Shown: positions 1-64,000 of the stretch, piece after piece
How positions within the stretch are numbered: position 1 is the stretch's first letter
How the letters are laid out: each line of letters starts with the position of its first letter
Source: a virus
Lineage: Duplodnaviria > Caudoviricetes
Strand: one strand, 5' to 3'
DNA: 64,000 nucleotides
IMG/VR virus record: IMGVR_UViG_3300014204_000165
Coordinates: 12,606-76,605 of that record
The notes under the pieces: generated by a model
Database searches by the model: none
The model's input: only the letters and a program-made list of their open reading frames with translations
Told to the model about the DNA's origin: nothing
Position numbers and translations under genes: made by a program

Positions 1-152
1 GTCTTATAAACCCAACTTATCGTCCCGTAAATTGGATCACATTGTTTGCTGGCTGTTCGGGTACATTTATGATCAACAGTTTCACCGTGAGATGCATAAT
101 AATGTTCACAAAGTGTACACCGTCTTTTACTGCAATCTTTTAAAGTACCCAT
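1..152 (-). CDS. Partial Cys-rich hypothetical protein (runs off window start); resembles 3378..3698
   Basis: Manual translation MGTLKDCSKRRCTLCEHYY...HKCTR; CxxC..H.CTR pattern shared with 3378..3698. Confidence 0.5.
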   Translation of the reverse strand, partial: MGTLKDCSKRRCTLCEHYYASHGETVDHKCTRTASKQCDPIYGTISWVYK

Positions 153-340
153 CCAAGTCCCCCAATTACAAGTGCAATTATCCATAATATTATTGATATG
201 TATATTAAAACACCAGATATAATACTACCTTTATCAGGACCGACTGCAAGTAATATTAATCCAGAAAGTGATAGAATTCCCAATGCTATCAGGAAACCAT
301 AAGATAAGGCTATTAAATCTTGTATCATACTTTCACCCAC
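140..340 (-). CDS. Small two-TM membrane protein
   Basis: 66 aa, two hydrophobic stretches, overlaps neighbouring ORFs. Confidence 0.6.
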   Translation of the reverse strand: MGESMIQDLIALSYGFLIALGILSLSGLILLAVGPDKGSIISGVLIYISIILWIIALVIGGLGWVL

Positions 341-678
341 TTATTACCAATCTTGATTTCTTTATAACTTGTCTCCTTATTTACTCCTGCAAGAAATTCC
401 TCATAACTTGAATAGGTAAATTCTGGTTGCCATGTTCCATTTGGGACCGTACCCCAATAAATATCCACTTGCTGGTAGTCAACTAATAACCAGACATGAT
501 CTTGGCGGGGGCTATATAAATAAGTTACGGTGTGGCCCTTGTCTTCATAAAAACTCCCCAAACTTTGCACTGAGTCGTAACAAGATCCTAACTGACCATA
601 GGGAAATTGAACGCCAAGATAATCCTCGGCACTCACTTGGGAAACAAATAGCAAGATAAGTATAAGTAGGAATTTCAT
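325..678 (-). CDS. Secreted/surface hypothetical protein
   Basis: Signal peptide MKFLLILILLFVSQVSA; promoter about 25 nt upstream. Confidence 0.7.
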   Translation of the reverse strand: MKFLLILILLFVSQVSAEDYLGVQFPYGQLGSCYDSVQSLGSFYEDKGHTVTYLYSPRQDHVWLLVDYQQVDIYWGTVPNGTWQPEFTYSSYEEFLAGVNKETSYKEIKIGNKWVKV

Positions 679-700
679 TATAGATAGTTATGTCCTGATT

Positions 701-717
701 GTATAAATACCTTTTGG
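701..717 (-). promoter_or_regulatory. Archaeal BRE-TATA promoter (CCAAAAGGTATTTATAC)
   Basis: Identical 17-mer at 20011-20027; positioned upstream of ORF 678. Confidence 0.75.
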
Positions 718-729
718 TCTGGAAGTATA

Positions 730-1000
730 TTAATTACTATAAATTTATACAATTATTTTTATTATTTTTCTACTTATTGATTTTAACTAAAATTATTAGT
801 ATTTATTATTATTATTTATACCTTTTATATATAGTAAAAAGTAAGTAAGTAATAGTACAGTATATAATAAATAGTTATTAGTAGACTAATTTATAGATAA
901 AATATATACTAGATATAGTAAAAGTAGTAAATTGAATTAGAAATAAAAAAGTACGCTATACTACTATAAGTAGGAATTATTTTGAAGGTAGGTCAATCAG
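730..1000. repeat. AT-rich element copy 1 (inverted relative to 54760-55030)
   Basis: 967-996 is the exact reverse complement of 54762-54791 (30/30); 776-821 matches the reverse complement of 54934-54979 (45/46). Confidence 0.85.
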
Positions 1001-1098
1001 GTCTACTAATAATGATTTTAATGAATTTGGTATATAGTAAGGTACCCTATTATTCTTTAGGCAAAACATTTAAATACTATCAACTCCAATTAATCCTT

Positions 1099-1317
1099 AT
1101 GCCTAACATGATTAAGGTTTGGCCGTGGCTATCAGCACCACGAAAATATAAGAAACTTAGTAAGAGTGGATATGAAGACTGGCTAGCTTATGTCCCTGCA
1201 GAATACTATGAAGAAGTCTATCTGTCCAGATGGCTACCTGCTCTGGATAGTTGCGAGGATCCACAAGAATTTCGATTGCCAAATGGTGATTATGTCTTTA
1301 TTGGAGGGCATGCTTAG
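1099..1317 (+). CDS. Hypothetical protein (start reassigned to ATG 1099)
   Basis: Promoter-like GCAAAACATTTAAATAC at about 1061-1078 precedes this ATG; upstream ORF extension runs through the non-coding repeat. Confidence 0.55.
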   Translation: MPNMIKVWPWLSAPRKYKKLSKSGYEDWLAYVPAEYYEEVYLSRWLPALDSCEDPQEFRLPNGDYVFIGGHA

Positions 1318-1422
1318 ACCAAAATGTTTATATACTAGTTCGTCTTTGTAGTAAGTGCACCCAACCATGAGGAAGAAGGGCTAAAAATCTTGGTTCTTTT
1401 TCTTCATAATAGTTATTAGGAG

Positions 1423-1884
1423 ATGATCCCTTTGTTAAACCTAATTGATATTATTTCCAAGAAACCCGTTGATGATATGTCTTGCCAGGATCTGTACAAA
1501 TCCAAGCAGGTAATTGAGTCTGAAATTGCCAAAAGGAAGGCAGTCAAAACCAAACAAATTAATCAAGAATACAAAGACATCAAGACAATGATCACAAATA
1601 AGTATGATAGATTTGCTTCAGAATTAGGCACTACAATCCCACATAATGAAGAAGATATCTTATGTAATATGAATTGCGTATCACCTATTGATATCTCTAC
1701 ATATCTGGATGATGGTTATCAAATCAGCAATAGTTATGAGTATGCACAACACAGGACTATTATGGAAATTATTAGAATGTTAACAAGAAATAACATACCG
1801 ACTGGTACATTTCTATACTTTATGAGAGAAAATGAACTTAACCAAGTGGAAATGAACAGAAGTAACAAGATAAGTAGGCTTTAG
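1423..1884 (+). CDS. Hypothetical protein
   Basis: 153 aa, SD AGGAG, ends TAG. Confidence 0.65.
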   Translation: MIPLLNLIDIISKKPVDDMSCQDLYKSKQVIESEIAKRKAVKTKQINQEYKDIKTMITNKYDRFASELGTTIPHNEEDILCNMNCVSPIDISTYLDDGYQISNSYEYAQHRTIMEIIRMLTRNNIPTGTFLYFMRENELNQVEMNRSNKISRL

Positions 1885-1887
1885 GAG

Positions 1888-2130
1888 TTGTTTGCATTGT
1901 GGACTATTAAATTAGAAGCAATTAAACCAATTAATGTAAATCTTACACTAACAAATGTAGAAATTTATCAATGTATTTCTGCGCTTAATAATTACGCCTT
2001 AGACGAACGCATACTTGGAAATAATGAACAAGCAAGGAAAATTATAAAAATAGCCATGAATTTAGAAGATCAAATAAAAGGATATCCTGTTAAGGTGAAC
2101 AATGACATCCTGGACCTCAATAAAAGATAG
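1888..2130 (+). CDS. Hypothetical protein
   Basis: 80 aa, tightly packed in operon. Confidence 0.5.
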   Translation: MFALWTIKLEAIKPINVNLTLTNVEIYQCISALNNYALDERILGNNEQARKIIKIAMNLEDQIKGYPVKVNNDILDLNKR

Positions 2131-2326
2131 TTTACCACCTGATAGGACCCTAGTATTCATCTACGGGATTTTTCACGGTTATTATGGTGACAGTCCGCAC
2201 AAATCCATAGGAACCTATTGTTCAGAAGGCGACGTTTGGCAAGACTTGCTTGATCCGTTTCCTGCAAGTAGAGATACCGAAGTAAGGTTTTGGGCTCCGT
2301 TTGAGTGGCCAGAGAATCCAGAATAA
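2102..2326 (+). CDS. DUF551-like small phage protein
   Basis: W-x-S-I-K-D-x-L-P N-terminus and V-x-F-W-x-P C-terminus; SD AGGTGA. Confidence 0.6.
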   Translation: MTSWTSIKDSLPPDRTLVFIYGIFHGYYGDSPHKSIGTYCSEGDVWQDLLDPFPASRDTEVRFWAPFEWPENPE

Positions 2327-2329
2327 GAG

Positions 2330-2539
2330 GTGTTGAATATAACAAGTATCAATTATTTTAATGATTATATTAAAGCACTTGTTATATTTGTTTTGGTATT
2401 ATTAGCGTATAGTTTATATGCAATACTTAATACATTGAATAATGATATAATTTATATAATAATATGGCTTTTGTTATTACTAAGTTTTGCTAATCTAACC
2501 AACAGTATTTCCAATTATTTTAAATACAATAGGAGGTAA
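2330..2539 (+). CDS. Small two-TM membrane protein
   Basis: Hydrophobic 69 aa. Confidence 0.55.
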   Translation: MLNITSINYFNDYIKALVIFVLVLLAYSLYAILNTLNNDIIYIIIWLLLLLSFANLTNSISNYFKYNRR

Positions 2540-2545
2540 TTATAT

Positions 2546-2788
2546 ATGAATAATGGCCCATTGAAAAGTTATAGTTTTCCATATAATAATTTAAAGAACC
2601 AGCCAAATTTCGTTTGGCCAGAAGGTCTTGAACTAACAGTAGATTGTAGAAATTGTAATGGTGAATGGAAAATAAAATTTTATACCCACAATAACGACCC
2701 TTGTATTACAATTGAACCAGTGCAACACGTTGAGGATATGAAAGTGGACTTAGAATGTGGAGTTATAAGTGAAAGTGCGACGGTATAA
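2546..2788 (+). CDS. Hypothetical protein
   Basis: 80 aa, SD AGGAGG, CxxC. Confidence 0.55.
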   Translation: MNNGPLKSYSFPYNNLKNQPNFVWPEGLELTVDCRNCNGEWKIKFYTHNNDPCITIEPVQHVEDMKVDLECGVISESATV

Positions 2789-2789
2789 T

Positions 2790-2966
2790 ATGAGTCACAA
2801 TTATACACTTGTATATGGCCATTATGTTAAGGATCACAAACCTGTTGTGGATGATGAGATTATTGTATTAAGAGATGCTTTACCAGAAGGATATTGGACA
2901 ATACTTGATTTTCTACACCTAGGAGGTCTCCTAAGAATATGGAACTTATGGAGTCATGATGAATGA
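2790..2966 (+). CDS. Hypothetical protein
   Basis: ATG 2790 directly after previous stop; ATGA overlap with next gene. Confidence 0.45.
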   Translation: MSHNYTLVYGHYVKDHKPVVDDEIIVLRDALPEGYWTILDFLHLGGLLRIWNLWSHDE

Positions 2967-3328
2967 AGATGCTCTCTGTTCACCTAATTGAACTTGCTCA
3001 CAAACTGTCACTACGCAGCGACATGCGGCACAAGATCGGGGCAGTTATCTTCAATAATAAGGGACATACCATCTCGGTCGGTTACAATAAGTGGCTGGCA
3101 ATTGGTCAACCTCACATAAATGGTAGTCATAACAAATTTTCAATACACGCCGAAGTAGATGCCTTAACAGGATGCTCCCGAAAGGAACTCTGGGGTGCCT
3201 CACTCCTGGTTATTCGAAGTACCTGGGGTCTTGCTAAACCATGTTCGGCTTGTCAGGCCATAATCTTGAATAGTGGGATAAAGAATGTGTACTTTTCTAA
3301 TGGAAAGAATAAAATAGAAAAATTATAA
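2963..3328 (+). CDS. Zinc-dependent cytidine/dCMP deaminase family protein
   Basis: HKIGAVI, GYN, HAE and PCxxC (KPCSAC) motifs. Confidence 0.9.
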   Translation: MKMLSVHLIELAHKLSLRSDMRHKIGAVIFNNKGHTISVGYNKWLAIGQPHINGSHNKFSIHAEVDALTGCSRKELWGASLLVIRSTWGLAKPCSACQAIILNSGIKNVYFSNGKNKIEKL

Positions 3329-3333
3329 AAATT

Positions 3334-3360
3334 TCCTTTCTATAAACTTTTCAGAAAGGA
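3334..3360. terminator. Possible bidirectional terminator hairpin
   Basis: TCCTTTCT/AGAAAGGA 8-bp stem between convergent genes. Confidence 0.4.
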
Positions 3361-3377
3361 CATTCTGATATAAATTA

Positions 3378-3698
3378 TCACCTACAAGTATCAACTTTCC
3401 AATATCTATACAATTCCCAGAATATTCCGGATTCCTGACAGCCGCCTTTTTTGGATCTTTCCGTTAGACAATCAAGAAATTCCCCTGTTTCTGTGTAAGT
3501 TGTTCCTACTACCAGATTTGTTGTTGATACTGTTTTCCTGAGTCTAGTACATAAGTGGTGTGTTTTATTACTATCACTATACGCCTGAAAATGCGATGGT
3601 GTAACATGAAGGTAATAATCGCAGTCTTTACATAACCGTGATTGTTCTTTTTTTTTCTGTAGTGAATCTATTTCTAGTGTCTTTTTAAATGGCCACAT
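3378..3698 (-). CDS. Cys-rich hypothetical protein
   Basis: CxxC, H.CTR, C..ER...GxC. Confidence 0.6.
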   Translation of the reverse strand: MWPFKKTLEIDSLQKKKEQSRLCKDCDYYLHVTPSHFQAYSDSNKTHHLCTRLRKTVSTTNLVVGTTYTETGEFLDCLTERSKKGGCQESGIFWELYRYWKVDTCR

Positions 3699-3701
3699 AT
3701 A

Positions 3702-3998
3702 TTACTCCTGTAAAGTTATTATTATCTTTTCTTTCTTCTGGAAATAACCTTTTCGAAGGCTTTCCAATGTTACTTTACCACCAGTTGGTTTTGCGTTTTG
3801 CCAGCCAGCTTGGTAGGTGTAACCATCGAATTTGTTTTCATCCCACCATCTATAATACTCGTCTTTGTCATCTTGTACACAATATGTTTCATAATATTCG
3901 AAGAATGAAAATAATTCTTCTAACTTGTCCGTGACGGTTTCGGCGTCGTGGCTGAGTTTCGCTAGGATCTCTAGGACCTGTTCATCTGACTCAATCAT
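3702..3998 (-). CDS. Hypothetical protein
   Basis: 98 aa acidic, packed in operon. Confidence 0.6.
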   Translation of the reverse strand: MIESDEQVLEILAKLSHDAETVTDKLEELFSFFEYYETYCVQDDKDEYYRWWDENKFDGYTYQAGWQNAKPTGGKVTLESLRKGYFQKKEKIIITLQE

Positions 3999-3999
3999 G

Positions 4000-4284
4000 C
4001 TACTCGTGCCTCCTAGCAGGCCCCAGACGAAAGCTAGGAAAATATTTTTTTATGGTTAAGATACAACCAATTTTATCTTTGTTAAAGAGCAAATTAAACA
4101 TTGTGTTATCCAACTCCTTTCTTATTTCACTTTCTGGTAAATCTTTTCGGGAATATCCCGCGGTTACACAATATAGTTTGGCAAATTTTCTTAATGACTG
4201 TTCCTTGTGGCTACTAGCCAACATAAAGGTACCCAGTGCTTCTTTTGTATGATCAGGGAGCATGCTGGCACTCCCTATAGCCAA
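4000..4284 (-). CDS. Hypothetical protein
   Basis: 94 aa, packed in operon, ends TAG. Confidence 0.5.
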   Translation of the reverse strand: MAIGSASMLPDHTKEALGTFMLASSHKEQSLRKFAKLYCVTAGYSRKDLPESEIRKELDNTMFNLLFNKDKIGCILTIKKYFPSFRLGPARRHE

Positions 4285-4522
4285 AATCGAAGAAAGGCAC
4301 TAACATTTTGATATCAATGTCTTCCCAACAGAACTTGTCCGGTAATTTTATCCTTTCGGCGAATAGGTCTAGTGTTTTGTCGCTAGATTTACACCCACTT
4401 AATGCCTGATGTGCACCTAGCGTAAAGTTAAGTGCAGAAAATCGCCTTATCCTGATTGGTCCTTGAGCATGACTAAACTCGATAAGTCTTTGCATGCTGT
4501 CTTCTAGGTCTCTAGTTAACAT
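4253..4522 (-). CDS. Hypothetical protein
   Basis: SD AGGAGG and promoter at 4553-4571. Confidence 0.6.
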   Translation of the reverse strand: MLTRDLEDSMQRLIEFSHAQGPIRIRRFSALNFTLGAHQALSGCKSSDKTLDLFAERIKLPDKFCWEDIDIKMLVPFFDFGYRECQHAP

Positions 4523-4552
4523 TATATCCTCCTATAAAGTGAATCAGTCTTT

Positions 4553-4571
4553 GTATTTAAATAGTTTTTGG
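4553..4571 (-). promoter_or_regulatory. BRE-TATA promoter
   Basis: CCAAAAACTATTTAAATAC. Confidence 0.65.
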
Positions 4572-4835
4572 TTAGTCGCAAATCATGACATGAATTGTAT
4601 TAGTGTCTCGTAATTTTCCTAGGTAGAAACACTTTTGATGAATAATAGTTCGATTATCGTCCGATAATATAGCGAACATTGCTAGGAGCAGGACCCGACT
4701 TCTATTTAATATTGTATAGAATAAATTTAATTGATCTTGTGTTAGCGAAATATAACATTCATCATGATCAAAGTTATCCTCTTGTAGATTGAAACATTCT
4801 ATAGAGGTTACGTCATGTTCGAATACTATTTTCAT
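4572..4835 (-). CDS. Paralog family A member 3
   Basis: MKIVFEHDVTSIECFN N-terminus shared with next two ORFs. Confidence 0.7.
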   Translation of the reverse strand: MKIVFEHDVTSIECFNLQEDNFDHDECYISLTQDQLNLFYTILNRSRVLLLAMFAILSDDNRTIIHQKCFYLGKLRDTNTIHVMICD

Positions 4836-5136
4836 GCATGCTCCTACAAGCGACTTCTACAATCGAAACTAAATCATATGATTCAGTGGTTGGTATCGTG
4901 AAAACAAGGCCATTCCGTGGTGCAAATCCGTCAACAGTACAATTATAATACATTGTATCTCGGTGATTATTATCAAGCCTGAATCTTAGTGAATATGGAA
5001 ACGGACATCGACTTATTATGTCATGGCATAAATCATAATTTTCCTTATCCAAGATTACTTGACCTTGGCTATAGGAATATCGTGCAAAGTTAGTGCAAGC
5101 AATCTCATGGATGTCGTGATCAAAGAGGATGTACAT
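4813..5136 (-). CDS. Paralog family A member 2
   Basis: MYILFDHDIHEIACTN. Confidence 0.7.
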   Translation of the reverse strand: MYILFDHDIHEIACTNFARYSYSQGQVILDKENYDLCHDIISRCPFPYSLRFRLDNNHRDTMYYNCTVDGFAPRNGLVFTIPTTESYDLVSIVEVACRSMHENSIRT

Positions 5137-5481
5137 TTAATCAGTCCTGTATACATTTATTCTTGTCGTGCCCCACTCAGTATAACTTCTTGGTTCATTA
5201 TTGCTACGAACACCAATAACTGGAGATACTTCAAAATAAACATTCCTCAGGAATCTATCTATTCTTGTTACCACACAGTACTTTATCTCTTTATTATCAT
5301 CAACCAACATGAATTTATTTGGTTCTTGTTCGTTACGCACAAATTTTCTAAAGTTTATTCTAGTGAAGTTTAGTATTCCACCAGGTGGTCTTGGATCAAA
5401 ACTATGATGATAACATCCATCTAATAGTTCGATAAGATTACAAGGAATTTCTTGGATATTATGCTCAAAGATAAGTTTCAT
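5137..5481 (-). CDS. Paralog family A member 1 (start reassigned to ATG 5481)
   Basis: MKLIFEHNIQEIPCNL; ATGA overlap with upstream gene. Confidence 0.7.
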   Translation of the reverse strand: MKLIFEHNIQEIPCNLIELLDGCYHHSFDPRPPGGILNFTRINFRKFVRNEQEPNKFMLVDDNKEIKYCVVTRIDRFLRNVYFEVSPVIGVRSNNEPRSYTEWGTTRINVYRTD

Positions 5482-5813
5482 ATAGCACCTACTGCGTGGC
5501 ATGCCTGGAATTCCTCAATTGAGCCAAATTGATATAACTCGTCTCTATATTCATCTGGTGATATGGGGCCAGTTAGTAATTTATCCAAGAGATACTGTAA
5601 ATATGGATATGCACCAGATACTATCAAATAAGTCTCTCCCAAAGCAAATGGTAGTATCTTTTCTATTTTTAAGAATGTCCAACCAAGTGCATGCGGGCTA
5701 GGGGTCGAATATGTTATTAGGCCGTCACGAATGTTAACAGACTTCGCGATGTATGTTTTTCTTGGGTCCTGAATATCTAGGATGCCTTGGGAATTTAATG
5801 TAATTCTTTTCAT
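5478..5813 (-). CDS. Paralog family B member
   Basis: MKRITLNSQGILDIQDPRKTY...YLQY...F.S.EEF. Confidence 0.75.
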   Translation of the reverse strand: MKRITLNSQGILDIQDPRKTYIAKSVNIRDGLITYSTPSPHALGWTFLKIEKILPFALGETYLIVSGAYPYLQYLLDKLLTGPISPDEYRDELYQFGSIEEFQACHAVGAI

Positions 5814-6136
5814 TAAATTTCACCTCGCGCATGACAATGGGCAAATTCGTCCTTGGACTCGAATTGATAAAGGTGTCCGATATAACTATCTTGATTACGT
5901 TGGCAAAATTTTAGACCAGCTTCGCATGAATATTGTAAGTATGGTTCATCAAATAGTAACCAAGATGTTTGTCCAAGTATTTCAAGTATTTTAAATCCGT
6001 GAATATTTGGTCCATTGTTCATATTAATCCAATAATTTGTACTATTACTATGGATTATATATATTTTAAATATAAAGCATTTTGTTGGATTAATTATATT
6101 AAAGGTACCATCTGGGTTCAAGGTTAGTTCTTTCAT
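5813..6136 (-). CDS. Paralog family B member
   Basis: MKELTLNPDGTFNIINPTK...YLQY...FES.DEF. Confidence 0.75.
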   Translation of the reverse strand: MKELTLNPDGTFNIINPTKCFIFKIYIIHSNSTNYWINMNNGPNIHGFKILEILGQTSWLLFDEPYLQYSCEAGLKFCQRNQDSYIGHLYQFESKDEFAHCHARGEI

Positions 6137-6501
6137 AACTGATGCTTCCTAACGGTATGCTTACACCGTTTATTTCTTATAACTTGGTGAGACTTTACTT
6201 GTTCGGTGCCGTCTGGCAAGATCTCGACTTTCTCCTTGGTAATCTTTCTATTGGATAGTTCTATCTGCTTGTTATGGGCAATGCCATCTACTGGGATAAG
6301 TTCGGTTTCAAAACGACCCCTATTCGTGACGGACTGCGTAGTTACAAGATTAGTTTCCTGAAGTTCTTTAAGGGCATTTATTGTCTGGGTACTCTCGGTA
6401 TAAGTCAGTGCTTCTATTAGATTGTCCACAGTTACGATCCTGTTTTTATTCCTGCGCTGGATCTTGGCCAGTAGTTGTTGGGCGTTTTCGGATAATGTCA
6501 T
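6133..6501 (-). CDS. Putative winged-helix DNA-binding protein
   Basis: HTH-like TVDNLIEAL...TINALKELQETNLV followed by beta-wing; basic. Confidence 0.55.
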   Translation of the reverse strand: MTLSENAQQLLAKIQRRNKNRIVTVDNLIEALTYTESTQTINALKELQETNLVTTQSVTNRGRFETELIPVDGIAHNKQIELSNRKITKEKVEILPDGTEQVKSHQVIRNKRCKHTVRKHQL

Positions 6502-6660
6502 TTAATTCAATCCCGTCCACATACCTATCAATACTGCTACGATCCCTGTTAGTATGAACCACTTAGAATCTGGATCATTTTGAGTATATTTATTTATTCC
6601 AATACATAAAACTAGACATCCTAATAATACAAATGCTATAACGTCAGGATAAAAAGTCAT
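6502..6660 (-). CDS. Small two-TM membrane protein (not in ORF track)
   Basis: 52 aa MTFYPDVIAFVLLGCLVLCIG..., fills the gap between genes with ATGA overlap. Confidence 0.5.
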   Translation of the reverse strand: MTFYPDVIAFVLLGCLVLCIGINKYTQNDPDSKWFILTGIVAVLIGMWTGLN

Positions 6661-7052
6661 CTCGGCCACCACTTTGGTTCGCCATCATAAAGGTATTGAT
6701 AGACACCACCACGAGATATTTGGGTTATGATTTTACCAGTGGGTGTTATGAACTCGCGCTCATATCCATCTTCTCGTTCGTAAGGTGAATTATCATTTGG
6801 ATCTAAATTCCAGCAAGGACAATGACCATGATAATCTTGCCAACATGTAGTATCTATATCACATGTTCCTATTGGACGTTCCTCTGACTTACCTTGGAAA
6901 TGCCAATTTCGACAAGTTTCACACCGCTCTTGCCAGATAAAATGATGTATTCTCCAGGAAATGTGGTCATACCAAAAGTCAGGTAACACTATATATCGCC
7001 AATTTTCGTAAAGAATTTGGACATGCTTGTACAGGTTATTAACTATTTTCAT
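6657..7052 (-). CDS. Cys/Trp-rich hypothetical protein
   Basis: CxxC..C..C..C pattern; SD GAGGTGA before ATG 7052. Confidence 0.55.
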   Translation of the reverse strand: MKIVNNLYKHVQILYENWRYIVLPDFWYDHISWRIHHFIWQERCETCRNWHFQGKSEERPIGTCDIDTTCWQDYHGHCPCWNLDPNDNSPYEREDGYEREFITPTGKIITQISRGGVYQYLYDGEPKWWPR

Positions 7053-7216
7053 CTTATCACCTCGATCCAAAGTGATTTCACAAGGTTAGTGTTGCCTTTA
7101 TTAATGAGATCTGTACATTCTTGTAGTGAAGACATAAAGTTGGATCGTGCTACTTTATTTTCGAAGAGCATGGCTATGCGATATTTTAGAGTCATAAAAA
7201 GTAGTTAAATTGCTAA

Positions 7217-7233
7217 GTATAAAAAGGTTTTGG
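7217..7233 (-). promoter_or_regulatory. BRE-TATA promoter
   Basis: CCAAAACCTTTTTATAC. Confidence 0.6.
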
Positions 7234-7436
7234 ATAAAAAAGTTAATCGCTATTATATTGTATCGTTAGCAATATTGCTAATATGCCATTAAAAATAATA
7301 GTATTTGTATCTTGTATAAAATAATAATTATATGCACAAGTAAGTAATGTCAATATCGATACGATTCCAACTATAGTTTTCCAAGTGTTATTCGTCATAA
7401 TATCTCCTTATACTTGATTATATAAATACTTATTGG

Positions 7437-8804
7437 TTAAAGTCTCTTCAGTCTTGTATTACAAAGACATGTATGTCTCTCGCCTCCGAAATCCCGAATC
7501 CCATGCTGATACCAAGGAATGCATTGCTTAAGGATTTTACCATATGGGACTTCGTGTAGGGGATCAATACGATTTAACTTGCAAAACCTCTTATATTCTG
7601 CATAAATAACGGATTTTGCAACACACTCATCTGCAACTTCTTCTAAGCATTGTTCCACAAAGGACATGATGGGATCTGATTGGCGCTTATATTCATCTTT
7701 GGCTTCTGCGACCTCAAAGCTATTGTCGAATTGGCCGTTTTCCAGCAAGGGATCTAAATAAGGCAGGACCATATTAAGGAGTCCACTTAATTCGTAAGGG
7801 TCCAAGATTTGCTTGAGATCATCTGAACTTTCGGCTCGTTCTTGTTCAGAAAATACATGATCAAATGGCAATATTTCAATGCGTCTGTAAAATCCAGACG
7901 TATCATCCTTGACTCTGGGCAAGCGATTCGCAGCAAATATTATTTTGGCAAAGTTAATAAAATCAAAAGCCTGCTCACCTTTCTTTTGGGCCCTAATTAC
8001 GTCCTTATTACTCGTAATCATCTTAAGGATGTTGACATTGGGCAAGGTTTGTTGGGAAAGGTCGCCATTTTCATTCAAGAGTTTGTTCCTTAGGTCACTT
8101 GTCGCGAATCTGTCTTCTTCTAGGTCATGCATACTGGTTGAACATACATTTTCTGAACCAAGCATCGCCCTAATAATATCAATGAAGTGGGACTTACCTG
8201 TACCACCTGGTCCCAATAAGATAAATGCCTTCTGGATGGGGTAATTTCTATATAGACAATATGCTATAAATTCCATAGCCTTTCGGAAGTCTTCCTTGCG
8301 TAAGATTTTCTCAAAGACTCTCAGAATAGTTGGACAAGTTGCCTTAGGATCATAAACAACATCTAACTGGATGCGGGAAAAGTCGGTACCATCTGGTGAG
8401 TGTGGTCGGAATTCTCCAGTGCGCCAATTCAAAATGCCATTTTTACAGTTTATGAGGTCAAGGTTAGCGTCAAATTTACTAGATTCCTGATAAGTTAGGC
8501 CCTTAATGATACCAAGGACTTCCTTGAGGAGGGTTGAGTTGTAAATTGTTTGACCAGTTGTTTTATGATAACCTGACAAGATTGTGACCAGGATCTTTTG
8601 CACGAGTTCCTTACCATTTGGATGATATCGGCCAGCAGCATATATGACCATTTCGTTAGATTCGATTAATGTAGCTATGGGAGCATGTCTTATGATCATG
8701 TGGGCAAGTTTAGCATGATTGACAGCTACAATTTCATCCCGCATTTTGGGATGGTATTCAAAGCAGGATTGGACTTCTTCATTTCCGAAATCTTGAAAAG
8801 ACAT
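7437..8804 (-). CDS. D5/P4-family SF3 helicase (no primase domain)
   Basis: D5_N-like LINCKNGILNW, Walker A GPGGTGKS, KLLNENGD, IIFAAN, FYRRIEILPF. Confidence 0.92.
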   Translation of the reverse strand: MSFQDFGNEEVQSCFEYHPKMRDEIVAVNHAKLAHMIIRHAPIATLIESNEMVIYAAGRYHPNGKELVQKILVTILSGYHKTTGQTIYNSTLLKEVLGIIKGLTYQESSKFDANLDLINCKNGILNWRTGEFRPHSPDGTDFSRIQLDVVYDPKATCPTILRVFEKILRKEDFRKAMEFIAYCLYRNYPIQKAFILLGPGGTGKSHFIDIIRAMLGSENVCSTSMHDLEEDRFATSDLRNKLLNENGDLSQQTLPNVNILKMITSNKDVIRAQKKGEQAFDFINFAKIIFAANRLPRVKDDTSGFYRRIEILPFDHVFSEQERAESSDDLKQILDPYELSGLLNMVLPYLDPLLENGQFDNSFEVAEAKDEYKRQSDPIMSFVEQCLEEVADECVAKSVIYAEYKRFCKLNRIDPLHEVPYGKILKQCIPWYQHGIRDFGGERHTCLCNTRLKRL

Positions 8805-9041
8805 TATTAAAACTCCTATATGATTTTAAAAAAATATTATAATATAAATTCACATTTTTCAGTACAATACACACAACAATCTTTACATATACCATATCTT
8901 ATATATTTAGCGCATAAAAAAGGTGACAACTCAATTGGATGTGGTTCACGTTGGGTTATTTTAATTACAACGCAACCATCACATTGTTTTGGAATTAGTG
9001 ACTTCATGCATCCAGCCACCACTTGGTCACTGGATCCATTT

Positions 9042-9290
9042 TCATTGTTCTTCCTCTTGCATGGCTAGTTTTTCCAATGCATTATACATTCGCTTGTATA
9101 AAAGACGGGCCTGAAACTTCATAGCATCTTCTTGATCGGCTACAATAGAGATGTCGAAGCCATGCTCATTTAAGACGGTCCTTAATTCTTGGAACATCTC
9201 GTTGATTGTTTCTTGGCTGCGCTCGTCTGCGGATTGGTCGTCAACAATCAATGTAAAGCCAGATCCTCGAATTTGGTCACTTGTTAGCAA
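9042..9290 (-). CDS. Hypothetical protein
   Basis: 82 aa, SD GGAG. Confidence 0.55.
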   Translation of the reverse strand: MLTSDQIRGSGFTLIVDDQSADERSQETINEMFQELRTVLNEHGFDISIVADQEDAMKFQARLLYKRMYNALEKLAMQEEEQ

Positions 9291-9305
9291 TTAATTTATC
9301 TCCTG

Positions 9306-9593
9306 CTATCTACAAATAGAAATCACAAAATATGGAAAGTACCAACCACCTTGAAACGTCGGATAATTAGTGTCATCATCTTTTCGCAAGCAGATTCCAT
9401 TTTCATTTATTTTTATAATTCTTGCCTGTTGATTAATATATTCGTCCATGTGCGGCGAGGCCCAAGGAGCTTGCCAACCAGCTTCGAAGTTTTTTGCTCG
9501 GCATAATACAGTTACGGTATCTCCGATATGGCCCTTGAAACTTTTCTGAGCGTTTGCATACCTTTCGGTATCATTAAGGGGCAATTTAATCAC
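9306..9593 (-). CDS. Paralog family C member (KOW/SH3-like)
   Basis: F...IGD.V.VLC.A...E.GW...W...Y.PYFV. Confidence 0.7.
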   Translation of the reverse strand: MIKLPLNDTERYANAQKSFKGHIGDTVTVLCRAKNFEAGWQAPWASPHMDEYINQQARIIKINENGICLRKDDDTNYPTFQGGWYFPYFVISICR

Positions 9594-9742
9594 CGTCTTA
9601 ACATTATTCTAAATCCGAACCTACATTTGTGTAGGGCTACGGGCATTTTCTTACCAACTAAAGGCTGTCCACATTTTGTACAATTTTGGGGAGGTCCTTG
9701 TCCCAATTCAGTATATCTTCGGCCACACGAGCAAATTATCAT
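9590..9742 (-). CDS. Small zinc-ribbon protein (not in ORF track)
   Basis: 50 aa MIICSCGRRY...NCTKCGQPL; SD GAGGTGA. Confidence 0.6.
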   Translation of the reverse strand: MIICSCGRRYTELGQGPPQNCTKCGQPLVGKKMPVALHKCRFGFRIMLRR

Positions 9743-9746
9743 TAAG

Positions 9747-10010
9747 TCACCTCATAATTTGTAATACGAAATACGGATAATAAAAATAATCCTTGATTAC
9801 GGGTACTTCTACTTTTATACCGCCTGTTTTACTCGATCCTAAAATAATTCCTGTATGACCAACTGTTCTTGTTATTGTTCCTGTCCATATGTTTTGCCAG
9901 CCTGCTTCACCATCATGTGCTTCACATAATATTTTGACATGGTCTCCCAATTCTGCTTTGAATTTTTCTTGAAATCGGATATATCGCTCTTGCTCGGTTT
10001 CTTCTGGCAT
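9747..10010 (-). CDS. Paralog family C member (KOW/SH3-like)
   Basis: FKAELGDHVKILC...GHTGII...YYPYFV. Confidence 0.7.
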   Translation of the reverse strand: MPEETEQERYIRFQEKFKAELGDHVKILCEAHDGEAGWQNIWTGTITRTVGHTGIILGSSKTGGIKVEVPVIKDYFYYPYFVLQIMR

Positions 10011-10265
10011 TTATCTCACCAAGGACAAACAACTATACGGATATCGATACCATCCTCTTGGATGTCTGCAAGGAACACCTGGTACTTGAACAGCAATTCC
10101 TTGTGTCTTGCTGATATTAACTATCACACCAGTATGGCCAATAAATCTGTCCATGCCTTCAGTCCATTCGTTGCACCATGGATCGTTATCACTTGCCTTA
10201 CATAGGATTTTAACCCAGTCACCGATTTTGGCTTGGAACTTTTCTTGATCTTCTGAGTAGGACAT
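10011..10265 (-). CDS. Paralog family C member (KOW/SH3-like)
   Basis: FQAKIGDWVKILC...GHTGVI...RYPY. Confidence 0.7.
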   Translation of the reverse strand: MSYSEDQEKFQAKIGDWVKILCKASDNDPWCNEWTEGMDRFIGHTGVIVNISKTQGIAVQVPGVPCRHPRGWYRYPYSCLSLVR

Positions 10266-10294
10266 TCTTTCACCTCGTTCTAACTTAGCACTTG

Positions 10295-10313
10295 GTATAT
10301 AAAAAGGTTTTGG
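10295..10313 (-). promoter_or_regulatory. BRE-TATA promoter
   Basis: CCAAAACCTTTTTATATAC. Confidence 0.65.
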
Positions 10314-10324
10314 ACAAAGAAGAG

Positions 10325-12205
10325 TTAAGAAAATACTCTCCTTGGGAATTCATATTCGCGACGGGTTTTACTCCAAGAGTCCGTGGGTACAAAATAGCCG
10401 ACTATACGTGTGACATGTGTTAGTATTTTCTTTCCGCAAAGCGGACAGGTTTCTGAGGTACCACACACGGTAACGTGACCATCTTCGCATTGCCCAAAAG
10501 AATAGTTGATGCTAAGGTGGCTAATTTTCTTTTCCACTGAATATTTTATAAGATGTTTCATAATATTAGAATCTGTTATTTTATCCTTTAGATTAAGATG
10601 TAGAATACCTCCACCGCTTATTAGATCTTGAAATTGCCCTGTTAATTCTATTCTTTCTGGCAGAGATGCATCTAAAATCAAAGGAATGTATTGATTGGAG
10701 TATAGTTCAAAGGGTATTTTATCATTACCATAAAGCACTTTATCTTTTTGAACAAACTTGGATGCTACACTTTCTCCCGGAATTTCTTCCGTATTCATTG
10801 GATAACCTAACTGCCTACTCGTTTCTTTTGCAAAGTTTTCAATAAACATTAACATTTCTTTTGTAAAAGTGATACCTTCTACAGATTTAATATCCAAGTT
10901 CATAAATATATTTGTTTCAAATACACCAATGATACCAAATGTACTAAAGTATCGTTTAATGTTAAGCCAATTAAGTGGAGAAAAGAACTTCAGGAATCCT
11001 GCATTTATTCTTTTCTGAATTATATCCTCGCGGTGTACTTGCAACAAATCACGAGCATTTTCTAATTGTCTTTGAAGTTCTATAAAGAATTTTTCTTTAT
11101 TTCCATTCGATTTTAGTGCAATTCTCGGTAAATTTAGTGTAACGACGCGAACACTACCAATTGATCCAATTGATCCATTTCCAAATGAATCAATACGTGG
11201 CATATCATCTAAATTATTTAATAATCGACAACAACTACTAATTTTATTACCACTATTTATATATAAATTGAAACATCCTGAATTGCAATTAACGTTTGAT
11301 ACAAAATTAAGAAAATCATCATCTATTATTTTTCTATCTTTGTCAATACACAAATTAAGCGTCGCAACTGGAAAGCGATAAGGTAGACCACTTTCGGGGT
11401 CTCCTCGCGAAAACCAAGTACAGAAGACCTTCTGGAGATACATTATGTATTCAAAGTCTGGTTTTGATCCATCTGGAAATATATAAGATGAAAACAATTT
11501 CTCTAAATTTGGTCTATCAAATATTGATATGTTAGAAAAGGGTGATTGTGATGCGATGCGGAATTTATTATTCACAATATGGACAAGTCGCTGATAGTCG
11601 TCGCGAATATCATTTTCACTTCGATTCTCTTTCTTGGCATAATACGAATAATTTACGAAAAGATCACCAATTGCTACCGCACCCGAAAATTCTTGGCTTG
11701 CATCCATAATTAGTTCCGTTACCATCCCGATGAAAGAAGCCGCTCGCTTTGGAGGTAGACTTTTTAACTGTCCATACGGTCGTCCACTATTCATCAATTC
11801 TGTTGTGCTCATGCTAGTACAATATGGAACTTGAATACCAAATGAGGAACTATCATGAAAATAAATATTGCCTTTTATAATTGCTGATAATAGTGTATTT
11901 GCGTGTTCCAATCCAAATCTACGTTCTGCATACCGATGAAGTAGATACATGCCCTCTAATTTTTGTACCCCTTTAACAATTTCTGCCCCGTACGCATTCG
12001 GATTTTTACTCTCACCAGAGTTTGCATTTGCATCTATTGTTACATCTACAAAGTTTTCTGTAAAGTATGAATGCGACATTTGCCCCACATCCAAACATCG
12101 ACGCGATATTCCCTCCAAATCGAGCAATCTTCTCCCATTTTCTGTTTGATTAAAAGAATTGTACCAATTGTCAAAATTTTCACTGAATGTTGTCTCTAGT
12201 CTCAT
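10325..12205 (-). CDS. nrdD: Class III anaerobic ribonucleoside-triphosphate reductase (no ATP cone)
   Basis: FHD, QSPFSN, SCCRL, IGSVRVVTLNLPR, GGGILH, C-terminal Zn site and glycyl-radical RIVGY; start moved to SD-led ATG 12205. Confidence 0.96.
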   Translation of the reverse strand: MRLETTFSENFDNWYNSFNQTENGRRLLDLEGISRRCLDVGQMSHSYFTENFVDVTIDANANSGESKNPNAYGAEIVKGVQKLEGMYLLHRYAERRFGLEHANTLLSAIIKGNIYFHDSSSFGIQVPYCTSMSTTELMNSGRPYGQLKSLPPKRAASFIGMVTELIMDASQEFSGAVAIGDLFVNYSYYAKKENRSENDIRDDYQRLVHIVNNKFRIASQSPFSNISIFDRPNLEKLFSSYIFPDGSKPDFEYIMYLQKVFCTWFSRGDPESGLPYRFPVATLNLCIDKDRKIIDDDFLNFVSNVNCNSGCFNLYINSGNKISSCCRLLNNLDDMPRIDSFGNGSIGSIGSVRVVTLNLPRIALKSNGNKEKFFIELQRQLENARDLLQVHREDIIQKRINAGFLKFFSPLNWLNIKRYFSTFGIIGVFETNIFMNLDIKSVEGITFTKEMLMFIENFAKETSRQLGYPMNTEEIPGESVASKFVQKDKVLYGNDKIPFELYSNQYIPLILDASLPERIELTGQFQDLISGGGILHLNLKDKITDSNIMKHLIKYSVEKKISHLSINYSFGQCEDGHVTVCGTSETCPLCGKKILTHVTRIVGYFVPTDSWSKTRREYEFPRRVFS

Positions 12206-13193
12206 GTTTATTCCTCTGTTTAAGTATATTATATTCTTCCTTTGTAAAATAAGATCGACCATTATATATCTCATCAATTATCCTATGGATAATAGTTTCC
12301 CACTCTTCTCGATTATAATTAGTTTTATTATGACAGGTCATACATAACGCCGCAAAATAGACTGGTAATCCATCGCAACAAGCGGATTTATTATAGTGAA
12401 CATGATGACATGATAATTGTCTACCATTTTCTTCAGTTGTTTTATTACAAATAAGACATTCATAATTGAAGAAAGCTCTTATTCTCCGTCTCAAATCTGG
12501 ATTCCATTTTGGACAATACGGTTCAAAAGAAATACCACCTTTCCAAGCAGGAGATTTGTCTCCAAAATTTTTTGATGCCATTTCAGACATCATATCTCGT
12601 TTTAGACAACCACAACTCCTAGTCGAACCGTCTATAAGAGCAGATCCAATTACACTTGTTTCTTGACCACACTCACAAATACATTTCCATTTGACATTAC
12701 CACTTTTAGCAGTATTTTCATCTTTTTCCAAAACAAGTAATCTTGAGAATTTTATACCAATTAAATTTTTGGTATTACATTCTCTTGCTCTTTCCGTAGC
12801 ATAACATCCACAACTTTTGGTTGATCCGCGTATTAACGAACTTCCAGTGACATTAACTATATTACCACAAGAACATTTACATTTCCAAAGAATACTTCCC
12901 CATTTATTTATTCCGTATCTTTCTAATACTGTAAGTCGTCCGAACGTATTACCTAATAAATTTTTACTAGTAGCCTTGCTAGTCATTTCTTTTTGTAGAC
13001 ATCCACAACTTTGTTTATGACCACTAGTTAAGTACCATCCAACTGTAACTATTTCTTTACCGCAGTCGCATAAACATACCCAAGAAGATTGTTCATTATT
13101 GTTTTCTGAATCACGAATTGCTGTTAGTCTACCAAATTTCTTTCCGACTAGATTTAATCTATTATGAGCAATATTTCCTTTCTTAAAAACCAT
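12180..13193 (-). CDS. Free-standing HNH homing endonuclease with repeated DNA-binding modules
   Basis: Three L.G..F.RL..+..W.C.C.CG..GS...SCGC repeats; C-terminal CxxC..HHVHYN..LCxxCH. Confidence 0.85.
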   Translation of the reverse strand: MVFKKGNIAHNRLNLVGKKFGRLTAIRDSENNNEQSSWVCLCDCGKEIVTVGWYLTSGHKQSCGCLQKEMTSKATSKNLLGNTFGRLTVLERYGINKWGSILWKCKCSCGNIVNVTGSSLIRGSTKSCGCYATERARECNTKNLIGIKFSRLLVLEKDENTAKSGNVKWKCICECGQETSVIGSALIDGSTRSCGCLKRDMMSEMASKNFGDKSPAWKGGISFEPYCPKWNPDLRRRIRAFFNYECLICNKTTEENGRQLSCHHVHYNKSACCDGLPVYFAALCMTCHNKTNYNREEWETIIHRIIDEIYNGRSYFTKEEYNILKQRNKHETRDNIQ

Positions 13194-13197
13194 TACA

Positions 13198-13677
13198 CTA
13201 CTTCCTAAAATCCCTATTAGTTAAAATACATTTCTCAAAGATTCTCTGGTTCGCTGAAGCAGGGAATGACCCAGTAGCTTGCTCCTCGATATAAGGACCG
13301 TCCACCACAATATCAACATTGCTTTTAATACCTTCAGGAAGGTCTTCAAATAGAAGTCCTGTATAGAGAATCTTAGGTAAAGTAATGTTAGTAAGTAAGG
13401 TATATAAAGGTTTTGGCTGGAGAGTGGGTTCTCCTCCCAAAAAGCAGATGGAATTATAAAAATTGTTGAATTTATTTAAGTGATCTAAAACAAGGTCAGT
13501 TTCATAATCGAAGCCTCCGTCTAATGGCTGAAGATTCGGATTTTGGCAATGAGCACAATTTATTTGGCATCCTTGAAACCAGATTTCCAGTGACATTCCT
13601 TGTCCATTTAGGGTTCCAGAAGAAATACCAGCACATCGAAATAAAATAATGATCACCTTATAAAAATATTTGAACAA
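13198..13677 (-). CDS. nrdG: Class III RNR activating radical-SAM enzyme (start uncertain)
   Basis: GCxxxCxxCQN, FLGGEP, LYTG, VDGPY. Confidence 0.93.
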   Translation of the reverse strand: MFKYFYKVIIILFRCAGISSGTLNGQGMSLEIWFQGCQINCAHCQNPNLQPLDGGFDYETDLVLDHLNKFNNFYNSICFLGGEPTLQPKPLYTLLTNITLPKILYTGLLFEDLPEGIKSNVDIVVDGPYIEEQATGSFPASANQRIFEKCILTNRDFRK

Positions 13678-13685
13678 AAAATTCT

Positions 13686-14177
13686 TTAGATTCCTTCATT
13701 CATATATTGTCCACTATATCCTTTTTCTACTTCACCGTCCAAAGGCATAAAGACAATTTGAGCAAGTCGGGCATTTGGATGTATAGTTGCACCGTTTTTA
13801 TTATAAATAATCAGCACGCATTTTGGCTTTCCTGAGTAACCTGCGTCAAATACGGCGGTTTGCATAGAGGCGCCTATCCGGAGCAAGGTTGATCTTGGCC
13901 AAGCAAAACCTACCAAGTCCTTCGGGATGGTTAAAGTCTCGTTAAATGAGACTAGGTAAGCCCCAGCGGGTAGTTTCCAAACATCTCCTAATTTACCAGC
14001 ATCTTGCATACGGGGAAGTACTCTCTTAGAATTATCAAAATCTACAGAACCTTCTCCGGAATAGGTTTCTATTTTTGAAACGGTTAAGTCTACTCCACAA
14101 GGTTGGACTTGTTTTTCTGCGTTTATCATATCTGAAATGATATGACGATCTTGAATTTGTTTACCGATAAGTGTCAT
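13686..14177 (-). CDS. dut: Archaeal-type trimeric dUTPase / dCTP deaminase family
   Basis: QPCGVDL, PRSTLLRIG, DAGYSG, ARLAQIVF, GYSGQY. Confidence 0.88.
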   Translation of the reverse strand: MTLIGKQIQDRHIISDMINAEKQVQPCGVDLTVSKIETYSGEGSVDFDNSKRVLPRMQDAGKLGDVWKLPAGAYLVSFNETLTIPKDLVGFAWPRSTLLRIGASMQTAVFDAGYSGKPKCVLIIYNKNGATIHPNARLAQIVFMPLDGEVEKGYSGQYMNEGI

Positions 14178-14444
14178 TTATTTTCTTCCTATAAATCTAT
14201 CGCAAGTATGTTTCATTCCATCTATATAATCCTGATTTTCGTGATCAATAAATCTTTGCTTCATATCTTCATGTTGGTCTTTACTAGTGAAGATTTCATT
14301 AGGTGATATATTTATATCTCGAATAATATTTAGTAAATCCTTAGTGGTGCTTGCGACATACTTTTTGCTCACATAAGTTCTGATAGTAATTCCTGGACGA
14401 AGAAGAGGAGAACCAACCTCAATTTCATATGTTTCATTTGGCAA
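14178..14444 (-). CDS. Hypothetical protein
   Basis: 88 aa, TTG start, abuts dut. Confidence 0.55.
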   Translation of the reverse strand: MPNETYEIEVGSPLLRPGITIRTYVSKKYVASTTKDLLNIIRDINISPNEIFTSKDQHEDMKQRFIDHENQDYIDGMKHTCDRFIGRK

Positions 14445-14762
14445 CTAAACCATCACCCTGAGATCTATCAAAAATGCTAAACCTGTCAAGAAAAGGATAT
14501 TCATAAAACCACTTTCCCAAAAATTTCCATTAGGTTTGTAGTTTCTTAGTCCGACTAATATACCTATCATACATAATATATTTAATATATAATATATACA
14601 CCATTCCATTTAAATCGTCTCCCAAAGATTATCGTTGAGTGAATGCACAATACCTATCAATTCTTGCGCAGAATATTTATCAATAATTGCTTTGATTACG
14701 ATACCGTCTCTTATTACAGGATGCCTTATTTCTATTTCGTATATATTTTGTTCAGTATTCAT

Positions 14763-15179
14763 TTAAATCATCAACTTGTGTATTTTATCATGTAGTTTCT
14801 TTGCTTTGTCATTCACCGCATCTATTAGGCTGATTGGTAGTGCACCAAATATTTTATCAAGGACGTCATCACGCTGACCTTGCCAATCTTTTGGATCTGT
14901 AAGGGACGGCCAGCCAAAGACAGACCATGTTGCTCGATATTCAACCTTTCTGAAGCCGTGTTCCGAGAGGAGTTTTTCAATAACTTGATCATGAATGTGT
15001 TGATAAGACGGACCACTTTCTACAAAATATTCATCTGTTTGGATTACGTCGGCCAGAACTGCTTTAATTGCCTGCACCACGATTTCATGGAGTTGATCGT
15101 TGCTGTATTCATTTTCGTGCTGGAGTTCTACGAATTCGCTTTCCTCATAGGACCCATAACCAATTTTGTAAGTAAACAT
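14763..15179 (-). CDS. Hypothetical protein
   Basis: 138 aa, packed in operon. Confidence 0.65.
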   Translation of the reverse strand: MFTYKIGYGSYEESEFVELQHENEYSNDQLHEIVVQAIKAVLADVIQTDEYFVESGPSYQHIHDQVIEKLLSEHGFRKVEYRATWSVFGWPSLTDPKDWQGQRDDVLDKIFGALPISLIDAVNDKAKKLHDKIHKLMI

Positions 15180-15365
15180 TTAATAAGCCTCGCCGTGTAG
15201 TATAACGGTTCTGATAATTACATCTAATAATGCTCCTATAAGTGTTACTCCGCCTGCCAATGCTAACAATGCAAATGGCGGATATATCCCGGAATTATGT
15301 ATACTAGGAACTAAATAAAATCCAGCAATAAAAAGAATACCATAACATAATAATCGTATAATCAT
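15180..15365 (-). CDS. Small two-TM membrane protein
   Basis: Hydrophobic 61 aa. Confidence 0.55.
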   Translation of the reverse strand: MIIRLLCYGILFIAGFYLVPSIHNSGIYPPFALLALAGGVTLIGALLDVIIRTVILHGEAY

Positions 15366-15366
15366 T

Positions 15367-15981
15367 TTACCACTTCTCCAAGATTTGTTTTGCTTTTTTT
15401 GGTAAATTTATAATGGCTTCCAATGGCGAAGCATATTGTTCTTGTAACTTTTTGACACCACTTGCACCTAAATAGGGTAGTTCTACAAGCCATTCTGCTG
15501 GTGAGCCTGCCTTGATGCTGGGTGTAGGTTCATCCAGCCTTGGTAAATAATTGTGAATGTGTACCAATCGCCAAATTGTCTCTTCTAAACACATGGTAAA
15601 GTAAAATTTTGTACCTAATTCTTGCTGATGGGTGAGAAAATTTGACATTGTCTTATAGTTCATGCGAGGTGTTAGTTTATCGCCAGAGTAAATCCAAACA
15701 GAACCTTGACTCACTTGATAAGGACCTTCTATAAGGAGGGCTGTCTTTTCACAAACCTTGCGCATTTTTGCTAAACGTGGCTTAAGTTCACGATAGGATC
15801 CACAAAAATCTCCTATGGCCTTGCGCTCTATTAAAATATTATTAATATTATTTAATTTATAATCTCCCAACGGGAGACAACGGAACTCCCACTGGGGAAT
15901 ATCTGGGCCGACTATAGATGTTGCCAGAAGATCCTTAATGGCATCAATATGTTTTTCTCTGCTATCACAAATAATAGACAA
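15367..15981 (-). CDS. ERCC4 (XPF/Mus81-like) structure-specific nuclease
   Basis: DSRE, LPLGDY, IERKAIGDF (ERKxxxD), C-terminal HhH LPYLG. Confidence 0.9.
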   Translation of the reverse strand: MSIICDSREKHIDAIKDLLATSIVGPDIPQWEFRCLPLGDYKLNNINNILIERKAIGDFCGSYRELKPRLAKMRKVCEKTALLIEGPYQVSQGSVWIYSGDKLTPRMNYKTMSNFLTHQQELGTKFYFTMCLEETIWRLVHIHNYLPRLDEPTPSIKAGSPAEWLVELPYLGASGVKKLQEQYASPLEAIINLPKKAKQILEKW

Positions 15982-16006
15982 ATTTTCCTCACCTCAAAAA
16001 AGTTAG

Positions 16007-16813
16007 TTACCAAAGTGGTCTTGGTACCTTAGCAGCAGCCAACACACTAATCGGATCAGGATCCACGACCTCGGTTTGATAATCAGGATTCATTGGAGCA
16101 AAGTCATGGCCGGTTGAGTGTATCCTGGCAACCTGGTGTAGTTTACCGTCGCGAACTTCATGAATGAGTTCTACCGAAATGTCGCTATTGAAATCAGCCG
16201 AGGTTGGGTAAACTAAAGGAACTTTCAAATTAGTATCAAAATCTTTGGCAGTCCTATGAATCAAGAGGACGTTAGCAAAGTTTTGAATAGCAGTAATCTG
16301 GCTAGACATTGCTTGTGTTATGAGTCCGAATTCTTGTTGAGATGGCCACTTCCTTTTATTTTTTGTAATGTAATTCAGGATTTCCATGGCGCGCCATCTA
16401 TAGGTATCGTCCAAGACGACCCAAACTTTACCAGCATTTGGAATAAGGGCAACATCCTCGGCGTAGTACTTAGCCTTTTCTAGAGCAACCTGAAACTCTT
16501 CCCAAGATTTTGGGAAATGATATTGGTTCTTATAATCAAAGTTGTCTATTTTTGGCTTCCAGGCAAGAACACCGTCTGGTTTTTTGAAGGGTGCAAATAT
16601 ACTTCGGAAACCTTCTCCCACTGTTCTTTTTAAAGCCAACTGATCAATCTCAACTTTACCAAAGGATAGTTTAGCAGGTGGGAAGTCAATAATGACGGCG
16701 TTTGGCATGTTTGCCCCGAACCAAGTTTTACCAATCTTAGTGTCAGCATAAAGACTAACCAAAAGAGGATAAATGACCTCCCCTTCTGGTATTTCGACTA
16801 GTTCACTGGTCAT
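16007..16813 (-). CDS. P-loop ATPase, AAA_24/Sak4-like annealase candidate
   Basis: Walker A variant ADTKIGKT, Walker B WVVLDD; next to nuclease and SSB-like gene. Confidence 0.65.
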   Translation of the reverse strand: MTSELVEIPEGEVIYPLLVSLYADTKIGKTWFGANMPNAVIIDFPPAKLSFGKVEIDQLALKRTVGEGFRSIFAPFKKPDGVLAWKPKIDNFDYKNQYHFPKSWEEFQVALEKAKYYAEDVALIPNAGKVWVVLDDTYRWRAMEILNYITKNKRKWPSQQEFGLITQAMSSQITAIQNFANVLLIHRTAKDFDTNLKVPLVYPTSADFNSDISVELIHEVRDGKLHQVARIHSTGHDFAPMNPDYQTEVVDPDPISVLAAAKVPRPLW

Positions 16814-16993
16814 GCTTTACCCTCAGGTCATTGTCAAGTTTCTTTGCTTTAACTTCACACTGGATTACTCTATTTATTGCATCGTGTATTGATTCTCCCT
16901 CTCTACAAATAAATGTCCGGATATCACTATCTTGCGCTTCATTGAACTCTAGAACAACTCTGGACAGAAGTAACCCTCCTAAAAGTGAAGCTG
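16803..16993 (-). CDS. Hypothetical protein (probable GTG start near 16993)
   Basis: Fills the gap between neighbouring genes. Confidence 0.4.
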
Positions 16994-16995
16994 TT

Positions 16996-17733
16996 CTAAG
17001 CCTCACTAAAGTCGAGTGTCTTTCCATCTGAGGTATACTTGACATTCCTCATGATTTCTTGCCACGCGCTAGTGGTCTCTTGGTACGACCCGAACTGACC
17101 AGTACCATACAGATCCACGATGTCACGCTTGGGCTTACCCTGATAATTTGCCTTGAGGTAGTCTAGCAAAGCAATGGCCTTTTCGCTTAGGGCAGCCGTT
17201 CCCTTCACTGTTGGTGTTGCAAGTTCCTTTTTCATGACAGATGCTACGTCAAGGTCCATGTAACCAGTTTTCTCGTTCCTCCTGACGTAGCCCACGAACT
17301 TGTCAGCTGGCTTGAACAATTTGTTGAATTTGATGTCCTCGCCGGGCGTGATCGTGGCTGCTGTTGCCCGTGTGATAAATTCAGACAGGTTCTTGCTGGG
17401 CATATCAAACTGGGCGGCGTACTTAAACTCATACCCAGTATTGGGCTCCTTGAAAACGAACCTAATCCTGTCCACAAACGCTTTCTTTTCCTGAGGCGGT
17501 TTGCCATCGCGAGCCGGCCAAAATTCCACTGGAGTTGAGTCAACCAAGGCCTTTTGTTCGGCTGTCAGACTGTCATATTCCTTGCCCGTGATACCCTTGA
17601 CTCCTCTGAATGCCTCTCGGAATGTTACGACTTTATTTTCCTTTACAATATCGGTTAGTTCCAATTCGTACTGACCCTCTGCTAGTCCAGCACCCTGGAC
17701 TACAATGGGCTCATCCCATGCGCTATTGCTCAT
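16996..17733 (-). CDS. Putative single-stranded DNA-binding protein
   Basis: G.Y.+.+..+ OB-like start; three tandem promoters upstream; position in recombination module. Confidence 0.55.
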   Translation of the reverse strand: MSNSAWDEPIVVQGAGLAEGQYELELTDIVKENKVVTFREAFRGVKGITGKEYDSLTAEQKALVDSTPVEFWPARDGKPPQEKKAFVDRIRFVFKEPNTGYEFKYAAQFDMPSKNLSEFITRATAATITPGEDIKFNKLFKPADKFVGYVRRNEKTGYMDLDVASVMKKELATPTVKGTAALSEKAIALLDYLKANYQGKPKRDIVDLYGTGQFGSYQETTSAWQEIMRNVKYTSDGKTLDFSEA

Positions 17734-17871
17734 ATTATTTCCTTCTCCAAATTTTTCTTTTCGGTATAATGAACGGCTCTACTTTTAGGGAATTACACCC
17801 AAGGATCGCCGACAAATCCAGTTAATGCGGTTGATTTTAGTACACGCACATTACTAACAGTTAATTTTCTA

Positions 17872-18011
17872 GTATTTAAGTGTTTTGGTTTGCTCTATTT
17901 TAAACTTTTTGGTGATAGGATCCGTGAATGTTCTGGAAACCAGTTACAGTTAATTGGTTTTCGTAACAAACACAAAATAAACTAAGTTTTAGTTATATAT
18001 AAAGGTTTTGG
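17872..18011 (-). promoter_or_regulatory. Three tandem BRE-TATA promoters
   Basis: Matches at 17872-17888, 17896-17912 and 17994-18011. Confidence 0.6.
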
Positions 18012-18034
18012 TATAGGTTATTTTATTGCTTTCA

Positions 18035-18358
18035 TTATTCTTCGATATCTTCTAGTCCAGAACAATTTGGTAATCCTTTCTCGTATGTTATTTTAATCAA
18101 CCTATATCCTTGTTCTTTTAGAAGTTTATATAAAGACCACTTACTTTCATAACTAATGCTAAATATATATTGATCATTATTAAATTCTTTTATAATCACG
18201 CCTAAATCCAGGTTCTTATTCAGACCATCTCGAATTTCCTTATGACTATAATCGGGAAGTGCTTCTTGGATCTCTTTTAGTGTCGGTTTATGACCAATAA
18301 CTTCCTCAAATTTAAAGACACATAGGGCAACATCAAGTAAAATGTATATGGTTATCAC
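18035..18358 (-). CDS. Putative winged-helix transcription regulator
   Basis: PTLKEI...YSHKEIRDGL...LGVI wHTH pattern. Confidence 0.55.
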   Translation of the reverse strand: MITIYILLDVALCVFKFEEVIGHKPTLKEIQEALPDYSHKEIRDGLNKNLDLGVIIKEFNNDQYIFSISYESKWSLYKLLKEQGYRLIKITYEKGLPNCSGLEDIEE

Positions 18359-18425
18359 TCCTCTTGGGTATCAAGTGGTTCATATAATCAGCCTCTATCT
18401 ACTCCATTCTTGTTCTACCAACCAA

Positions 18426-18695
18426 TCATGAATTATTTCGAATATGCGGATTGAAGCATATCCTGCCAGCATGAATCCTAATGCGATTCCTATAATAATC
18501 AGGATAACTGAGATCATTCTTTACCTTTTTTATTAAGTATTCTGTTCTCTGTCTATTCACAAAATCAACTGTGAAATTTCCACTGACTGAGTTATGACAA
18601 TTTGGACAACCTTCCTTGAAGGCGATCCTTGCTTCAGAATATGTCCAAAGTTTTCGATTGCAATGTGGACAAATAGCGTAATGAATGTCGGTCAT
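18426..18695 (-). CDS. Zinc-ribbon protein
   Basis: CPHC...CPNC; promoter at 18717-18733. Confidence 0.6.
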   Translation of the reverse strand: MTDIHYAICPHCNRKLWTYSEARIAFKEGCPNCHNSVSGNFTVDFVNRQRTEYLIKKVKNDLSYPDYYRNRIRIHAGRICFNPHIRNNS

Positions 18696-18747
18696 GTTAA
18701 TAAAAGAGAGTTTGAAGTATATAAAGGTTTTGGTATAAAATAGATCT

Positions 18748-18804
18748 GGCTAGAGTCTGTCCTACGTCTCCTAAATGGATCGGGCCGTCCTCTTGACTCT
18801 AGCC
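18748..18804. other. GC-rich stem-loop just 3' of aRF1
   Basis: GGCTAGAGTC (18748-57) and GACTCTAGCC (18795-804) form a perfect 10-bp inverted repeat. Confidence 0.6.
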
Positions 18805-18831
18805 GACTGGTTGATAAAGCTATACAAAATC

Positions 18832-19858
18832 TTAATATCGAAGAATAGCAGCTATACCACCAAACACCTTACGAAGTTGTTCGCCTTCTTCGAATTCTGT
18901 TGATATTATGTTAACTTTGGTACTAAATTTAGATGTCAATTCTTCTAGTGCTTTTTCATGGGATGAAAGTAACAACGTTTTAACTCTTCCGGTTAGAAGG
19001 GCATCTTCCACGGATTTTCTTCCATATAATATTGCACCGTCTTTGCTAAGCAGTGTAAAGAAACTTCTCATTATGTTACGTTGCTTCACTAGTTCGGTTT
19101 CTTTTAAGAGTTCCTCGGCATTTTGTATTGTTTCCTTTATACCTTGGAATCCAGTATAACCAACATCCACAACACCGGTAATCTTTTTTCGAAGTTCGTG
19201 ATGCAAATATTCACTATCATTGAAATCATTTTTCGTGAGTCCTGGGCCACTTATTATAATTCCGGAAAGGTCTTTTAAATCAAGTAATTCTTTTGAGATA
19301 TTATCCGCACTTGATTTAAACCAATCAATGATTGCAAGTTGTCGGTTTTTCTCAAATCGCTTCGCAGACTGTCCGCCTCTACTCATTTTCTGAGGAACAT
19401 TACTTTCGTCTTCAAAAAGGACATTAATAGAAGTTCCTTGTAAGGTAACTAAGGTAACTTCATGCAGGTCCAGGCAAATAATCGCATGTTTTGGACCTTT
19501 ATCTTGCATGCTTTCAAGAGGGTCCAAAAAGAATTCTGATCCACATCGATAGATAATACCTTTAAGTGGCTTAGGAACTGCTATAGCCTCACTTATCCAA
19601 CCAGTTGATGTTTCACCGACAAAGATAGCATAATGCCCATCAGATAAGGTTTTTAACTTTTCCAGACAACTCTTGATTGCAGATATAACTGCTTGTCGAG
19701 TCACACGAGATTTGATATTCTCAGCTTTTCCTGCTTCGTCGCGCAAAAGACCGGCAGCATCTGGTACTTTTCCTTCAGGAACATATAACGTGATTAGTTC
19801 TGTTCCTTTGCCTCTTAGTTCACACAGTGTGCTAAAGACAGTAGTTGTTAATGGTCAT
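18832..19858 (-). CDS. prf1: Archaeal peptide chain release factor aRF1, 341 aa, needing a +1 frameshift at CTT-TAG (19837-19832)
   Basis: GTELITLYVP, NIKS, YxCxxxF (YRCGSEF), GGQ and C-terminal FGGIAAILRY motifs; SD AGGTGA plus ATG 19858 lies in a different frame from the body. Confidence 0.9.
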
Positions 19859-19877
19859 TTAATTCACCTATTTTATA

Positions 19878-19933
19878 TGGAGCATAGTGGAATCGAACCA
19901 CCCCGAATAACCTTTCGTAAGCCATTTTGCTCC
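19878..19933 (-). ncRNA. D-armless tRNA-like element (55 nt plus discriminator A)
   Basis: GGAGCA/TGCTCC-A acceptor stem, T-arm GGTGG-TTCGATT-CCACT, one central arm that pairs only on the minus strand (G-U pairs). Confidence 0.6.
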
Positions 19934-19935
19934 TA

Positions 19936-19969
19936 ATCAAGAAAAGAAAGGTGTTGATTTGCACCTCTC
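19936..19969 (-). terminator. Hairpin plus U-tract (terminator or attenuator-like)
   Basis: GAGAGGTG-CAAATCAA-CACCTTTC followed by TTTTCTT. Confidence 0.4.
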
Positions 19970-20010
19970 CTTCCCTGAGTTGTGTGGGCACCTACTACAA
20001 AGACGGACTA

Positions 20011-20027
20011 GTATAAATACCTTTTGG
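20011..20027 (-). promoter_or_regulatory. BRE-TATA promoter for the tRNA-like/aRF1 transcript
   Basis: Identical to the 701-717 promoter. Confidence 0.75.
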
Positions 20028-20029
20028 TC

Positions 20030-21460
20030 CTAAACAACACTAACAGTGACCGTACCTGCTCGTATCCTTTCATCCTCATCGATATTGATAAGACCTCCGG
20101 TTGTTGAAATACTTGTACCATCTCCGGTGATTATGCAAGACTCCACCGTGTCAATGCCTTCAAACATTCTGGAGGTTGCATAATCCATGTAAATGTATAG
20201 AAAGAGATCTGACCATTCTAAGTCTTTACCAATTGTATAAGCATTTAGGAAGGCTTCAACACTCGCCTGAATACTATCTGCTAAGTCCGTTTCTGGTGTT
20301 GTTGTTTGACTAATCGAGATAGTAACATCCACAGAAACTGTCCTGGGCAACACATACAAATATGGATAGGTTCCCATGCCGATAAGAATATCATAGGAGC
20401 CAATACCAGCATAACTAATGTCATCTATGGAAACTGCGCGGTCCGTGGTTGCTTCCAAAACAGTCTCAATGGTATCTCCTCGGACTGTATTAATAGGAAT
20501 CGTTGCGATTGCTGTTCTAGTCCTTCCCAAAATATCAGTATAAGTTAGTGTAAGGCTGTCGCCTGCTAATGCATGGTTTGTAGCCCTAACCCAGATTCGA
20601 CCACCCGAAGATTCTGCTAGGTTGGTAGTAATTACGCCACTCACTACGGTAGATCCTAAAATACCTCGGCATATAACACCTGCAGCAACATCTGCTACAA
20701 GAACATCATAAATGTCTGTGGAGTCTGCACCAGTTCCACTATCGTAGTCAGCTATAACTTCAATATCTCCGTAGCTGCGAGGATAGACATGAGCTTCGCT
20801 TACGTCTTCTAAATCTGTAAGATGCTCTTCAATGATTTCAGTGGTTGCCTTGCCTGGGACTAGGACAGCATAATAATAGCGATTTCTTAATTCATCATCG
20901 GTTTCTTCATCGGTGCCATCAGCAAAGGCGGAAGCATTTTCAACTCGATCCACGCCTTCAATAGCATATGGTAACTGAGTTATGGAATATGCTGCTACGT
21001 TACCATTGGTTCCGGGTTCCACGGCTTGGGCTTCAATTATGATAGAGTAAGATCCAATTTCGATTTGGCCATAGGAAGTTGTCTGGAAATATTGTTTGGA
21101 GCCATCTGAACCGAGAGCGAGTGCCTTGGAACCAAGAGGAATCGGGATAACTTCAGTTGCCGCATAAGTACACTTGAAGGTTAGATTGCCGGTGGCTTGG
21201 GTGCCTGCTTGACGACCATTGGGTAATCGATCGACAACGAGAGCATCCAAATCACTCCCAGTAGCCGTTAGGATCGAGACACTCTCAGTGGATTCTGACG
21301 TTCTTAAATACTGTAAGTAAATTTGAGTAGCAAAAACTTCGCCAATTATATCAAGCATGCTGCCGGCTGCGAAATTTCGGATCAAAGGGTGCCGAGATAT
21401 TATACCATTTTTAATCTGTAATTTAATGGTTTCAATTGTAGGAATGTCCAAATTAATCAC
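20030..21460 (-). CDS. Baseplate J-like wedge protein
   Basis: ATGSDLD, R..G..ATG.+.F, A...G..GNV, G.DEETDDELR.R. Confidence 0.93.
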   Translation of the reverse strand: MINLDIPTIETIKLQIKNGIISRHPLIRNFAAGSMLDIIGEVFATQIYLQYLRTSESTESVSILTATGSDLDALVVDRLPNGRQAGTQATGNLTFKCTYAATEVIPIPLGSKALALGSDGSKQYFQTTSYGQIEIGSYSIIIEAQAVEPGTNGNVAAYSITQLPYAIEGVDRVENASAFADGTDEETDDELRNRYYYAVLVPGKATTEIIEEHLTDLEDVSEAHVYPRSYGDIEVIADYDSGTGADSTDIYDVLVADVAAGVICRGILGSTVVSGVITTNLAESSGGRIWVRATNHALAGDSLTLTYTDILGRTRTAIATIPINTVRGDTIETVLEATTDRAVSIDDISYAGIGSYDILIGMGTYPYLYVLPRTVSVDVTISISQTTTPETDLADSIQASVEAFLNAYTIGKDLEWSDLFLYIYMDYATSRMFEGIDTVESCIITGDGTSISTTGGLINIDEDERIRAGTVTVSVV

Positions 21461-21462
21461 CG

Positions 21463-21900
21463 TTATTGTCCTATACTTGCTATATCACTTGTAAGCCTGA
21501 GCAACTCCTCAGGGGTGTAGAGAAAATTCATGTCGCCATCAGAAAGCCTCACACTAAGGTTGAATTGAAATGGATCTGTTAGGCCTTGGGTACATGCAAC
21601 TGATTGCACCGGGAGGTCACTAAATTGATATTTCATGTCGCCCAGGATGTCCTGTTCTAATCTGCGCATATTATTGTTGGTATTTTTTTCATGAAGATAA
21701 TTTAGGGCAGAACTTCCGATGTGTGTATCTTGACGTTCTCCGCGCGGGATTCCTAGGTAAAGTAAAAGTCTTTGCTTGATTTCATCGGTCCCTGAGATAA
21801 TCGCGAGATCTCCTTGTGCGGTGAGTCTGAGATCAAGGGATGTATGGCAATGGCTATAGCCCGGTCCGATGTCCATATTGGTCGCGAGGTCGTAGTACAT
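21463..21900 (-). CDS. Baseplate gp25/W-like protein (start ATG 21900)
   Basis: GDLAIISGTDEIKQRL...GE....GS pattern. Confidence 0.8.
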   Translation of the reverse strand: MYYDLATNMDIGPGYSHCHTSLDLRLTAQGDLAIISGTDEIKQRLLLYLGIPRGERQDTHIGSSALNYLHEKNTNNNMRRLEQDILGDMKYQFSDLPVQSVACTQGLTDPFQFNLSVRLSDGDMNFLYTPEELLRLTSDIASIGQ

Positions 21901-21995
21901 TTTATAAAACCTATTATTAAAATCTATATCAAGAGTTCTTAAATGCTGTCGGAGTAGAGCTTGGCGGTGCCTATCTGGATCAGGGTGTATGGCAT

Positions 21996-24077
21996 CTACA
22001 GCTCCGCAATCGCAACCCAATGCATGAATATGAAATGTCCAGCTGCGGAATTTCCGCCAGCACTCCACGTAAATCCAGTTTGCCCAGGAACAGTATAGCC
22101 CACCGTTGTCGATGGTGTTATATCGCCAGTTGTTGTATCCGCGACTTTATCCGCCGCACCAGTCGTCGGGGAGTATAGATGGACAACTGGATTTGAACGC
22201 ATTTGTATCCCAAATGTAACATGATTGGTATAAACGTCATATGTATTGTATGCTTGCGTGTACATAGCCCCGTGATAATCACTTGTTGTGGGTGTAATAT
22301 TATAATTATGACTTTTTTGGTAGTATTCACAACATCGTAATAATTCTTCGTTGAATTTCATCGGCATGAATGGTAGGCAGACTGGGCCTTCGTTGAGTTG
22401 TACATCTCCTAGATAGAGAAGGTCATCAACTGCCGCATCTGCATCATCACACCAGATGAAGACGGCCAAATTGGCCATGCTCGCGGTGTCGATGGCTATA
22501 TTCTCTATTTTGTATGTAGTCCAAGTGTCGGCAATCAGAGCGAGATTAGCTGCCACGTTCTCGGCGGTCCAATTGGCGACAAGCGTTGGATTGTTGCCTT
22601 CCGCCCCCCAAGCATCCACGACATCGCTTGTTAGCGTATCGGCGGTAGAGGACCAGGAGAGAACTGCTGCCCGGATATTCCGGATAGCCTTTCCGGTCGT
22701 GGTCCGAGCTTTGAACTGGAGAGAGACGGCCTTCCCCGCAAATTTCAATGCATCCTTGTTTTCGAGGAAAAATATCTTTCCGAACTTCTTGTTAGCGGTT
22801 TCGACCTCTAATTTCAGCGCAGTGGCCGCGCCTGATGGCACAATGGCAGTCTCTTGGCTGACATCCACAATATCATTGCCATCCGAGAGCAAGACCCATT
22901 GATCCAGCAGATAGGTGTCGTCAGAATTAGCCGGATCGGTGGCTGAAGTATAGACCGCTAACGCTCGCTGATTGACTTGGAATTGCGGATTGATTATTGC
23001 ATTATAGTACAACCCCGGCGTCTTGTCCAGCCAAACTGGATTCGCTGAAGCACCTTGGGTAGCAAGAACTTGTCCTTTTGTGCCCACTGCTAAATATGTC
23101 GGATCATCTGCACCAGCATATAGAATAGTACCTTGATCGCCTTTTGGAAATTGTTCCCAGGTGGACGCTCCTCTTCGAATTAATTCACCACGTGCCGGTG
23201 AACCCACAAAATCTAGAACTTCGGACAGAGTGCACTCTTCTCCCGCACCGCCACTTGTTGTTTTCCTACCAAGAATTCGCGAAGTTGCAGAAAATGTAGT
23301 AGAAGTAGTCGGAATAGATGCACCATCGCCGCCAGAATGGTCATGACTGTCGCCATTAGTGACACCGTTAGCAGTAGGGGCATAAGTTCCTGATAAATCG
23401 GGTATCCAGCCAGTTGCCAATGTTCCGCTTACACCATTTGCAATAGGAATTTTATTTTGTGTTGGAGTAGACGTTGCATTCGCAGGGTCCTGAACAACCT
23501 TGGAACTTGAATTAAGGGATGCTAATCCATTTACTTGTGCTTTGGATGCAATAAACGAATCTATAACGGTATGCAAATTAGTACCAATATCACTTAGGTT
23601 AGTATGGCTCAGGGTGGCACCGTCTCCTCCTACGTGGTTGTGAGAATCCCCATTTGTAACACCTTCACTGACAGGGGCAAAATCTGAAATATCATAACCA
23701 CTATCTTCTAATGCATTTCCAGTTATACTAGAGAAAATAGGAATGTTTCCAATAACAGAAGTTTCCGGACCAATAACAATGGAACCGAGTGCTTCGCTTG
23801 TGGCTGATATTGTAATGTTATTTAAAGCAATTTTTGAAGATCCAGTTCTATTTACAATAGCATATACGGTTCCTGTTATTTGAATGGCTTCTGTACTGGT
23901 TGACACCGTGAATATTATATCTTCGCCAATAATTGCATCTGATATTATAGCCTCAGCAAAAATTCCAGATATTAACATTTCGGCTGTCGAATTCGTTAAA
24001 TTTTCCCATTGAACATTTACCACTGGATTAACAGTCGGAGATATTAAAATATCATTAATGTAATATGATGTAGACAT
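21996..24077 (-). CDS. Tail fibre protein
   Basis: Two HxH-containing repeats; NAIINPQFQVNQR...YLLDQW receptor-type domain; YYQKS...QMRSNP tip. Confidence 0.85.
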   Translation of the reverse strand: MSTSYYINDILISPTVNPVVNVQWENLTNSTAEMLISGIFAEAIISDAIIGEDIIFTVSTSTEAIQITGTVYAIVNRTGSSKIALNNITISATSEALGSIVIGPETSVIGNIPIFSSITGNALEDSGYDISDFAPVSEGVTNGDSHNHVGGDGATLSHTNLSDIGTNLHTVIDSFIASKAQVNGLASLNSSSKVVQDPANATSTPTQNKIPIANGVSGTLATGWIPDLSGTYAPTANGVTNGDSHDHSGGDGASIPTTSTTFSATSRILGRKTTSGGAGEECTLSEVLDFVGSPARGELIRRGASTWEQFPKGDQGTILYAGADDPTYLAVGTKGQVLATQGASANPVWLDKTPGLYYNAIINPQFQVNQRALAVYTSATDPANSDDTYLLDQWVLLSDGNDIVDVSQETAIVPSGAATALKLEVETANKKFGKIFFLENKDALKFAGKAVSLQFKARTTTGKAIRNIRAAVLSWSSTADTLTSDVVDAWGAEGNNPTLVANWTAENVAANLALIADTWTTYKIENIAIDTASMANLAVFIWCDDADAAVDDLLYLGDVQLNEGPVCLPFMPMKFNEELLRCCEYYQKSHNYNITPTTSDYHGAMYTQAYNTYDVYTNHVTFGIQMRSNPVVHLYSPTTGAADKVADTTTGDITPSTTVGYTVPGQTGFTWSAGGNSAAGHFIFMHWVAIAEL

Positions 24078-24079
24078 TT

Positions 24080-25378
24080 TTAGGTTTCCTCGCCATGAAT
24101 TAAAGATGTGCCCATATAAATTTTTGGTGTATTAAATTGGACTTTATCAGAGCATGTTGCTTCTAGAATAGGTGCTGTTACCTCAACTTTAACGGATGAT
24201 ACTAACTTAACATTACCCTGGGCTGCATTTACTTTTATGTCACCGTTTGTAAGTGTTTCTATGTAAGAATCGTGGATTTTGTCCCATAAGTGACAGGTGC
24301 CATCTACATCGAGAAGAACTTCAGAAGAACCATATTCTGTGTTGTTATTTGCCGTTAATCTTATCGATCCATCTCTATATATTCTAATAATAGCATTTAA
24401 TGGTAGATAAGCAGATTCATATGCAATTATCCCGTAGGAGTCAGACCATTCCATAAGGGAGCCGGTAACTAATGTTCTGGCACCTAAAACTTCATGATCA
24501 ATTGATGTTTCTTCATGTTCGGAATGTACATCTATTGTACCAGTTGGGTGATAATTTATATGACCACGTTTTTTTTGCTCAGAAACAGCATTGCCTAGTC
24601 GGATGTGGCCCCTACCTTCACTGTATTCATTGGAAAATCCGGTTTCACTTTCCAAGCGCAAGTATGATCCGCATTTAGTATGATGTTCCCAGCGGGATGG
24701 TGGTGCCTCAGTGCTTTCTGTCTGAGAGGAATATATCTTTTCCCATTGACCTTGTTCCCGCGGAACAGAATCAATATCCTCACAATATTTACAAGTTGGG
24801 TCACAGTCACCTAGCCAGCAGTCCCATACAGTTTGGTAATCTCTCCCAGGACCAGAAATTCCTTTTGGTGGTCCATGAAATAATTTTTTGCATATTGGCA
24901 TTTTGCCAGGTGGATGGTCATAATAGTCTTTGTTTTCGTCTTCGCTGGGTTTTAGCCACTGGCACCACTTGTCTACGAGATCATATTTTGCGTCCCACTC
25001 AGTTGGCGCGCGATATACAGGTTCTTGCTGGATAGTCGCAACTGGCCCCAAAACCAACGGCATATTATTATACATGAAGAGGACGGCTACTAAATCTCCG
25101 ACCCGAGGTGTATAAGGTTGGCCAAATAAATTTCCTGTGAAGTGTTGAAGAACAAGTGCGTTCAGGTGTTGGATAGCATTAGGATCTGTGTTGTTTGCCT
25201 TGGTACTGCGAATCTTAAGGGAAACCGTATTATAATATTCTGTATGGTCTGGTGAGTGGCACTTAACTCCAGGTGATCCCAATTTGTCAATTTCGACTAT
25301 GGTACAATAGTCTATATACATTTGGCGTGAGATAAGGCGCTCACTTGAATTGGTAAACGACTGCATGATTGAGGTCAT
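24080..25378 (-). CDS. Baseplate spike (gp5/gpV-like)
   Basis: OB-fold P.VGD.V.V.F....P.VLG and C-terminal beta-helix-like repeats. Confidence 0.7.
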   Translation of the reverse strand: MTSIMQSFTNSSERLISRQMYIDYCTIVEIDKLGSPGVKCHSPDHTEYYNTVSLKIRSTKANNTDPNAIQHLNALVLQHFTGNLFGQPYTPRVGDLVAVLFMYNNMPLVLGPVATIQQEPVYRAPTEWDAKYDLVDKWCQWLKPSEDENKDYYDHPPGKMPICKKLFHGPPKGISGPGRDYQTVWDCWLGDCDPTCKYCEDIDSVPREQGQWEKIYSSQTESTEAPPSRWEHHTKCGSYLRLESETGFSNEYSEGRGHIRLGNAVSEQKKRGHINYHPTGTIDVHSEHEETSIDHEVLGARTLVTGSLMEWSDSYGIIAYESAYLPLNAIIRIYRDGSIRLTANNNTEYGSSEVLLDVDGTCHLWDKIHDSYIETLTNGDIKVNAAQGNVKLVSSVKVEVTAPILEATCSDKVQFNTPKIYMGTSLIHGEET

Positions 25379-25825
25379 TTAAGGACCTCCTGGCAAAATA
25401 CCATAATAGTTGTAACCTTTTGCGAGTTTCCTGAGCAAGGTTCTATCAAAGTTGATTAAGATTTGGTTGCCAGAACTGTCATAGGTTACAGAATACAACC
25501 TATTGGTTGTTTCGTTCCATTGTATCCAGGAAGAATATATCCTGATTAGGTGGGATATGAACTCATCTAATGTTATGCCTTCATCTTGGTCATTTTCTGT
25601 TATGGCAGTCTCTGATGTAGTTGTTGAGGTTGTCGTCGTTGGCCATCTCTGCTCAACTGTATTTTCTAATCTGGTTAAAATACTCTCTGGAATATCTATT
25701 GATTCTACTGTTTCATATGTTTTACCATAATCGCTGGAAATACTGTAAGTAGACTCGCTATCAGATCTATATAGGTAAATACCTTCCCTTGGATTACCAT
25801 ATGCTATGTAAATATAATCGTCCAT
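25379..25825 (-). CDS. Hypothetical baseplate-region protein
   Basis: 148 aa, position in operon. Confidence 0.6.
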   Translation of the reverse strand: MDDYIYIAYGNPREGIYLYRSDSESTYSISSDYGKTYETVESIDIPESILTRLENTVEQRWPTTTTSTTTSETAITENDQDEGITLDEFISHLIRIYSSWIQWNETTNRLYSVTYDSSGNQILINFDRTLLRKLAKGYNYYGILPGGP

Positions 25826-25830
25826 TTAGA

Positions 25831-27243
25831 TCATTTCCAGGTCCAAGTATTTCCCCAAGTTGATTTTGCTTGGCTAATTAGTTCATCCTTAATGTTGTCA
25901 GTGAGTAGATTATCAACTATTAACTTTTGTGTACCTGTAGCATCGGAAACTTTCTTTAACCCAGAATCACTATCACCTTGTGACTTGTACCACAACGTTC
26001 CTTCTTTGTCAAAAGCAAATGTTACTCCGGTGAAGGCGTCATTTACAACTGTTCTGTAAACGTATTGAGGAGTTTCTGGTTTCTTTGGTGTTGCTGGTTG
26101 TTCTGGAGCAGGTACTCTTTCTACTAATCTGCATTCTAAATTTGTTATTATACCGTTTGAAGAATATTCAACTCGTTTTCGGTTTACGCCAGCTGTTATT
26201 TGAATATTTCCAGAACCAGATTTGACGTCAGGTATTGTATATGTAACAACAGACCTCACCAATGGAATTATATCACAAATTGTTACCTTAACATCACGAT
26301 CCTTGAAGGTGATATACCAGTCTTTGAGGGCAGTTGCACGATTTTGTGCTTCTTCTATGGTATAAATTGTTGGGTCGTAACATATAGGAGCTTCTATTAA
26401 TCCATAAGTTTCTATACCATCATCGTCTTGGTCAGTTGCTTGAACAGATTTCTTTTGTTGATCTGGAATGTTAGATTTTTCAAAAACACCGGCAGAGTTT
26501 TCTGCAACTACTGTAACCTTATTTGCATATCCAATGAGTGAAGTGCTGTCACCTGGATCAATTACAAATCCATCAAGATCGCGCTTCTCATAATACGATT
26601 TTTCATCGGCTACAACTAGGATGGGCTGCAAATCCTCATCTGTGCAGAAATAAAAATCTTTGGATTGTCCAGTTGTCACGGATCGAATTGCCTCGTTATA
26701 AGATAACTTAGATGGAACATATGATGCTTTTTTGGGACCGTTACTAGACGTTCTGTCGACAACGATTATACTTGCACCTGTTTGACTTTCTAAATCACTT
26801 ACAATATCGTTCACTTTTGTGATGAGTAGTGTATCAGCAGTCCATGCTCGATCCTTTGTTGATTGTGAACCAAAACCACTTATACAAACACATTCTACCG
26901 TTGCTGTTTGATTATTATAAGAAGAGTTGTTTATAACCCCTGTAAATAAAATATAAGGTTGCGTATCAGTTGTGAAAGAGTTACCTGAAATAATATTACG
27001 CTCGACTGTAACAAAAGATTGAATAAATGTTTTTCCTGGAATAAAAGCACCTGACACGATAGCATGTCCATAAACTTGGCCACTATTATCCAGGGTAACT
27101 TTGCATGTGGATGGTTCTACTGCCTCAGATTCACTAGAAACATGGTCGGTTGTTATGGAAATAACATCCGAGGAGACGTCATAACCACCAATAAATGTAA
27201 AGTTTTTAATGCCGCCAGAATTGCTCATTACATTGCCTCTCAA
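25831..27243 (-). CDS. Baseplate hub (gp27/gpD-like)
   Basis: LFTGVI, ANKVTV, YGLIE, A..RA pattern; follows tape measure. Confidence 0.75.
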   Translation of the reverse strand: MRGNVMSNSGGIKNFTFIGGYDVSSDVISITTDHVSSESEAVEPSTCKVTLDNSGQVYGHAIVSGAFIPGKTFIQSFVTVERNIISGNSFTTDTQPYILFTGVINNSSYNNQTATVECVCISGFGSQSTKDRAWTADTLLITKVNDIVSDLESQTGASIIVVDRTSSNGPKKASYVPSKLSYNEAIRSVTTGQSKDFYFCTDEDLQPILVVADEKSYYEKRDLDGFVIDPGDSTSLIGYANKVTVVAENSAGVFEKSNIPDQQKKSVQATDQDDDGIETYGLIEAPICYDPTIYTIEEAQNRATALKDWYITFKDRDVKVTICDIIPLVRSVVTYTIPDVKSGSGNIQITAGVNRKRVEYSSNGIITNLECRLVERVPAPEQPATPKKPETPQYVYRTVVNDAFTGVTFAFDKEGTLWYKSQGDSDSGLKKVSDATGTQKLIVDNLLTDNIKDELISQAKSTWGNTWTWK

Positions 27244-27689
27244 TCGTTAATTTCTGTTAATTTTAGTGAGCAATGCCAACGGGAATCTGAATAGCCAGCA
27301 TCTGCTGTTGCATTTAGGGAATTAACATACATGTACATGGATTTAAAGTATGTTCGGACGTAATGTGGACCAACATCATCCACTAAGGTTTGGACTTGTT
27401 CCATATATTTTTTGTCAAGAACTGTAAAACTTATGTCTAGTGTCCATAAGGTTTCTTTTGATGTGCGCATTGTTTTCCATTTAGGGTTAGGGATCTTGTG
27501 GGTAGCAATTTCATTGTTTTTAGACCATGATATGCTGGTTGGATTTGGTTGGCCCATGCCTAAATGTTCATTGTTTTCGTCTGGGTAGACACCAGCAACT
27601 TTGTTCATGACAAAGTCACCAATCTCTACAGTAAATGCAGATGTTGTTGAATTAGGTGTTGCATTACCACCCGATGCCGCATAATCCAT
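27240..27689 (-). CDS. Tail tube initiator / gpU-like protein
   Basis: Position after TMP; P..IS.S.....H.IP motif. Confidence 0.5.
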   Translation of the reverse strand: MDYAASGGNATPNSTTSAFTVEIGDFVMNKVAGVYPDENNEHLGMGQPNPTSISWSKNNEIATHKIPNPKWKTMRTSKETLWTLDISFTVLDKKYMEQVQTLVDDVGPHYVRTYFKSMYMYVNSLNATADAGYSDSRWHCSLKLTEIND

Positions 27690-27711
27690 TTAATATTCTC
27701 CATTCCTTTTT

Positions 27712-30165
27712 TTAACATCCATTGAGTTGGCGTAACTTTTGCGCAACTACATCTGCTACTAGCTTTTCAAAGGACCACTTGTCCATGACAATCATTCCAG
27801 AAGAGTTACCAGATGGGGCAGTATAATTAATATTTACTTTGATGTCGCCCTGATTTGTGGTTGTATTATTACCAGAAGCAATTGATTCTAGGACATTCTG
27901 CAATCGAGAACTAGATGCGACTTCGGCTGGTATAATTGGCTCACCTGAATGAACCATTGCTAAACCACTTCTTGAAATAAGACCACCAGATGCAAATGAC
28001 CCAAATAAGTTCCAGATGCTTGGCCGATTCTCTCCTTGATCATTTTGCATGGCAACAGATCTATCAACGTTTTGGGAGTATTCTCCACCGGTTTCGATAC
28101 CAGGAGCAAATTGTTGCATGTTTGTTGGTGTACCAGCATTTGGATTTGCCCCGGCTTTGACCTCATTAGGAGTTGGTGTATGACCTGATAATTTTGATAA
28201 CAAACGATCAATTGTTTTTTGGTCGTTGCCATAGTCTCTCATATATTTTAAATAATTATATATATCACCACTGATACCACCAAGATCTTTTTCTTCGTAA
28301 CCCGGATATAATTCTAATGCCTTTGTTTTTGACATGTCAGAAAGTTGTTGATCGGTGGTATCCTTGGTTACATCTTTACTAAGTTCTTTTGCTGCATCTG
28401 CTATTTGTGGAGTTGTTCCAGATGTCTCTCCGTAACCAGCAAGATTCTTAATAGCATTTGCTATATCTCCTGGGAGTGCCTTCATCTTTTCGACAAAGTC
28501 TGTTAACTTGCTATAGATTCCAGTTATGGTTTTCCAACCTTCATCCAAGAGGTTTTTAATATATGTTATAGCGTCACTTATAATCTTGGTTTCGGACTGA
28601 ATGATGGGCATTGAATTTCTTAAGATAGGTACAAGTAGGCCAAAGGGTCCTAGTATGACACCTAAACCAATGGTCAAAGTATTGCTAATGTTAGTGCCAG
28701 TACCCGATTTCAGTCCTTTATATAATTCATTGACTTGCGTTATACTGTCACCTAGGAAACTACCTAGTCCTTTGGCACCTTCATCGATCCAATAGCCTAC
28801 GTCCTTGAACCATTGGATAAGGTCCTGACCCATCTCGGTCTCACCAAGTTGTTTCAGGGCTTTACTGAATACTCCAGTACGAGATTCCAGAAGGTAGAGC
28901 AAACCACCAATTATGATGAAAATACCGGCTGCAATTAGTAACGGAGATAAAACAAGACCTTCTGATATTGCTAGGCCACGATTAGCAGTAGTTGCTGTTC
29001 TTGCTGCACCTGCCTGCACTGTCTTTGCTTCTGCATTTGCCAAAGTCGCCACAGTATCTTTTTGGGTCCAAGCAAACAATTCTTTTATTAATTTCCATCC
29101 GGGCGATAATACACCATTTAATAACGTTATAGTGGAAACCAAGGTAAGTCCCGCTGCTGCTAATCCAATTAACGTTGGAATACCAGGAATTGATGTTATT
29201 AGTTGTATGAGGGTAGTAAATCCTTTAATAAGTGGTGTCATTACTGGAATAAGTCCAACACCAATTGCTTTCTTAAGGTCATCTATAGCTTTTGAAGCTT
29301 GGTCCCATGGTCTATCATCAATTTGTTTTGCAAAACCACCTGGTTGTTCCGCTAATTTTCGCTGGGCTTCTAAAATTAATTCATATTTCTTTTTTGTGCT
29401 ATCAAGACGACTATCTGTAATAGATAGATTCTCTACACCAGCTGCTGTTAATGCATCCACAAACTGAGACCGTTGCTCTTTACCACGACGACTAGATGCT
29501 GCTTGGAACTTCTGAGAAGCAAGATTAACAAGTCCTTCTCCTCCACCACTATATGACTCCTGAACAGAAAATCCGACTTGTAATGCAGCTTCGGTTAAAG
29601 CAAGCATTTTTTTATCGGCCCCGGTGCCTTTGTATGTTTCGCTTGCCTTTATCATGGTATTTTTGATAGCACCTAATACTTCAGATGATGATCCTACATA
29701 TCCAGTTCCGGTTGCAGATGCTACTAATTCCTCTACTTCTTTACGACTATTTTTAAACTGTTTAGTCGCATCAATTGCCTTGTAAGTTTGTTCAGTATAA
29801 AGCTTAGAAGCAGCAGCATCCTTATAGGACAATCCGGCTATTGAGCCTCCTATCGCGATGCCTGCCATGCTAGCAATTAAATTCTGAATACCGCCATGAA
29901 CCTCATCAATAGATCCTTTAATTTTGCTAAAAGAGGAGGTAAGCGACGATTCGACTTGTTTACCAGCATTAGATATATTGTTAACTGAGTTACCAGCTTC
30001 CTTGGCCTTACCAGACAATTGCTGGATAGAGTTATCTGAACCGACCGAGAATTTCTTACCAGAAAGTTGATCAAGTTTTTGGTTGATAGTATCCAGACGT
30101 TCTTCGGGATTACCTACTAATGAAATTAGAACCTGGACACTACGAGCATATGAATCGTCTGCCAT
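27712..30165 (-). CDS. Tape measure protein
   Basis: 817 aa helical, Ala/Gly/Leu-rich hydrophobic mid-region, follows tail chaperones. Confidence 0.88.
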   Translation of the reverse strand: MADDSYARSVQVLISLVGNPEERLDTINQKLDQLSGKKFSVGSDNSIQQLSGKAKEAGNSVNNISNAGKQVESSLTSSFSKIKGSIDEVHGGIQNLIASMAGIAIGGSIAGLSYKDAAASKLYTEQTYKAIDATKQFKNSRKEVEELVASATGTGYVGSSSEVLGAIKNTMIKASETYKGTGADKKMLALTEAALQVGFSVQESYSGGGEGLVNLASQKFQAASSRRGKEQRSQFVDALTAAGVENLSITDSRLDSTKKKYELILEAQRKLAEQPGGFAKQIDDRPWDQASKAIDDLKKAIGVGLIPVMTPLIKGFTTLIQLITSIPGIPTLIGLAAAGLTLVSTITLLNGVLSPGWKLIKELFAWTQKDTVATLANAEAKTVQAGAARTATTANRGLAISEGLVLSPLLIAAGIFIIIGGLLYLLESRTGVFSKALKQLGETEMGQDLIQWFKDVGYWIDEGAKGLGSFLGDSITQVNELYKGLKSGTGTNISNTLTIGLGVILGPFGLLVPILRNSMPIIQSETKIISDAITYIKNLLDEGWKTITGIYSKLTDFVEKMKALPGDIANAIKNLAGYGETSGTTPQIADAAKELSKDVTKDTTDQQLSDMSKTKALELYPGYEEKDLGGISGDIYNYLKYMRDYGNDQKTIDRLLSKLSGHTPTPNEVKAGANPNAGTPTNMQQFAPGIETGGEYSQNVDRSVAMQNDQGENRPSIWNLFGSFASGGLISRSGLAMVHSGEPIIPAEVASSSRLQNVLESIASGNNTTTNQGDIKVNINYTAPSGNSSGMIVMDKWSFEKLVADVVAQKLRQLNGC

Positions 30166-30814
30166 TAAACCTTACCTTTCTTGTTCTTATTCACTATGGA
30201 TAGCCAGCGTTGTTTCTGTTCTTCATTGCACTTGTCGTAGTGGGCTTGGTCTCGCTTACCTTTCATCGAGGCTACGAATTCCTTGTGGGTCATCCTGCGT
30301 TTGGCAGATTTTCCGGCCTTGGCAAGTTCAATGAGTTCCTGCATCTTGCAAATGGAATCAGTCTGGAGACGGGTAAGCCTATCTAACCTTCCTGGGATTC
30401 TGTACCCAGCATAGTGGAGCCACATAAGTTTTTGGCCTTCAGGTTCTTGAAAAAATCTGATAGCTCCTCGCTGCCTACTGTCGAAATTGAAATTATAGCG
30501 CGTCCAATTTCAGACAGGGCATTACCGATCATGAGTTCATATACTTCTTTTTGATCTTCTATGGGATCTTCTGGGTTGACTATCTCATGAAGTTTAGGAT
30601 CAACTATACCAAACCGGCAAGCTTCTAACTGTAGCAAATAGTTATCTGAAAGTTTTGGATCTGTAGTGTCGAACCCAGCGTCCTCGACCTTCTTGAAAAC
30701 TTTGGCAATTTCTAACTCAGTCAATGGTTTTACCGTGATTGATTCCTGGTAAATAGTCACAGGAACTTCCTTACGAAATTTAGCACCTTCTAGGATTAGT
30801 TCTTTTGATATCAT
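30165..30814 (-). CDS. Tail assembly chaperone, extended (GT-like) form via -1 frameshift at T-TTT-TTC (30455-30449)
   Basis: Slippery heptamer at D-F-F; the -1 frame is open into the 30165..30425 ORF. Confidence 0.7.
30383..30814 (-). CDS. Tail assembly chaperone (G-like)
   Basis: 143 aa acidic, between tube and TMP. Confidence 0.8.
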   Translation of the reverse strand: MISKELILEGAKFRKEVPVTIYQESITVKPLTELEIAKVFKKVEDAGFDTTDPKLSDNYLLQLEACRFGIVDPKLHEIVNPEDPIEDQKEVYELMIGNALSEIGRAIISISTVGSEELSDFFKNLKAKNLCGSTMLGTESQEG

Positions 30815-30889
30815 ATGTGATATACTCCTTGCTTTGAACTTTAACTATTTATTTTGGTAAATTAAAAAATAATATTTTAAAAAAAAGTT

Positions 30890-31387
30890 TTAAGGTGGTG
30901 TCCTTGACATGCAAGTCCAAGAATACTTAGTGGATACTGTGCTTCCTGGTTCACCAACACTAAGGCTATCTTGCTTAAGCAAGCACCTATTAAATGTTAC
31001 GATCGCAGCGCCACCTGGTGTTCCTGCTGTCTTCAAGGAACGATCATATGCGGCTCCATTATCAGCGATCATAATGGTAAATTCGCGGGAGAGACCTTGT
31101 ACACCATTCCAAGTGAGATGCTCCTTGATTAGGTCCATCCAAGTTTCTGGATTTTCTGCGTCAGAAACCCACCAAGAGCCTATTTCAAAATCTCCTTGGT
31201 AATCTATTTTGCCTTGGACGTGTGCGTATTTTTGATGGTTTCCGGTACCATATTCACTAGAAACGTCTGTACTCTTCTGGGCAGAAATCGACTTCAGCGG
31301 GATTGTCTGTAACGTACCATCAGCCGATGAAGTAAACGTTACCACAATATCACCTGGAGATTCTGCTACAATTGTATATTCAGCCAT
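30890..31387 (-). CDS. Tail tube protein
   Basis: 165 aa directly after sheath; beta-rich. Confidence 0.75.
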   Translation of the reverse strand: MAEYTIVAESPGDIVVTFTSSADGTLQTIPLKSISAQKSTDVSSEYGTGNHQKYAHVQGKIDYQGDFEIGSWWVSDAENPETWMDLIKEHLTWNGVQGLSREFTIMIADNGAAYDRSLKTAGTPGGAAIVTFNRCLLKQDSLSVGEPGSTVSTKYSWTCMSRTPP

Positions 31388-31416
31388 ATAATTATAACTC
31401 CTTTATAAAAAAGTAA

Positions 31417-33099
31417 TTACTGGTCAATCACTGACGTAATTACTCCAGTATCGTTGTCATTTAGGATACCAACAGCAATTGTCTCATCAATACGCTCGAT
31501 GTGACCGATATTTTCCATGCTTATCTTAACAATGACTTTGCCAGTGTCCGTATCGTCGCCATAAACATCTAAGGTATATGCTCGAATATTTTCATCACGT
31601 AATAGATCATTCAGGACAGACGCAATTGATGCCTTCATACTAGCCATGACAGCCGTTGTTCTCTTCTCATGGAAGTACTGGCGAGCAATTTGGTCGGAAC
31701 AAACAATGACCCAATTGATTGTCCTGTTATCCACTGTCCTAAGGAACTGCCAAGTTTGGTCTGTGGTAATTCCCACATAAGGTCGGATACCTCTGCTCTT
31801 GATTATAGCATCGGCTCTAGCATCGGTGTCTTGGGTTAAGAGATCGACATCGGTTTGTTCAAAGGTAGTCAGGAGACCATTTAGACCATTCATTGCATTA
31901 CGTGGTAGTGCAGCACTTTCTCCCAGGGCGACAGCTGCTTCCTTGCCAGCCCTTGCAACTGCAATGTTTTGGAGTGTAGTAGAATTGTCCCAAGGATTAG
32001 CGACGATTGTGAGCAACCTATTAGAATAGCCAGCTGCTATGTCCAGGACTTGCTCGGCAGTTAGATTTGGAGCAACTCCAATGAAGCCCTGACACGGATG
32101 GAACTTATTTGCGTATTCTGATAGAATGCCATCCAGAACTGGAATCAGGTCATGAGTACCTTCATCAACTTCGTATTCGGTTAGTGCACATGTTTGCGGG
32201 GCACCTATCAGTTCCGAAGCCGCATCAAAGCCAACACGTAAGGCATCTTCCCAATTGTCAGTGTCGATTGTATCGCCATCTAAGCCACCTGACAGGGAAT
32301 AAGTAACGGCGGCATCAATGTAGGGAAGGTGAGTCTCGCCAGTAACTTGCGTTGCAGTTACGAAACCAGTGCCATTAATACGAGCAACCAATTTAACCAA
32401 ACTGGAAATATTGTCATAAGTGTATGTGGTTTCATTGTCACTAATGACAACTTTCACGGTGTAATGTTTCAGGCTATAAGTAATCAGGGAAGTTGCAGGT
32501 ACAGATGTTCCGAATGTTAGGGAGCCATTTACCGTATCAATATAAACCTGATTCGAGCTTGGTGGGCTTGTATACACGATAGTTTTTGTAACACCATCAA
32601 CTTTCACCCAATTGTTAGTAAGATCCTGATAAATATTACAATAGTCGGTGTAATAAGGTCCGACACTGCCAGCACCTGGTATTGCATAGGGAGTGGTTTC
32701 TGGTGCCTTTGTACTGCCTTGCAGAACTTTAACTGTAACAGCATTTCCCCAAATTCCTGGCGAGGCTGCGCTCAGGGTTACGACGTCATTTGGGACGGAG
32801 AGACCATCGTCTAAGGTAATGGAAGCAGTGGCATGCGATGTTCCTAGGACCCGGACTGCATATACGACAGGTGCGCCTTGCGCGAACACAAGTTCAACTG
32901 CGTCCTTTAACCCTCCAGAATAGAAGTAAGACTTTGCACTTGAACTGGATGTCATTGCAACGGCTTCATCTACGGGGCCACGAACAGATCGGCCAACTAC
33001 CAGAACAGTGCCCTTGCCCACAATAACAGGGACAGGTCCAACTGTCTCTAGTTTAATTATAAGTCTTACAAATTGGCTACTATTGCCGTACTCTACCAT
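31417..33099 (-). CDS. Contractile tail sheath protein
   Basis: GPVDEAV, G...VYAVRV, A.SPGIWGN.+.V, LSGG.DG, VDNRTIN. Confidence 0.93.
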   Translation of the reverse strand: MVEYGNSSQFVRLIIKLETVGPVPVIVGKGTVLVVGRSVRGPVDEAVAMTSSSSAKSYFYSGGLKDAVELVFAQGAPVVYAVRVLGTSHATASITLDDGLSVPNDVVTLSAASPGIWGNAVTVKVLQGSTKAPETTPYAIPGAGSVGPYYTDYCNIYQDLTNNWVKVDGVTKTIVYTSPPSSNQVYIDTVNGSLTFGTSVPATSLITYSLKHYTVKVVISDNETTYTYDNISSLVKLVARINGTGFVTATQVTGETHLPYIDAAVTYSLSGGLDGDTIDTDNWEDALRVGFDAASELIGAPQTCALTEYEVDEGTHDLIPVLDGILSEYANKFHPCQGFIGVAPNLTAEQVLDIAAGYSNRLLTIVANPWDNSTTLQNIAVARAGKEAAVALGESAALPRNAMNGLNGLLTTFEQTDVDLLTQDTDARADAIIKSRGIRPYVGITTDQTWQFLRTVDNRTINWVIVCSDQIARQYFHEKRTTAVMASMKASIASVLNDLLRDENIRAYTLDVYGDDTDTGKVIVKISMENIGHIERIDETIAVGILNDNDTGVITSVIDQ

Positions 33100-33147
33100 A
33101 AGTAGTCACCTTTTGGAATTATAATTGTCATTTATTTAATCACCAAA

Positions 33148-33318
33148 TTATTTTATATCAATTATCTGAGTCTTTGGATAGCCATCTTTTAGGTAATCCA
33201 AGTAAACTTTCTTAGAAATTTTATTCTGTCTCCACGCATCATAAATGGTTAGTTTAAGAATCGTGGAGGTGAGAATAGGATCTTCTTGAACGTCATTTTC
33301 AATTTTCTTTATTTTCAT
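33148..33318 (-). CDS. 56-aa protein with SHOCT-like motif (not in ORF track)
   Basis: MKIKKIEND...IYDAWRQNKISKKVYLDYLKDG; directly downstream of the conserved late motif. Confidence 0.55.
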   Translation of the reverse strand: MKIKKIENDVQEDPILTSTILKLTIYDAWRQNKISKKVYLDYLKDGYPKTQIIDIK

Positions 33319-33336
33319 AAGGAACCTTCAAAACAA

Positions 33337-33387
33337 TTAATCATATTGGAAGGTAAAAGAGAGTGTTTTACGATCTGCTTGGCGTAA
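33337..33387 (-). promoter_or_regulatory. Conserved bipartite late-operon motif, copy 1
   Basis: TTAATCATATTGGAAGGTAAA-N7-GTTTTACGATCTGCTTGGCGTAA. Confidence 0.7.
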
Positions 33388-33399
33388 GTTATAAATATA

Positions 33400-34008
33400 A
33401 TGAAAATAGTTTATGTCTTGGTGATAACAACGAAAACATTCTTGATGTGCATAACAATATTCCTACTTATTAGTGTAAGCACATGTATAGACATAAATAC
33501 GTCAGCAAAGACCAATTCATTCTACGCTGACTTTGGACCGTATAACGCAACGTTCAACTACAACAGCACAAATTATCTGTTACTTCCTGAATACAATGAA
33601 GTTGATCGTCCACTAAGTGAATACCTTGAAGATCCGATTGTAGGATGGGAAAAATCAGGAATTTATGGTATCTGGATATTGAATGTGTCTACCATGGACA
33701 ACATTGGATATATTGATATGTATACCGAGAGTGATATTTATCGCGAGACCCAAAAAGAATATCTAGAATCACATAGACATAAAACAAGCAAAATATATGT
33801 CAGTGACAATTACACTTGGATAGTGGATAAAGTACCTATGATTAATTACTATGCAAGAGCATGGTATTCAGAAAATCAAGAAATATCAGTGGGCACAAAC
33901 CTAGAATATCCAGAATTGTTTATAGAAATATTAAAGAGTCTAAATGTAACTCAACAATATCAATCAGATATAATAATTGTGTCAAAACCACAAGAAGACT
34001 CTTTATAA
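33400..34008 (+). CDS. Secreted/membrane-anchored accessory protein (moron-like)
   Basis: Lone plus-strand gene with its own TATA; N-terminal hydrophobic segment. Confidence 0.65.
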   Translation: MKIVYVLVITTKTFLMCITIFLLISVSTCIDINTSAKTNSFYADFGPYNATFNYNSTNYLLLPEYNEVDRPLSEYLEDPIVGWEKSGIYGIWILNVSTMDNIGYIDMYTESDIYRETQKEYLESHRHKTSKIYVSDNYTWIVDKVPMINYYARAWYSENQEISVGTNLEYPELFIEILKSLNVTQQYQSDIIIVSKPQEDSL

Positions 34009-34682
34009 CTACCTTGCAAAACCATATCGATTAGGAGGTCTGACTTCCAACCTCTTATGTTGACACCCATTTCGTACCAAGGTGGGTGAACGTCCGTTAG
34101 GATAATATGGTCAATGGCAGTTACAGGTAATCCCCAATCAAATTCAATGGCATGAATATTGGAAGTTGGGTCCAAGGCACTAAATTCATACTCAATTTGG
34201 AAATCCAAATTTGCAAGATAAATCCAGTGTTCATCTGCACCTTTGGCCATATAACTGGGTAAATAAGTTACCTTGGAACTTCCTGGCACTACTTTCATAT
34301 AATCAGTGGGCCAATAAATACCAAGTCTCCAGATTTCTATTTCTTGTTCTAGGTCGTACATCAAGGTGTCAAGAATTTCAGGAGTTTCTTGGTCGGTTCC
34401 AGGCGTCTCGCTTTCACACATCACGGTCACACTTATAGTAGCTTTCTGATGATGACCTAGCCATTCTTGTGCATCGCCTTGATAACCATCATAGTTCTTG
34501 CGGATTGGGCCTCCTGTAGATGGACGGGCTCTAATACCTTGGGAAATTATCGCGATCCGCATCGAGGGGAAGGTATTGTCGTCGTTCAAAAGACGGTCAC
34601 GACGAAGTTTTTTGACAGTATAACCACCCAAATCAGTAGGCACAGCCGCCAGAATTCGGACTCTTTGGCCAACCGAAAGCAT
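33960..34682 (-). CDS. Probable tail terminator / neck protein
   Basis: TFPSMRIAI, ATISVTV pattern; upstream of sheath. Confidence 0.55.
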   Translation of the reverse strand: MLSVGQRVRILAAVPTDLGGYTVKKLRRDRLLNDDNTFPSMRIAIISQGIRARPSTGGPIRKNYDGYQGDAQEWLGHHQKATISVTVMCESETPGTDQETPEILDTLMYDLEQEIEIWRLGIYWPTDYMKVVPGSSKVTYLPSYMAKGADEHWIYLANLDFQIEYEFSALDPTSNIHAIEFDWGLPVTAIDHIILTDVHPPWYEMGVNIRGWKSDLLIDMVLQGSYKESSCGFDTIIISD

Positions 34683-36344
34683 TTAAAGCACCACCATGTC
34701 GGTATTATAGTCCACAGGCTTATATGGAATATTTGGATATCTAACGTCCGGAAGTTGGGGTCCCCACTTCTCGAAATTGTTCATGATTTGGTCCGTATGA
34801 CTATCAACTAATTTCATTTCAAATGAGCAGGAATTTTCAGCGATATTTGATAAGTTCATGCGCATAGTGGCATATTTTATCAATGCCTTTTGGGATAAAA
34901 TGTCCTGGGACAATGTTTTAATTAAGCGTGAGGCATTAACTACATCATAATTACAGGATGTTATAAAAGTATCCCTAAGGTTATTACTAATTATATATGA
35001 TTTTATATCGGTTTTCTTTTCAACGACATCAAATAAGCATGATTTTATATTTGCATTTTTATTTAATAAATCAAAAGAATATGTTTTATAAAGTGTTGGT
35101 ATCTTTAGTCTCATATCAAAAGGCATTGTCCTTTCATTTCGGAATGTCGTCAACAAGTCAATGTCATTAGAAATATTCCTGATAGTTTTATTATATTCCA
35201 CGAGATATTTACCAGCATTGTGACAAGGCGCACCTACCCAAGTATATGTCGTCCAATATTCTTCGTCGAAGACCTGCTGACCAATACCAGATACAATCTC
35301 TTGGGACGGATCTCCTTCATAAACAGTAACATTGCTGTTATCCGAGATAGTCCAAGTAAGACCACCATCCACTGAGTAATGTATAATAGGAGAATTATTA
35401 ACATCATATGTTGAAAATGTAGCGAATATGTCCTTCGTGGGAGAGCCCGCTCTTAATACATCATATGCGGTTATTGAACCATTATCATCTCCTTTATAGG
35501 GCAGGACCATTATTTCTGAGAACCACTTTTCACCGCCATATGCACTGTGCAAGTAGTGAACTGCGTTTTGGTCAACAGAATGAATCCTGAACAACATTGA
35601 AGAATCTTCGGGTCCTTGCCCACGAACATCCGTGACAATTATTTGGAGCACACGAATTGTATTGTAGATTGTCCAGTGAGCAAAGGCACCTGTCGATAAT
35701 TCATAAGTAAAGGACCAATTTATGCCAAGATCATCAGAAAAGACAACATGAGGCCCACATCCAGCAACTATCCTGGATTGAAATCCGGCTAATGCTGGTG
35801 GAGCATAACCAGTATACTTAGTTGTGATATGACTAAGAGATTCTCCAAGATATGTTACAATATTATGACAGTCTAGGACTTTAGACCATGTCCTGGCATA
35901 ATCTTCTGACCGCCAGACGTAATTTGTATCATGGGCAAACAGAACATCATCACTAACGTTAATTACGGTTCGACAACCTGGAGCAAATGACGATATCTCA
36001 GTCCATGTATATCCAGAATCTAGCCTAGATTCAATCCATCCAGTTGAAGTCGAGCCAATTAACCAGCCATAGTCTATGGCAGTTAAAGTATAAATAATGT
36101 CAACTGTATTATAAACAGATTCCCATGTTTTGCCCATGTCTTTGGTACGGTAAATTGAATAAGTACCGTCAAGCATCTTCACAACGCAGACATGATATTG
36201 GCCATAGACGTGTATAGGCTTTTGAATGATATCTATGGCACCAGGAAATGGCTTAGACTTCCACCAAGATTGGAAGGTAGTTGTGTCGAACGTACCCAAG
36301 ATAAAGTTCTTGCCATCTATAACACTAAGGACAACTGGTCTCAT
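34683..36344 (-). CDS. BNR/Asp-box beta-propeller virion protein
   Basis: Five S/T-x-D-x-G-x-T-W boxes (TKDMGKTW, RLDSGYTW, SEDYARTW, SDDLGINW, SVDGGLTW). Confidence 0.75.
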   Translation of the reverse strand: MRPVVLSVIDGKNFILGTFDTTTFQSWWKSKPFPGAIDIIQKPIHVYGQYHVCVVKMLDGTYSIYRTKDMGKTWESVYNTVDIIYTLTAIDYGWLIGSTSTGWIESRLDSGYTWTEISSFAPGCRTVINVSDDVLFAHDTNYVWRSEDYARTWSKVLDCHNIVTYLGESLSHITTKYTGYAPPALAGFQSRIVAGCGPHVVFSDDLGINWSFTYELSTGAFAHWTIYNTIRVLQIIVTDVRGQGPEDSSMLFRIHSVDQNAVHYLHSAYGGEKWFSEIMVLPYKGDDNGSITAYDVLRAGSPTKDIFATFSTYDVNNSPIIHYSVDGGLTWTISDNSNVTVYEGDPSQEIVSGIGQQVFDEEYWTTYTWVGAPCHNAGKYLVEYNKTIRNISNDIDLLTTFRNERTMPFDMRLKIPTLYKTYSFDLLNKNANIKSCLFDVVEKKTDIKSYIISNNLRDTFITSCNYDVVNASRLIKTLSQDILSQKALIKYATMRMNLSNIAENSCSFEMKLVDSHTDQIMNNFEKWGPQLPDVRYPNIPYKPVDYNTDMVVL

Positions 36345-37652
36345 TTAAGCACCCACCAATTTGATTGTCATGCCTTGTCTCTTTGGGAAAGTTCGTTTTG
36401 TTAAAATATCAATATCCAAATCAACAGCAAACAACCTGGTTACAATGTCTGTCGCGTAGGTCTGAGTATTTTGGAACACAAGATTATTTTCCATGCGCAA
36501 GAACCTTCGCTTGGTACCTTTCAGAACAGAGTCTATTTGTAGTTCTTTATTAATATCCGATAAACTATTGTAAAAGTCCATTGAAAGTTGTCTGATTATA
36601 TTATGTTTTTTACTCAACACATCAAAAGTGGGTTGGTTAAAGACGGTTTTCTTGAATAAGCCATCACATAGGATGGACTTGTCTTTAGTAAGCCGCACTG
36701 AATTATACATGCCAAAATAAGCAAATCTTTGTATCATAATTGCTAGGTCAAAATCATATGGCAGTACCGTCTGGAGTACACTTATTAGGTCAAAATCATA
36801 AGTCTTATCTATGTCCCACTGAGCAACAGCACAATAAGCATTATAAGGCAGGGTGATAGGCCCTTTCATATACAAATCCATATAATAATCAATATAAGGC
36901 AGGAACATATTATAAGATATGCCAGAGGCCAACATTTGAGGAATAAGCATATCTAGGACAGTCTTCTTGGCAAAAGCAGATCGCATTGCACTGACTGTGT
37001 CAAAAGTAATGTCAACACTAGCGGGGTATCTTGGCGTAACATTAGTCGAGGTTTCTCCAATTATACTATCTATAATGGTCTCACAATTAGCTTTGGTACC
37101 TGAAGATGTTAAAACTAGGGTTCTTGTTTTAAGTCTATCTCTATAATCCGTGTCACTTTCTTGATAAATTCTGGGCATGTCATATATTTGACCCCAAGCA
37201 ATATCCAAGTAGGTCCCTTCAGCAGAGTCTATTTTTAGAGCTGTAGCCATTGTATCCATTTGGCGCCAAACAGAATCTAGGGCCTCTGCCCAAGACCAAA
37301 CCAACGCATTCAGGACACTCGTGGACGGCACCGTTAATTCATAAGAAGGTACTAATGTTAGGGACACTCCAAGGGCTCTTAGTGTATCCTTAAGGCCCGT
37401 GCTCAATTGATAGGTTTTATAATTATAAGTATTGGAGATAGCATAACCCATGTCCCAGGTCTTGTTCACACCCTTTAGAAGCAAGGTATCCGACTGTCTA
37501 CTATGAGAATATCGAATTGCACCAGGCGGATCTTCAATTGGTTCCGATCCTACAAAAACAGTCCACTGATCCATGCTATAAGATATTGTATTGACTGAGA
37601 AAGAGTCTCCAATTCCTGGAAGTTCGCCAAGGGGTGTTTCTCCTATAAGCAT
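36345..37652 (-). CDS. Baseplate wedge protein (P2 gpI/YmfQ-like) with repetitive C-terminus
   Basis: IDSAEGTYLDIAWG...R..ESDTDYRDRL. Confidence 0.7.
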   Translation of the reverse strand: MLIGETPLGELPGIGDSFSVNTISYSMDQWTVFVGSEPIEDPPGAIRYSHSRQSDTLLLKGVNKTWDMGYAISNTYNYKTYQLSTGLKDTLRALGVSLTLVPSYELTVPSTSVLNALVWSWAEALDSVWRQMDTMATALKIDSAEGTYLDIAWGQIYDMPRIYQESDTDYRDRLKTRTLVLTSSGTKANCETIIDSIIGETSTNVTPRYPASVDITFDTVSAMRSAFAKKTVLDMLIPQMLASGISYNMFLPYIDYYMDLYMKGPITLPYNAYCAVAQWDIDKTYDFDLISVLQTVLPYDFDLAIMIQRFAYFGMYNSVRLTKDKSILCDGLFKKTVFNQPTFDVLSKKHNIIRQLSMDFYNSLSDINKELQIDSVLKGTKRRFLRMENNLVFQNTQTYATDIVTRLFAVDLDIDILTKRTFPKRQGMTIKLVGA

Positions 37653-38203
37653 GATGCCTCGATTGTATAACCATATGTTATAAAAATAGATTCAAACCAA
37701 TTCTGCCATAAGGACCTTTTATATGTAGTCTTACCATGGCATACATCACAAAGCGGAACCAAATTTATTATAGCAGAATTTTCTTTATTATAATCAATAT
37801 GATGTACGTGCAACTTACGATCTAAATTATTTTCTTTTACACCACATAAAAAACATGTATTATAAAATATATTTCTTATATACATTTTATAATTATTTGA
37901 AAAGTTTTTATAATTATTTTTCTTTTTAGACCTCCCATCGATCCATTGAGAATTTCTCTCATCGCTTTGACTTATAGACATTTTTTCTTTAGTTTTATTA
38001 GAATGATGCTTTCCTAGATGAGATATTGAAAGTTTTTGTATATATCTATCAGTCATTTTTACTATTTTTATGTCAAGTTTTTTGAATGCACGAAGAATGG
38101 TACTATGACTTACTCCAAATTCTGCCGCTATTTCGTCTATTGTAAATTTATCTATTTCATATAATTTTTGTAAATATTCTTTATGTTGAATACCAAATTG
38201 CAT
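37643..38203 (-). CDS. HNH endonuclease with HTH and NUMOD3-like motif
   Basis: IAAEFGVS..TI, HSNKTKEKMS, CFLC..HVHHIDYNK.N....LVPLCDVCH. Confidence 0.85.
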   Translation of the reverse strand: MQFGIQHKEYLQKLYEIDKFTIDEIAAEFGVSHSTILRAFKKLDIKIVKMTDRYIQKLSISHLGKHHSNKTKEKMSISQSDERNSQWIDGRSKKKNNYKNFSNNYKMYIRNIFYNTCFLCGVKENNLDRKLHVHHIDYNKENSAIINLVPLCDVCHGKTTYKRSLWQNWFESIFITYGYTIEASCL

Positions 38204-38225
38204 CTTGTTCACCTCAAAAAAAAGT

Positions 38226-39041
38226 TTATAAAGATTCAACTACAACTTCATCCTGTTTAATGGTAAGTTTAAACTTACCTTCTACAAGAATAACATAATC
38301 TGTATTCTCGATTACGTCATGTACACGATATAACAAATTCTTGCGATTGAGTCCATAAGGTATTTCACAATTTGGGCAGTTGATTTCTCCACGCTTACCT
38401 TTACCTGCTTTCTCATCCTTAACAGAGTTTCTATGAACTCTGCTTTGGTCAACTATTTTGACAACTTGGTTTGCGATTTCCCAGTCGTCGAGGGCTTTCC
38501 GGGCATTAACTTGCTTCTCGCGAATGCTATTCTTGTCTTGATCACTTGCTGTTACAAATTGTACTGCTAATTTTTGGGAATAAGATTCATACTCGATTTC
38601 GCGACGCTCCTTTTCTAATAGGAGGTCTTTACTAGCATCCACGGGACACCTTCTACAAAACCAAATGTCTGTTGCCATGCATTGGGGACACTGCGAAAAC
38701 TTAGTAGAATCTAAGTGCATCCAAGTATGTCCACAAACCGAGCACTCATAATGGGAATTAATTTCTATCTCATTGTCCCAGTAGGCTCTAACTTGGTCAT
38801 CTGGCTGTAAGAAAAAAGTATATTTTGGAAGAGGTACTGAAATGGCTGGGATCTTGTTGGCGACAAGCTTGTCAGCAAGTTCATGACCAATCGGCGTTAT
38901 AACAAGTTTATAGGGATTGGTATCCTGAGTATCCGTCCAAAATTGCTGAGTACCATCGTCTCGAAATTGTGGAATAAAGCGATCATTGCCTTGCGCATCC
39001 TTATAAACCTTTATCCACATTAACTCGATTATCGAGGACAT
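38226..39041 (-). CDS. Multi-zinc-ribbon hypothetical protein
   Basis: CSVC, CPQC, CRRC, CPNC. Confidence 0.7.
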   Translation of the reverse strand: MSSIIELMWIKVYKDAQGNDRFIPQFRDDGTQQFWTDTQDTNPYKLVITPIGHELADKLVANKIPAISVPLPKYTFFLQPDDQVRAYWDNEIEINSHYECSVCGHTWMHLDSTKFSQCPQCMATDIWFCRRCPVDASKDLLLEKERREIEYESYSQKLAVQFVTASDQDKNSIREKQVNARKALDDWEIANQVVKIVDQSRVHRNSVKDEKAGKGKRGEINCPNCEIPYGLNRKNLLYRVHDVIENTDYVILVEGKFKLTIKQDEVVVESL

Positions 39042-39641
39042 TTACTCACCAGAACGAACAATCTTCACATATTCACTGGCTGTAACTTGCTTGTTTTCTT
39101 GTTTCTGTTCGTTCCAAATATCCTTTATACTGTATTGTAAATTTTTAATCGCCTTACTTACAGCATAATCATACATATATTGATTGGGCATGCGCAGAGC
39201 TTCGATCTTCTCCGTGGAAATTTCCCATGGCTTGTCGCTGTTGCTAAAGTGGTACCTGTAAAAGGTTATTAAGCCAGTCTCTGGTATGCAAAGTTCCTGA
39301 CGATAGAATTTACAATTTCGGTATTCTTGTAGGACTTTAGGACCTGATTGTTCCTCAGACTTTACTTGCCGGATAAAAATATCAAATTGTACATTATCCC
39401 GGTATAACTCATCCAGGATGTCCCGGCGAATATTTTCATTAAAGAAGACTGTACCAATTTCAAAGACTCCACAAAATTCTTTATTAAAGGAGTCTGTTAA
39501 GAAAAGCTTTAACGGGATAATATAACCAAGATCTTCCTCGGGAATATTAATTTTATTATTAGTTTCGTTTAAAAATTTCGGTACAACTTGGATATTGATG
39601 CATCCTGGGGTCAGTGCTATAATATGGGTTCCTTGCTTCAT
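39042..39641 (-). CDS. Hypothetical protein
   Basis: 199 aa, packed in operon. Confidence 0.6.
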   Translation of the reverse strand: MKQGTHIIALTPGCINIQVVPKFLNETNNKINIPEEDLGYIIPLKLFLTDSFNKEFCGVFEIGTVFFNENIRRDILDELYRDNVQFDIFIRQVKSEEQSGPKVLQEYRNCKFYRQELCIPETGLITFYRYHFSNSDKPWEISTEKIEALRMPNQYMYDYAVSKAIKNLQYSIKDIWNEQKQENKQVTASEYVKIVRSGE

Positions 39642-39740
39642 TTTGACTTGCCTCGTGGTTTGCTTTAAATTTGGTTTTATGTTTATTATAAAAATAAAAA
39701 GAAAAGTTAAAAAATTGTTTAAAATTTTAACTTTTCCGTG

Positions 39741-40313
39741 CTAAATTTCATCGTAGCGCCAAGAAATTGTTTCATTTGCTTTGTCGCCCTGGGTTGCGTC
39801 AGTATCGATTATAACCTGAGTTACGACACACTTAGAACTTCCCGCAGTTGTATACGGTCCACTATCCACTAGGAGTGTGCTGCCTGCAACATAAGTATCG
39901 GCATTCGCGGGCACGGCATGATTGGAAGTGCCCGACTTGTAATAGGTATGCCCATTGGTTACGTCATCCATGTCGTAGCCAGATGTTCCCAGGACACCAT
40001 CTGCTTGGTCATAGCTGCCAGTTGGCATGCCATTATCTCCAGTCGACTTGACGCCAACGAAGAGACCACCATCAGTGCCTAGCGCCCAGTTAGTTCGTAC
40101 CGCTCCAGAAGTGTACCATCTAATGTTGCTGATCTGGGTAAAGTCACCAGAAAATGCAATATTATGGGTCTTCCAGTAGGAATAGTTTAAGCCAGTGGCA
40201 GGTACAACACAAGGATTACTCAATCCAGGGTTATAGCTGTCCATTGTGCAATATCGGCCCTGTGTAATGACTGTAGCGGTTGGGCCAGAACCATTCAGTT
40301 CCGTGACATTCAT
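39741..40313 (-). CDS. Virion structural protein (start may be an ATT at about 40325)
   Basis: Ser/Thr/Gly-rich beta protein in structural operon. Confidence 0.65.
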   Translation of the reverse strand: MNVTELNGSGPTATVITQGRYCTMDSYNPGLSNPCVVPATGLNYSYWKTHNIAFSGDFTQISNIRWYTSGAVRTNWALGTDGGLFVGVKSTGDNGMPTGSYDQADGVLGTSGYDMDDVTNGHTYYKSGTSNHAVPANADTYVAGSTLLVDSGPYTTAGSSKCVVTQVIIDTDATQGDKANETISWRYDEI

Positions 40314-40418
40314 CGTAGCGACAATAAAGATTCCTCATATTTTACTTTTGTAGTATTCATTTTTATTTTTTTCCTAATTTTGTTAAAAAATCATTATAAA
40401 TTTTTAATAACTTCTTCT

Positions 40419-40859
40419 TTACTTACTTAACTTCTTAAAAACATAATTGTAAAGCTGTTCCTGGGCGTTATCAAGGACCTCTTCGATATTCTCATCGTAA
40501 GTGCTGCGAATAAAAGATCTGGGCGGAATAAACCAAGGGCCATGTTCCTTTTCAGACGTACCTTTCCTTGGCCTATTTTCCCAAATGACTCCGTATTCGT
40601 TTGGCGCTGCTTTTTTGGCAATCTCTTCGTTAAGAACTCCAGATGTTATTGTTAAGCCTGTGGGACTTTGTTCCACTAGGTGGGTGATGCTTGATAGAAG
40701 TTCTCCTGTGTCAATTAAGGTATGTGAAGATCCTTTCGCAGCGATAGTGCTTGGAGCATTCTCAGGTGGAACGTTAGACAAGATCTTTTCCCTGATCTTG
40801 TTTTCAAAATCCATGCCAATACTTTCAGCGATATCTTCCAGGGTCATGATCATCCACAA
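40419..40859 (-). CDS. Neck/tail-completion (virion morphogenesis) protein
   Basis: NAPSTI..KG....LIDTGEL..SI, NEYG, IPPRSF+R. Confidence 0.8.
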   Translation of the reverse strand: MWMIMTLEDIAESIGMDFENKIREKILSNVPPENAPSTIAAKGSSHTLIDTGELLSSITHLVEQSPTGLTITSGVLNEEIAKKAAPNEYGVIWENRPRKGTSEKEHGPWFIPPRSFIRSTYDENIEEVLDNAQEQLYNYVFKKLSK

Positions 40860-42178
40860 ATTATGGTGGTTGTCCCGCCGATTGCCTTAACGTAGACTGT
40901 CAAAGTACTTGACCAAGACGAAACTGCACCCAAGGAATCAGTTGCCTTTGCTCTCACAGAATAGGTTCCAGGTGTAGACCATGTGTGTGATAAACCAGCA
41001 GATGTTCCAGAGGATACCCAGCCACTATCCGTTGTAGTAGTGTCTCCCCAATCAACGGTGTAATAGATATTGTCACTTTCTGGATCAGTTGTCGATGTTG
41101 AATACGAATAGGAATTTAGTGGTCTTATATTGCTTGTCCCAGAGGGAGTCGATGGTACAGAAGGTGCTTGATCAACTGTATAAGAAACAATAACAGTTAC
41201 TTGCGTGCAATATGTAATAAATCCACCAGATCTTGATCTTAATGTAACACCTGCTTCTAGTGCGTCAACTTCGGCTCTGGTCCATGCAACACCAGTAATT
41301 GGATTAATAGTCCAGACCTCGCCCCATGTTGTATAGGAATAACTCAGTGAAATATCTGGATTACCATTTAAGTCGCGTTCTATTCCGTACGCCAAGCCAC
41401 CATTTGTATATACAGTCGCTTTTCCGAATCCAGAATTTGGTCCTGATGTCCAAGCGTTCCTGCCTCGGAATATCACAGCAACCGCATTAATTCTTAACAC
41501 CGAACCAGATGAAAGGTTGCTAAGAGCATACGTATCCACTAAGGCAGATGTGCTTGATGTACTAACTGTTGTGCTATCTCCATCAGGCGAGTCAATACTA
41601 TCATCTACTTTGTCATAATGATTCGTAGAACTTGGTGTTTGCGATGTTATTTGTGTATATGATCCATTACCAGTTGGGTAAATAATTTCAGATGCTGCCC
41701 CAAATGGTGTATAAGTCACCGTTACGTACTGTTCTGTGCACCAAGTTTGATTTCCAAATTCTGCTTGAAGCTTTAATAAAAGCAAGCAACTTGCCAATTC
41801 AGGTATAGTCCAAGCAGCACCAGTTGCGGGATTTGTGTTCCAAGTATCAGTATATGTTTGCCAAGAAGATGAAGTGGCCGTATGCGAACTGATATAATCA
41901 GTGATACCACTTGCACTAGGAATCCTAAGACCGTTCCAACAAACTCCTCCAGTAGCACCATAGGTAATTTGTGTAACGGATACTGATTGAATGGTACCCA
42001 GTGCAAAAATTGGAAGCCAGTATACATCTAATCCGGAAACAGCAGCCCAACTACTCACTATTCTGTTGTTGGTTGTAAAACTATCATTAGACTGAAGATT
42101 TGCATAGTTAGTACCACCAGTTGGTGTAAGAACTTCAGTATTGATATTAGCTATTGGATGTAATACTATTGTGGCCAT
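40850..42178 (-). CDS. Virion adhesin with duplicated domain and C-terminal PKD domain
   Basis: Two W..NP.TG.AWT..E repeats; Y..DWGD....H.W..PGTY.V PKD motif. Confidence 0.75.
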   Translation of the reverse strand: MATIVLHPIANINTEVLTPTGGTNYANLQSNDSFTTNNRIVSSWAAVSGLDVYWLPIFALGTIQSVSVTQITYGATGGVCWNGLRIPSASGITDYISSHTATSSSWQTYTDTWNTNPATGAAWTIPELASCLLLLKLQAEFGNQTWCTEQYVTVTYTPFGAASEIIYPTGNGSYTQITSQTPSSTNHYDKVDDSIDSPDGDSTTVSTSSTSALVDTYALSNLSSGSVLRINAVAVIFRGRNAWTSGPNSGFGKATVYTNGGLAYGIERDLNGNPDISLSYSYTTWGEVWTINPITGVAWTRAEVDALEAGVTLRSRSGGFITYCTQVTVIVSYTVDQAPSVPSTPSGTSNIRPLNSYSYSTSTTDPESDNIYYTVDWGDTTTTDSGWVSSGTSAGLSHTWSTPGTYSVRAKATDSLGAVSSWSSTLTVYVKAIGGTTTIICG

Positions 42179-42179
42179 T

Positions 42180-43175
42180 TTAAGTCGTCACGACCGTTAG
42201 GTTAATTGTGAGTCGTGTAATAGTTGTGCAAGAATCTACATTGAAGTATAAAGAATCACCAGATGTGATTGCAGTTGTCCAGCCCGTTAAGGTACTATTT
42301 TGATACTTAATTGCAGAAGAAATTGTAGGGGTTGCACTTGCTGTTATACTGTTTCCATCTGCTGCGGGCAGGTTAGCATAAGCAGCTTTCCAGATGTCTA
42401 CGACGCATGAGCCAGTGGTATCCGCTATCAGGGTACACTTTGTGATAGTACAATTAAAATCAACAGGAACAATAGATTTAATTCCGGTTCCAATTGCGAA
42501 GCCGCCGCCATCGATTGTCGTAATGATTTGTTTGGTTTGTCCAGTAACTAATGCCGCACTTACTGCTGGTATCTGGGCACTTGCATTTAATTGAATCAGG
42601 TTATTTGCACTAGTGCCCACTGCCAAGCCAGTCCCTAATGTCTTCGCAGTTGCAGACCACTGAGGGACATATCCCGAGGTTGTTGTACCTGTTGGAGCCT
42701 CAACACAATATGGCCCGTAGGACGCAATATCCAAAATCGCGGCATTCAAAATAGTTGTGGCATTTGCTTCTACGTAAACCAAGGCCAGAATAACACCATT
42801 TGGAATACTGCTTCCAGGTGCCGGCGTTGCCATTTGTCTAAAGTCGGTCTTACTTGAGGGAGAAATAGCTGTAGGCGTACCAGCATAAATCGAGATAGTT
42901 CCGGCTGTATTCACATAAATTACGTCAATTCTTGGATAAGTTGCATCTGCAGTTGCGACGGTTAAGGTACCGCCAGTTACAGTTTTTCTTTCCGTAGAAT
43001 AGGCAACCTGCACATAACCACTGTCAACTACCACGGACATTCCAGGAGTTCCGGATTGATTACAATCGCAACCGCTGATGACAAAATATCCTTGGTCCGC
43101 CCTAGCAAAAGATGCAACATGTGCTGATGTGAATTGCTCGCCCTTGGCTGTGCTTATAACACCTACGTTTGCCAT
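42180..43175 (-). CDS. Fibre/whisker-like virion protein
   Basis: V.V.SG......, AD...PRID.+ pattern; Thr/Ala-rich. Confidence 0.65.
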   Translation of the reverse strand: MANVGVISTAKGEQFTSAHVASFARADQGYFVISGCDCNQSGTPGMSVVVDSGYVQVAYSTERKTVTGGTLTVATADATYPRIDVIYVNTAGTISIYAGTPTAISPSSKTDFRQMATPAPGSSIPNGVILALVYVEANATTILNAAILDIASYGPYCVEAPTGTTTSGYVPQWSATAKTLGTGLAVGTSANNLIQLNASAQIPAVSAALVTGQTKQIITTIDGGGFAIGTGIKSIVPVDFNCTITKCTLIADTTGSCVVDIWKAAYANLPAADGNSITASATPTISSAIKYQNSTLTGWTTAITSGDSLYFNVDSCTTITRLTINLTVVTT

Positions 43176-43209
43176 TTTCCTGAATACTCCTTGAAAAATT
43201 TAATAAAAT

Positions 43210-43788
43210 TTACAAATAGTTTACATCAAATTGCGCAGTGCAACCTTCTAATACGCAAGTCAAATCAGCATTGCCGTTATCTTTAACCTTGATCTTGACA
43301 TAGTATTGTTCACCGGCAGTTGCATAAGCCTGCTCATCACTTGGTATCGTCACGACAAATGTATGATCATCCACGACAAGTCTTTCGGCTTTAGTATCAT
43401 ATGCAGCGGCCCAATCTTCTGCTTCATCTCCTGCAAGAACAGATCCTACTGGTGCAGAGCCCTCTGTCGGAGTTGTAACTTTCAAAATGTTGATTTCAAA
43501 ATCGTCATTGGTCGTATCCAGAGTTCCGCCCAAGGCTACGACAACAGTCACAGATTTTAGCTTGGCGCCCTTCAGAGCAGTTGTCCTACATGGGAATATT
43601 ATAGGCATCTGGTAATATTCCGTGGTGTTTGCAGGTGTCCTTGTTACCAAGAGGACATTTGAGCTCAGGCTTGCTGTCCATGTTCCTGTAGAATATACAG
43701 CTGGTGCAAGTAGAACCTGTACCTGAAAATCTGTTTTTGCTACATCTGATGTTAGGCTTCCGCCATCCATTATTAGAGTTCCTGTCAA
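43210..43788 (-). CDS. Virion structural protein
   Basis: Beta-rich 192 aa in structural operon. Confidence 0.6.
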   Translation of the reverse strand: MTGTLIMDGGSLTSDVAKTDFQVQVLLAPAVYSTGTWTASLSSNVLLVTRTPANTTEYYQMPIIFPCRTTALKGAKLKSVTVVVALGGTLDTTNDDFEINILKVTTPTEGSAPVGSVLAGDEAEDWAAAYDTKAERLVVDDHTFVVTIPSDEQAYATAGEQYYVKIKVKDNGNADLTCVLEGCTAQFDVNYL

Positions 43789-43808
43789 GAATAATCACCA
43801 AAGTTTGT

Positions 43809-44147
43809 TTATAATGATTTTAATGTAAAGTTACCTATGTTTGTTATAGTTCCAGTATTAATTATTGTACCTTGGTTATATTGGAAAAGAATATCACCAG
43901 AATTTGTTATAGAACCAGCATTTGTGAGGTCGGTACTTGGTCCAATATAGCCCATCAGGGTCTCGCCAGCCTTAACAGTCCAAGACCTTCCAGCCCCTAA
44001 GTCCATATAAGATAAGGTTACTAATTCAGCACTGCGTCCTGAATTTAACTGAACGCTTTCACTTGGTTGAAAGCCCAAATCCAAATAGGTCTGGTACTCG
44101 CTCAGGGAGAGTTGGCCATCCCGGAATAAATCAATAAGTCTTGTCAA
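43809..44147 (-). CDS. Structural protein with N-terminal SHOCT-like motif
   Basis: LIDLFRDGQLSLSEYQ; TTG start with SD after late motif. Confidence 0.55.
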   Translation of the reverse strand: MTRLIDLFRDGQLSLSEYQTYLDLGFQPSESVQLNSGRSAELVTLSYMDLGAGRSWTVKAGETLMGYIGPSTDLTNAGSITNSGDILFQYNQGTIINTGTITNIGNFTLKSL

Positions 44148-44168
44148 AGAAAGTCACCTTGGAAAACT

Positions 44169-44206
44169 TTAATCATATTGGAAGGCAAAAGAACGTGTTT
44201 TACGAT
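44169..44206 (-). promoter_or_regulatory. Conserved bipartite late-operon motif, copy 2
   Basis: TTAATCATATTGGAAGGCAAA-N7-GTTTTACGAT. Confidence 0.7.
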
Positions 44207-44245
44207 GCAAAAAGTATAAATAGGTATAGCAAAATATTGTCTTGT

Positions 44246-44572
44246 ATGAAAGAGTTAAAATTGAATCCAGATGGCGTTCTCAACATATTGGACCCTAGAA
44301 AAACCTATGTTCTGGAAGTGAATTGGACATATGAGGAACCAGAGTATCACGGCAAAAAGTATTATCTTCCTGTGGAAAGTCGGGGCGGCTTAGAATTTCG
44401 GCGTATTGGTGCCACGTCAAATTTTATATGGGTACTTGGTAAATACATTCAATACTTAGTAGAAGCCGTATTAAAATATCTACAAAATTGCCAAGATCCG
44501 CATTGGTCTGAGTATCATGTATATGAGTTTAACTCCCTTGAAGAATTTAATAATTGGAGAGAAAATCAATGA
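44246..44572 (+). CDS. Paralog family B member
   Basis: MKELKLNPDGVLNILDPRKTY. Confidence 0.75.
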   Translation: MKELKLNPDGVLNILDPRKTYVLEVNWTYEEPEYHGKKYYLPVESRGGLEFRRIGATSNFIWVLGKYIQYLVEAVLKYLQNCQDPHWSEYHVYEFNSLEEFNNWRENQ

Positions 44573-44889
44573 GAAAAATAGAACTTAATCCTGATGGCAC
44601 TCTGAATATTTTGGATCCTCATAAAGTTTATGTCCTGCGAGTTGACTGGGGAAATGCTAGTTATGGTATAGAAGGAATTAAATATTATTTCCCTAAAAAG
44701 AAATCAACCAACTATTGGATATTTGAAAGAGAAGGTGGACATACTTTCAGAAGTTTTCAAGTAAAAGACCTACAATACGTAATTGAGCAGTGTTTGATAT
44801 TCTTGAAAAGAGATTACCAAGAAACTGCTTTTTTTATTGCAGAGTTCAAGGATATGTCTGAATTCGAAACCTGGAAGGCATCTCAATGA
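44569..44889 (+). CDS. Paralog family B member
   Basis: MRKIELNPDGTLNILDPHKVY; ATGA overlap. Confidence 0.75.
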   Translation: MRKIELNPDGTLNILDPHKVYVLRVDWGNASYGIEGIKYYFPKKKSTNYWIFEREGGHTFRSFQVKDLQYVIEQCLIFLKRDYQETAFFIAEFKDMSEFETWKASQ

Positions 44890-45221
44890 AAGAAATCACC
44901 CTAAATCCTGATGGTACCCTAAACATAATCGATCCTAGAAAAATATATTGTCTAATAATTAATTGGGATCAGGTACCAGAAGAAACATGGATGAGAGGAA
45001 TAAAATATTACCTTCCAAAAGAATTATCACTAGGCTTATGGAGATACGAACGTCAAAATGGCGGAACTTATGGCTATTTCGGAGAATATAATGAAAAGCA
45101 CCTGCAATATGTTGTAGAAGGTTGCCTAAAGAAATGCAAAAGACCAAGATTCATTAATGCAAGTCAGCTGTTGGAATTTAACGATCAAGAAGAATATAAC
45201 CAATGGAGAGATACACTATGA
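44886..45221 (+). CDS. Paralog family B member
   Basis: MKEITLNPDGTLNIIDPRKIY; ATGA overlap. Confidence 0.75.
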   Translation: MKEITLNPDGTLNIIDPRKIYCLIINWDQVPEETWMRGIKYYLPKELSLGLWRYERQNGGTYGYFGEYNEKHLQYVVEGCLKKCKRPRFINASQLLEFNDQEEYNQWRDTL

Positions 45222-45559
45222 AAGAAATCAAACTTAACCAAGATGGTATCTTGAATATCCTTAATTTAGATAAACTTTACGTAATGAGATTCAATTGGAT
45301 CCTAGTAGGCGAACCCGAACTAGGAATAAAATATTATATAGCAACAAAAATACGTAATAAACTCTGGTCGTTTAGAAGAGACAGAGACAAGTGGTTTAAT
45401 AGTGAACTTGATTCTGACTGTTTACAATATTGTATTGATAATATGATACGGCATAATAATAAATATCATTACACAAGATTTAATATATTTGAATTTAAAG
45501 ACCACCGAGAATTCACTGAATATCTGGAACAGGAAAATAATATTCAACATCCATTGTGA
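45218..45559 (+). CDS. Paralog family B member
   Basis: MKEIKLNQDGILNILNLDKLY; ATGA overlap. Confidence 0.75.
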   Translation: MKEIKLNQDGILNILNLDKLYVMRFNWILVGEPELGIKYYIATKIRNKLWSFRRDRDKWFNSELDSDCLQYCIDNMIRHNNKYHYTRFNIFEFKDHREFTEYLEQENNIQHPL

Positions 45560-45971
45560 TGGTACCCACCCAATGGGCTTGCTCAGTGGATTCTATTTTA
45601 GTACTTATTTTGTTTATATAAATTTTATAATCTTCTGTGACCTTCTTTCGATGGAGTGAAAACAAATTTGCAATAGTGTCCACAACTTTTCGACAATGAT
45701 TATCGTTTTCTCCTAAGCCACAGACCACATTTATGACTATGTTAATGTCAAGCTTGTCAAAATCTCGGACTTGGGTAAAGAAGCAGCCATCTCCACTATC
45801 ACTAGTGTAAAGAATACCAACTCTTGTATAGTGAGGTGCAACTAGTGTAACTGGGGTTCTGAGCAGCCCTGTATAGAATTGATTGTCACAGAGGGTAACG
45901 AGTTCACTGTCTTGGTGTAATTCATCTAAAATAAATTGTATAGTGGGCTCAATTTGAGAAGTCAAAATCAT
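45513..45971 (-). CDS. Probable tail terminator / neck protein
   Basis: L..D.EL..L...Y.G pattern of gp17/DUF3168-like proteins; position. Confidence 0.55.
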   Translation of the reverse strand: MILTSQIEPTIQFILDELHQDSELVTLCDNQFYTGLLRTPVTLVAPHYTRVGILYTSDSGDGCFFTQVRDFDKLDINIVINVVCGLGENDNHCRKVVDTIANLFSLHRKKVTEDYKIYINKISTKIESTEQAHWVGTITMDVEYYFPVPDIQ

Positions 45972-46585
45972 TCACCAACATACTTAGCAACCGCACGAAA
46001 CGCAAATTCCTGTGGAACGTATGAAGGCGGCGCTGATATATTCTCAAAATCACTTACTGGAACGAACACCTGATCTGGATAATTTGGACTAATCGTAAAT
46101 GTCATATCTCGACTAACTGGGGCAGCTCGCTCCACTCGGCAATAATGAATAATCTTGCTTCCCAAGCCTAGTTCATTGGCTTGGATTTGGGCGCTCATTC
46201 CACCCATCTGACCAAATTCCGCGCCATACGGACCAAAAGTTTGTTTCCAGACTAGGGGCATTCCAACAGAGTCCACGGCCTGTACCTGTAAAGTGGTCCC
46301 TGCTACAAAATAATTAGAAGTCAGTGTCGAAATTGTATCAAAAGTGTTAAGAGAATACTGGGTACCTGCTTCACCAAATGAAATACGCTCTGTAACAGAT
46401 ACACCATCCAATAAGCCAGTAACCTTTACCCGACAAATTCCTGACGAGGTTAGTGCTAATTTGAAATCCTCGGTTGGATAAGATAGGCCTGTCATTGTTG
46501 AGGCTATTGGACCATTAAAGATGTCACTGATGTTTTTGTAAAGGGTCAACCGATGTGTATAACGGACGCGTTTAGGATAAGGCAA
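45968..46585 (-). CDS. Probable head closure / head-tail joining protein
   Basis: Position between adaptor and terminator; beta-rich. Confidence 0.45.
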   Translation of the reverse strand: MPYPKRVRYTHRLTLYKNISDIFNGPIASTMTGLSYPTEDFKLALTSSGICRVKVTGLLDGVSVTERISFGEAGTQYSLNTFDTISTLTSNYFVAGTTLQVQAVDSVGMPLVWKQTFGPYGAEFGQMGGMSAQIQANELGLGSKIIHYCRVERAAPVSRDMTFTISPNYPDQVFVPVSDFENISAPPSYVPQEFAFRAVAKYVGE

Positions 46586-46586
46586 A

Positions 46587-47384
46587 TTAATCCACTCCCT
46601 TTACGACCTTTACTTTTATAATATTAAATCTATCTTTCTTATAACTATCTACAACTTCAAAAGAAATTCCTCTATCTAATAAAACTTCTTGCTCCTTTTC
46701 TTTATACGAGTTAGGCTCTGCGTAAGGTGTCATGTTAATTGCATGAATACCACTGGGTGCCTGGATTTCTAATATTGTTTTAGGCACTAATTTTATACCA
46801 GATCCCCATCCACCTACAGCAAAATTAGCAGCCTGATCAAGTTTTTTAGAAGTCGAACTAAATCTCTTAAATTTTATAAGTTCCCCTGGTATTGTTGTTT
46901 CATATAGTTCTGCTCTTTTTAAATCGAGTCCCATATATAAGGTCTGATCTTTGTCTAGAACAGAATTTCTCATTGCATTATCTACATTTTTTAACATTCT
47001 AGCATCAAAATCATTTGGTTCTAATGTATATTCTTTTCCTTTTTCTAATATATCATTAACAGATTTTGATCCCATATCAGTAAATTCACGTAAATAATGG
47101 GCTTGTCTTTCTGTTATTAAAGGATTAGACTTTTCTTTAAATTCCTTTGACTTAAAATATTCTGCACCAGAACTGAAGTTATGAACATAAGTTCCATCTG
47201 GTAATTTTGCGTCTAAATCTACTTCACCATTCGGTAATTTTGGAACATCATATTTGTCTTTTTTACTGGAAGTTATTTCATTATCACACTTGTTATCCTG
47301 GCCATTAAATTCGCATTTATAGTTCAATTTCATCTCGTACATTTTACCAGGTTTACCTAAAAAAGTGTAAATAAGAATCACCAA
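46587..47384 (-). CDS. VIP2/ExoS-like ADP-ribosyltransferase domain protein
   Basis: FSSTS, +LEI..P.G..A, EQEVLL.RG..F.V; the usual L-Y-R-G reads L-Y-M-G. Confidence 0.85.
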   Translation of the reverse strand: MVILIYTFLGKPGKMYEMKLNYKCEFNGQDNKCDNEITSSKKDKYDVPKLPNGEVDLDAKLPDGTYVHNFSSGAEYFKSKEFKEKSNPLITERQAHYLREFTDMGSKSVNDILEKGKEYTLEPNDFDARMLKNVDNAMRNSVLDKDQTLYMGLDLKRAELYETTIPGELIKFKRFSSTSKKLDQAANFAVGGWGSGIKLVPKTILEIQAPSGIHAINMTPYAEPNSYKEKEQEVLLDRGISFEVVDSYKKDRFNIIKVKVVKGVD

Positions 47385-47962
47385 GCAGAATTCTCATTTG
47401 GGCTATTGTAATCAACTCCCATATCCTCAACGTCTTCAGAGTCATACCCATCTTCCGACGCATTATATGCAGGAATTCCAGAACGTTTCCAGCGTTTTGG
47501 ATATTTCCTAGCATCCTCAATACGATTAATTATAATTGCTGCTCCTCGACCACCACTTACCACAGATCTTCTATAAGCATTTTCAATTGTATCCAGCATG
47601 GCTTTTAATGCAAGTCTTGGTCCTGTATCCTCGCCTCTGCTAAAACTAACACCGGGGGCTTGGGATTGTGAACGAAACGACCAATCTGGGTTCCCTTTTT
47701 CAAAGGTGTCAGCTACCAAATGGCAAATAAGTGCGCTGATTTGATTGTCTGTTAGGGTCTCATAAGGGATGCTCCGAGAAGCCAACAGACTGCTTAATTC
47801 ATCTGCAGCCAGATCGGCATATATGCCAAAACTATCATATAGGATGTCAGCGTCTGTGTGGATAGGTACTGCTTCGTGAGCTTCGTCGTAGTCCTGAACC
47901 GATAGGAACCTATAATATGTTCCAAAGGAACTAATTAACTCGCCATAAGGATCGTCAGCCAT
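47378..47962 (-). CDS. Probable head-tail adaptor protein
   Basis: Helical, ALICHLVA...SQS..GVSFS pattern; first gene after the late motif. Confidence 0.55.
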   Translation of the reverse strand: MADDPYGELISSFGTYYRFLSVQDYDEAHEAVPIHTDADILYDSFGIYADLAADELSSLLASRSIPYETLTDNQISALICHLVADTFEKGNPDWSFRSQSQAPGVSFSRGEDTGPRLALKAMLDTIENAYRRSVVSGGRGAAIIINRIEDARKYPKRWKRSGIPAYNASEDGYDSEDVEDMGVDYNSPNENSAW

Positions 47963-47980
47963 AATGCACCTTGAAGAACT

Positions 47981-48031
47981 TTAATCATATTGGAAGGTAA
48001 AGTTCTGGGTTTTACGATCTGCTTGGCGTAA
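47981..48031 (-). promoter_or_regulatory. Conserved bipartite late-operon motif, copy 3
   Basis: TTAATCATATTGGAAGGTAAA-N7-GTTTTACGATCTGCTTGGCGTAA; both boxes identical to copy 1. Confidence 0.7.
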
Positions 48032-48074
48032 AGTATTTATCCTAGTAAAATCATTAAGTAAAAGGCGATGCAAA

Positions 48075-48308
48075 TTGAAATACATTCAACTATATCCAAA
48101 TGCCGATCGTGCAGAAGATTTAGGCAGTTCCTTGATGCACTTCCGGTATATACATGGACCTTGTGATAATTGTGGTCACGATACGCACTTCGTTGACCTT
48201 GATATTGAGAGATTTGTCTGCTCAGAAGAATGCAGAAAAGCAAGCATAGAAAAAGCGAACCAAAAAGTATTTAATAATGAAAGTCTAACACTAACTATAG
48301 ATTTGTAG
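48075..48308 (+). CDS. Small Zn-binding protein
   Basis: CDNCG...CSEEC. Confidence 0.55.
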   Translation: MKYIQLYPNADRAEDLGSSLMHFRYIHGPCDNCGHDTHFVDLDIERFVCSEECRKASIEKANQKVFNNESLTLTIDL

Positions 48309-48319
48309 GAGTGAATTAA

Positions 48320-49051
48320 GTGACAGTATTAGGATGCAGAAAAGCCCGACCAACCGGAAGGGCATTAGCTCGCGCATTGCAAACTGACTATAGTGAGCAA
48401 GGTATCAGAGGGGAAGGTATAGTCTTACGTTATGGGAATGCTTCTCTACCCGATCCAGAGGATATGAATATAATTAATAAGTTGGAAGCCGTTAGGACCT
48501 CATCTAACAAGCCCAGGTGCAAGAAACTCCTTATGGAGCATAATATCCCGACGCCTAAACTAATCCCTTGGGACCAGGCCCTACGCGGCGATATAACCTT
48601 TCCTATAATCGTGCGCAAAAACACCCATTTTCAGGGTAAATTCTTCTATGTTGTGAATAACTTACAGGAACTAAGGAGGTTCGATCCAGCAGGACATTAC
48701 ATCCAAGAAAAGGTTGAAAAAATCGATGAATTTAGGCTCTTCATTCTGAAAGATAGAATTATCGAGGCGTCTCTTAAAGAATGTCCTGCACCAAACATTA
48801 TGATCAGGAATCATCAGGCTGGCTGCTTCTTCAGGTGGGTAAGAGTCGCTGACATAAATTCAGAATTAAAAAGAGCAGCCCGAGATTCCATCGAGAAGTG
48901 TGGCTTGGATTTTGGAGCCATAGATTGTGCAACCGTACGCAAACCAGATGGCAGAACAGGAGTAACAATCTTTGAATTAAATTCGGCTCCCGGACTTGTC
49001 CCACGCAAAGTAGATCTACTTGTAACAAAAATTCATGAACTTTGTATTTAA
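48320..49051 (+). CDS. ATP-grasp (RimK-like) ligase
   Basis: NKP.CK..L....IPTP, FPII+RK..H.QG, YIQE, EFR+, LDFGAID, FELNSAPG. Confidence 0.9.
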   Translation: MTVLGCRKARPTGRALARALQTDYSEQGIRGEGIVLRYGNASLPDPEDMNIINKLEAVRTSSNKPRCKKLLMEHNIPTPKLIPWDQALRGDITFPIIVRKNTHFQGKFFYVVNNLQELRRFDPAGHYIQEKVEKIDEFRLFILKDRIIEASLKECPAPNIMIRNHQAGCFFRWVRVADINSELKRAARDSIEKCGLDFGAIDCATVRKPDGRTGVTIFELNSAPGLVPRKVDLLVTKIHELCI

Positions 49052-49066
49052 GAGGGTAAACTAACC

Positions 49067-49417
49067 ATGATAGAAAAATATAGATACTGGCATTTAATAC
49101 CAAAAACAGAATATGGACCATATACAACAGAGTTTGATGCAGGTAAACCTATTTCTAACGTCGAAGCAGTACCTATTCTAAAAAAGAGATATAGAATGAG
49201 CAGAGTTTCTGAGGTTATTGGACATAATGTTCCAATAAAAGAAATGCCTCAAAAGGAGGCGATTCTAACAGTAACTTTCCAAGTGAAAGTAAAATATCGA
49301 GATCCGAGAGGACTAGAAATAGTAAAGGAAAGTCTTAAAGAAGATCCTGGATTCGGAACAGATTGGTGTGAGATGGTTACTGCTCATCCTGTTAAAAAGA
49401 GTATTATTGTAGAATAA
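49067..49417 (+). CDS. Hypothetical protein
   Basis: 116 aa following the ATP-grasp gene. Confidence 0.55.
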   Translation: MIEKYRYWHLIPKTEYGPYTTEFDAGKPISNVEAVPILKKRYRMSRVSEVIGHNVPIKEMPQKEAILTVTFQVKVKYRDPRGLEIVKESLKEDPGFGTDWCEMVTAHPVKKSIIVE

Positions 49418-49627
49418 TTTAACTTTTTTATAAAACCTTTCTTATTTTCAACCGTAAGTTATATATTCTCAAAGGTACTAGTATTGTATTGGAGATGAGT
49501 TAAAATGACATATCCGATTTGGGTTGGAGCAACAAAGTTCGCTTACACCATAAATCTAACATATACTCTTATTAGTGTTAATACTATATAAAGTCATGCT
49601 ATAAAAAAGTTAAATTCAGTTCTGCTT

Positions 49628-50326
49628 TTATCCACACATCCCTCCTCCTGGCAACGCCCTATTCGGAGTATCCTCATCGTAATACTTGTCCAAGAAATCA
49701 TTATAGGCTTTGTGCGTTCCAACACCCCCTTTGCACTTACCTACGTTCTTGTTGTTGTATACGTAACTTACCCTTTTGTACCCGTCATTTGAGAATAGGA
49801 TGCCACGTTCATTCTCAAAGGAACCCCAACGAGTTATAACACCTGTTGGATCCACGACTACGAACTTACCGCTCAGAAGATTCAAGACTTCATCTCCCAG
49901 AGTCGCGACCATTATTGCAGCCATTCTAGTATCGTTCATGGGGCCCTTTGGCATCTCGATTTGTCCGCTGGTCACCATGTTCATGGTTAAGGTCATCCAG
50001 TCAAAGATCACTCCATTATGGAACAATACTGGTACTTCAACTTGATCATTTACTACTAATTCGCTATGTTCGTCTATGTTAAATGGATGGCAAAGTTCTT
50101 GACTAACTCCTCCGGATGTTGTGGTCCTGAAATGTACTACATGAGGTAAGACATTCATATCGGCATATGCCTCGATAAAGTCTTCCTCGGTCATATGACC
50201 CTTGTTAATCCTGACCTTATCATGCCAAGCATAAGCAAATCCTGCTCCATCACTATTGTTCGTGAAGCAGTTATGAATTTCCCAATTAGTCAACTTCCGA
50301 TCTTTACAAATTGCTATTATACACAT
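49628..50326 (-). CDS. Class II (Ntn) glutamine amidotransferase
   Basis: SD-led MC start (N-terminal Cys nucleophile), NSDGAG, HFR.TT.G, CHPF, FHNG. Confidence 0.9.
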   Translation of the reverse strand: MCIIAICKDRKLTNWEIHNCFTNNSDGAGFAYAWHDKVRINKGHMTEEDFIEAYADMNVLPHVVHFRTTTSGGVSQELCHPFNIDEHSELVVNDQVEVPVLFHNGVIFDWMTLTMNMVTSGQIEMPKGPMNDTRMAAIMVATLGDEVLNLLSGKFVVVDPTGVITRWGSFENERGILFSNDGYKRVSYVYNNKNVGKCKGGVGTHKAYNDFLDKYYDEDTPNRALPGGGMCG

Positions 50327-50330
50327 ATTT

Positions 50331-51857
50331 TCACCTGCAATATTCATTTATATATGTTGTAATCCCGATTACTAGTTCTTGACCAAACAACGTACTGAAT
50401 CCCTCTGAGGTACGCCTATTGTAAGACAACCCAACTTGAAGGGTCCTACTAGATGCATTCCATACTGGATGTGGAATACTACTCACTACAGTTGTCTTGC
50501 TTGTCGGAATCGTACATAAATTTACGCCTCGTTGATGACCAAGACCATACATTTTTATAGTTATTGGCAAACTAACTTTGACTTTCTCGCTTATATACTT
50601 TTTGATCCACTGTCTTACGTAAGGACTCCACTTATCGCTGAATATTACAGTGACCAGTGGTGGTTTTACCTCGACTTGCTCAGCAACATGCCAACTAGCT
50701 TTTATACTTTTGGTTGGCTTATAGCCTGATATAAATTTTACGAAATAATTTGCCTGCTGTTTGGTCAAGCCACCCACATTAATGTAGTCTTGGATTGTGG
50801 GTCTGCTTTCGTATTCTAAAGTATGCTCCTGGAAGTACTTTTCACAGAGGTTTTGTACCAACCTTAGTGTAATATACGTGATTGCTGGATTCTGGAAGAC
50901 TGCACTTGGCGCTGTCCGGTACTCAAACCCATGAGGCTGGGTTCTAATTTGGCCAAGCTTCTTATATTCGTCTCGGGCAGTCCCGCTCAGTTCAATTACA
51001 GCCCTGCCCACAAAGTCATCCAAGATTTGGATTAGACCAGCATCTGGTCTCCAAGACCTACCAATCCCAACATGAATATGACCACCTAATGGATAATCAT
51101 CACCTTGGTCGGATAGGTCATATTGGCTGTACTTTTGGGAGAATTTTTTAAACAACTTTTTAATGTTGCTTACGACTTTTCTGGGATCACCTGCAGCTGG
51201 TCTTAATTCAACTTGATCGCCTGCTCCATCTACTCCAAGATCACTACCATCAGAATCTTCGTCGTCGTCCTCCCAACAATCCTCTATATGGTCCTCTGCA
51301 TAAAGGACCTCATTTCCACTGGTTGGATCTACTAATTCAAACTCTGGATCTGCTCCAATTGTAACTTTGTCAAACTCAATTTTCTTGGTCTTTGTCCTCT
51401 TATCTTGACTAATCGGGGTCAAGTGAAGTTTTTGCACAAGTCGTGGCCAAATTTCCCGGAAGGTTGCCACCGTCTCTTCATTATGGGTCCAATCAGTAGC
51501 CAATATCGTATTTATCCTAGACAAGTAATAACCAGCAAATTTCCCATTTACTCGGATAACAATTACTGGTTCTTGTCCATCATACACATTCATATTCATG
51601 TTTTCATAGAATATTTCATCTCGAACATTCACATGATCTATGTTGATTTCGCCCATCCTGGTTATACCCAACCGGAACCTCGGATATGTGTATAGCCCGT
51701 TTTCTACCAGATCATCCCGCCCATATAAGGTATAGTGTGACCTGTGCACCGCGAAGTATGCACTAGTTTCTGCTACAATTGATGACATTTCTTCAGCCAA
51801 ACTGTTGTGATTCTCTAAAGAAATAAATGGGTGTTGGCCTACTACTTTTTTCTTCAT
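50331..51857 (-). CDS. phiEco32-like COOH-NH2 ligase type 2, paralog 2
   Basis: IGADPEFE, G.DG...ELRP, LGGHIHVG, GFEYRT. Confidence 0.88.
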   Translation of the reverse strand: MKKKVVGQHPFISLENHNSLAEEMSSIVAETSAYFAVHRSHYTLYGRDDLVENGLYTYPRFRLGITRMGEINIDHVNVRDEIFYENMNMNVYDGQEPVIVIRVNGKFAGYYLSRINTILATDWTHNEETVATFREIWPRLVQKLHLTPISQDKRTKTKKIEFDKVTIGADPEFELVDPTSGNEVLYAEDHIEDCWEDDDEDSDGSDLGVDGAGDQVELRPAAGDPRKVVSNIKKLFKKFSQKYSQYDLSDQGDDYPLGGHIHVGIGRSWRPDAGLIQILDDFVGRAVIELSGTARDEYKKLGQIRTQPHGFEYRTAPSAVFQNPAITYITLRLVQNLCEKYFQEHTLEYESRPTIQDYINVGGLTKQQANYFVKFISGYKPTKSIKASWHVAEQVEVKPPLVTVIFSDKWSPYVRQWIKKYISEKVKVSLPITIKMYGLGHQRGVNLCTIPTSKTTVVSSIPHPVWNASSRTLQVGLSYNRRTSEGFSTLFGQELVIGITTYINEYCR

Positions 51858-53458
51858 AGCAGTTGGCCACCTTCGCGAATAAGATATTCGATTATCATTT
51901 GGCGGACAGTCCTCACTATTTCTCTCCGTCTTGAACTACCCATGTCCAAGCGTCGATTACGCGAAACTCCTACATTCAGAACATTTCCAGACCAATGCGG
52001 TTTTGGCAAGCGTTCCGTGGGTATCCTATCAAATCCTGATACCGCCAGTGTGCACCTATCTGAACCACGTTCCTCACTCAGGCCATAGAACGAAATCGTG
52101 ACGGGAATACTTGGATTAATCGCGTCAATGATTTCGTCCATAAGAATCTGAGAAGTTCCTGGAGCCCACTCATCGTGGAACTCTACTACAATATTGCTCC
52201 TATCAATCACTCCTATGGGAGCGGGCTTAACGTGCCATGCAGATCTCAATGAGGTTTCTGGCTTATACTCATTAATGAATTTCATGAAGTAGGTGGCTTG
52301 TTTTTCGGTTAGCCCGCCAACATCCACATAATTTTGGATGGTAGGTCTCTCCTCATACTTAAGTTGCTCCTGATTGAAGTACTTCTCGGACAGATTTTTC
52401 GCAAGCTTAAAGACAATATATGCAATCTGTGGGTTCTGGTAGACGGCTGATGGCGGAGTTCGATACTCAAAACCATGAGGCTGTGACCGATGTGCCCCCA
52501 ACTGTTTGTAATTTTCGCGGGCGCTTCCACTCAGTTCCAGTGTGGGTCTTCCAATAAAGTCATCTAGAATCATGCAGAGTTCGCGATCAATTTCCACAGA
52601 TTGCCCGACTCCTACGTGAATATGTCCTCCAAGAGGATAGTGATTTCCACCATCTGTCAGGTCAATATTCTCGTATTGAATAGCAAACTTTTTCATAAGA
52701 TCGCGAATGTTTTTCACTACCTTACCAGGATTTTTAGAAGGCTGCGGACGAACTTCTACCTGAGCACAAGATCCATCGAGACCAATTTCCGTATGGGACG
52801 ACGTTGCATTATCACGATTTACAATGGTGTCTGCCCGCACAATCCGACCATTTTTCACTGTCTCGAATTCGGGATCACAACCAATTGTTACCTCGATTCT
52901 TTTGGCTTTTGGTCCGCTTCTTTTCTCGGCAGAGAAACTGTCCTCACATACTGGAATACTAAATGCTTCAACAAATTGTGGCCAAGCATATGCCAGAATC
53001 ATGGTCATATACTGGACATGCCAAGTCCAGTTAGTCGTGAGCCAAGTATTGAGTCTGGGCAGATAATACCCCACTATATGTCCATTGATTTTGGCAACTT
53101 GGGCCCGTTCCCCAGAAAGGCTGTTCTCAATTACAGTCTTACTCATACAATATAGTTCAGTCTCGCTTTCTGGTCTGCTAAGATGCTCGGCCATACCCTC
53201 GTACATGCCAGGTAGGTCATTTGGGATGCTCATATTATACTCCCCGATCACGTTTAGTGAAACGGTGCCCTGGCAATCTACATATATTGTATTGCGCTGA
53301 AGTGGGCCATTAATCCTATCGTAACACTTTACTGCGTGAATATGGTCCTCTACTATGGGAATAATGTTCTCTGCGTACGGATTCAACACACAATCTGCGT
53401 TGCCAACTTGTTTGCGCTCGGAACTTCTCGGAGCTTTGCCTTTAATTTCTCTCATCAT
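51854..53458 (-). CDS. phiEco32-like COOH-NH2 ligase type 2, paralog 1
   Basis: IGCDPEFE, GLDG...EVRP, LGGHIHVG, GFEYRT. Confidence 0.88.
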   Translation of the reverse strand: MMREIKGKAPRSSERKQVGNADCVLNPYAENIIPIVEDHIHAVKCYDRINGPLQRNTIYVDCQGTVSLNVIGEYNMSIPNDLPGMYEGMAEHLSRPESETELYCMSKTVIENSLSGERAQVAKINGHIVGYYLPRLNTWLTTNWTWHVQYMTMILAYAWPQFVEAFSIPVCEDSFSAEKRSGPKAKRIEVTIGCDPEFETVKNGRIVRADTIVNRDNATSSHTEIGLDGSCAQVEVRPQPSKNPGKVVKNIRDLMKKFAIQYENIDLTDGGNHYPLGGHIHVGVGQSVEIDRELCMILDDFIGRPTLELSGSARENYKQLGAHRSQPHGFEYRTPPSAVYQNPQIAYIVFKLAKNLSEKYFNQEQLKYEERPTIQNYVDVGGLTEKQATYFMKFINEYKPETSLRSAWHVKPAPIGVIDRSNIVVEFHDEWAPGTSQILMDEIIDAINPSIPVTISFYGLSEERGSDRCTLAVSGFDRIPTERLPKPHWSGNVLNVGVSRNRRLDMGSSRRREIVRTVRQMIIEYLIREGGQLL

Positions 53459-53490
53459 TTAATTACCTCCAAACAGTTACTTTAAAAGTG

Positions 53491-53619
53491 TAGTATAAAT
53501 AGTTTTTGGCTCGCAAATTTTGAATATAAAGTTATAGCCAAAAAGTATATATTCTTGAAGTACTAATGTGGAAAATAGCATAATGTTTAAATATGGGCTT
53601 GTCCAAAACCTTTAAATAC
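53491..53619. promoter_or_regulatory. Divergent BRE-TATA promoter pair
   Basis: Minus CCAAAAACTATTTATAC (about 53491-53509); plus CCAAAACCTTTAAATAC (53603-53619). Confidence 0.6.
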
Positions 53620-53678
53620 TTAAAACAATTGATAACTCAGTATGCCTGATCTTAAAGAATTTACCAAGGAGTAAAATA

Positions 53679-53963
53679 ATGTCCGAAAATAATAACGAAC
53701 TAAAAATAATCCTGGAAGGAATACAATCTGGTAGACTCCAAGTTGAGTCTTTACAGAAAAGAGAAATGACCAAAAAGAAGACAAAATACACTATAATAGT
53801 AAGTGATCAAGCAATACCAGAAAAGCAGAGCAAAGCCAAGAAAATTATAACTAAGAAAAAAGAAATTTTGCAAGAAAAACCAGTCGAAAAGAAACCAGAT
53901 ACAATTCCTGTACCAGCTGTTAAGCCCTTGATGGCCGATATTTCCAGAGTAGGTGGCTACTGA
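53679..53963 (+). CDS. Lys-rich hypothetical protein
   Basis: 94 aa, SD AGGAG. Confidence 0.6.
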   Translation: MSENNNELKIILEGIQSGRLQVESLQKREMTKKKTKYTIIVSDQAIPEKQSKAKKIITKKKEILQEKPVEKKPDTIPVPAVKPLMADISRVGGY

Positions 53964-54355
53964 TGCCGACCACCTGGACAGACATTAGTAATGTTCGTCA
54001 TTGGTATTCATCTGGTAATGTTAATACTAATTGGGACACAGGGTACACCACTTATTACCCAGATCCACTGCATGTAAAAGAAACTAATCTAATAGCCGAA
54101 CTTAACCGCCTAATTGATCACTATCATTCTGTTGATCATATTTCCATAGCAGAGACCTTGGAAAATGCCCGCCGAAAAGGAGACTGCTCTGAATCAAAAT
54201 ATCGCTGGATTTATGATCAAATTAGAAGACCAGTTCCAGGAGATATTGTGTTTAGGGGTGCAAATTGTCAACAAAATCCATGTATTATACCAGTTGAAGT
54301 TCAGTGGCATTATGAAGAGGTCTGGCCATGTCCGACATTCCCGAAGCAACACTAA
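53963..54355 (+). CDS. Hypothetical protein
   Basis: 130 aa, TGATG overlap. Confidence 0.55.
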   Translation: MPTTWTDISNVRHWYSSGNVNTNWDTGYTTYYPDPLHVKETNLIAELNRLIDHYHSVDHISIAETLENARRKGDCSESKYRWIYDQIRRPVPGDIVFRGANCQQNPCIIPVEVQWHYEEVWPCPTFPKQH

Positions 54356-54561
54356 ATAAAATAGCCAACCTAGCAAACGCACTTGGATGTACTAATATAA
54401 AATTGGCCCAAATGCTCAAGGAACTTAAGCAACAAGGCGAAATATCAAATTTTTCTATCTACAATAAGCATATTTGGGTCTATCCTTACACTGGAAATGG
54501 TAAACTTATGGTGTTTGGACACTACGATAATGAAGGTGCTACTCCAATATGTCATGGTTAA
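54328..54561 (+). CDS. Hypothetical protein
   Basis: 77 aa, SD GAGGT. Confidence 0.5.
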   Translation: MSDIPEATLNKIANLANALGCTNIKLAQMLKELKQQGEISNFSIYNKHIWVYPYTGNGKLMVFGHYDNEGATPICHG

Positions 54562-54707
54562 ATATTATTTTTTTTATAATTTTTGTCCAAACTGTCTGAT
54601 TCCTCTTCTAATAACTCTTTATATTTTGCCAAGCAATTTGGACACATCCAATTAGACTCATTGTAAAGCAGTTCACAATCTGTGCATTGGAAATAACCAA
54701 GAGTCAT
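54558..54707 (-). CDS. Small zinc-ribbon protein (not in ORF track)
   Basis: 49 aa MTLGYFQCTDC...CPNC. Confidence 0.5.
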   Translation of the reverse strand: MTLGYFQCTDCELLYNESNWMCPNCLAKYKELLEEESDSLDKNYKKNNI

Positions 54708-54759
54708 ATATAGTACCTAACCCTATACTCAAAACATTAAAATCAATATTGGTAAGTTG

Positions 54760-55030
54760 ATTTGACCTACCTTCAAAATAATTCCTACTTAAGAGGGTTT
54801 AACAAGCTTTTTTATTTCTAATTATTTTCTATTTCTTCTCTATTACTATATATCTATTACTTACTAATACTGATTTACTACTAATATAACTATATATTAC
54901 TACTCTATTACTCTTTATATACTATAAAATAAAGTATAAATAATAATAATAAACACTAATAATTTTAGTTAAAATCAATTACTAGCAAATGAAAAATATT
55001 AATTATATAAAATTATAGTAATAAATATAC
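54760..55030. repeat. AT-rich element copy 2 (inverted)
   Basis: Same 30/30 and 45/46 blocks as 730-1000. Confidence 0.85.
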
Positions 55031-55177
55031 TAACTTATGACCAATAAGTTTAAATACTATTAGGTCCACTTACTTATTGTTGAGTTAAAGTTTGAACAAG
55101 AAAGACACGACCAAAAGGCTTAAATAAGATAAGCACTAAGTAGTGTTTGTTAAAAAGCAAAACTGGAGGAAAACAAA

Positions 55178-55621
55178 ATGTCCAACTACAAGACAATCGG
55201 AGCGATTCTTGTAATCGCTATGTTGAGCATGGTGACTGCAACTGCTGAGGAAACAGATACCGTTGGTATGCCAGATCCAATTGGGTCCAAGATCATAATG
55301 AAGGCAACACCAAACAGCATCACGATCATGAATTTGGGCACTACCCCGCGTGACATCGGTGGATTCCGACTGATCACTAAGGAGTCTAATGGGAACGGAG
55401 CCTTCAATGCAGTAGATGTTGCCAAACTGCCTTATACTAAGGTTCTTGCTGGTAATCCATATCCCGAAGCCACAGACGGTTACGACGAAGTTCAGCCTGG
55501 CTACTTCAAGTATGCAGTAACTGTACCTGCTAAGGATTCCTGTGGATGTCCGCTCGAAGTTGGTACCAAAGTATATCTTACCAATGGCGTAGGCACAATT
55601 GCTACGGCAGTTGTAGCCTAA
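55178..55621 (+). CDS. Secreted protein with lamin-tail-domain-like fold
   Basis: Signal peptide; ITIMNLGTTPRDIGGFRL motif. Confidence 0.6.
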   Translation: MSNYKTIGAILVIAMLSMVTATAEETDTVGMPDPIGSKIIMKATPNSITIMNLGTTPRDIGGFRLITKESNGNGAFNAVDVAKLPYTKVLAGNPYPEATDGYDEVQPGYFKYAVTVPAKDSCGCPLEVGTKVYLTNGVGTIATAVVA

Positions 55622-55983
55622 ATCTTTTTTATATATTCACTTACAAAAAGCAATAGTAATGCTACAAGCAACGCCCACATAAACTTGATCTGGGTTTGGA
55701 TACTAACAATTGTGGCATTTCTATTCGACAAGGCTAAATTTATTTTCTCATCGACATCCTTTGCTGTCGTGAATGTTGTTGCTTGTTTACCTAACTGATC
55801 GCGAAAATTGTTCATTTCGTCGAGCCGCTTTTCCAACTCAGTTTTGGTATCATGCAAAAGACGTTCGGATTTTTTATACTCTTCTCGTAGGGCATTTATT
55901 TTTAGGTCAACTTTTTCCTCTAATTGTAAGATTACTCGATCAATAAATGCGATTATATCAAGAGTAATTTCATTTGGAGTCAT
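55618..55983 (-). CDS. Coiled-coil protein with C-terminal TM
   Basis: Heptad region followed by MWALLVALLLLFV. Confidence 0.65.
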   Translation of the reverse strand: MTPNEITLDIIAFIDRVILQLEEKVDLKINALREEYKKSERLLHDTKTELEKRLDEMNNFRDQLGKQATTFTTAKDVDEKINLALSNRNATIVSIQTQIKFMWALLVALLLLFVSEYIKKI

Positions 55984-55984
55984 A

Positions 55985-56308
55985 TTAAGCGTAAAATAAT
56001 CCAGTTGAGTTTGTTAAATTTAGCGTCCAATTGTCATACAAGAAGGCGGCTTGATTCTGCTCCACGATTAATTGTTCGGCATAAAAATCATGGTAAACTT
56101 CCTCGGCTTTTGACTCCAATAGGTTATTTGCATCACTGACTTGCTCTGGTGGAAATATTATTGGATGTTCTTCTCCAACACTAACTGGATTAGGTACTGA
56201 TTCTAGTGGAGGTGATAAAACGACTTCTGAAGGGACACCTAAACTAGGTAGTAAATCTTGTGCAACTGCCCCCGAAATTAATAAAAATAAAACAAATCCC
56301 AACTTCAC
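55985..56308 (-). CDS. Secreted acidic protein
   Basis: Signal peptide MKLGFVLFLLISGAVA. Confidence 0.6.
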   Translation of the reverse strand: MKLGFVLFLLISGAVAQDLLPSLGVPSEVVLSPPLESVPNPVSVGEEHPIIFPPEQVSDANNLLESKAEEVYHDFYAEQLIVEQNQAAFLYDNWTLNLTNSTGLFYA

Positions 56309-56432
56309 TCACATCATCTTCCAGATGTGAAGTATCTTGCCAGTTTCCTTAAAATACCTACAAACATAAACAAGTGATAATACTGCGATTAAAATAATCG
56401 TTAAGTATAACACTTGCAAAAAAGATAGCATA

Positions 56433-56768
56433 TTATTTTACCCCCATTAAATGCTGGTTCATAGCAAATAAGAGAGTCGCAACTACCAAGGCAACTGCCC
56501 TGATTATGTCCCATAGCCTCTGGCCCCAAGGTGTTTCCCACCAAGAAATTTTGGATTTAGCCTCGGCTTCACTTGCTATGCGACAGTCATTTAGAATTTT
56601 TAACTGAGCTAGTACATCTTCCATAGTTTTTTCGATTCTAGGTATTCCATGAGTATCAGATTCTACGGCACTGACTCGCTTGCCAAGTTCCTTGAGTTCA
56701 TCATCGTGTCTTCTAGAATCCGACTCTAATACTAATAGACGACCATCCAACGGAGTATCACCATTCAT
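56433..56768 (-). CDS. Coiled-coil protein with C-terminal TM (XhlA/holin-like)
   Basis: RL..LE...RVSAVE coiled coil plus IIRAVALVVATLLF. Confidence 0.65.
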   Translation of the reverse strand: MNGDTPLDGRLLVLESDSRRHDDELKELGKRVSAVESDTHGIPRIEKTMEDVLAQLKILNDCRIASEAEAKSKISWWETPWGQRLWDIIRAVALVVATLLFAMNQHLMGVK

Positions 56769-56775
56769 AGAACCT

Positions 56776-57411
56776 CTAAAATGGTACATTTCCTAAGTTA
56801 CTGCCCTTGAGTTGTGGATGTTGAGTTGGAATCAGTCTAGTAACATAATATGAAACCACGGCAATTACCGTAGATGCCGGAATACCAGGATATGCTCTCA
56901 ATGCCCAGCACAAATATAGTGAAAATATGCCTTGCCAGAGACCACCTGATAAAACTTCATAGGAAGTTTCACCTTCCAAGCAAGCGGCCCATAACCTACG
57001 ATTAGTTGTACTGTTGTCGGCAAAGCAGCATTCTAGAACAACATCCAAAACAGCCGTATATGGAATTTGACCGAGTATTGTCCATATCTCGTCATCTCGA
57101 ACAGGTTGCATATCAACTGAGACTATGCATTCATCGCGGCCGTCTAATTCGTCGCCATTGTCATCCGTAAGGTAGGCACCATGCCCGCTAAATACAAATA
57201 CAGCGGAATCATTTGGTCCAATGCTTAAAGCAAACGCATTCATAGCGGTTAGAATGTTTGCTCGCGTTGCACCTGCTTCTGTTAACTGGGTTATGGATGT
57301 GAAACCTCGACCCAGTAAAGTTGTATTCCAATTGGTTAGGTCGTTGGGTGGAGACCTTATCTGATAAGGTGAAGGATATGCCCCAATAGCGATAATTAAA
57401 GCTTTTTTCAT
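56776..57411 (-). CDS. Metacaspase (peptidase C14 family)
   Basis: KKALIIAI..Y, FVFSGHG (His), DE.DG.DECIV..D, VLECC (Cys). Confidence 0.9.
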   Translation of the reverse strand: MKKALIIAIGAYPSPYQIRSPPNDLTNWNTTLLGRGFTSITQLTEAGATRANILTAMNAFALSIGPNDSAVFVFSGHGAYLTDDNGDELDGRDECIVSVDMQPVRDDEIWTILGQIPYTAVLDVVLECCFADNSTTNRRLWAACLEGETSYEVLSGGLWQGIFSLYLCWALRAYPGIPASTVIAVVSYYVTRLIPTQHPQLKGSNLGNVPF

Positions 57412-57430
57412 GTTACACCCCGTAAAAAGT

Positions 57431-57682
57431 TTATTTAGCTGCTTCTATTTTAGCAACTTCGGTTTTGGCTTGCTGAATGTCTTCGCGAGCCTTAAAATAT
57501 GACATATATGCGTCCTTGAGCATGGTAATAAAGCCCATTATGACAACACCTGAAACAAATTCTGGTGTCTCAATATTAAAAGCACTTAAAAGCATTACTG
57601 CAAGCACAATAACGATTACAGCTCCCAACATGTAAACAGTTAAGTTATACCTTGTTGAGAGGTCTTGGTCCAAATCTAGCAT
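57431..57682 (-). CDS. Holin-like two-TM protein
   Basis: 83 aa, two TM segments, charged C-tail; adjacent to the protease. Confidence 0.55.
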   Translation of the reverse strand: MLDLDQDLSTRYNLTVYMLGAVIVIVLAVMLLSAFNIETPEFVSGVVIMGFITMLKDAYMSYFKAREDIQQAKTEVAKIEAAK

Positions 57683-57940
57683 TTAACCACTCTTAAACAA
57701 GGACCACAAATACGCTTGGATGGCACGACCAGCCATTGAATCAGAGGCAGTCAAAATTTCCACAATAACACTTTCGAGTTCAGCAGGGTCTACCTTGTCG
57801 TCGGCTGTTATGGCGTTGAACTTGACAAGACCTGCTTCGCCTGCTTTCATTCCCATCTTGATGTCATTCTTCTGTTCCGGAGTCATAAGACCCCATGCCT
57901 CAGTTAGGCCCTTCGCAACAATTTCTTCAATGATTCCCAT
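57683..57940 (-). CDS. Hypothetical protein
   Basis: 85 aa amphipathic helices. Confidence 0.6.
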   Translation of the reverse strand: MGIIEEIVAKGLTEAWGLMTPEQKNDIKMGMKAGEAGLVKFNAITADDKVDPAELESVIVEILTASDSMAGRAIQAYLWSLFKSG

Positions 57941-57951
57941 ATGGATTACTC

Positions 57952-58161
57952 CTAAATAATTGGTCTCTTCATAAAAACTATCCAGTCATTTTTGACTGCC
58001 TTTTCCATGCGTTCCTCAGTCAAAACATTATCAAAATACCACGGACCTTTATCTTCAGTACCTTCAAAAAAGAGGAGTTCAGAACGTTCATTTGCTCCAA
58101 AACCTTCGTTGAAGTCTACTTTGTGAATACCACCTGCTTTCTTAACAAAAAATTGTCTCAT
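57952..58161 (-). CDS. Hypothetical protein
   Basis: 69 aa. Confidence 0.5.
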   Translation of the reverse strand: MRQFFVKKAGGIHKVDFNEGFGANERSELLFFEGTEDKGPWYFDNVLTEERMEKAVKNDWIVFMKRPII

Positions 58162-58559
58162 AAATAAATCATGCTCCCTGTGTTATTTTCACTGATAACA
58201 AATACTTCTTTGCTTGATGTTGTATTGTTGCCCACCGACTTTGGTAAATCAGGTACTGCTTCTGTGGAAAATGTCTTCTGGGCCAAGGTTAGCGTTTCGT
58301 CATCTTCTTGGACAACATTCGCCTTTTCGGATGTAATATAACCAATATCAGGCATAATCCATCGAGATTCTTTGACCAATTCTGGATTCATGCTGCTTAT
58401 GATTATTAAGGAATCCACAGTTGTACCAGACAGTTTCTTGACGCCAGGTAAAGATCCTATTTTTATGACATCTCCAGGTCGATCTTTACTAAAGTTATCA
58501 AGGGCAATAACGGGCACTATCAAACCAATAATTATAAAAATAATTAAAAACTTTCTCAT
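58158..58559 (-). CDS. Secreted hypothetical protein
   Basis: Signal peptide MRKFLIIFIIIGLIVPVIA. Confidence 0.6.
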   Translation of the reverse strand: MRKFLIIFIIIGLIVPVIALDNFSKDRPGDVIKIGSLPGVKKLSGTTVDSLIIISSMNPELVKESRWIMPDIGYITSEKANVVQEDDETLTLAQKTFSTEAVPDLPKSVGNNTTSSKEVFVISENNTGSMIYL

Positions 58560-58924
58560 TACTTCTTCCTCTTCCCTAAAGTAGACGTATTAAAGAATCC
58601 TGGTTTGCCTTCTGTTCCCATTTTTTTCATCCAGTCCCTTGTTATCTCAGGATCTAGTCCAAACGCATCAATGTATTCTTCTTTACTCATATGAGAACCT
58701 TGAGCAGTTACATAGATTTTACCCATTGGACCTTCCAAGATACCTGCTGGTAGGGTCCACTCAAATCCAGTTGGCGGAATACAACCTGCACTATCTTCAG
58801 AAGACCTGTCACTATATTCTACAACGTTTACGGCCCCGCAATTCTTACAAACAAATTCCTTGGGTCGCAGTTCAGTCTCTTTTTCTTCTCCACACCCGTG
58901 GCACTTCAGTTTCAATAATGTCAT
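58559..58924 (-). CDS. Zinc-ribbon protein
   Basis: CHGC...CKNC N-terminus. Confidence 0.65.
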   Translation of the reverse strand: MTLLKLKCHGCGEEKETELRPKEFVCKNCGAVNVVEYSDRSSEDSAGCIPPTGFEWTLPAGILEGPMGKIYVTAQGSHMSKEEYIDAFGLDPEITRDWMKKMGTEGKPGFFNTSTLGKRKK

Positions 58925-59357
58925 TTTTATTCTCCTATAGTCTTAAACTTCAATTAGCCTTGTATCCAGTACATTAGGATCAGTAAGTTATTTATACTTC
59001 TAACAACAAAACAAAATCCATGCAACTAAAAAATCTTCCAGTGAGCCTAACAGCAATGCATTTCTATTCTGAAAAAGAACGCCGGGAGATGTCCGAACAA
59101 TTGACTATCTTTGCCCGGATGCACTCCGAAGTCTGCTCTATCTCATATCCTGTAAGTGAAGGGCATTTCGGATGTGTAAGTATAGGTCGCGTCAGAGATC
59201 CCCGATGATGGGCCTATAGGCGGGCTATTCGTAGCAACTGCCGGAGCGGTTGCAATCAGAGCTGCAATGAGCAGCGCGAAGATTATTTTCATCTATTATC
59301 GAGAGCCATCGAGGGGCGGGATCATGGCCATCAGTGTGATAGTGAGAAGGATTGGTT

Positions 59358-60974
59358 TCACGGGACATTCCAGTACCACGGCTGCTCGTTTCCGGCAACC
59401 ACATAGATATAAGTTGCATCTGGGGCTTTGCTGTGATATGGATTCGCGGTTGCACTTCCTGCAGTGAGTATGACTTGCTGCCTAGTTGGTACGATATCGA
59501 GGCCATGTTCTACTGCCTGCACCTCCCCAGTCCCAACCGACTCACCGTTGTTTTTTGTGACGTAACCAAGATTGTTACTGATTATTGTGGATTGATGAAC
59601 ATTCAACGGCGAAGACAAATTCAACACAAATCGATTTTCGGATATGATCGAATCCACACTATCAGGCGCATAAATCGCCCGACCATAGCGAAACACGTTC
59701 TTGGAATATGTGGAGTTGGCCCCATCCAAGTCATAAACATCCCAAACATTTTCGGCGTCTTGGCGAGAGTAAAACTGATTATTTTCAACTGTCATACGCA
59801 AAGATGAGCCAGAATCAGAATGGATGAAATGAACTCCGCTATTGAAGGATAATAATTCTCCATTTTCTATTGTGTTGTGCAACGAAAAATAATCAGATCC
59901 TCCAACAAATCTTATCCCATATTTGTTTTCAGGAATATAATATATCACAGGTCGATCAATCAGCATACTTTCACATTGCTGGATTAGCATTCCAGCTTCA
60001 GAACAGGCGTTTAGCTCATTGTTTCTAAACGAGCTTGTGTGGCAACGATTGGCCGATATTCCGTACTGGTTAGCCTCGAAATACCCGTCTTGGACTGAAA
60101 TGTGTGCGCCCAATTGGACATTTACTCCAGCAATACCGTTACTTTCGCAGTTGCAATTGAGAACGTCGGTTGTTTGCACTACGTGCTGATTATCTCCAAG
60201 CAGAATACCGTTTTCTGCAAATCCCAAACACTCGCATCCGATAATTTTTACGACCCAAGGCCCGATATTTTCATATGCCGCGCCGGATACTCTAATACCG
60301 TTTCCGGCCACATTGTTTTCTTTGTTGCCATGCAGCAGCAGATCTCGAAGTGTGACCGAAAAGGTTCCGTTTATGTGGAAAATATCACAATTTGCGTCAT
60401 TCGCGGGCCATAAAATACAATGTGCCAGACTGTAAATTGTCGTATACGGAACATCTATATTAATACTATGGGTTATTTTAAGAGGACTGCTGATACAAAT
60501 TGTCCTGTTATCTAATATAGCGTCTTCAAGAACATCTGAATCGTCCTCGTTTGCAATTCCCCGGAAAATGGTTTTTCCGTATCGGTTTTTTGCTAGAATT
60601 TCCCCGCCATCGCCCGCGGTCCCGGCAACTCCAACAATAACACCGTAAGGAAACCAAGGAACGTCCTTTATAATTTTACCGTTTTCAATTATAACCGATG
60701 AATATTCTCCATCCAACTCCCCAATTTGAACATCTTCGGCGTATACATCTATAATATGGTTATCAGAAGACGTTTTGTTTATTATTATTTTTCGGTTTAC
60801 TGGAACATTTACTTGGACATTTCCGCCTGCCGTGCTAACATTTATCTCAGAAAAATCAAATGGAACGGTGTAGGGGGAATCGGAAAAAGTTATCGATACG
60901 GGATTAATGCACTCCTCATACGCAATGCAATTTTCACCAGCCAGGGTGCATCTCCCATTCATGTTATGACCCAT
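59358..60974 (-). CDS. Right-handed beta-helix (pectin-lyase-like) tailspike/adhesin
   Basis: Repeated GI.+, N..G+ parallel beta-helix stacks; C-terminal ISNNLGY.T.N.G domain. Confidence 0.8.
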   Translation of the reverse strand: MGHNMNGRCTLAGENCIAYEECINPVSITFSDSPYTVPFDFSEINVSTAGGNVQVNVPVNRKIIINKTSSDNHIIDVYAEDVQIGELDGEYSSVIIENGKIIKDVPWFPYGVIVGVAGTAGDGGEILAKNRYGKTIFRGIANEDDSDVLEDAILDNRTICISSPLKITHSINIDVPYTTIYSLAHCILWPANDANCDIFHINGTFSVTLRDLLLHGNKENNVAGNGIRVSGAAYENIGPWVVKIIGCECLGFAENGILLGDNQHVVQTTDVLNCNCESNGIAGVNVQLGAHISVQDGYFEANQYGISANRCHTSSFRNNELNACSEAGMLIQQCESMLIDRPVIYYIPENKYGIRFVGGSDYFSLHNTIENGELLSFNSGVHFIHSDSGSSLRMTVENNQFYSRQDAENVWDVYDLDGANSTYSKNVFRYGRAIYAPDSVDSIISENRFVLNLSSPLNVHQSTIISNNLGYVTKNNGESVGTGEVQAVEHGLDIVPTRQQVILTAGSATANPYHSKAPDATYIYVVAGNEQPWYWNVP

Positions 60975-61855
60975 CGACTAAAAGCATCGGGATTTCCACC
61001 CACAGACGGCCCATAAGTCAAATACCATCGTTTTGGGTTTCCCAAAAGCGGCCAATGGTGGTTTACAGCACCGTCCCAAAACCAATTAGCGTCAGTGTTA
61101 CCGCTGCCCGGTGTGACAAGCGGATCGACATAATCCCCCGAAGGTGCAGAATTTGACGTTAAAATTTCCAGTGTTGGGGTTGCGTAGCCTATACTGGTCC
61201 TATTCTGATATATCGAATCTATCACGGTATCTGCGTCATGGTCAGCATCGCTGTTATCCCATCCAACATTGGAAACATTTATATCTCTTATCGTGGATAA
61301 ATTCAATCCAGCAATCGAAGAAGCTAATACCCGCGTTCCTCGGAGGAGAAGCGATTGCCCCGTATATGCCACTAAATCCGATATTTTTCCAACTACACCG
61401 ACACCAGAAACGTTAAGCGTGTTGATCTGTGATATTTCGGACAATGATCCAGCCGCGGGTGTTACTATCCCCGTCACAATTGTTCTAATTGATGGGGGAA
61501 GTTGTGAGAAGTTTACAGTGTATAATGCTTCTCCGGTGTGTGTATAGGATACCAGGTTTCTGCATTTTGATAATCCGGATATTTTTGTGATGGCATCTGC
61601 CGTAAAATCCACGGCAGAGACCAATCCGAGACCACCAACCACTGTCACCTTGCATACCTTCGCCCCCGCTGTCGGTGTATAGCTCAGATTGTGGGTGGTG
61701 CCTGTTGTGGTGAACCTGCCAACTTCGGTGTCCCAATAGACGGTGGTGCTGATCGAGGTGGTGATTGTGGGATCGAATGTCAGGGAGCCGAGTGGGTTGT
61801 GATAGATGACCAAGTTGTTAGCATTCGCGTTTCCGCCATGCCTTCTATGCGACAT
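60959..61855 (-). CDS. LRR-like virion/surface protein
   Basis: Degenerate L..L..L..L.+ repeats (LSKCRNL, LSEISQINTLNV, ISDL). Confidence 0.55.
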   Translation of the reverse strand: MSHRRHGGNANANNLVIYHNPLGSLTFDPTITTSISTTVYWDTEVGRFTTTGTTHNLSYTPTAGAKVCKVTVVGGLGLVSAVDFTADAITKISGLSKCRNLVSYTHTGEALYTVNFSQLPPSIRTIVTGIVTPAAGSLSEISQINTLNVSGVGVVGKISDLVAYTGQSLLLRGTRVLASSIAGLNLSTIRDINVSNVGWDNSDADHDADTVIDSIYQNRTSIGYATPTLEILTSNSAPSGDYVDPLVTPGSGNTDANWFWDGAVNHHWPLLGNPKRWYLTYGPSVGGNPDAFSRWVIT

Positions 61856-61857
61856 GA

Positions 61858-62619
61858 TCAGCTCTGCTCTCGGACTATTGAGAGGACTATTTGATTGCCA
61901 GGAGTCGATGCAAAAGATATACCAGAAGTCAGGAGCTTAAGCTTGATCCAGATAGAAGAACTGGCGGAAGCACAAGAAATCTCTTTCGATGCGCCCTGCC
62001 CATAATCATCAAGTTGGGCACGAACCATATCTATAGTTCCTGATCCGCTTGCTTTCGCACATACGGGCATGATGATATATCCGGCTCTCTTTGCATATTC
62101 AGCGGCTAACTCGGTCCAGGATGCATTATCAGCAGCTACCGTAACATCCGATGCCCGGAAGAAATGAACTTCGAATTGTGGAGCGATGGCATTATTATTT
62201 ACTGAAATTCGCATTTCCCGGATAGTTGCCGACCTACCATTCGCGGTTGCCCAATTTGGCACTTCGACCAACGCACCTACTGCATCATATTGGCTCGTGG
62301 CGTCCATGCCGGTGAACAGGATATCGGATCGAACCGTTTTGTATCCAGCGACAACGGGCGATTGCCCATCAACAAGAGCAGGCTGCTTGCCATCGATGCT
62401 TGCCAGGCTCGCATTCCCCGCCGTCTGCCCGGCATATGTGGCTAATATCCCTGGATCAATTGAGGCAGTAAACTCCCCATCAATTTTTAGTGTAGCAGTG
62501 CCATCTGCATTATCTGTTGCACTGAGTGGGAGAGCATCCAAAGTGGTTGGATCTATAACACCGTAAAGAGCCTTGGTACCAACACGATTTCCCGTAATAA
62601 GTTTAGTAATAAATTTCAC
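61858..62619 (-). CDS. Virion structural protein
   Basis: Ala/Gly-rich linker plus jelly-roll-like C-terminal domain. Confidence 0.6.
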   Translation of the reverse strand: MKFITKLITGNRVGTKALYGVIDPTTLDALPLSATDNADGTATLKIDGEFTASIDPGILATYAGQTAGNASLASIDGKQPALVDGQSPVVAGYKTVRSDILFTGMDATSQYDAVGALVEVPNWATANGRSATIREMRISVNNNAIAPQFEVHFFRASDVTVAADNASWTELAAEYAKRAGYIIMPVCAKASGSGTIDMVRAQLDDYGQGASKEISCASASSSIWIKLKLLTSGISFASTPGNQIVLSIVREQS

Positions 62620-62675
62620 CTCATTAATAAATAATAGTTATTATCAAGACTAATGATATCCTGATAAAGTTTTTT

Positions 62676-63098
62676 TTAAAAGGCAACTACACCAATTTCA
62701 TAGGTTGTATGACTTGTCGGTGTAGTATCCACAACCTTGATATTAATTTCCGTGGCAGTGTAACTTGTTTCCAGAAAAAATACATTCAAAGGTGTTACTG
62801 TTTCTGTTATAGTTTTACTAAGTATTCCAGCAACATAAAATTCAATGGTAGCATTGAGTGAATTAGTGCTTCCGGTATTTTTTATGCTAACGGATTGAGT
62901 ATTAGTATATAGAATACTTGGGTTCAAGACTGAAGTCAGTGTATTTGTTGTGGTTCCTGATGTATAGTTTGGATCCGATATTATAATAGAAGGTTCGTTT
63001 GATGAGTATATCGAATTTGGTGTTTCTCCGTTAGCAAGTCGAGCCTGATATTGTTCTAATGTGATTAGACCATTTCTATATGCATCAAGATTGCGCAT
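62676..63098 (-). CDS. Structural protein with N-terminal SHOCT-like motif
   Basis: LDAYRNGLITLEQYQ. Confidence 0.55.
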   Translation of the reverse strand: MRNLDAYRNGLITLEQYQARLANGETPNSIYSSNEPSIIISDPNYTSGTTTNTLTSVLNPSILYTNTQSVSIKNTGSTNSLNATIEFYVAGILSKTITETVTPLNVFFLETSYTATEINIKVVDTTPTSHTTYEIGVVAF

Positions 63099-63131
63099 AA
63101 ATACACCAAAAAAGAAGTTATACTATAACCT

Positions 63132-63905
63132 CTATGCAGTTATGGTCCATTCAAGACTAACTAGGACCTTGCCACCAGCCGTAGATTTCGCAGATGTTAG
63201 GTAATAATATCCATCAGCTAAGACCACGTTGTTAGTAGACGGAGAAACAGCATACTCTACATTTAGCGCGTCACTTGCTGTTGCCGTAATGACACCTGCA
63301 GTAGAAGCTCCCGTAGCATTACCACATGTGATAGTACCATTGTCAGTACCGGCTATAGCCTTCATGACAATTCCCCGAATCTTATTTACGGTCACTTTCA
63401 TGGGGAAGTAAATTCTGGTCGTTGTTTGTTCTCCGGTTTCAAAAGACATTGTAAAGGTCGATACGCCTTTAAGTAATGCACTTTCCAGGTGAGCAATCTT
63501 GGCAGCGACAGTCAAGACACCACTTGAGTCGGTTAGTCCTGTTGCACTTGCAGTACCGGCCATTACATCAGCTAATGGCTTTGCAAGATTTGTTAGGGTA
63601 ACTTCCTTTAGGACATCACTGTTTTCGCTGTCATTTACCATAACAGAATCAGCGGCAACCGGTGCTGTCTTTGCATCTAGTCCACTAATGCTTACTGATA
63701 GAACACCATCAGTTGAAGTCAGCCCAGTGCTTGTTACAGTACCATCTATGTCGGCCACGGCGTCTGCAAATGTAACTTTCTTGGCAATACCGCTTTTGAC
63801 AAAGATAATACTGTCGGATGCCAGTGTCGGACTAGCAGCATCAACTGTAGCATAAGATGCAGTTTGTGGACCTGTTAATTTACTAAATTTTGCTGGTTTT
63901 CCCAT
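63132..63905 (-). CDS. Head decoration/fibre-like protein
   Basis: Repeated D.....A.DS+ and LT...GVL.V motifs; follows putative capsid gene. Confidence 0.6.
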   Translation of the reverse strand: MGKPAKFSKLTGPQTASYATVDAASPTLASDSIIFVKSGIAKKVTFADAVADIDGTVTSTGLTSTDGVLSVSISGLDAKTAPVAADSVMVNDSENSDVLKEVTLTNLAKPLADVMAGTASATGLTDSSGVLTVAAKIAHLESALLKGVSTFTMSFETGEQTTTRIYFPMKVTVNKIRGIVMKAIAGTDNGTITCGNATGASTAGVITATASDALNVEYAVSPSTNNVVLADGYYYLTSAKSTAGGKVLVSLEWTITA

Positions 63906-63949
63906 ATAAATTTCCTCCTAAAGTAAAAAATATTTAATTATTCTTTACT

Positions 63950-64000
63950 TTACGTTGGGGTTGTATCGATTTCCACATACGCAGCGGGCGTGTGCATTTC
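63950..64000 (-). CDS. 3' end of upstream gene, possibly major capsid protein
   Basis: EMHTPAAYVEIDTTPT*; position only. Confidence 0.35.
   Translation of the reverse strand, partial: EMHTPAAYVEIDTTPT

Follow-up and report, generated by a model that had tools for sequence, protein, structure and literature searches.

Our analysis indicates that a lineage of tailed archaeal viruses probably uses programmed +1 ribosomal frameshifting at a shifty stop codon to express a compact release factor, aRF1, in a manner that would be self-limiting; we place the probability of this reading at roughly 80%. The gene lies on the minus strand of a 64-kb stretch of DNA (the window), which corresponds to positions 12606-76605 of a 76.6-kb IMG/VR virus record. 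An earlier note on this DNA had proposed that the aRF1 gene needs a +1 shift at a stop resembling that of bacterial prfB, and this was borne out in that the layout is conserved and under selection in a viral lineage. Judged from the sequences, a requirement for frameshifting in aRF1 expression is very probable, and we infer that the slip is ribosomal and takes place at the P-site tRNA.

A split aRF1 gene in a tailed virus

A Shine-Dalgarno-like AGGTGA (19864-19869, minus strand, as are all features below) stands 5 nt upstream of the ATG at 19858, which opens a short leader ORF in the 0 frame (19832-19858). Similar runs occur in relatives, specifically GGTGA at equal spacing to the leader ATG in L002 and L005, and AGAGGTG in L079. 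The leader comprises the ATG and seven further codons (ATG ACC ATT AAC AAC TAC TGT CTT, or MTINNYCL) and ends in a TAG at 19834-19832 that is followed by C, such that slip codon, stop, and next base form the heptamer CTT TAG C (19831-19837). The aRF1 body (18832-19836) is in the +1 frame, where it begins TTT AGC ACA CTG and extends for 334 codons from the TTT at 19836, followed by a TAA at 18834-18832. It has no internal stop, so that one shift is enough for the whole aRF1, a product of 341 aa, while readthrough of the TAG in the 0 frame would add just three codons before a TGA. Upstream, the body frame is closed by a TGA (19855-19857) that overlaps the leader ATG, and its first ATG, GTG, or TTG is the TTG at 19746. 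The 30 body-frame codons after the shift (STLCELRGKGTELITLYVPEGKVPDAAGLL), which together with this TTG (19746-19744) occupy 19744-19833, include the GTELI strand. Further downstream, the translation contains the NIKS stop-codon recognition motif (AAT ATC AAA TCT, 19708-19719), the YxCxxxF motif in the form YRCGSEF (19531-19551), and the GGQ motif for peptidyl-tRNA hydrolysis (19369-19377). Gene callers give a truncated ORF of 304 aa. Every sequence claim that the earlier note had made for this gene holds, from the Shine-Dalgarno and eight-codon leader through CTT TAG C to a +1 body containing NIKS, YxCxxxF, and GGQ; re-reading also gave the same closure of the body frame by an upstream TGA, with no ATG, GTG, or TTG until 19746, and the same absence of a Shine-Dalgarno-like run beside the shift site.

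The predicted protein scored above the cut-offs of the Pfam models eRF1_1, eRF1_2, and eRF1_3 (29.2, 104.4, and 61.7 bits, respectively), and the closest solved structure was the aRF1 of Aeropyrum pernix (PDB 3agk), which matched over its full length (E 5.5e-50). An AlphaFold (AF2) model built from 14 clade sequences had a mean pLDDT of 84.5, and its top Foldseek matches were the aRF1 structures 4af1 and 3agk. In the model, residues 14-19 form a strand and residues 24-38 a helix, each predicted to be the first of its kind in the stop-recognition domain; both fall in the start-less segment and are lost if TTG 19746 is the start. The domain 1 stop-recognition motifs and the GT(S/E) loop are complete (GTELI, AENIKS, and YRCGSEF all present), the catalytic GGQ is invariant across the clade (RGGQSA, residues 153-158 of protein P0001), and P0001 also has a C-terminal AAILRY, a GILRY-like motif. 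By its sequence, then, the gene product is a compact, virus-specific archaeal class-I release factor. It has in common with canonical aRF1 (PDB 3agk, 4af1) the three domains, NIKS, YxCxxxF, GGQ, and the C-terminal ILRY. However, it is about 335 aa long, against about 370-415 aa in canonical aRF1, its N-terminal helix is cut to a few residues, and the domain 3 insertion of Methanosarcinales-type aRF1 is missing.

The same-strand neighbours of the gene are baseplate and tail-fibre genes, from which we conclude that the virus is tailed. Its genes end in TAA (54), TGA (35), and TAG (22), with a coding density of 0.88 under code 11; stop-codon reassignment was considered and rejected, as density did not rise meaningfully above this value with any stop read as sense. 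Searches with ARAGORN, and with Rfam at the gathering threshold, found no RNA genes in the 64-kb window, and there was no support for Methanosarcina as the host.

Between the baseplate gene and the aRF1 leader we noted a tRNA-like element of 57 nt (19878-19934, minus strand), made up of an acceptor stem, a T arm (GGTTCGATTCC), and one central hairpin. It scored 21.8 bits against the Rfam tRNA-Sec model (E 0.04), well under gathering, with a fold of -18.1 kcal/mol (z -2.0), and it may be a tRNA or att remnant. A wastewater variant about 94% identical to the window has 289 other bases in place of 19870-19941, which implies that the aRF1 cassette does not need the element.

Distribution of the shifty-stop layout

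Protein searches placed the window's aRF1 in a tight group of about 20 compact aRF1s (~330-340 aa) at 54-85% identity, with cellular aRF1s no more than 41% identical to the clade (about 35-41%). The nearest clade members were all called as N-terminally truncated proteins, with caller lengths of 304, 317, 272, 224, and 206 aa. Since gene callers truncate the aRF1 genes of this clade, annotation pipelines miss the true product.

The N-terminal DNA was readable for 12 distinct members, with P0003, P0005, P0010, P0011, P0014, and P0015 outside this count. The shifty-stop layout was present in ten of the 12, that is, a short ATG-led ORF running into YTT and then TAG or TGA, with the body in the +1 frame. 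Leaders were 5-22 codons long and ended exactly at the site stop. YTT-T followed by two purines was invariant in the ten sequences, in which the stop was TAG in seven, TGA in three, and TAA in none, and the base after it was C in eight. The sites themselves read TGT CTT TAG C in the window, TGT TTT TAG C in L002 (and L083) and in L005 (and L085), CGT TTT TAG C in L003, AGT TTT TAG C in L080, TGT TTT TAG T in L092, and CGC CTT TAG C in L095 among the TAG types; the TGA types were TGT TTT TGA T in L043, TGT CTT TGA C in L079 (and L081 and L082), and TAT CTT TGA C in L093 (and L094). In seven of the ten, the stretch of body frame that separates the upstream stop from the site contains no ATG, GTG, or TTG. 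The other three do have a body-frame start, which the gene callers took (GTG in L092, ATG in L093, and TTG in L095), and by their sequences these genes could bypass the shift. The remaining two distinct members, L006 and L096/L097, have an ordinary continuous gene, indicating that the shift is not obligatory for function. At the junction, shifted genes encode L or F, and the intact relatives have I or V there. The conservation of a slippery stop among homologs, on which the earlier note had proposed to check its reading, was thus upheld, with YTT plus TAG or TGA kept in ten of 12 distinct clade members.

Among more distant, cellular-type aRF1s, a YTT-T-stop within 20 codons upstream of GTELI was found at none of 47 loci, and a wider search for a slip-competent upstream stop found none at 45 loci. 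Its recurrence in nine other diverged sequences and its absence from these 45-47 cellular-type loci argue that the layout is more than chance. In phylogenetic reconstruction the viral clade was monophyletic (support 100/100) and separated from cellular aRF1s by long branches. The shift layout was found throughout the clade, with TAG and TGA types interleaved, and the intact genes were placed one in a basal and one in a nested position.

We found no members of the clade in GTDB representative genomes, where the best match was 36% identical. In INPHARED, a full aRF1 was absent from the archaeal viruses and phages, and the sole match was a 31%-identical partial one to a gene of Halorubrum virus BJ1 whose annotation is putative cell division protein. 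P0001 and P0011, each used as a single query against IMG/VR, gave no matches, and an alignment scan of the same database gave L079 as the only match. Two viral records of about 77 kb, G000 (TAG type) and G001 (TGA type), both with 39% G+C, show essentially no similarity by tblastx outside the aRF1 gene and a single short region. The aRF1 cassette is therefore present in viral genomes that are otherwise unrelated.

Several loci had features of their own. In L096/L097 (2100-4011), a 37-aa remnant of the N-terminus of another aRF1 (MDLKNVKGRATEIISLYVPENK...) lies upstream of the intact aRF1; the remnant is terminated by a stop, after which comes a 265-aa ORF with no Pfam matches, an arrangement that looks like gene replacement or insertion into an older aRF1 copy. 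Genes for RtcB, a proteasome subunit, and an intein-bearing terminase are in the vicinity. The frameshift-type aRF1 of L003, a Logan contig (SRR31558126), has rubredoxin, PP2C phosphatase, radical SAM, and DUF362 genes around it, surroundings that resemble a tailed virus less than those of the other loci do. The asparagine of NIKS is not invariant in the clade, the motif being CIKS in L080 (P0017) and SIKS in P0011. Finally, seven cellular-type loci from a hot-spring metagenome (L010, L011, L013-L016, and L020) have no ATG in the aRF1 frame before the conserved N-terminus and a nearby ATG in another frame; their conserved sequence, GTT/ATT TTG AGY/AAC GAR AAA, suggests a TTG start. L018, which is related to these hot-spring loci, has a body-frame ATG.

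Integrity of the site and selection on the start-less segment

Sequences covering the stretch came from a landfill run, its probable source, and from runs of two other studies. Wastewater contigs from two runs of one study other than the source span 19819-19869 without an indel. One contig (X4 record 11), about 94% identical and at a depth of 27, has no indel at the shift site, and another (X3 record 8) has five mismatches and one gap, the gap being away from the shift site. The separate assemblies L083, L085, and L082 show the same sites as L002, L005, and L079, respectively. The concern raised earlier, that an indel error had created the split, is therefore answered by contigs from a second study that cross the site without one. 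The stretch was in no run recorded as RNA, the wastewater 'RNA-Seq cDNA' runs being flagged as probably DNA.

For the selection analysis we used the 31 codons from the slip codon TTT to the first body-frame start of the window. Among the closer sequences, dN/dS across these codons was 0.03-0.15, with dS above 1 and synonymous sites near or beyond saturation. Such values point to strong purifying selection and argue that the start-less segment is translated in the body frame. Eleven of the 31 residues are invariant across nine sequences, and at ten of these the third base is free. The slip codon TTT is the only invariant residue with a fixed third base, and the stop begins with that last T. In the alignment, a G-T-Y-T-T-T block was invariant. 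The absence of TAA and the C after the stop in eight of ten sites fit selection for slow termination, and may also reflect coding constraint on F-S or F-D.

These results bear on an alternative in which the split arose through an error of sequencing or assembly, the gene is a pseudogene in decay, or the protein truly starts at TTG 19746. The 304-aa truncated ORF given by gene callers would agree with it. However, independent assemblies agree on the shift site, the layout is common to ten diverged sequences, dN/dS is 0.03-0.15 in a segment that would be untranslated, and every catalytic and recognition motif is intact. This alternative is already contradicted by the data, and we give it almost no weight.

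A single-base difference was seen elsewhere in the gene, in that L081 and L082 are identical to L079 over 1040 nt except for one extra G (CAC GAA to CAC GGA A), 380 nt past the shift site, which breaks the body frame mid-gene. From the sequence, either the allele is inactivated or the two assemblies share an error.

How the frame would be shifted

In the mechanism we propose, ribosomes would start at ATG 19858, read eight codons, and then pause, with the P site occupied by tRNA-Leu on CUU and the A site by UAG-C. A release factor acting at this point would free the 8-residue peptide, and no aRF1 would be made. If termination is slow, the P-site tRNA would move from CUU to UUU, AGC would be decoded, and the 341-aa factor would be produced. 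In the UUU-type relatives, tRNA-Phe would re-pair on UUU one base on, with AGC (Ser) or GAY (Asp) decoded next.

We found no purine-rich Shine-Dalgarno-like stimulator, of the kind by which frameshifting is raised in prfB, conserved in the ten sequences, the sequence upstream of the window's slip codon being AACAACTACTGT, and no conserved downstream RNA structure, with RNAalifold giving -1.9 kcal/mol for eight shift regions; both results count against the model. As for the start of translation, L080 and L092 have a TTAAATA box 23-24 nt upstream of the 0-frame ATG. An archaeal promoter box at such spacing is typical of a leaderless mRNA that begins at that ATG, which favours the 0-frame ATG over a body-frame GTG as the true start where both are present. 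In the window, a ATATAAAA box is located 12-19 nt upstream of the ATG; if it is a promoter, it would put the transcript start downstream of the ATG, which is against the model.

Two ways of reaching the body without ribosomal slippage can be weighed against the same sites. The leader might be an ordinary uORF, with the body translated after re-initiation or from a non-canonical start such as the CTG at 19827-19825. A very short leader is favourable to re-initiation in many systems, and this CTG, two codons after the stop, is present in six of the ten sequences, but three relatives have CTA or CTT at this place and in L095 a deletion has removed the region, which makes re-initiation at the CTG unlikely. 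Moreover, the CTG comes after the invariant TTT and the conserved F/L-S/D residues, seven of the genes are without a canonical body-frame start, and the invariance of YTT-T would be left unexplained. We consider this reading quite improbable. Still less probable is slippage of RNA polymerase on the T run, by which a minority of mRNAs one T shorter would restore the frame. Six of the ten sites do contain five Ts (as in TGT TTT TAG), but the window, L079, L093, and L095 have only three, and neither the stop nor the re-pairing codon would need to be conserved. Productive transcriptional slippage is not known to occur on T runs as short as three, and it is thus unlikely given that four of the ten sites have only three Ts.

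Feedback, fixed attenuation, and the identity of the stop

With a programmed ribosomal frameshift as the preferred reading, the question becomes whether its yield responds to physiology. Because the slip competes with termination, yield should drop as total release-factor activity, host plus viral, rises. On this analysis we lean slightly towards a feedback step in which aRF1 yield would be set by the release-factor level. aRF1 is expected to read all three stops, and host aRF1 is present, so the loop would sense total termination capacity and not the viral factor specifically, a point against feedback in that its regulatory gain would be less obvious.

Alternatively, the frameshift may be real and act as a fixed attenuator, so that aRF1 would be made at a low and constant level, or leader and protein in a set ratio, with no physiological response to the release-factor level, a reading we regard as possible though somewhat unlikely. 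It would be in keeping with the absence of both a Shine-Dalgarno stimulator and conserved structure, the constant presence of host aRF1, the existence of intact relatives, and the free variation of TAG and TGA with viral stop usage unchanged. On the other hand, slippage against termination at an A-site stop is kinetically tied to release-factor activity, as established for prfB, and the lack of TAA and the C after the stop in eight of ten fit slow termination.

The earlier note had described the switch as keyed to UAG, which was not supported, since TGA takes its place in L043 (TTT TGA T) and in L079 and L093 (CTT TGA C). The NIKS, YxCxxxF, and GT-loop sequences showed no difference between TAG-type and TGA-type proteins. 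Stop usage in the TGA-type virus G001 (TAA 61, TGA 33, and TAG 24) was in proportions as in the TAG-type virus; we accordingly rejected the idea that the sensor stop tracks viral stop usage, the two types using stops alike.

Comparison with known systems and implications

The viral layout resembles that of prfB in that a release-factor gene is divided between a short ORF in the 0 frame and a body in +1, that the slip codon, CUU (or UUU), has a U after it, and that the A site holds an in-frame stop and then C; the prfB heptamer CUU UGA C is identical to the site of L079 and L093 (CTT TGA C). The expected logic, competition between termination and slippage, is also the same. In contrast, aRF1 has the aRF1/eRF1 fold and is not homologous to RF1/RF2, the viral site is without the Shine-Dalgarno-like stimulator 3 nt upstream, and the factor is encoded by viruses. 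Furthermore, the viral stop is UAG or UGA and aRF1 is presumably omnipotent, whereas RF2 is codon-specific, and the site is 5-10 codons from the start (22 in two cases), against about 25 in prfB. Being non-homologous to RF2 and lacking the Shine-Dalgarno stimulator, the viral aRF1 works like prfB and is not a member of that system.

A second likeness is to Mimivirus R726 and Megavirus mg280, which encode an eRF1-type factor with UGA readthrough and a frameshift at internal positions (PMC3521657). These, too, are virus-encoded a/eRF1-family factors with recoding at an internal stop, read as autoregulation. They differ in having two recoding events in giant viruses of amoebae, compared with one +1 shift near the start in tailed archaeal viruses. 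Jeudy et al. 2012 described release-factor autoregulation by recoding as exclusive to bacterial release factors, Mimivirus and Megavirus excepted, and as absent from archaeal and eukaryotic homologues (PMC3521657). None of the literature searched describes recoding of an aRF1 from an archaeon or from an archaeal virus, and the only published recoded a/eRF1-type genes found were Mimivirus R726 and Megavirus mg280. A term search of a 2021 review of archaeal recoding gave no mention of aRF1, prfB, or a shifty stop (PMC8211752).

The viral genes would represent convergent evolution, with the same control logic placed on a non-homologous release factor, and they indicate that tailed viruses of archaea have a dedicated and diverged release factor of their own. 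The site is also a compact and portable test case for +1 frameshifting on archaeal ribosomes, at about 30 nt and with no Shine-Dalgarno stimulator or RNA structure, and the clade supplies natural variants of it (CTT or TTT, TAG or TGA, leaders of 5-22 codons). We see roughly even chances that a shifty-stop sensor of termination capacity arose independently here in a third release-factor lineage, with aRF1 made only when termination is limiting. If true, the virus could top up release factor on demand, for example when it is depleted by viral translation, by stop suppression, or by a host defence.

Follow-up and report, generated by a model that had tools for sequence, protein, structure and literature searches.

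Not every RNA that looks like a tRNA is there to decode. The closest described parallels to the structure reported here are the t-elements, which have the shape of a tRNA without its decoding capacity and lie in a longer transcript beside a functional RNA, as do their counterparts at plant mitochondrial mRNA ends. In the account given by PMC4326828, which cites Hoelzle et al. 2008 and 2012, t-elements are known from Haloferax volcanii, upstream of 5S rRNA. There they are cut by RNase P and tRNase Z, which sets the 5′ end of the 5S rRNA, and they can liberate any RNA placed between them (PMC4326828). How little of a tRNA such processing can need is apparent from methanomicrobial RNase Z enzymes that cut D-armless pre-tRNAs about as well as wild type; they need the acceptor stem and a mature 5′ end, and cut after the discriminator (PMC7479834). 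Vertebrates offer a second parallel in mascRNA and the MEN-beta RNA (of MALAT1 and NEAT1, respectively), cloverleaf-like RNAs of about 60 nt with a poor anticodon loop, which are excised from a longer transcript by RNase P and RNase Z. Metazoan mitochondria offer a third, the D-armless tRNA-Ser, which has an acceptor stem, an anticodon-type arm, a short variable region, a T-arm and a connector where the D-arm would be. In the thrU-tyrU-glyT-thrT-tufB operon of Escherichia coli, tRNA genes are co-transcribed with a translation-factor gene. The tRNA-shaped RNA lies upstream of that gene and is removed by the tRNA-processing enzymes.

The locus we describe shares something with each of these. It lies in a window of 64,000 nt, our name for the whole stretch of DNA analysed, which belongs to a 76.6-kb IMG/VR record (G000) estimated to be 54% complete. 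The virus is tailed, with a baseplate J gene at 20030-21460. In the leader of its gene for the release factor aRF1 is a D-armless, tRNA-shaped element (Table 1). Like a t-element, it has an acceptor stem (6 bp and a mismatch) set on a 5-bp T-stem, the parts that RNase P and tRNase Z read, together with a discriminator A and a non-CCA trailer, and a cut here would set the 5′ end of the RNA downstream. It differs in lying in the 5′ leader of a viral protein gene, in being a singleton whose cleavage is a prediction, and in having no D-arm but a long central arm. Excision of the kind seen with mascRNA and MEN-beta is likewise only our proposal for the present element, and there is no homology; those RNAs come from the 3′ ends of long non-coding transcripts, are conserved among vertebrates and possess a D-arm-like helix. 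As to mitochondrial tRNA-Ser, the element's loop would present CGA (Ser) if its central stem were 5 bp, but the mitochondrial tRNAs have a 7-nt anticodon loop with U33 and a degenerate T-loop, whereas ours has a canonical T-loop and a non-decoding loop, and nothing about it suggests aminoacylation. The tRNAs of the tufB operon, for their part, are canonical, functional and bacterial. Closer to home, viruses of the same group (G001 and G004) carry many tRNAs in arrays, some of them degenerate; the present element, in contrast, is isolated and lacks a whole arm.

Table 1. Features of the aRF1 leader and of related sites. Positions are those of the window unless another record is named.
Feature	Position	Strand	Basis
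D-armless tRNA-shaped element, 56 nt	19878..19933	minus	sequence, fold, descriptor
Element, acceptor 5′ strand	19928-19933	minus	
Element, central arm	19906-19926	minus	
Element, T-arm	19886-19902	minus	
Element, acceptor 3′ strand	19879-19884	minus	
Element, discriminator A	19878	minus	
Viral aRF1 gene	18832..19858	minus	translations; Pfam eRF1_2, eRF1_3
aRF1 Shine-Dalgarno AGGTGA (19863-19868) and start codon (19856-19858)	19856..19868	minus	sequence
25-codon upstream ORF (ATG 19925, TAA 19848)	19848..19925	minus	ORF list, sequence
17-bp leader hairpin, directly upstream of the element	19937..19978	minus	leader folds
Promoter and first transcribed bases (47 nt)	19983..20029	minus	inverted repeat, alignment
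BRE/TATA-type promoter CCAAAAGGTATTTATA	20012..20027	minus	copy of enriched motif
Example CCAAAANNTWTTTAWA sites	702, 4556, 7218, 10298, 18718, 20012, 53494		
tRNA array of G004	L364 (G004 14500-24500), 5124-6593		

Folded on its own with ViennaRNA, the element has a minimum-free-energy structure identical to its centroid (-18.3 kcal/mol, z -2.6). The acceptor stem consists of six Watson-Crick pairs, GGAGCA with UGCUCC (element positions 1-6 with 50-55); an A7/A49 mismatch lies at its base, and A56 is the unpaired discriminator, followed by the trailer UAUAAAA. The central arm has 8 bp (positions 8-15 with 21-28), three of them G-U, closed by the 5-nt loop ACGAA. A 3-nt connector leads to the T-arm, GGUGG-UUCGAUU-CCACU, which satisfies all the canonical rules for a tRNA T-arm, including G53-C61 and the UUCRANY loop; one pair of its stem is G-U, making four in the element. 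All 19 of the 19 pairs in the three helices are intact. Neither a D-arm nor an encoded CCA is present in the sequence or the fold. Nor is there a canonical 7-nt anticodon loop with U33: opening the closing U-A pair gives a 5-bp stem and the loop UACGAAA, with A at position 33. When the predicted leader is folded as a whole, 156 nt of the minus strand (19995..19840), the element keeps exactly the same structure, and the longer RNA is itself unusually stable (z -4.6; 0 of 200 shuffles as stable). Its reverse complement takes a different fold, in which the four G-U pairs become C/A mismatches, so the structure is specific to the transcribed strand. All this agrees, letters included, with the original prediction, which had read from the minus strand a 6-bp acceptor stem with discriminator, a T-arm, a central arm and no D-arm, had called the anticodon loop unclean, and had held that the G-U pairs work on this strand only. 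The structure, then, is confirmed; the interpretation that came with it is partly supported.

Tools built to find tRNAs do not see the element. ARAGORN reports no tRNA gene for it, an Rfam search at gathering thresholds returns no match, and the tRNA model RF00005 finds nothing at E<=10 across the whole record; the check by tRNA finders and Infernal proposed at the outset thus passes it by. There is one weak match, of the T-arm and acceptor 3′ strand to the tRNA-like domain of cyano_tmRNA (15 bits, E 0.044). We therefore asked of the DNA itself how often such a shape turns up. A loose descriptor (a canonical T-arm followed by a 7-nt strand pairing at 6 or more of 7 positions with a strand 15-70 nt upstream) is present in 21 of 300 dinucleotide shuffles of the window, and an acceptor stem with a canonical T-arm is on that showing weak evidence without something more. 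The something more is the central arm. A strict descriptor that also asks for short connectors and a central helix of 5 bp or more is matched in 1 of 2000 dinucleotide shuffles, and in the real window exactly once, by the element. Chance resemblance in AT-rich intergenic DNA draws what strength it has from the 7% of shuffled windows that contain acceptor and T-arm without the central helix, and from the very many windows examined in the survey. We regard it as very improbable nonetheless, given the fall to 1 in 2000 once the central helix is required and the fact that the element is stricter than the descriptor: its central arm has 8 bp, its T-loop is exactly UUCGAUU, and it lies between genes and on the transcribed strand. 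We take the element to be tRNA-derived or tRNA-mimicking.

The leader in which it lies is just as unusual. The promoters of this virus are of archaeal type, and the motif CCAAAANNTWTTTAWA is enriched: the window contains 21 copies where 7.8 are expected, and 0 of 100 shuffles have as many copies as the window. At other genes it lies 23-36 nt ahead of the start codon, which implies mRNAs that are leaderless or short-leadered. (Several are exactly 23-24 nt before an ATG, and others 33-36 nt before starts led by a Shine-Dalgarno sequence.) The copy upstream of the element most likely drives the aRF1 transcript. From it to the aRF1 ATG are 153 nt, which would make the aRF1 leader exceptional, about 135 nt from the predicted transcription start. 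The element begins 79 nt downstream of the motif, the aRF1 Shine-Dalgarno sequence begins 10 nt beyond the element, and the three would be expected to share a transcript; with the element's 3′ end 19 nt before the ATG and a promoter upstream, the place in the aRF1 leader originally assigned to it holds. A second candidate promoter for aRF1, the TATAAAA at 19871-19877, can be set aside: it has no CCAAAA box such as the promoters of this virus have, and transcription beginning about 24 nt further on would start beyond the aRF1 ATG. Between another copy of the motif (17996-18011, minus strand) and the promoter-like site that comes next lie about 200 nt in which no ORF is convincing (17734-18011 in all); we considered a small RNA there, but folding gave no structure signal (z 0.0).

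The promoter and the first transcribed bases are found once more in the record. The 47-nt box on the minus strand is 85% identical to 1317-1363 on the plus strand, upstream of an ORF at 1423-1884, and these are the only two copies. Extended downstream (to 1317-1420, plus, and 19935-20029, minus), both form a hairpin of 17-18 bp whose 5′ arm is rich in purines and whose 3′ arm is rich in U, the same shape in different sequence. Possibly the shared box and hairpin are a common attenuator or regulatory leader. The ORF served by the second copy encodes 153 aa and has no Pfam match. In that copy, the hairpin is followed by AUUAGGAG and then by the ATG of the ORF, with no tRNA-shaped element. In the aRF1 copy, the order is AUUAGGAG, the remainder of the element, UAUAAAAU, the aRF1 Shine-Dalgarno sequence and the ATG. 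Because the second copy runs into its ORF without it, the element looks like an add-on, a module added to a leader that exists elsewhere in the genome without one.

Viral-type aRF1 proteins at 55-85% identity to the one in the window exist, and the DNA upstream of several of their genes can be compared. Our comparison covered L078 (80% identity), L079 (76%), L004 (73%), L042 (66%), L002 with its duplicates L241 and L242 (61%), L240 (58%) and L005 (55%), and left out the nearest relatives, P0002 (85%) and P0004, encoded on contigs from JGI samples 3300069203 and 3300069939. On the contig of P0002, a gap of 412 nt (132 to 544) precedes aRF1. Upstream of aRF1 in L002, L004, L005, L042, L078, L079 and L240 the element is absent, whether one looks by eye, with a covariance model (R1) or by alignment, and there is no Rfam-detectable tRNA within 3 kb of aRF1 in those seven relatives. 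When the region ahead of aRF1 in G000 is locally aligned with its counterparts in L078 and L004, the scores do not exceed those of shuffled sequence. Run on G000, the covariance model recovers only the element; on the five related virus records G001-G005 and on 11 loci it recovers nothing. Across IMG/VR, an exact 25-mer of the element is not found; a pattern running from acceptor to T-loop hits more than 117 stretches, with matching architecture in none of the matches listed, and the shared leader box used as a probe yields four unrelated coding matches. The GenBank phage collection gives no DNA match, and its sole protein match is a weak one, to Halorubrum virus BJ1. Since these searches give no homologue, covariation, which had been named as a check, offers nothing to compare.

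The location helps to make sense of this. Two loci with the same structural module, L211 (70% baseplate J identity) and L212 (60%), carry unrelated genes after baseplate J, so the end of that gene is a module boundary; L212 has the same promoter motif there. Judged from these relatives, leader, element and aRF1 make up a cassette particular to this virus. The aRF1 gene itself begins with an ORF0 of 8 codons and a +1 shift at CTT-TAG-C (19831-19837) before the main frame, a layout also present in L002, L004, L042, L078, L079 and L240, and a GGTGAAYYRAATG block at its Shine-Dalgarno sequence and start is common to L078 and L004. The original prediction had joined frameshift and element in one compact translation-control cassette. 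That union does not survive as a conserved one: relatives have the aRF1 +1 shift without the element, and a lack of conservation had been named at the outset as part of what would refute the prediction. Among the viruses compared, the element is evidently a singleton and not a conserved partner of the frameshift, and the frameshift finding should accordingly be read on its own.

If the element was once a tRNA, the group to which this virus belongs is a good place to have acquired one. G001, the record that contains L002 (aRF1 61% identical), has at least 21 tRNA genes on one strand between 45.7 and 77.9 kb (loci L209 and L210), and G004, whose baseplate J is 38% identical, has an array of 7-8 tRNAs 3.5 kb downstream of baseplate J, at the end of the structural module. 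Because related viruses carry so many tRNAs, a viral tRNA origin is plausible. A parent is harder to find. The available half of G000 contains no canonical tRNA, and none of the relatives' tRNAs is a convincing parent, the best being the tRNA-Phe of G001, which agrees at 5 of 7 acceptor bases. The tRNAs of G001 include A34 species (tRNA-Arg ACG and tRNA-Thr AGT), which are unusual for archaea. The same record has degenerate tRNA-like sequences at 70981-71050 and 70146-70217. Near 76431-76531 it also has an element, unannotated and about 100 nt long, with acceptor and T-arm.

The explanation we rank first, tentatively and with somewhat less than even confidence, is that a tRNA-derived element acts here as a t-element-like site for RNase P and RNase Z, parting the leader hairpin from a short-leader aRF1 mRNA. 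The element would have begun as a viral tRNA gene, losing its D-arm and decoding loop and keeping the parts that end-processing enzymes read: an acceptor stem on a T-arm, a discriminator and a trailer other than CCA. The first cut, by RNase P of the host, would fall between 19934 and 19933, at the element's 5′ end; the second, by archaeal RNase Z, would follow the discriminator (after 19878). Cleavage would free a tRNA-like RNA of about 56 nt and take the leader box and its 17-bp hairpin off the aRF1 mRNA, whose remaining 19-nt leader would hold the Shine-Dalgarno sequence only. By analogy with the methanomicrobial enzymes, archaeal RNase Z could credibly act on an element that lacks the D-arm in this way. 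Processing comes first in our ranking because every one of the pairs is intact despite the lost D-arm and decoding loop, and because the module sits between a regulatory-looking leader and a ribosome-binding site. Also in its favour are a stable fold that is identical alone and in the full leader, the rarity of the shape among shuffles, G-U pairs that fix the transcribed strand, an aRF1 leader far longer than the 0-36 nt that part promoter and start at the other motif copies, and the tRNA genes of the group. Against it stand the want of conservation, of any homologue and of a recognisable parent tRNA. The acceptor 5′ strand, moreover, doubles as the Shine-Dalgarno sequence AUUAGGAG, which is also found at the end of the other leader copy, and could belong to the leader and not to a tRNA. 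Removing the triphosphate-bearing 5′ end might equally well make the mRNA less stable. Should the element be cut, it would mean that an archaeal virus uses the tRNA-trimming enzymes of its host to mature the mRNA of a translation factor, and the t-element principle, familiar from rRNA in Haloferax and from plant mitochondria, would extend to archaeal viral mRNAs.

The lack of any conservation makes it nearly as likely, if still doubtful, that the element is an inert relic, a decaying viral tRNA gene with its D-arm deleted and its anticodon loop damaged, and with no role in the aRF1 leader where it happens to lie. A singleton absent from every relative examined is what one would expect of such a relic, as are a loop unusable for decoding at either 5 nt or 7 nt with A33, the A/A mismatch at the acceptor base, the failure of RF00005 to score it and a group rich in tRNAs, some visibly degenerate. 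What a relic should not have is 19 of 19 helix pairs (four of them G-U) and a fully canonical T-loop: this is more order than expected after drift that destroyed the D-arm and the loop, and the fold is kept in its leader context too. A relic would still be a record, marking a former tRNA gene at the boundary between structural module and aRF1 cassette in this lineage. Many archaeal viruses integrate into tRNA genes, and a further candidate is an att remnant, in which integration would have left behind the 3′ portion of a host tRNA gene in duplicate; an integrase could lie in the part missing from a record that is 54% complete. The evidence makes this highly unlikely. An exact match to a host tRNA 3′ half, the alternative that had been named as refuting the prediction, did not appear: the 3′ 22 nt of the element have 0 exact matches among 185,579 species, each represented by one genome. 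A relaxed 3′-end pattern retrieves bacterial tRNA-Ala genes only. These are alike in the 3′ strand because of their G3:U70 pair, where the element has A3:U70, so its two acceptor strands are mutually adapted; and an att core, unlike the element, would not contain both of them. No tyrosine integrase (PF00589) is found in the 76.6-kb record, and the site is mid-genome, between the structural operon and aRF1.

Other readings turn on what the RNA might do. Once processed, it might work in trans as a tRNA mimic, drawing off anticodon nucleases or tRNA-binding factors of the host as a decoy, or serving as a D-armless tRNA that is aminoacylated or decodes. Acceptor/T-arm minihelices are recognised by the CCA-adding enzyme and by elongation-factor-type proteins, and that minihelix is intact here, while the loop UACGAA resembles the CUACGAA anticodon loop of the tRNA-Arg(ACG) of G001. 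We think this decidedly improbable for an RNA that has no canonical 7-nt loop with U33, has A3:U70 in place of the alanine identity pair G3:U70, and occurs as a single, unconserved copy outside any tRNA cluster. Alternatively, the region could be primarily the 25-codon upstream ORF, contained in the listed ORF 19848..19991, its translation coupled to aRF1 initiation and the tRNA shape secondary or incidental. The ORF has its own Shine-Dalgarno sequence, AGGAG, which is the acceptor 5′ strand of the element, 4 nt before the ATG; it overlaps both the element and the aRF1 start, and its stop codon comes 8 nt after the ATG of aRF1. At the end of the second leader copy, AUUAGGAG likewise runs into an ATG, which opens the 153-aa ORF there, and L004, L078 and L002 also have small ORFs at the aRF1 start. 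Against this, neither peptide nor DNA has significant similarity to the relatives' small ORFs, 25 open codons arise by chance about 30% of the time ((61/64)^25, our own estimate), the Shine-Dalgarno sequence and ATG are both base-paired in the tRNA-like fold, and a perfect T-arm and acceptor stem are left unexplained. As the main function of the region we find it improbable, although the upstream ORF and the tRNA-like RNA could coexist as alternative fates of the leader. One step further is a co-opted cassette in which the leader transcript would yield both a short-leader release-factor mRNA and a stable tRNA-like RNA, and the fold would hide the Shine-Dalgarno sequence and AUG of the upstream ORF, giving a switch between processing and upstream translation; as a model this is speculative, and we incline against it. 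Weighing processing against these, we think the element is best filed as a lineage-specific, t-element-like tRNA remnant.

Small ORFs that end at or over the aRF1 start are found in L004 (427-505), L078 (126-188) and L002 (2862-2981). Those of L004 and L078 are conserved and end 5 nt before the aRF1 ATG; their peptides share DNMS..YQ[LF]QNW, directly before the stop codon, with several synonymous differences in the DNA. That of L002 has 39 codons and overlaps the aRF1 start. These ORFs suggest that in some lineages aRF1 initiation may be coupled to an upstream ORF or leader peptide. Two apparent resemblances to the upstream ORF of G000 did not hold. A codon-level likeness to the L002 ORF (V/I-R-F/I...P-Y-K-x-G) is not significant by local alignment (37 and 115 of 2000 shuffles), and the 11-mer TCCATATAAAA alone stands out (p about 0.02-0.06). 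The start of the upstream ORF resembles the aRF1 start of L042 (AGGAGCAA..AATGGCWTAC), which we judge to be coincidental because in G000 the aRF1 start has its homologues in L078 and L004. L241 and L242 match L002 exactly over 290 bases that run up to and into the aRF1 start; in both (2643-3621), aRF1 is called as two overlapping pieces of 135 aa and 206 aa, which points to either an additional internal frame break or an assembly error.

Follow-up and report, generated by a model that had tools for sequence, protein, structure and literature searches.

The window, as we call the whole 64,000-nucleotide stretch of viral DNA analyzed here, carries the phiEco32/LUZ24-type module known since 2009 in a long-form variant: two paralogous COOH-NH2 ligases (ligA and ligB), a glutamine amidotransferase-like protein (GAT) and an ATP-grasp ligase. 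We observed the folds, family membership, intact catalytic motifs and conserved gene order of this module, and tentatively, at a probability slightly below even, we read it as a ribosome-independent, ATP-driven amide-bond pathway centered on glutamate and glutamine, which would yield a short Glu/Gln-type peptide-like product.

Results

Gene layout

The original prediction of a four-gene set was borne out by Pfam and PHROG matches, with all members present (Table 1). Coding DNA for the three ATP-dependent ligases and the amidotransferase amounts to about 4.6 kb; ligA and ligB share 4 nt at the ligA stop and ligB start, and the GAT starts 4 nt past the ligB stop. The ATP-grasp gene faces this operon from the opposite strand, as had been claimed. 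Oligo-T runs between the converging units are probably transcript ends, and the stretch upstream of ligA resembles a BRE/TATA-type archaeal promoter followed by a Shine–Dalgarno site, a function suggested by its letters; a sigma-70 scan found 20 candidates vs. 18.9 expected, not above chance. The 116-aa ORF has no homologue in 70 related loci and no Pfam, PHROG or NCBIfam match. This ORF and a Zn-ribbon ORF, both beside the ATP-grasp gene, were rejected as module parts, since neither has a homologue in the related loci.

Table 1. Features of the module and its surroundings (window positions)
Feature	Position	Strand	Basis or remark
Minimal RimK-like ATP-grasp ligase, 243 aa, convergent with ligase operon	48320-49051	+	phrog_2599, PDB profile
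A-rich/TATTTAATA box and AGGAGTG upstream of ATP-grasp GTG start	48250-48319	+	Sequence read; putative function
116-aa ORF 3' of ATP-grasp gene	49067-49417	+	Virus-specific; outside conserved module
Intergenic region where two transcription units converge	49418-49627		Oligo-T runs, both strands
GAT, stand-alone Ntn (class II) glutamine amidotransferase-like, 232 aa	49628-50326	-	Conserved residues, profile
ligB, PF14395 paralogue, clade B, long form, 508 aa	50331-51857	-	Pfam, alignment with ligA
ligA, PF14395 COOH-NH2 ligase, clade A, long form, 534 aa	51854-53458	-	Pfam, AF2, tree
Putative ligA promoter: A-rich stretch and TTTATA box, GGAGGT 7 nt 5' of ATG	53465-53510	-	Sequence read
p94, small Lys-rich protein, divergent from ligA	53679-53963	+	Syntenic in 11 loci

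Paired ligases

Both ligases match PF14395 (ligA with 92 bits, ligB with 59.4 bits; gathering cut-off 25 bits) and share 45% identity over 426 aa (E 3e-114), in agreement with the claim that they are tandem paralogues; each has the motifs DPEFE, GGHIH, and EYRT and the predicted common N-terminal signature NG..GYYL.R.NT...T.WT. When catalytic residues were checked across the family, DPE[FL]E, GGHIH, and EYR[TS] proved invariant in both paralogue clades, and DPExE, GGHxH, and ExR occur in both paralogues and almost every one of the roughly 55 relatives checked; these residues would be the equivalents of the metal and ATP ligands of glutamine synthetase (GS). In the tree, ligA falls into clade A and ligB into clade B, and since the paralogues form separate clades and both retain every catalytic motif, the duplication is old. 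The conserved residues of the N-terminal regions differ between the clades, forming A-specific and B-specific sets, and thus ligA and ligB probably use different substrates.

The AF2 model of ligA (pLDDT 90) comprises an N-terminal domain (residues 1–165), a core (~184–412) and a C-terminal alpha/beta domain (420–530). Its catalytic core is predicted to have the GS/glutamate–cysteine ligase (GCL) fold: the best match was YbdK (1tt4; VIA Z 13.4, rmsd 3.7, 218 aligned), followed by GshF (Z 12.0), PafA (11.6), GshA (11.3), and Dop (10.8), with GS and GCL structures at about 9–12, and Foldseek returned GS and YbdK at E 3e-5. At the sequence level, the ligase profile had no match in PDB. The model and structural matches confirm the existence of the added N- and C-terminal domains, which are family-specific, with only 44 matches among 1.84 billion representatives. 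No fold was assigned to the N-terminal domain, which, folded alone, reached pLDDT 74 with residues 1–25 disordered and a best VIA Z of 3.7; EP335 ORF88 showed no similarity to the N-domain profile. An Amidase_3/PghP-like assignment of the C-terminal domain (Z 6–7) was rejected in favor of a generic alpha/beta domain, as it has no conserved metal ligands. An apparent ligase–GAT fusion in one related locus (L058) was not upheld by a clean GAT profile.

Amidotransferase and ATP-grasp enzyme

The longest ORF of the GAT spans 49628–50347; however, every orthologue begins with Met-Cys (MCIIA), which places the true start at 50326 and makes Cys2 the nucleophile. Fourteen orthologues all retain C2, H-x-R (R67), HNG (N104-G105), and D132, and the orthologue profile matches the GAT-II domain of GFAT1 (E 9e-6), PurF (E 0.013), and also 3mdn, whereas the single sequence scores 20 bits against Pfam GATase_6, under the cut-off of 27. 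The invariant residues and the profile thus uphold the predicted Cys2 class II amidotransferase, with its start moved.

The ATP-grasp protein matches phrog_2599 (E 2e-17), and, as originally proposed, RimK structures (7qyr, 5zct, 4iwx) are the best PDB matches of its orthologue profile (E 1e-13); its conserved residues are E137, R139, N164, D202, E219, and N221. It scores 30.4 bits against the RimK family TIGR00768 (cut-off 143), 37.3 bits against MptN (cut-off 350), and 23.4 bits against CofF (cut-off 300), and by sequence it is kin to RimK at the superfamily level only.

Virus and host

The DNA is that of a large tailed virus and comes from a landfill metagenome; the record is 76.6 kb long and 54% complete. 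The sheath and baseplate J proteins are 34% and 41% (5e-79) identical, respectively, to those of Methanosarcinales virus vir525, the next tail-gene matches being haloarchaeal myoviruses. The virus also encodes aRF1 (288 bits vs. the cut-off of 235), whose nearest cellular relatives are 35–40% identical and scattered over several euryarchaeal orders; aRF1 is missing in relatives G001–G005 and hence marks only the sub-lineage of the window virus. A dCTP-deaminase-like gene and NrdD are present as well. The tail genes, the bona fide aRF1 and the landfill origin support an archaeal host; the virus is very probably archaeal, as had been assumed, and a methanogen host is plausible.

Conservation in related loci

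At least 11 related viral contigs share the order ligA–ligB–GAT with the ATP-grasp gene pointing toward it; the arrangement is therefore not due to chance, and co-occurrence in relatives, proposed as a check, is observed. Of 43 loci with a GAT, 36 have it on the strand of a ligase and no more than 150 nt downstream of that ligase, and the ligase, GAT and ATP-grasp occur together in 20 loci. Long-form ligase–GAT pairs, some with an ATP-grasp gene, are also found on contigs assigned to bacteria, among them a Desulfovirgula isolate assembly (ligase–GAT only) and Victivallales and Thermocrinis MAGs. In Heliobacterium and Symbiobacterium, PF14395 is fused to ATP-grasp, and a Bacillota cluster combines PF14395 with ATPgrasp_YheCD.

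In relatives L041–L047, small ORFs for an HExxH protein and a transglutaminase-like Cys peptidase lie between the GAT and ATP-grasp genes. No conserved precursor-peptide ORF was found inside the module in related loci, and it has no conserved small companion protein resembling Pup, ubiquitin or LysW. The gene p94 adjoins ligA in all close relatives (11 loci) and is absent from more distant loci that still have the ligase, GAT and ATP-grasp; the C-terminal sequence of p94 is not conserved in the alignment. It may be a partner or substrate of the module, or merely a syntenic neighbor.

Discussion

Proposed function

We infer which substrates are used, in which order the steps run, what the GAT does and what is made, as follows. 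Both ligA and ligB would activate a carboxylate, by analogy the gamma-carboxylate of glutamate, as an acyl-phosphate and couple it to an amine, and the RimK-like ATP-grasp would add at least one alpha-linked residue, probably Glu, onto the terminal carboxylate, the steps following the GshA-plus-GshB logic of glutathione synthesis. The GAT could hydrolyze glutamine and feed ammonia to one ligase, converting the carboxylate to an amide, or else cleave a gamma-glutamyl amide, as EgtC. We lean slightly toward a free small molecule for host takeover or counter-defense, rather than a protein tag, as the product.

Several lines of evidence count for an amide-bond pathway: PF14395 membership, the GS/GCL fold and the invariant motifs; the RimK-best profile of the ATP-grasp together with the intact GAT residues; the GAT placed directly after the ligase; the PF14395–ATP-grasp fusions (Rosetta-stone) and the YheCD cluster; a gamma-glutamyl cyclotransferase (AIG2/GGACT) near the cluster of phiEco32-like phage EP335; the absence of a conserved precursor-peptide ORF; and the clade-specific ligase residues. 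For the window virus itself, its 54%-complete record has no match to the cyclotransferase family PF06094. On the other side, no product, activity or experimental work for any module member is given in the searched literature, as the original prediction had said of the product, which counts against the pathway; so does the fact that stand-alone class II GAT-like proteins can be pure hydrolases. The small-molecule reading in particular is weakened by the HExxH and transglutaminase-like genes of relatives, which fit protein or peptide processing equally, by RimK and PafA, which are among the closest relatives and act on proteins, and by the big extra ligase domains and Lys-rich p94, which could mean a macromolecular substrate.

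Alternative explanations

A rather unlikely alternative is protein tagging or tail-building. In a manner comparable to the attachment of Pup by PafA, the ligases would fix a glutamate-type residue or peptide on a lysine or at the C-terminus of a protein of the virus or the host; the ATP-grasp would then lengthen it in the way RimK works on ribosomal protein S6, and the peptidases of relatives would shorten or remove the mark. Possible targets are p94, virion proteins, and host translation or transcription proteins. PafA and Dop are among the best structural matches of the ligA model, RimK is the top ATP-grasp match, peptidase genes lie inside the module in relatives, p94 stands next to ligA in 11 out of 11 close loci, and the extra ligase domains are family-specific. 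However, YbdK and GCL score at least as high as PafA on the ligA model, no Pup-, ubiquitin- or LysW-like protein accompanies the module, and p94 is both missing from distant loci and unconserved at its C-terminus. The fuller version, a viral protein-tagging machine combining pupylation-like with polyglutamylation-like steps, which would place a Glu/Gln mark on a viral (e.g., p94 or virion) or host protein and have the zincin and transglutaminase-like peptidases of relatives as erasers, is a little less probable still; if true, such a post-translational modification system would be a first for archaeal viruses.

Two further readings are much less probable. Modification of host cofactors (glutamylation of F420 or tetrahydromethanopterin/sarcinapterin) or plain glutamine/glutamate auxiliary metabolism is improbable, even though these cofactors are in use in the probable host lineage, the best NCBIfam matches of the ATP-grasp are MptN and the RimK family, and others have already proposed that phage amidoligase and GATase genes serve nitrogen metabolism. 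The MptN and CofF scores are far under the equivalog cut-offs, the ligases are not GS orthologues and have no PDB relative by sequence, and the ATP-grasp family and long-form ligase–GAT clusters occur on contigs assigned to bacteria that lack these cofactors. The original suggestion that in a methanogen the target must differ and may be such a cofactor is thus not supported. Marginally less probable is hypermodification of viral DNA as an escape from restriction, in which amino acids or ammonia would be joined by the ligases and GAT to bases bearing a carboxyl or hydroxymethyl group. One report describes viral contigs in which thymidine hypermodification genes are accompanied by amidoligase and amidotransferase Pfam matches (PMC8989533), two ~140-kb relatives have TGT/DpdA-like genes, and the window virus has the dCTP-deaminase-like gene and NrdD. 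Yet TGT was not found in the record of the window virus or in relatives G001 and G002, which are 88–90% complete and have the module, the ThyA-like gene of these two lies ~70 kb from it, and the surroundings of the module showed neither a 5-hmdU kinase nor a pyrophosphorylase-type gene. TGT/DpdA and ThyA were therefore rejected as links to DNA modification.

Implications

Returning to the amide-bond pathway, similar long-form clusters on bacterial contigs mean that a methanogen-specific target is not needed, and point to a target that is not specific to the host envelope; the presence of the module in an archaeal virus lineage and of long-form clusters on bacterial contigs speaks against the cell-wall role that has been cited for phiEco32 and favors a target shared by the two domains or encoded by the virus. 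The module must pay for itself, as a lineage of viruses with genomes of roughly 125–145 kb keeps its coding DNA. Since the 2009 prediction, the searched literature has named no product for this phage module, widespread as it is, and the long-form enzymes, whose models are of high confidence, offer a second, independent protein set for biochemistry.

Comparison with known systems

Amidoligase and GATase genes of Poseidoniales viruses have been read as auxiliary genes, making these, like the window virus, archaeal viruses with both enzymes; that report describes no duplicated long-form PF14395 pair and no ATP-grasp partner, and the host lineage and habitat differ (PMC11706807).

The closest comparison is with the phiEco32/LUZ24-type phages, which likewise encode a PF14395 ligase, a class II GAT and an ATP-grasp together; this enzyme set is annotated in phiEco32-like phages, as originally proposed, and in LUZ24-like phages as well, EP335 and UFV-P2 being those compared here. 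The phage amidoligase module was reportedly predicted by Iyer and colleagues in 2009, and PF14395 is said to be named after it. These phages have one short PF14395 protein (~265 aa) and a PF12224 Amidoligase_2, whereas the window virus has two PF14395 proteins of 508 and 534 aa, the second copy in the place of PF12224, which has no match in ligA, ligB or anywhere in the 76.6-kb record. The window ligases each add an N-terminal (~165 aa) and a C-terminal (~110 aa) domain, while the stand-alone GAT is shorter (232 vs. 486–614 aa), as is the ATP-grasp (243 vs. ~290 aa), whose unit is convergent; the host is very probably archaeal.

In glutathione synthesis, as proposed for the module, a GCL-fold ligase is followed by an ATP-grasp ligase (GshA and GshB, or fused GshF), which yields a gamma-glutamyl peptide, and the PF14395–ATP-grasp fusions resemble GshF; unlike the GshA/GshB families, to which they have no sequence-level relation, the window enzymes come with a second ligase and a GAT. 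The ligase fold is also that of PafA and Dop in pupylation, although the window virus lacks a Pup-like tag gene, and the ATP-grasp resembles RimK of the RimK/RimB system of S6 polyglutamylation, yet falls under the RimK family cut-off (30 vs. 143); we know of no archaeal S6 orthologue with a Glu tail. The pairing of ligase and peptidase that characterizes both PafA/Dop and RimK/RimB is seen in relatives of the window virus as well.

Organization of the locus

Two converging transcription units span window positions 48320-53458, within a 76.6-kb IMG/VR viral contig that is 54% complete according to CheckV and contributes its bases 12606-76605 to the window. The units comprise two tandem long-form ligases (ligA and ligB), a stand-alone class-II glutamine amidotransferase (GAT) and a minimal RimK-like ATP-grasp ligase. 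The longest ORF of the GAT begins at 50347; the gene start in the table follows from the N-terminus Met-Cys-Ile-Ile-Ala, found in 13 out of 13 orthologues. Class-II GATs require a free N-terminal Cys, and hence we infer that the GAT is kept as a separate ORF behind the ligase rather than fused to it.

A-rich/TATA-like boxes and Shine-Dalgarno sites can be read upstream of both ligA and the ATP-grasp gene; a site scan found no excess of sigma-70-like sites over chance. The sequence GTTTTACGAT occurs three times in the window (0.12 expected; none of 100 shuffles reached three), with one copy between the ATP-grasp gene and p194, a conserved neighbour of the module.

Features of the locus and of related loci (window coordinates unless a contig is named)
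Feature	Position	Strand	Remarks
ligA, 534 aa	51854-53458	-	PF14395
ligB, 508 aa	50331-51857	-	PF14395; 4-nt overlap with ligA
GAT	49628-50326	-	begins 4 nt past ligB stop; Cys2 is the exposed N-terminal nucleophile
GAT C-terminal tail	49628-49700	-	variable
116-aa ORF	49067-49417	+	
ATP-grasp	48320-49051	+	profile matches RimK structures best
Zn-ribbon ORF	48075-48308		beside ATP-grasp gene
GTTTTACGAT copies	33365, 44197, 48009	+	
ADP-ribosyltransferase (ART)	46587-47384	-	PF03496, 5.7e-13
Caspase-like C14 peptidase, stand-alone	56776-57411	-	PF00656, 3e-16
aRF1	18832-19870	-	TIGR03676, 288 bits
Nucleotide-metabolism block	10325-14177	-	NrdD, small radical-SAM activase-like and dCTP deaminase-like genes
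Slot genes of relatives	L041 11929-12246, L044 11909-12214, L043 12220-12693		HExxH / transglutaminase-like (PF13471, 1.5e-4)
Stand-alone N-terminal-domain homologue	L078 6001-6537		

Ligases

The original prediction of a duplicated COOH-NH2 ligase holds: both copies exceed the Pfam cut-off for PF14395 of 25 bits (ligA, 92 bits; ligB, 59 bits) and share 45% identity across 426 residues (E 3e-114). Each of the motifs quoted in that prediction is found in the sequence, and DPE[FL]E, GGHIH, and EYR[TS] are invariant throughout both paralogue clades. The catalytic motifs are intact, and neither ligase seems to be catalytically dead.

The AlphaFold2 model of ligA, built from 38 relatives (mean pLDDT 90), has a core (residues 184-412) flanked by the two predicted extra domains. 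The modeled core adopts a carboxylate-amine ligase fold, with structural matches to YbdK/GCS2 (Z 13.4), GshF (12.0), PafA (11.6), GshA (11.3), as well as to Dop and many glutamine synthetases; Foldseek results are concordant. The C-terminal domain (420-530) weakly resembles Amidase_3/PghP-type alpha/beta folds (Z 6-7), and conserved metal ligands are absent from it. Structure comparison yielded no fold match for the N-terminal domain (1-165; best Z 3.7), whose profile, searched against 1.84 billion representatives, retrieves no more than 44 proteins, namely long-form ligases and stand-alone proteins of 140-217 aa. Two such stand-alone homologues (178-187 aa) are located elsewhere in related ~140-kb genomes (L078 and a JGI 137-kb contig), in the vicinity of radical-SAM, clamp-loader-like, and two TGT/DpdA-like genes.

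In the tree of 56 relatives, ligA falls into a clade of 18 and ligB into a clade of 12, both nested, together with a third clade of six, in a group with 99% support. Thus, the duplication predates the spread of these viruses. The residues specific to clade A (G19, N20, D22, C23, H41, H92, W146, Y150, R405, K409) and clade B (E22, F35, H41, D122, G213, D214, N446) are mostly N-terminal, and this divergence is consistent with different substrates of ligA and ligB.

GAT and ATP-grasp ligase

The assignment of the GAT to the Cys2 class-II amidotransferases is borne out by conservation of Cys2, His-x-Arg, His-Asn-Gly, and Asp132 in the orthologue alignment and by profile matches to the GAT domains of GFAT1, PurF, and stand-alone homologues. 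Within its variable C-terminal tail, the close clade retains an acidic/aromatic patch along with a Cys that lies one or two residues before the end; in four related loci (L043-L046) the tail is lengthened by a Cys-rich segment.

The convergent ATP-grasp protein retains the Mg/ATP residues of its family and is, as proposed, RimK-like, since RimK structures are the top matches of its profile (E 1e-13); its scores are well under the cut-offs for RimK, MptN, CofF, and LysX.

Conservation of the module

The order p94-ligA-ligB-GAT-(variable slot)-ATP-grasp-p194-(ART)-p205, where p94 is a divergently transcribed Lys-rich protein and p205 another conserved neighbour, is repeated in L003, L004, L008, L041-L048, and the JGI 137-kb contig, confirming that the genes co-occur in relatives. 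These contigs represent one viral lineage, their sheath proteins being 79-93% identical to that of the window. Among 71 ligase loci, 43 contain a GAT, located on the same strand and at most 150 nt downstream of the ligase in 36 of them; 20 contain ligase, GAT, and ATP-grasp, and 17 have two long ligase ORFs. Fusions of PF14395 to the C-terminal half of ATP-grasp in Heliobacterium and Symbiobacterium, and a Bacillota cluster combining PF14395 with ATPgrasp_YheCD, indicate a functional link between the two ligase types. The original observation is sound; the cluster is genuine and conserved, and its enzymes are catalytically intact.

In relatives, the slot between GAT and ATP-grasp encodes an HExxH protein of 96 aa, a transglutaminase-like Cys peptidase of 139 aa, or both. 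Neither is present in the window; the 116-aa and Zn-ribbon ORFs are unique to the window, with no homologues in related loci. The ART gene, located between p194 and p205, varies in position or is absent in relatives, and the caspase-like peptidase is kept within a few kb of the module in five related loci.

Host and distribution

The best, and nearly the only strong, match of both the sheath (34% identity over 95%) and baseplate J (41%, 5e-79) proteins is BK063673, a virus from a methanogenic enrichment assigned to Methanosarcinales, followed by haloarchaeal myoviruses. The aRF1 gene, scoring over the equivalog cut-off, has its nearest cellular relatives (35-40% identity) scattered over Archaeoglobi, Thermoplasmata, Methanocellales, Methanosarcinales, and Methanotrichaceae, and viral homologues (52-85% identity) on other metagenomic contigs; it is absent from two near-complete related genomes, G001 and G002. 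Hence, an archaeal host is well supported by the tail genes and aRF1, while the methanogen host of the original prediction is plausible only. The DNA comes from a landfill metagenome, and a part of it is also found in a groundwater metagenome; the anaerobic nucleotide-metabolism block fits an anaerobic host.

In species-representative genomes, the nearest ligase homologues (at most 40% identity) are all on bacterial-labelled contigs. One of these, L008 (JALHIE010000108.1, 10.9 kb, "Porphyromonadaceae MAG"), has the exact viral synteny of p94, ligases, GAT, ATP-grasp, p194, and p205, with ligA split into several ORFs and an inserted transposase-like 367-aa ORF; in all probability it derives from a virus and was binned wrongly. 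The homologues in a Desulfovirgula isolate assembly and in Victivallales and Thermocrinis MAGs look genuinely bacterial or bacteriophage-borne.

Possible product

Enzymes of the GS/GCL/PafA fold turn a (gamma-)carboxylate into an acyl-phosphate to activate it, members of the RimK family extend a terminal carboxylate by alpha-linked Glu, and class-II GATs hydrolyze glutamine amide or gamma-glutamyl amides. All parts of the module thus point to glutamate-type amide chemistry, and the best reading of its product is a short Glu/Gln-type peptide-like compound made stepwise: the ligases would convert a (gamma-)carboxylate to the acyl-phosphate, the ATP-grasp protein would add alpha-linked Glu at a terminal carboxylate, and the GAT would hydrolyze glutamine amide or gamma-glutamyl amides.

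We lean slightly towards a free metabolite rather than a protein tag, given the GshF-like fusion logic, the gamma-glutamyl cyclotransferase of phiEco32-like phages, and the lack of a conserved precursor ORF with the module; the peptidases in the variable slot of relatives, the kinship to RimK and PafA, the large extra ligase domains, and the conserved Lys-rich p94 make a tag almost equally probable. The module is unlikely to serve DNA hypermodification, as TGT and ThyA-like genes fail to track the module. The methanogen cofactors initially suggested as targets (F420, sarcinapterin) are not supported, given the ATP-grasp scores far under the MptN and CofF cut-offs and the bacterial distribution of the module. 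The long-form cluster argues for a host-independent target.

Comparison with known modules

Later papers refer to Iyer et al. (2009) for the view that the module modifies the cell wall, excludes superinfecting phages, or makes secondary metabolites; no product is reported in any of these papers. An amidoligase and a GATase have already been recorded in a Poseidoniales virus, and the occurrence of the module in a probable methanogen virus widens its range. In phiEco32-like and LUZ24-like phages, the module consists of a PF14395 ligase of the short type, a PF12224 amidoligase, a GAT-II protein of large size, and an ATP-grasp protein, to which EP335 (phiEco32-like) adds a gamma-glutamyl cyclotransferase; a profile search found no such cyclotransferase in the genome studied here, of which 54% is available. 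As predicted, a PF14395 ligase, a class-II GAT, and an ATP-grasp protein are present together, but a second PF14395 protein takes the place that PF12224 has in those phages, both ligases are long-form, and the GAT and ATP-grasp proteins are minimal. Thus, the cluster is a clear variant of the phiEco32/LUZ24-type module.
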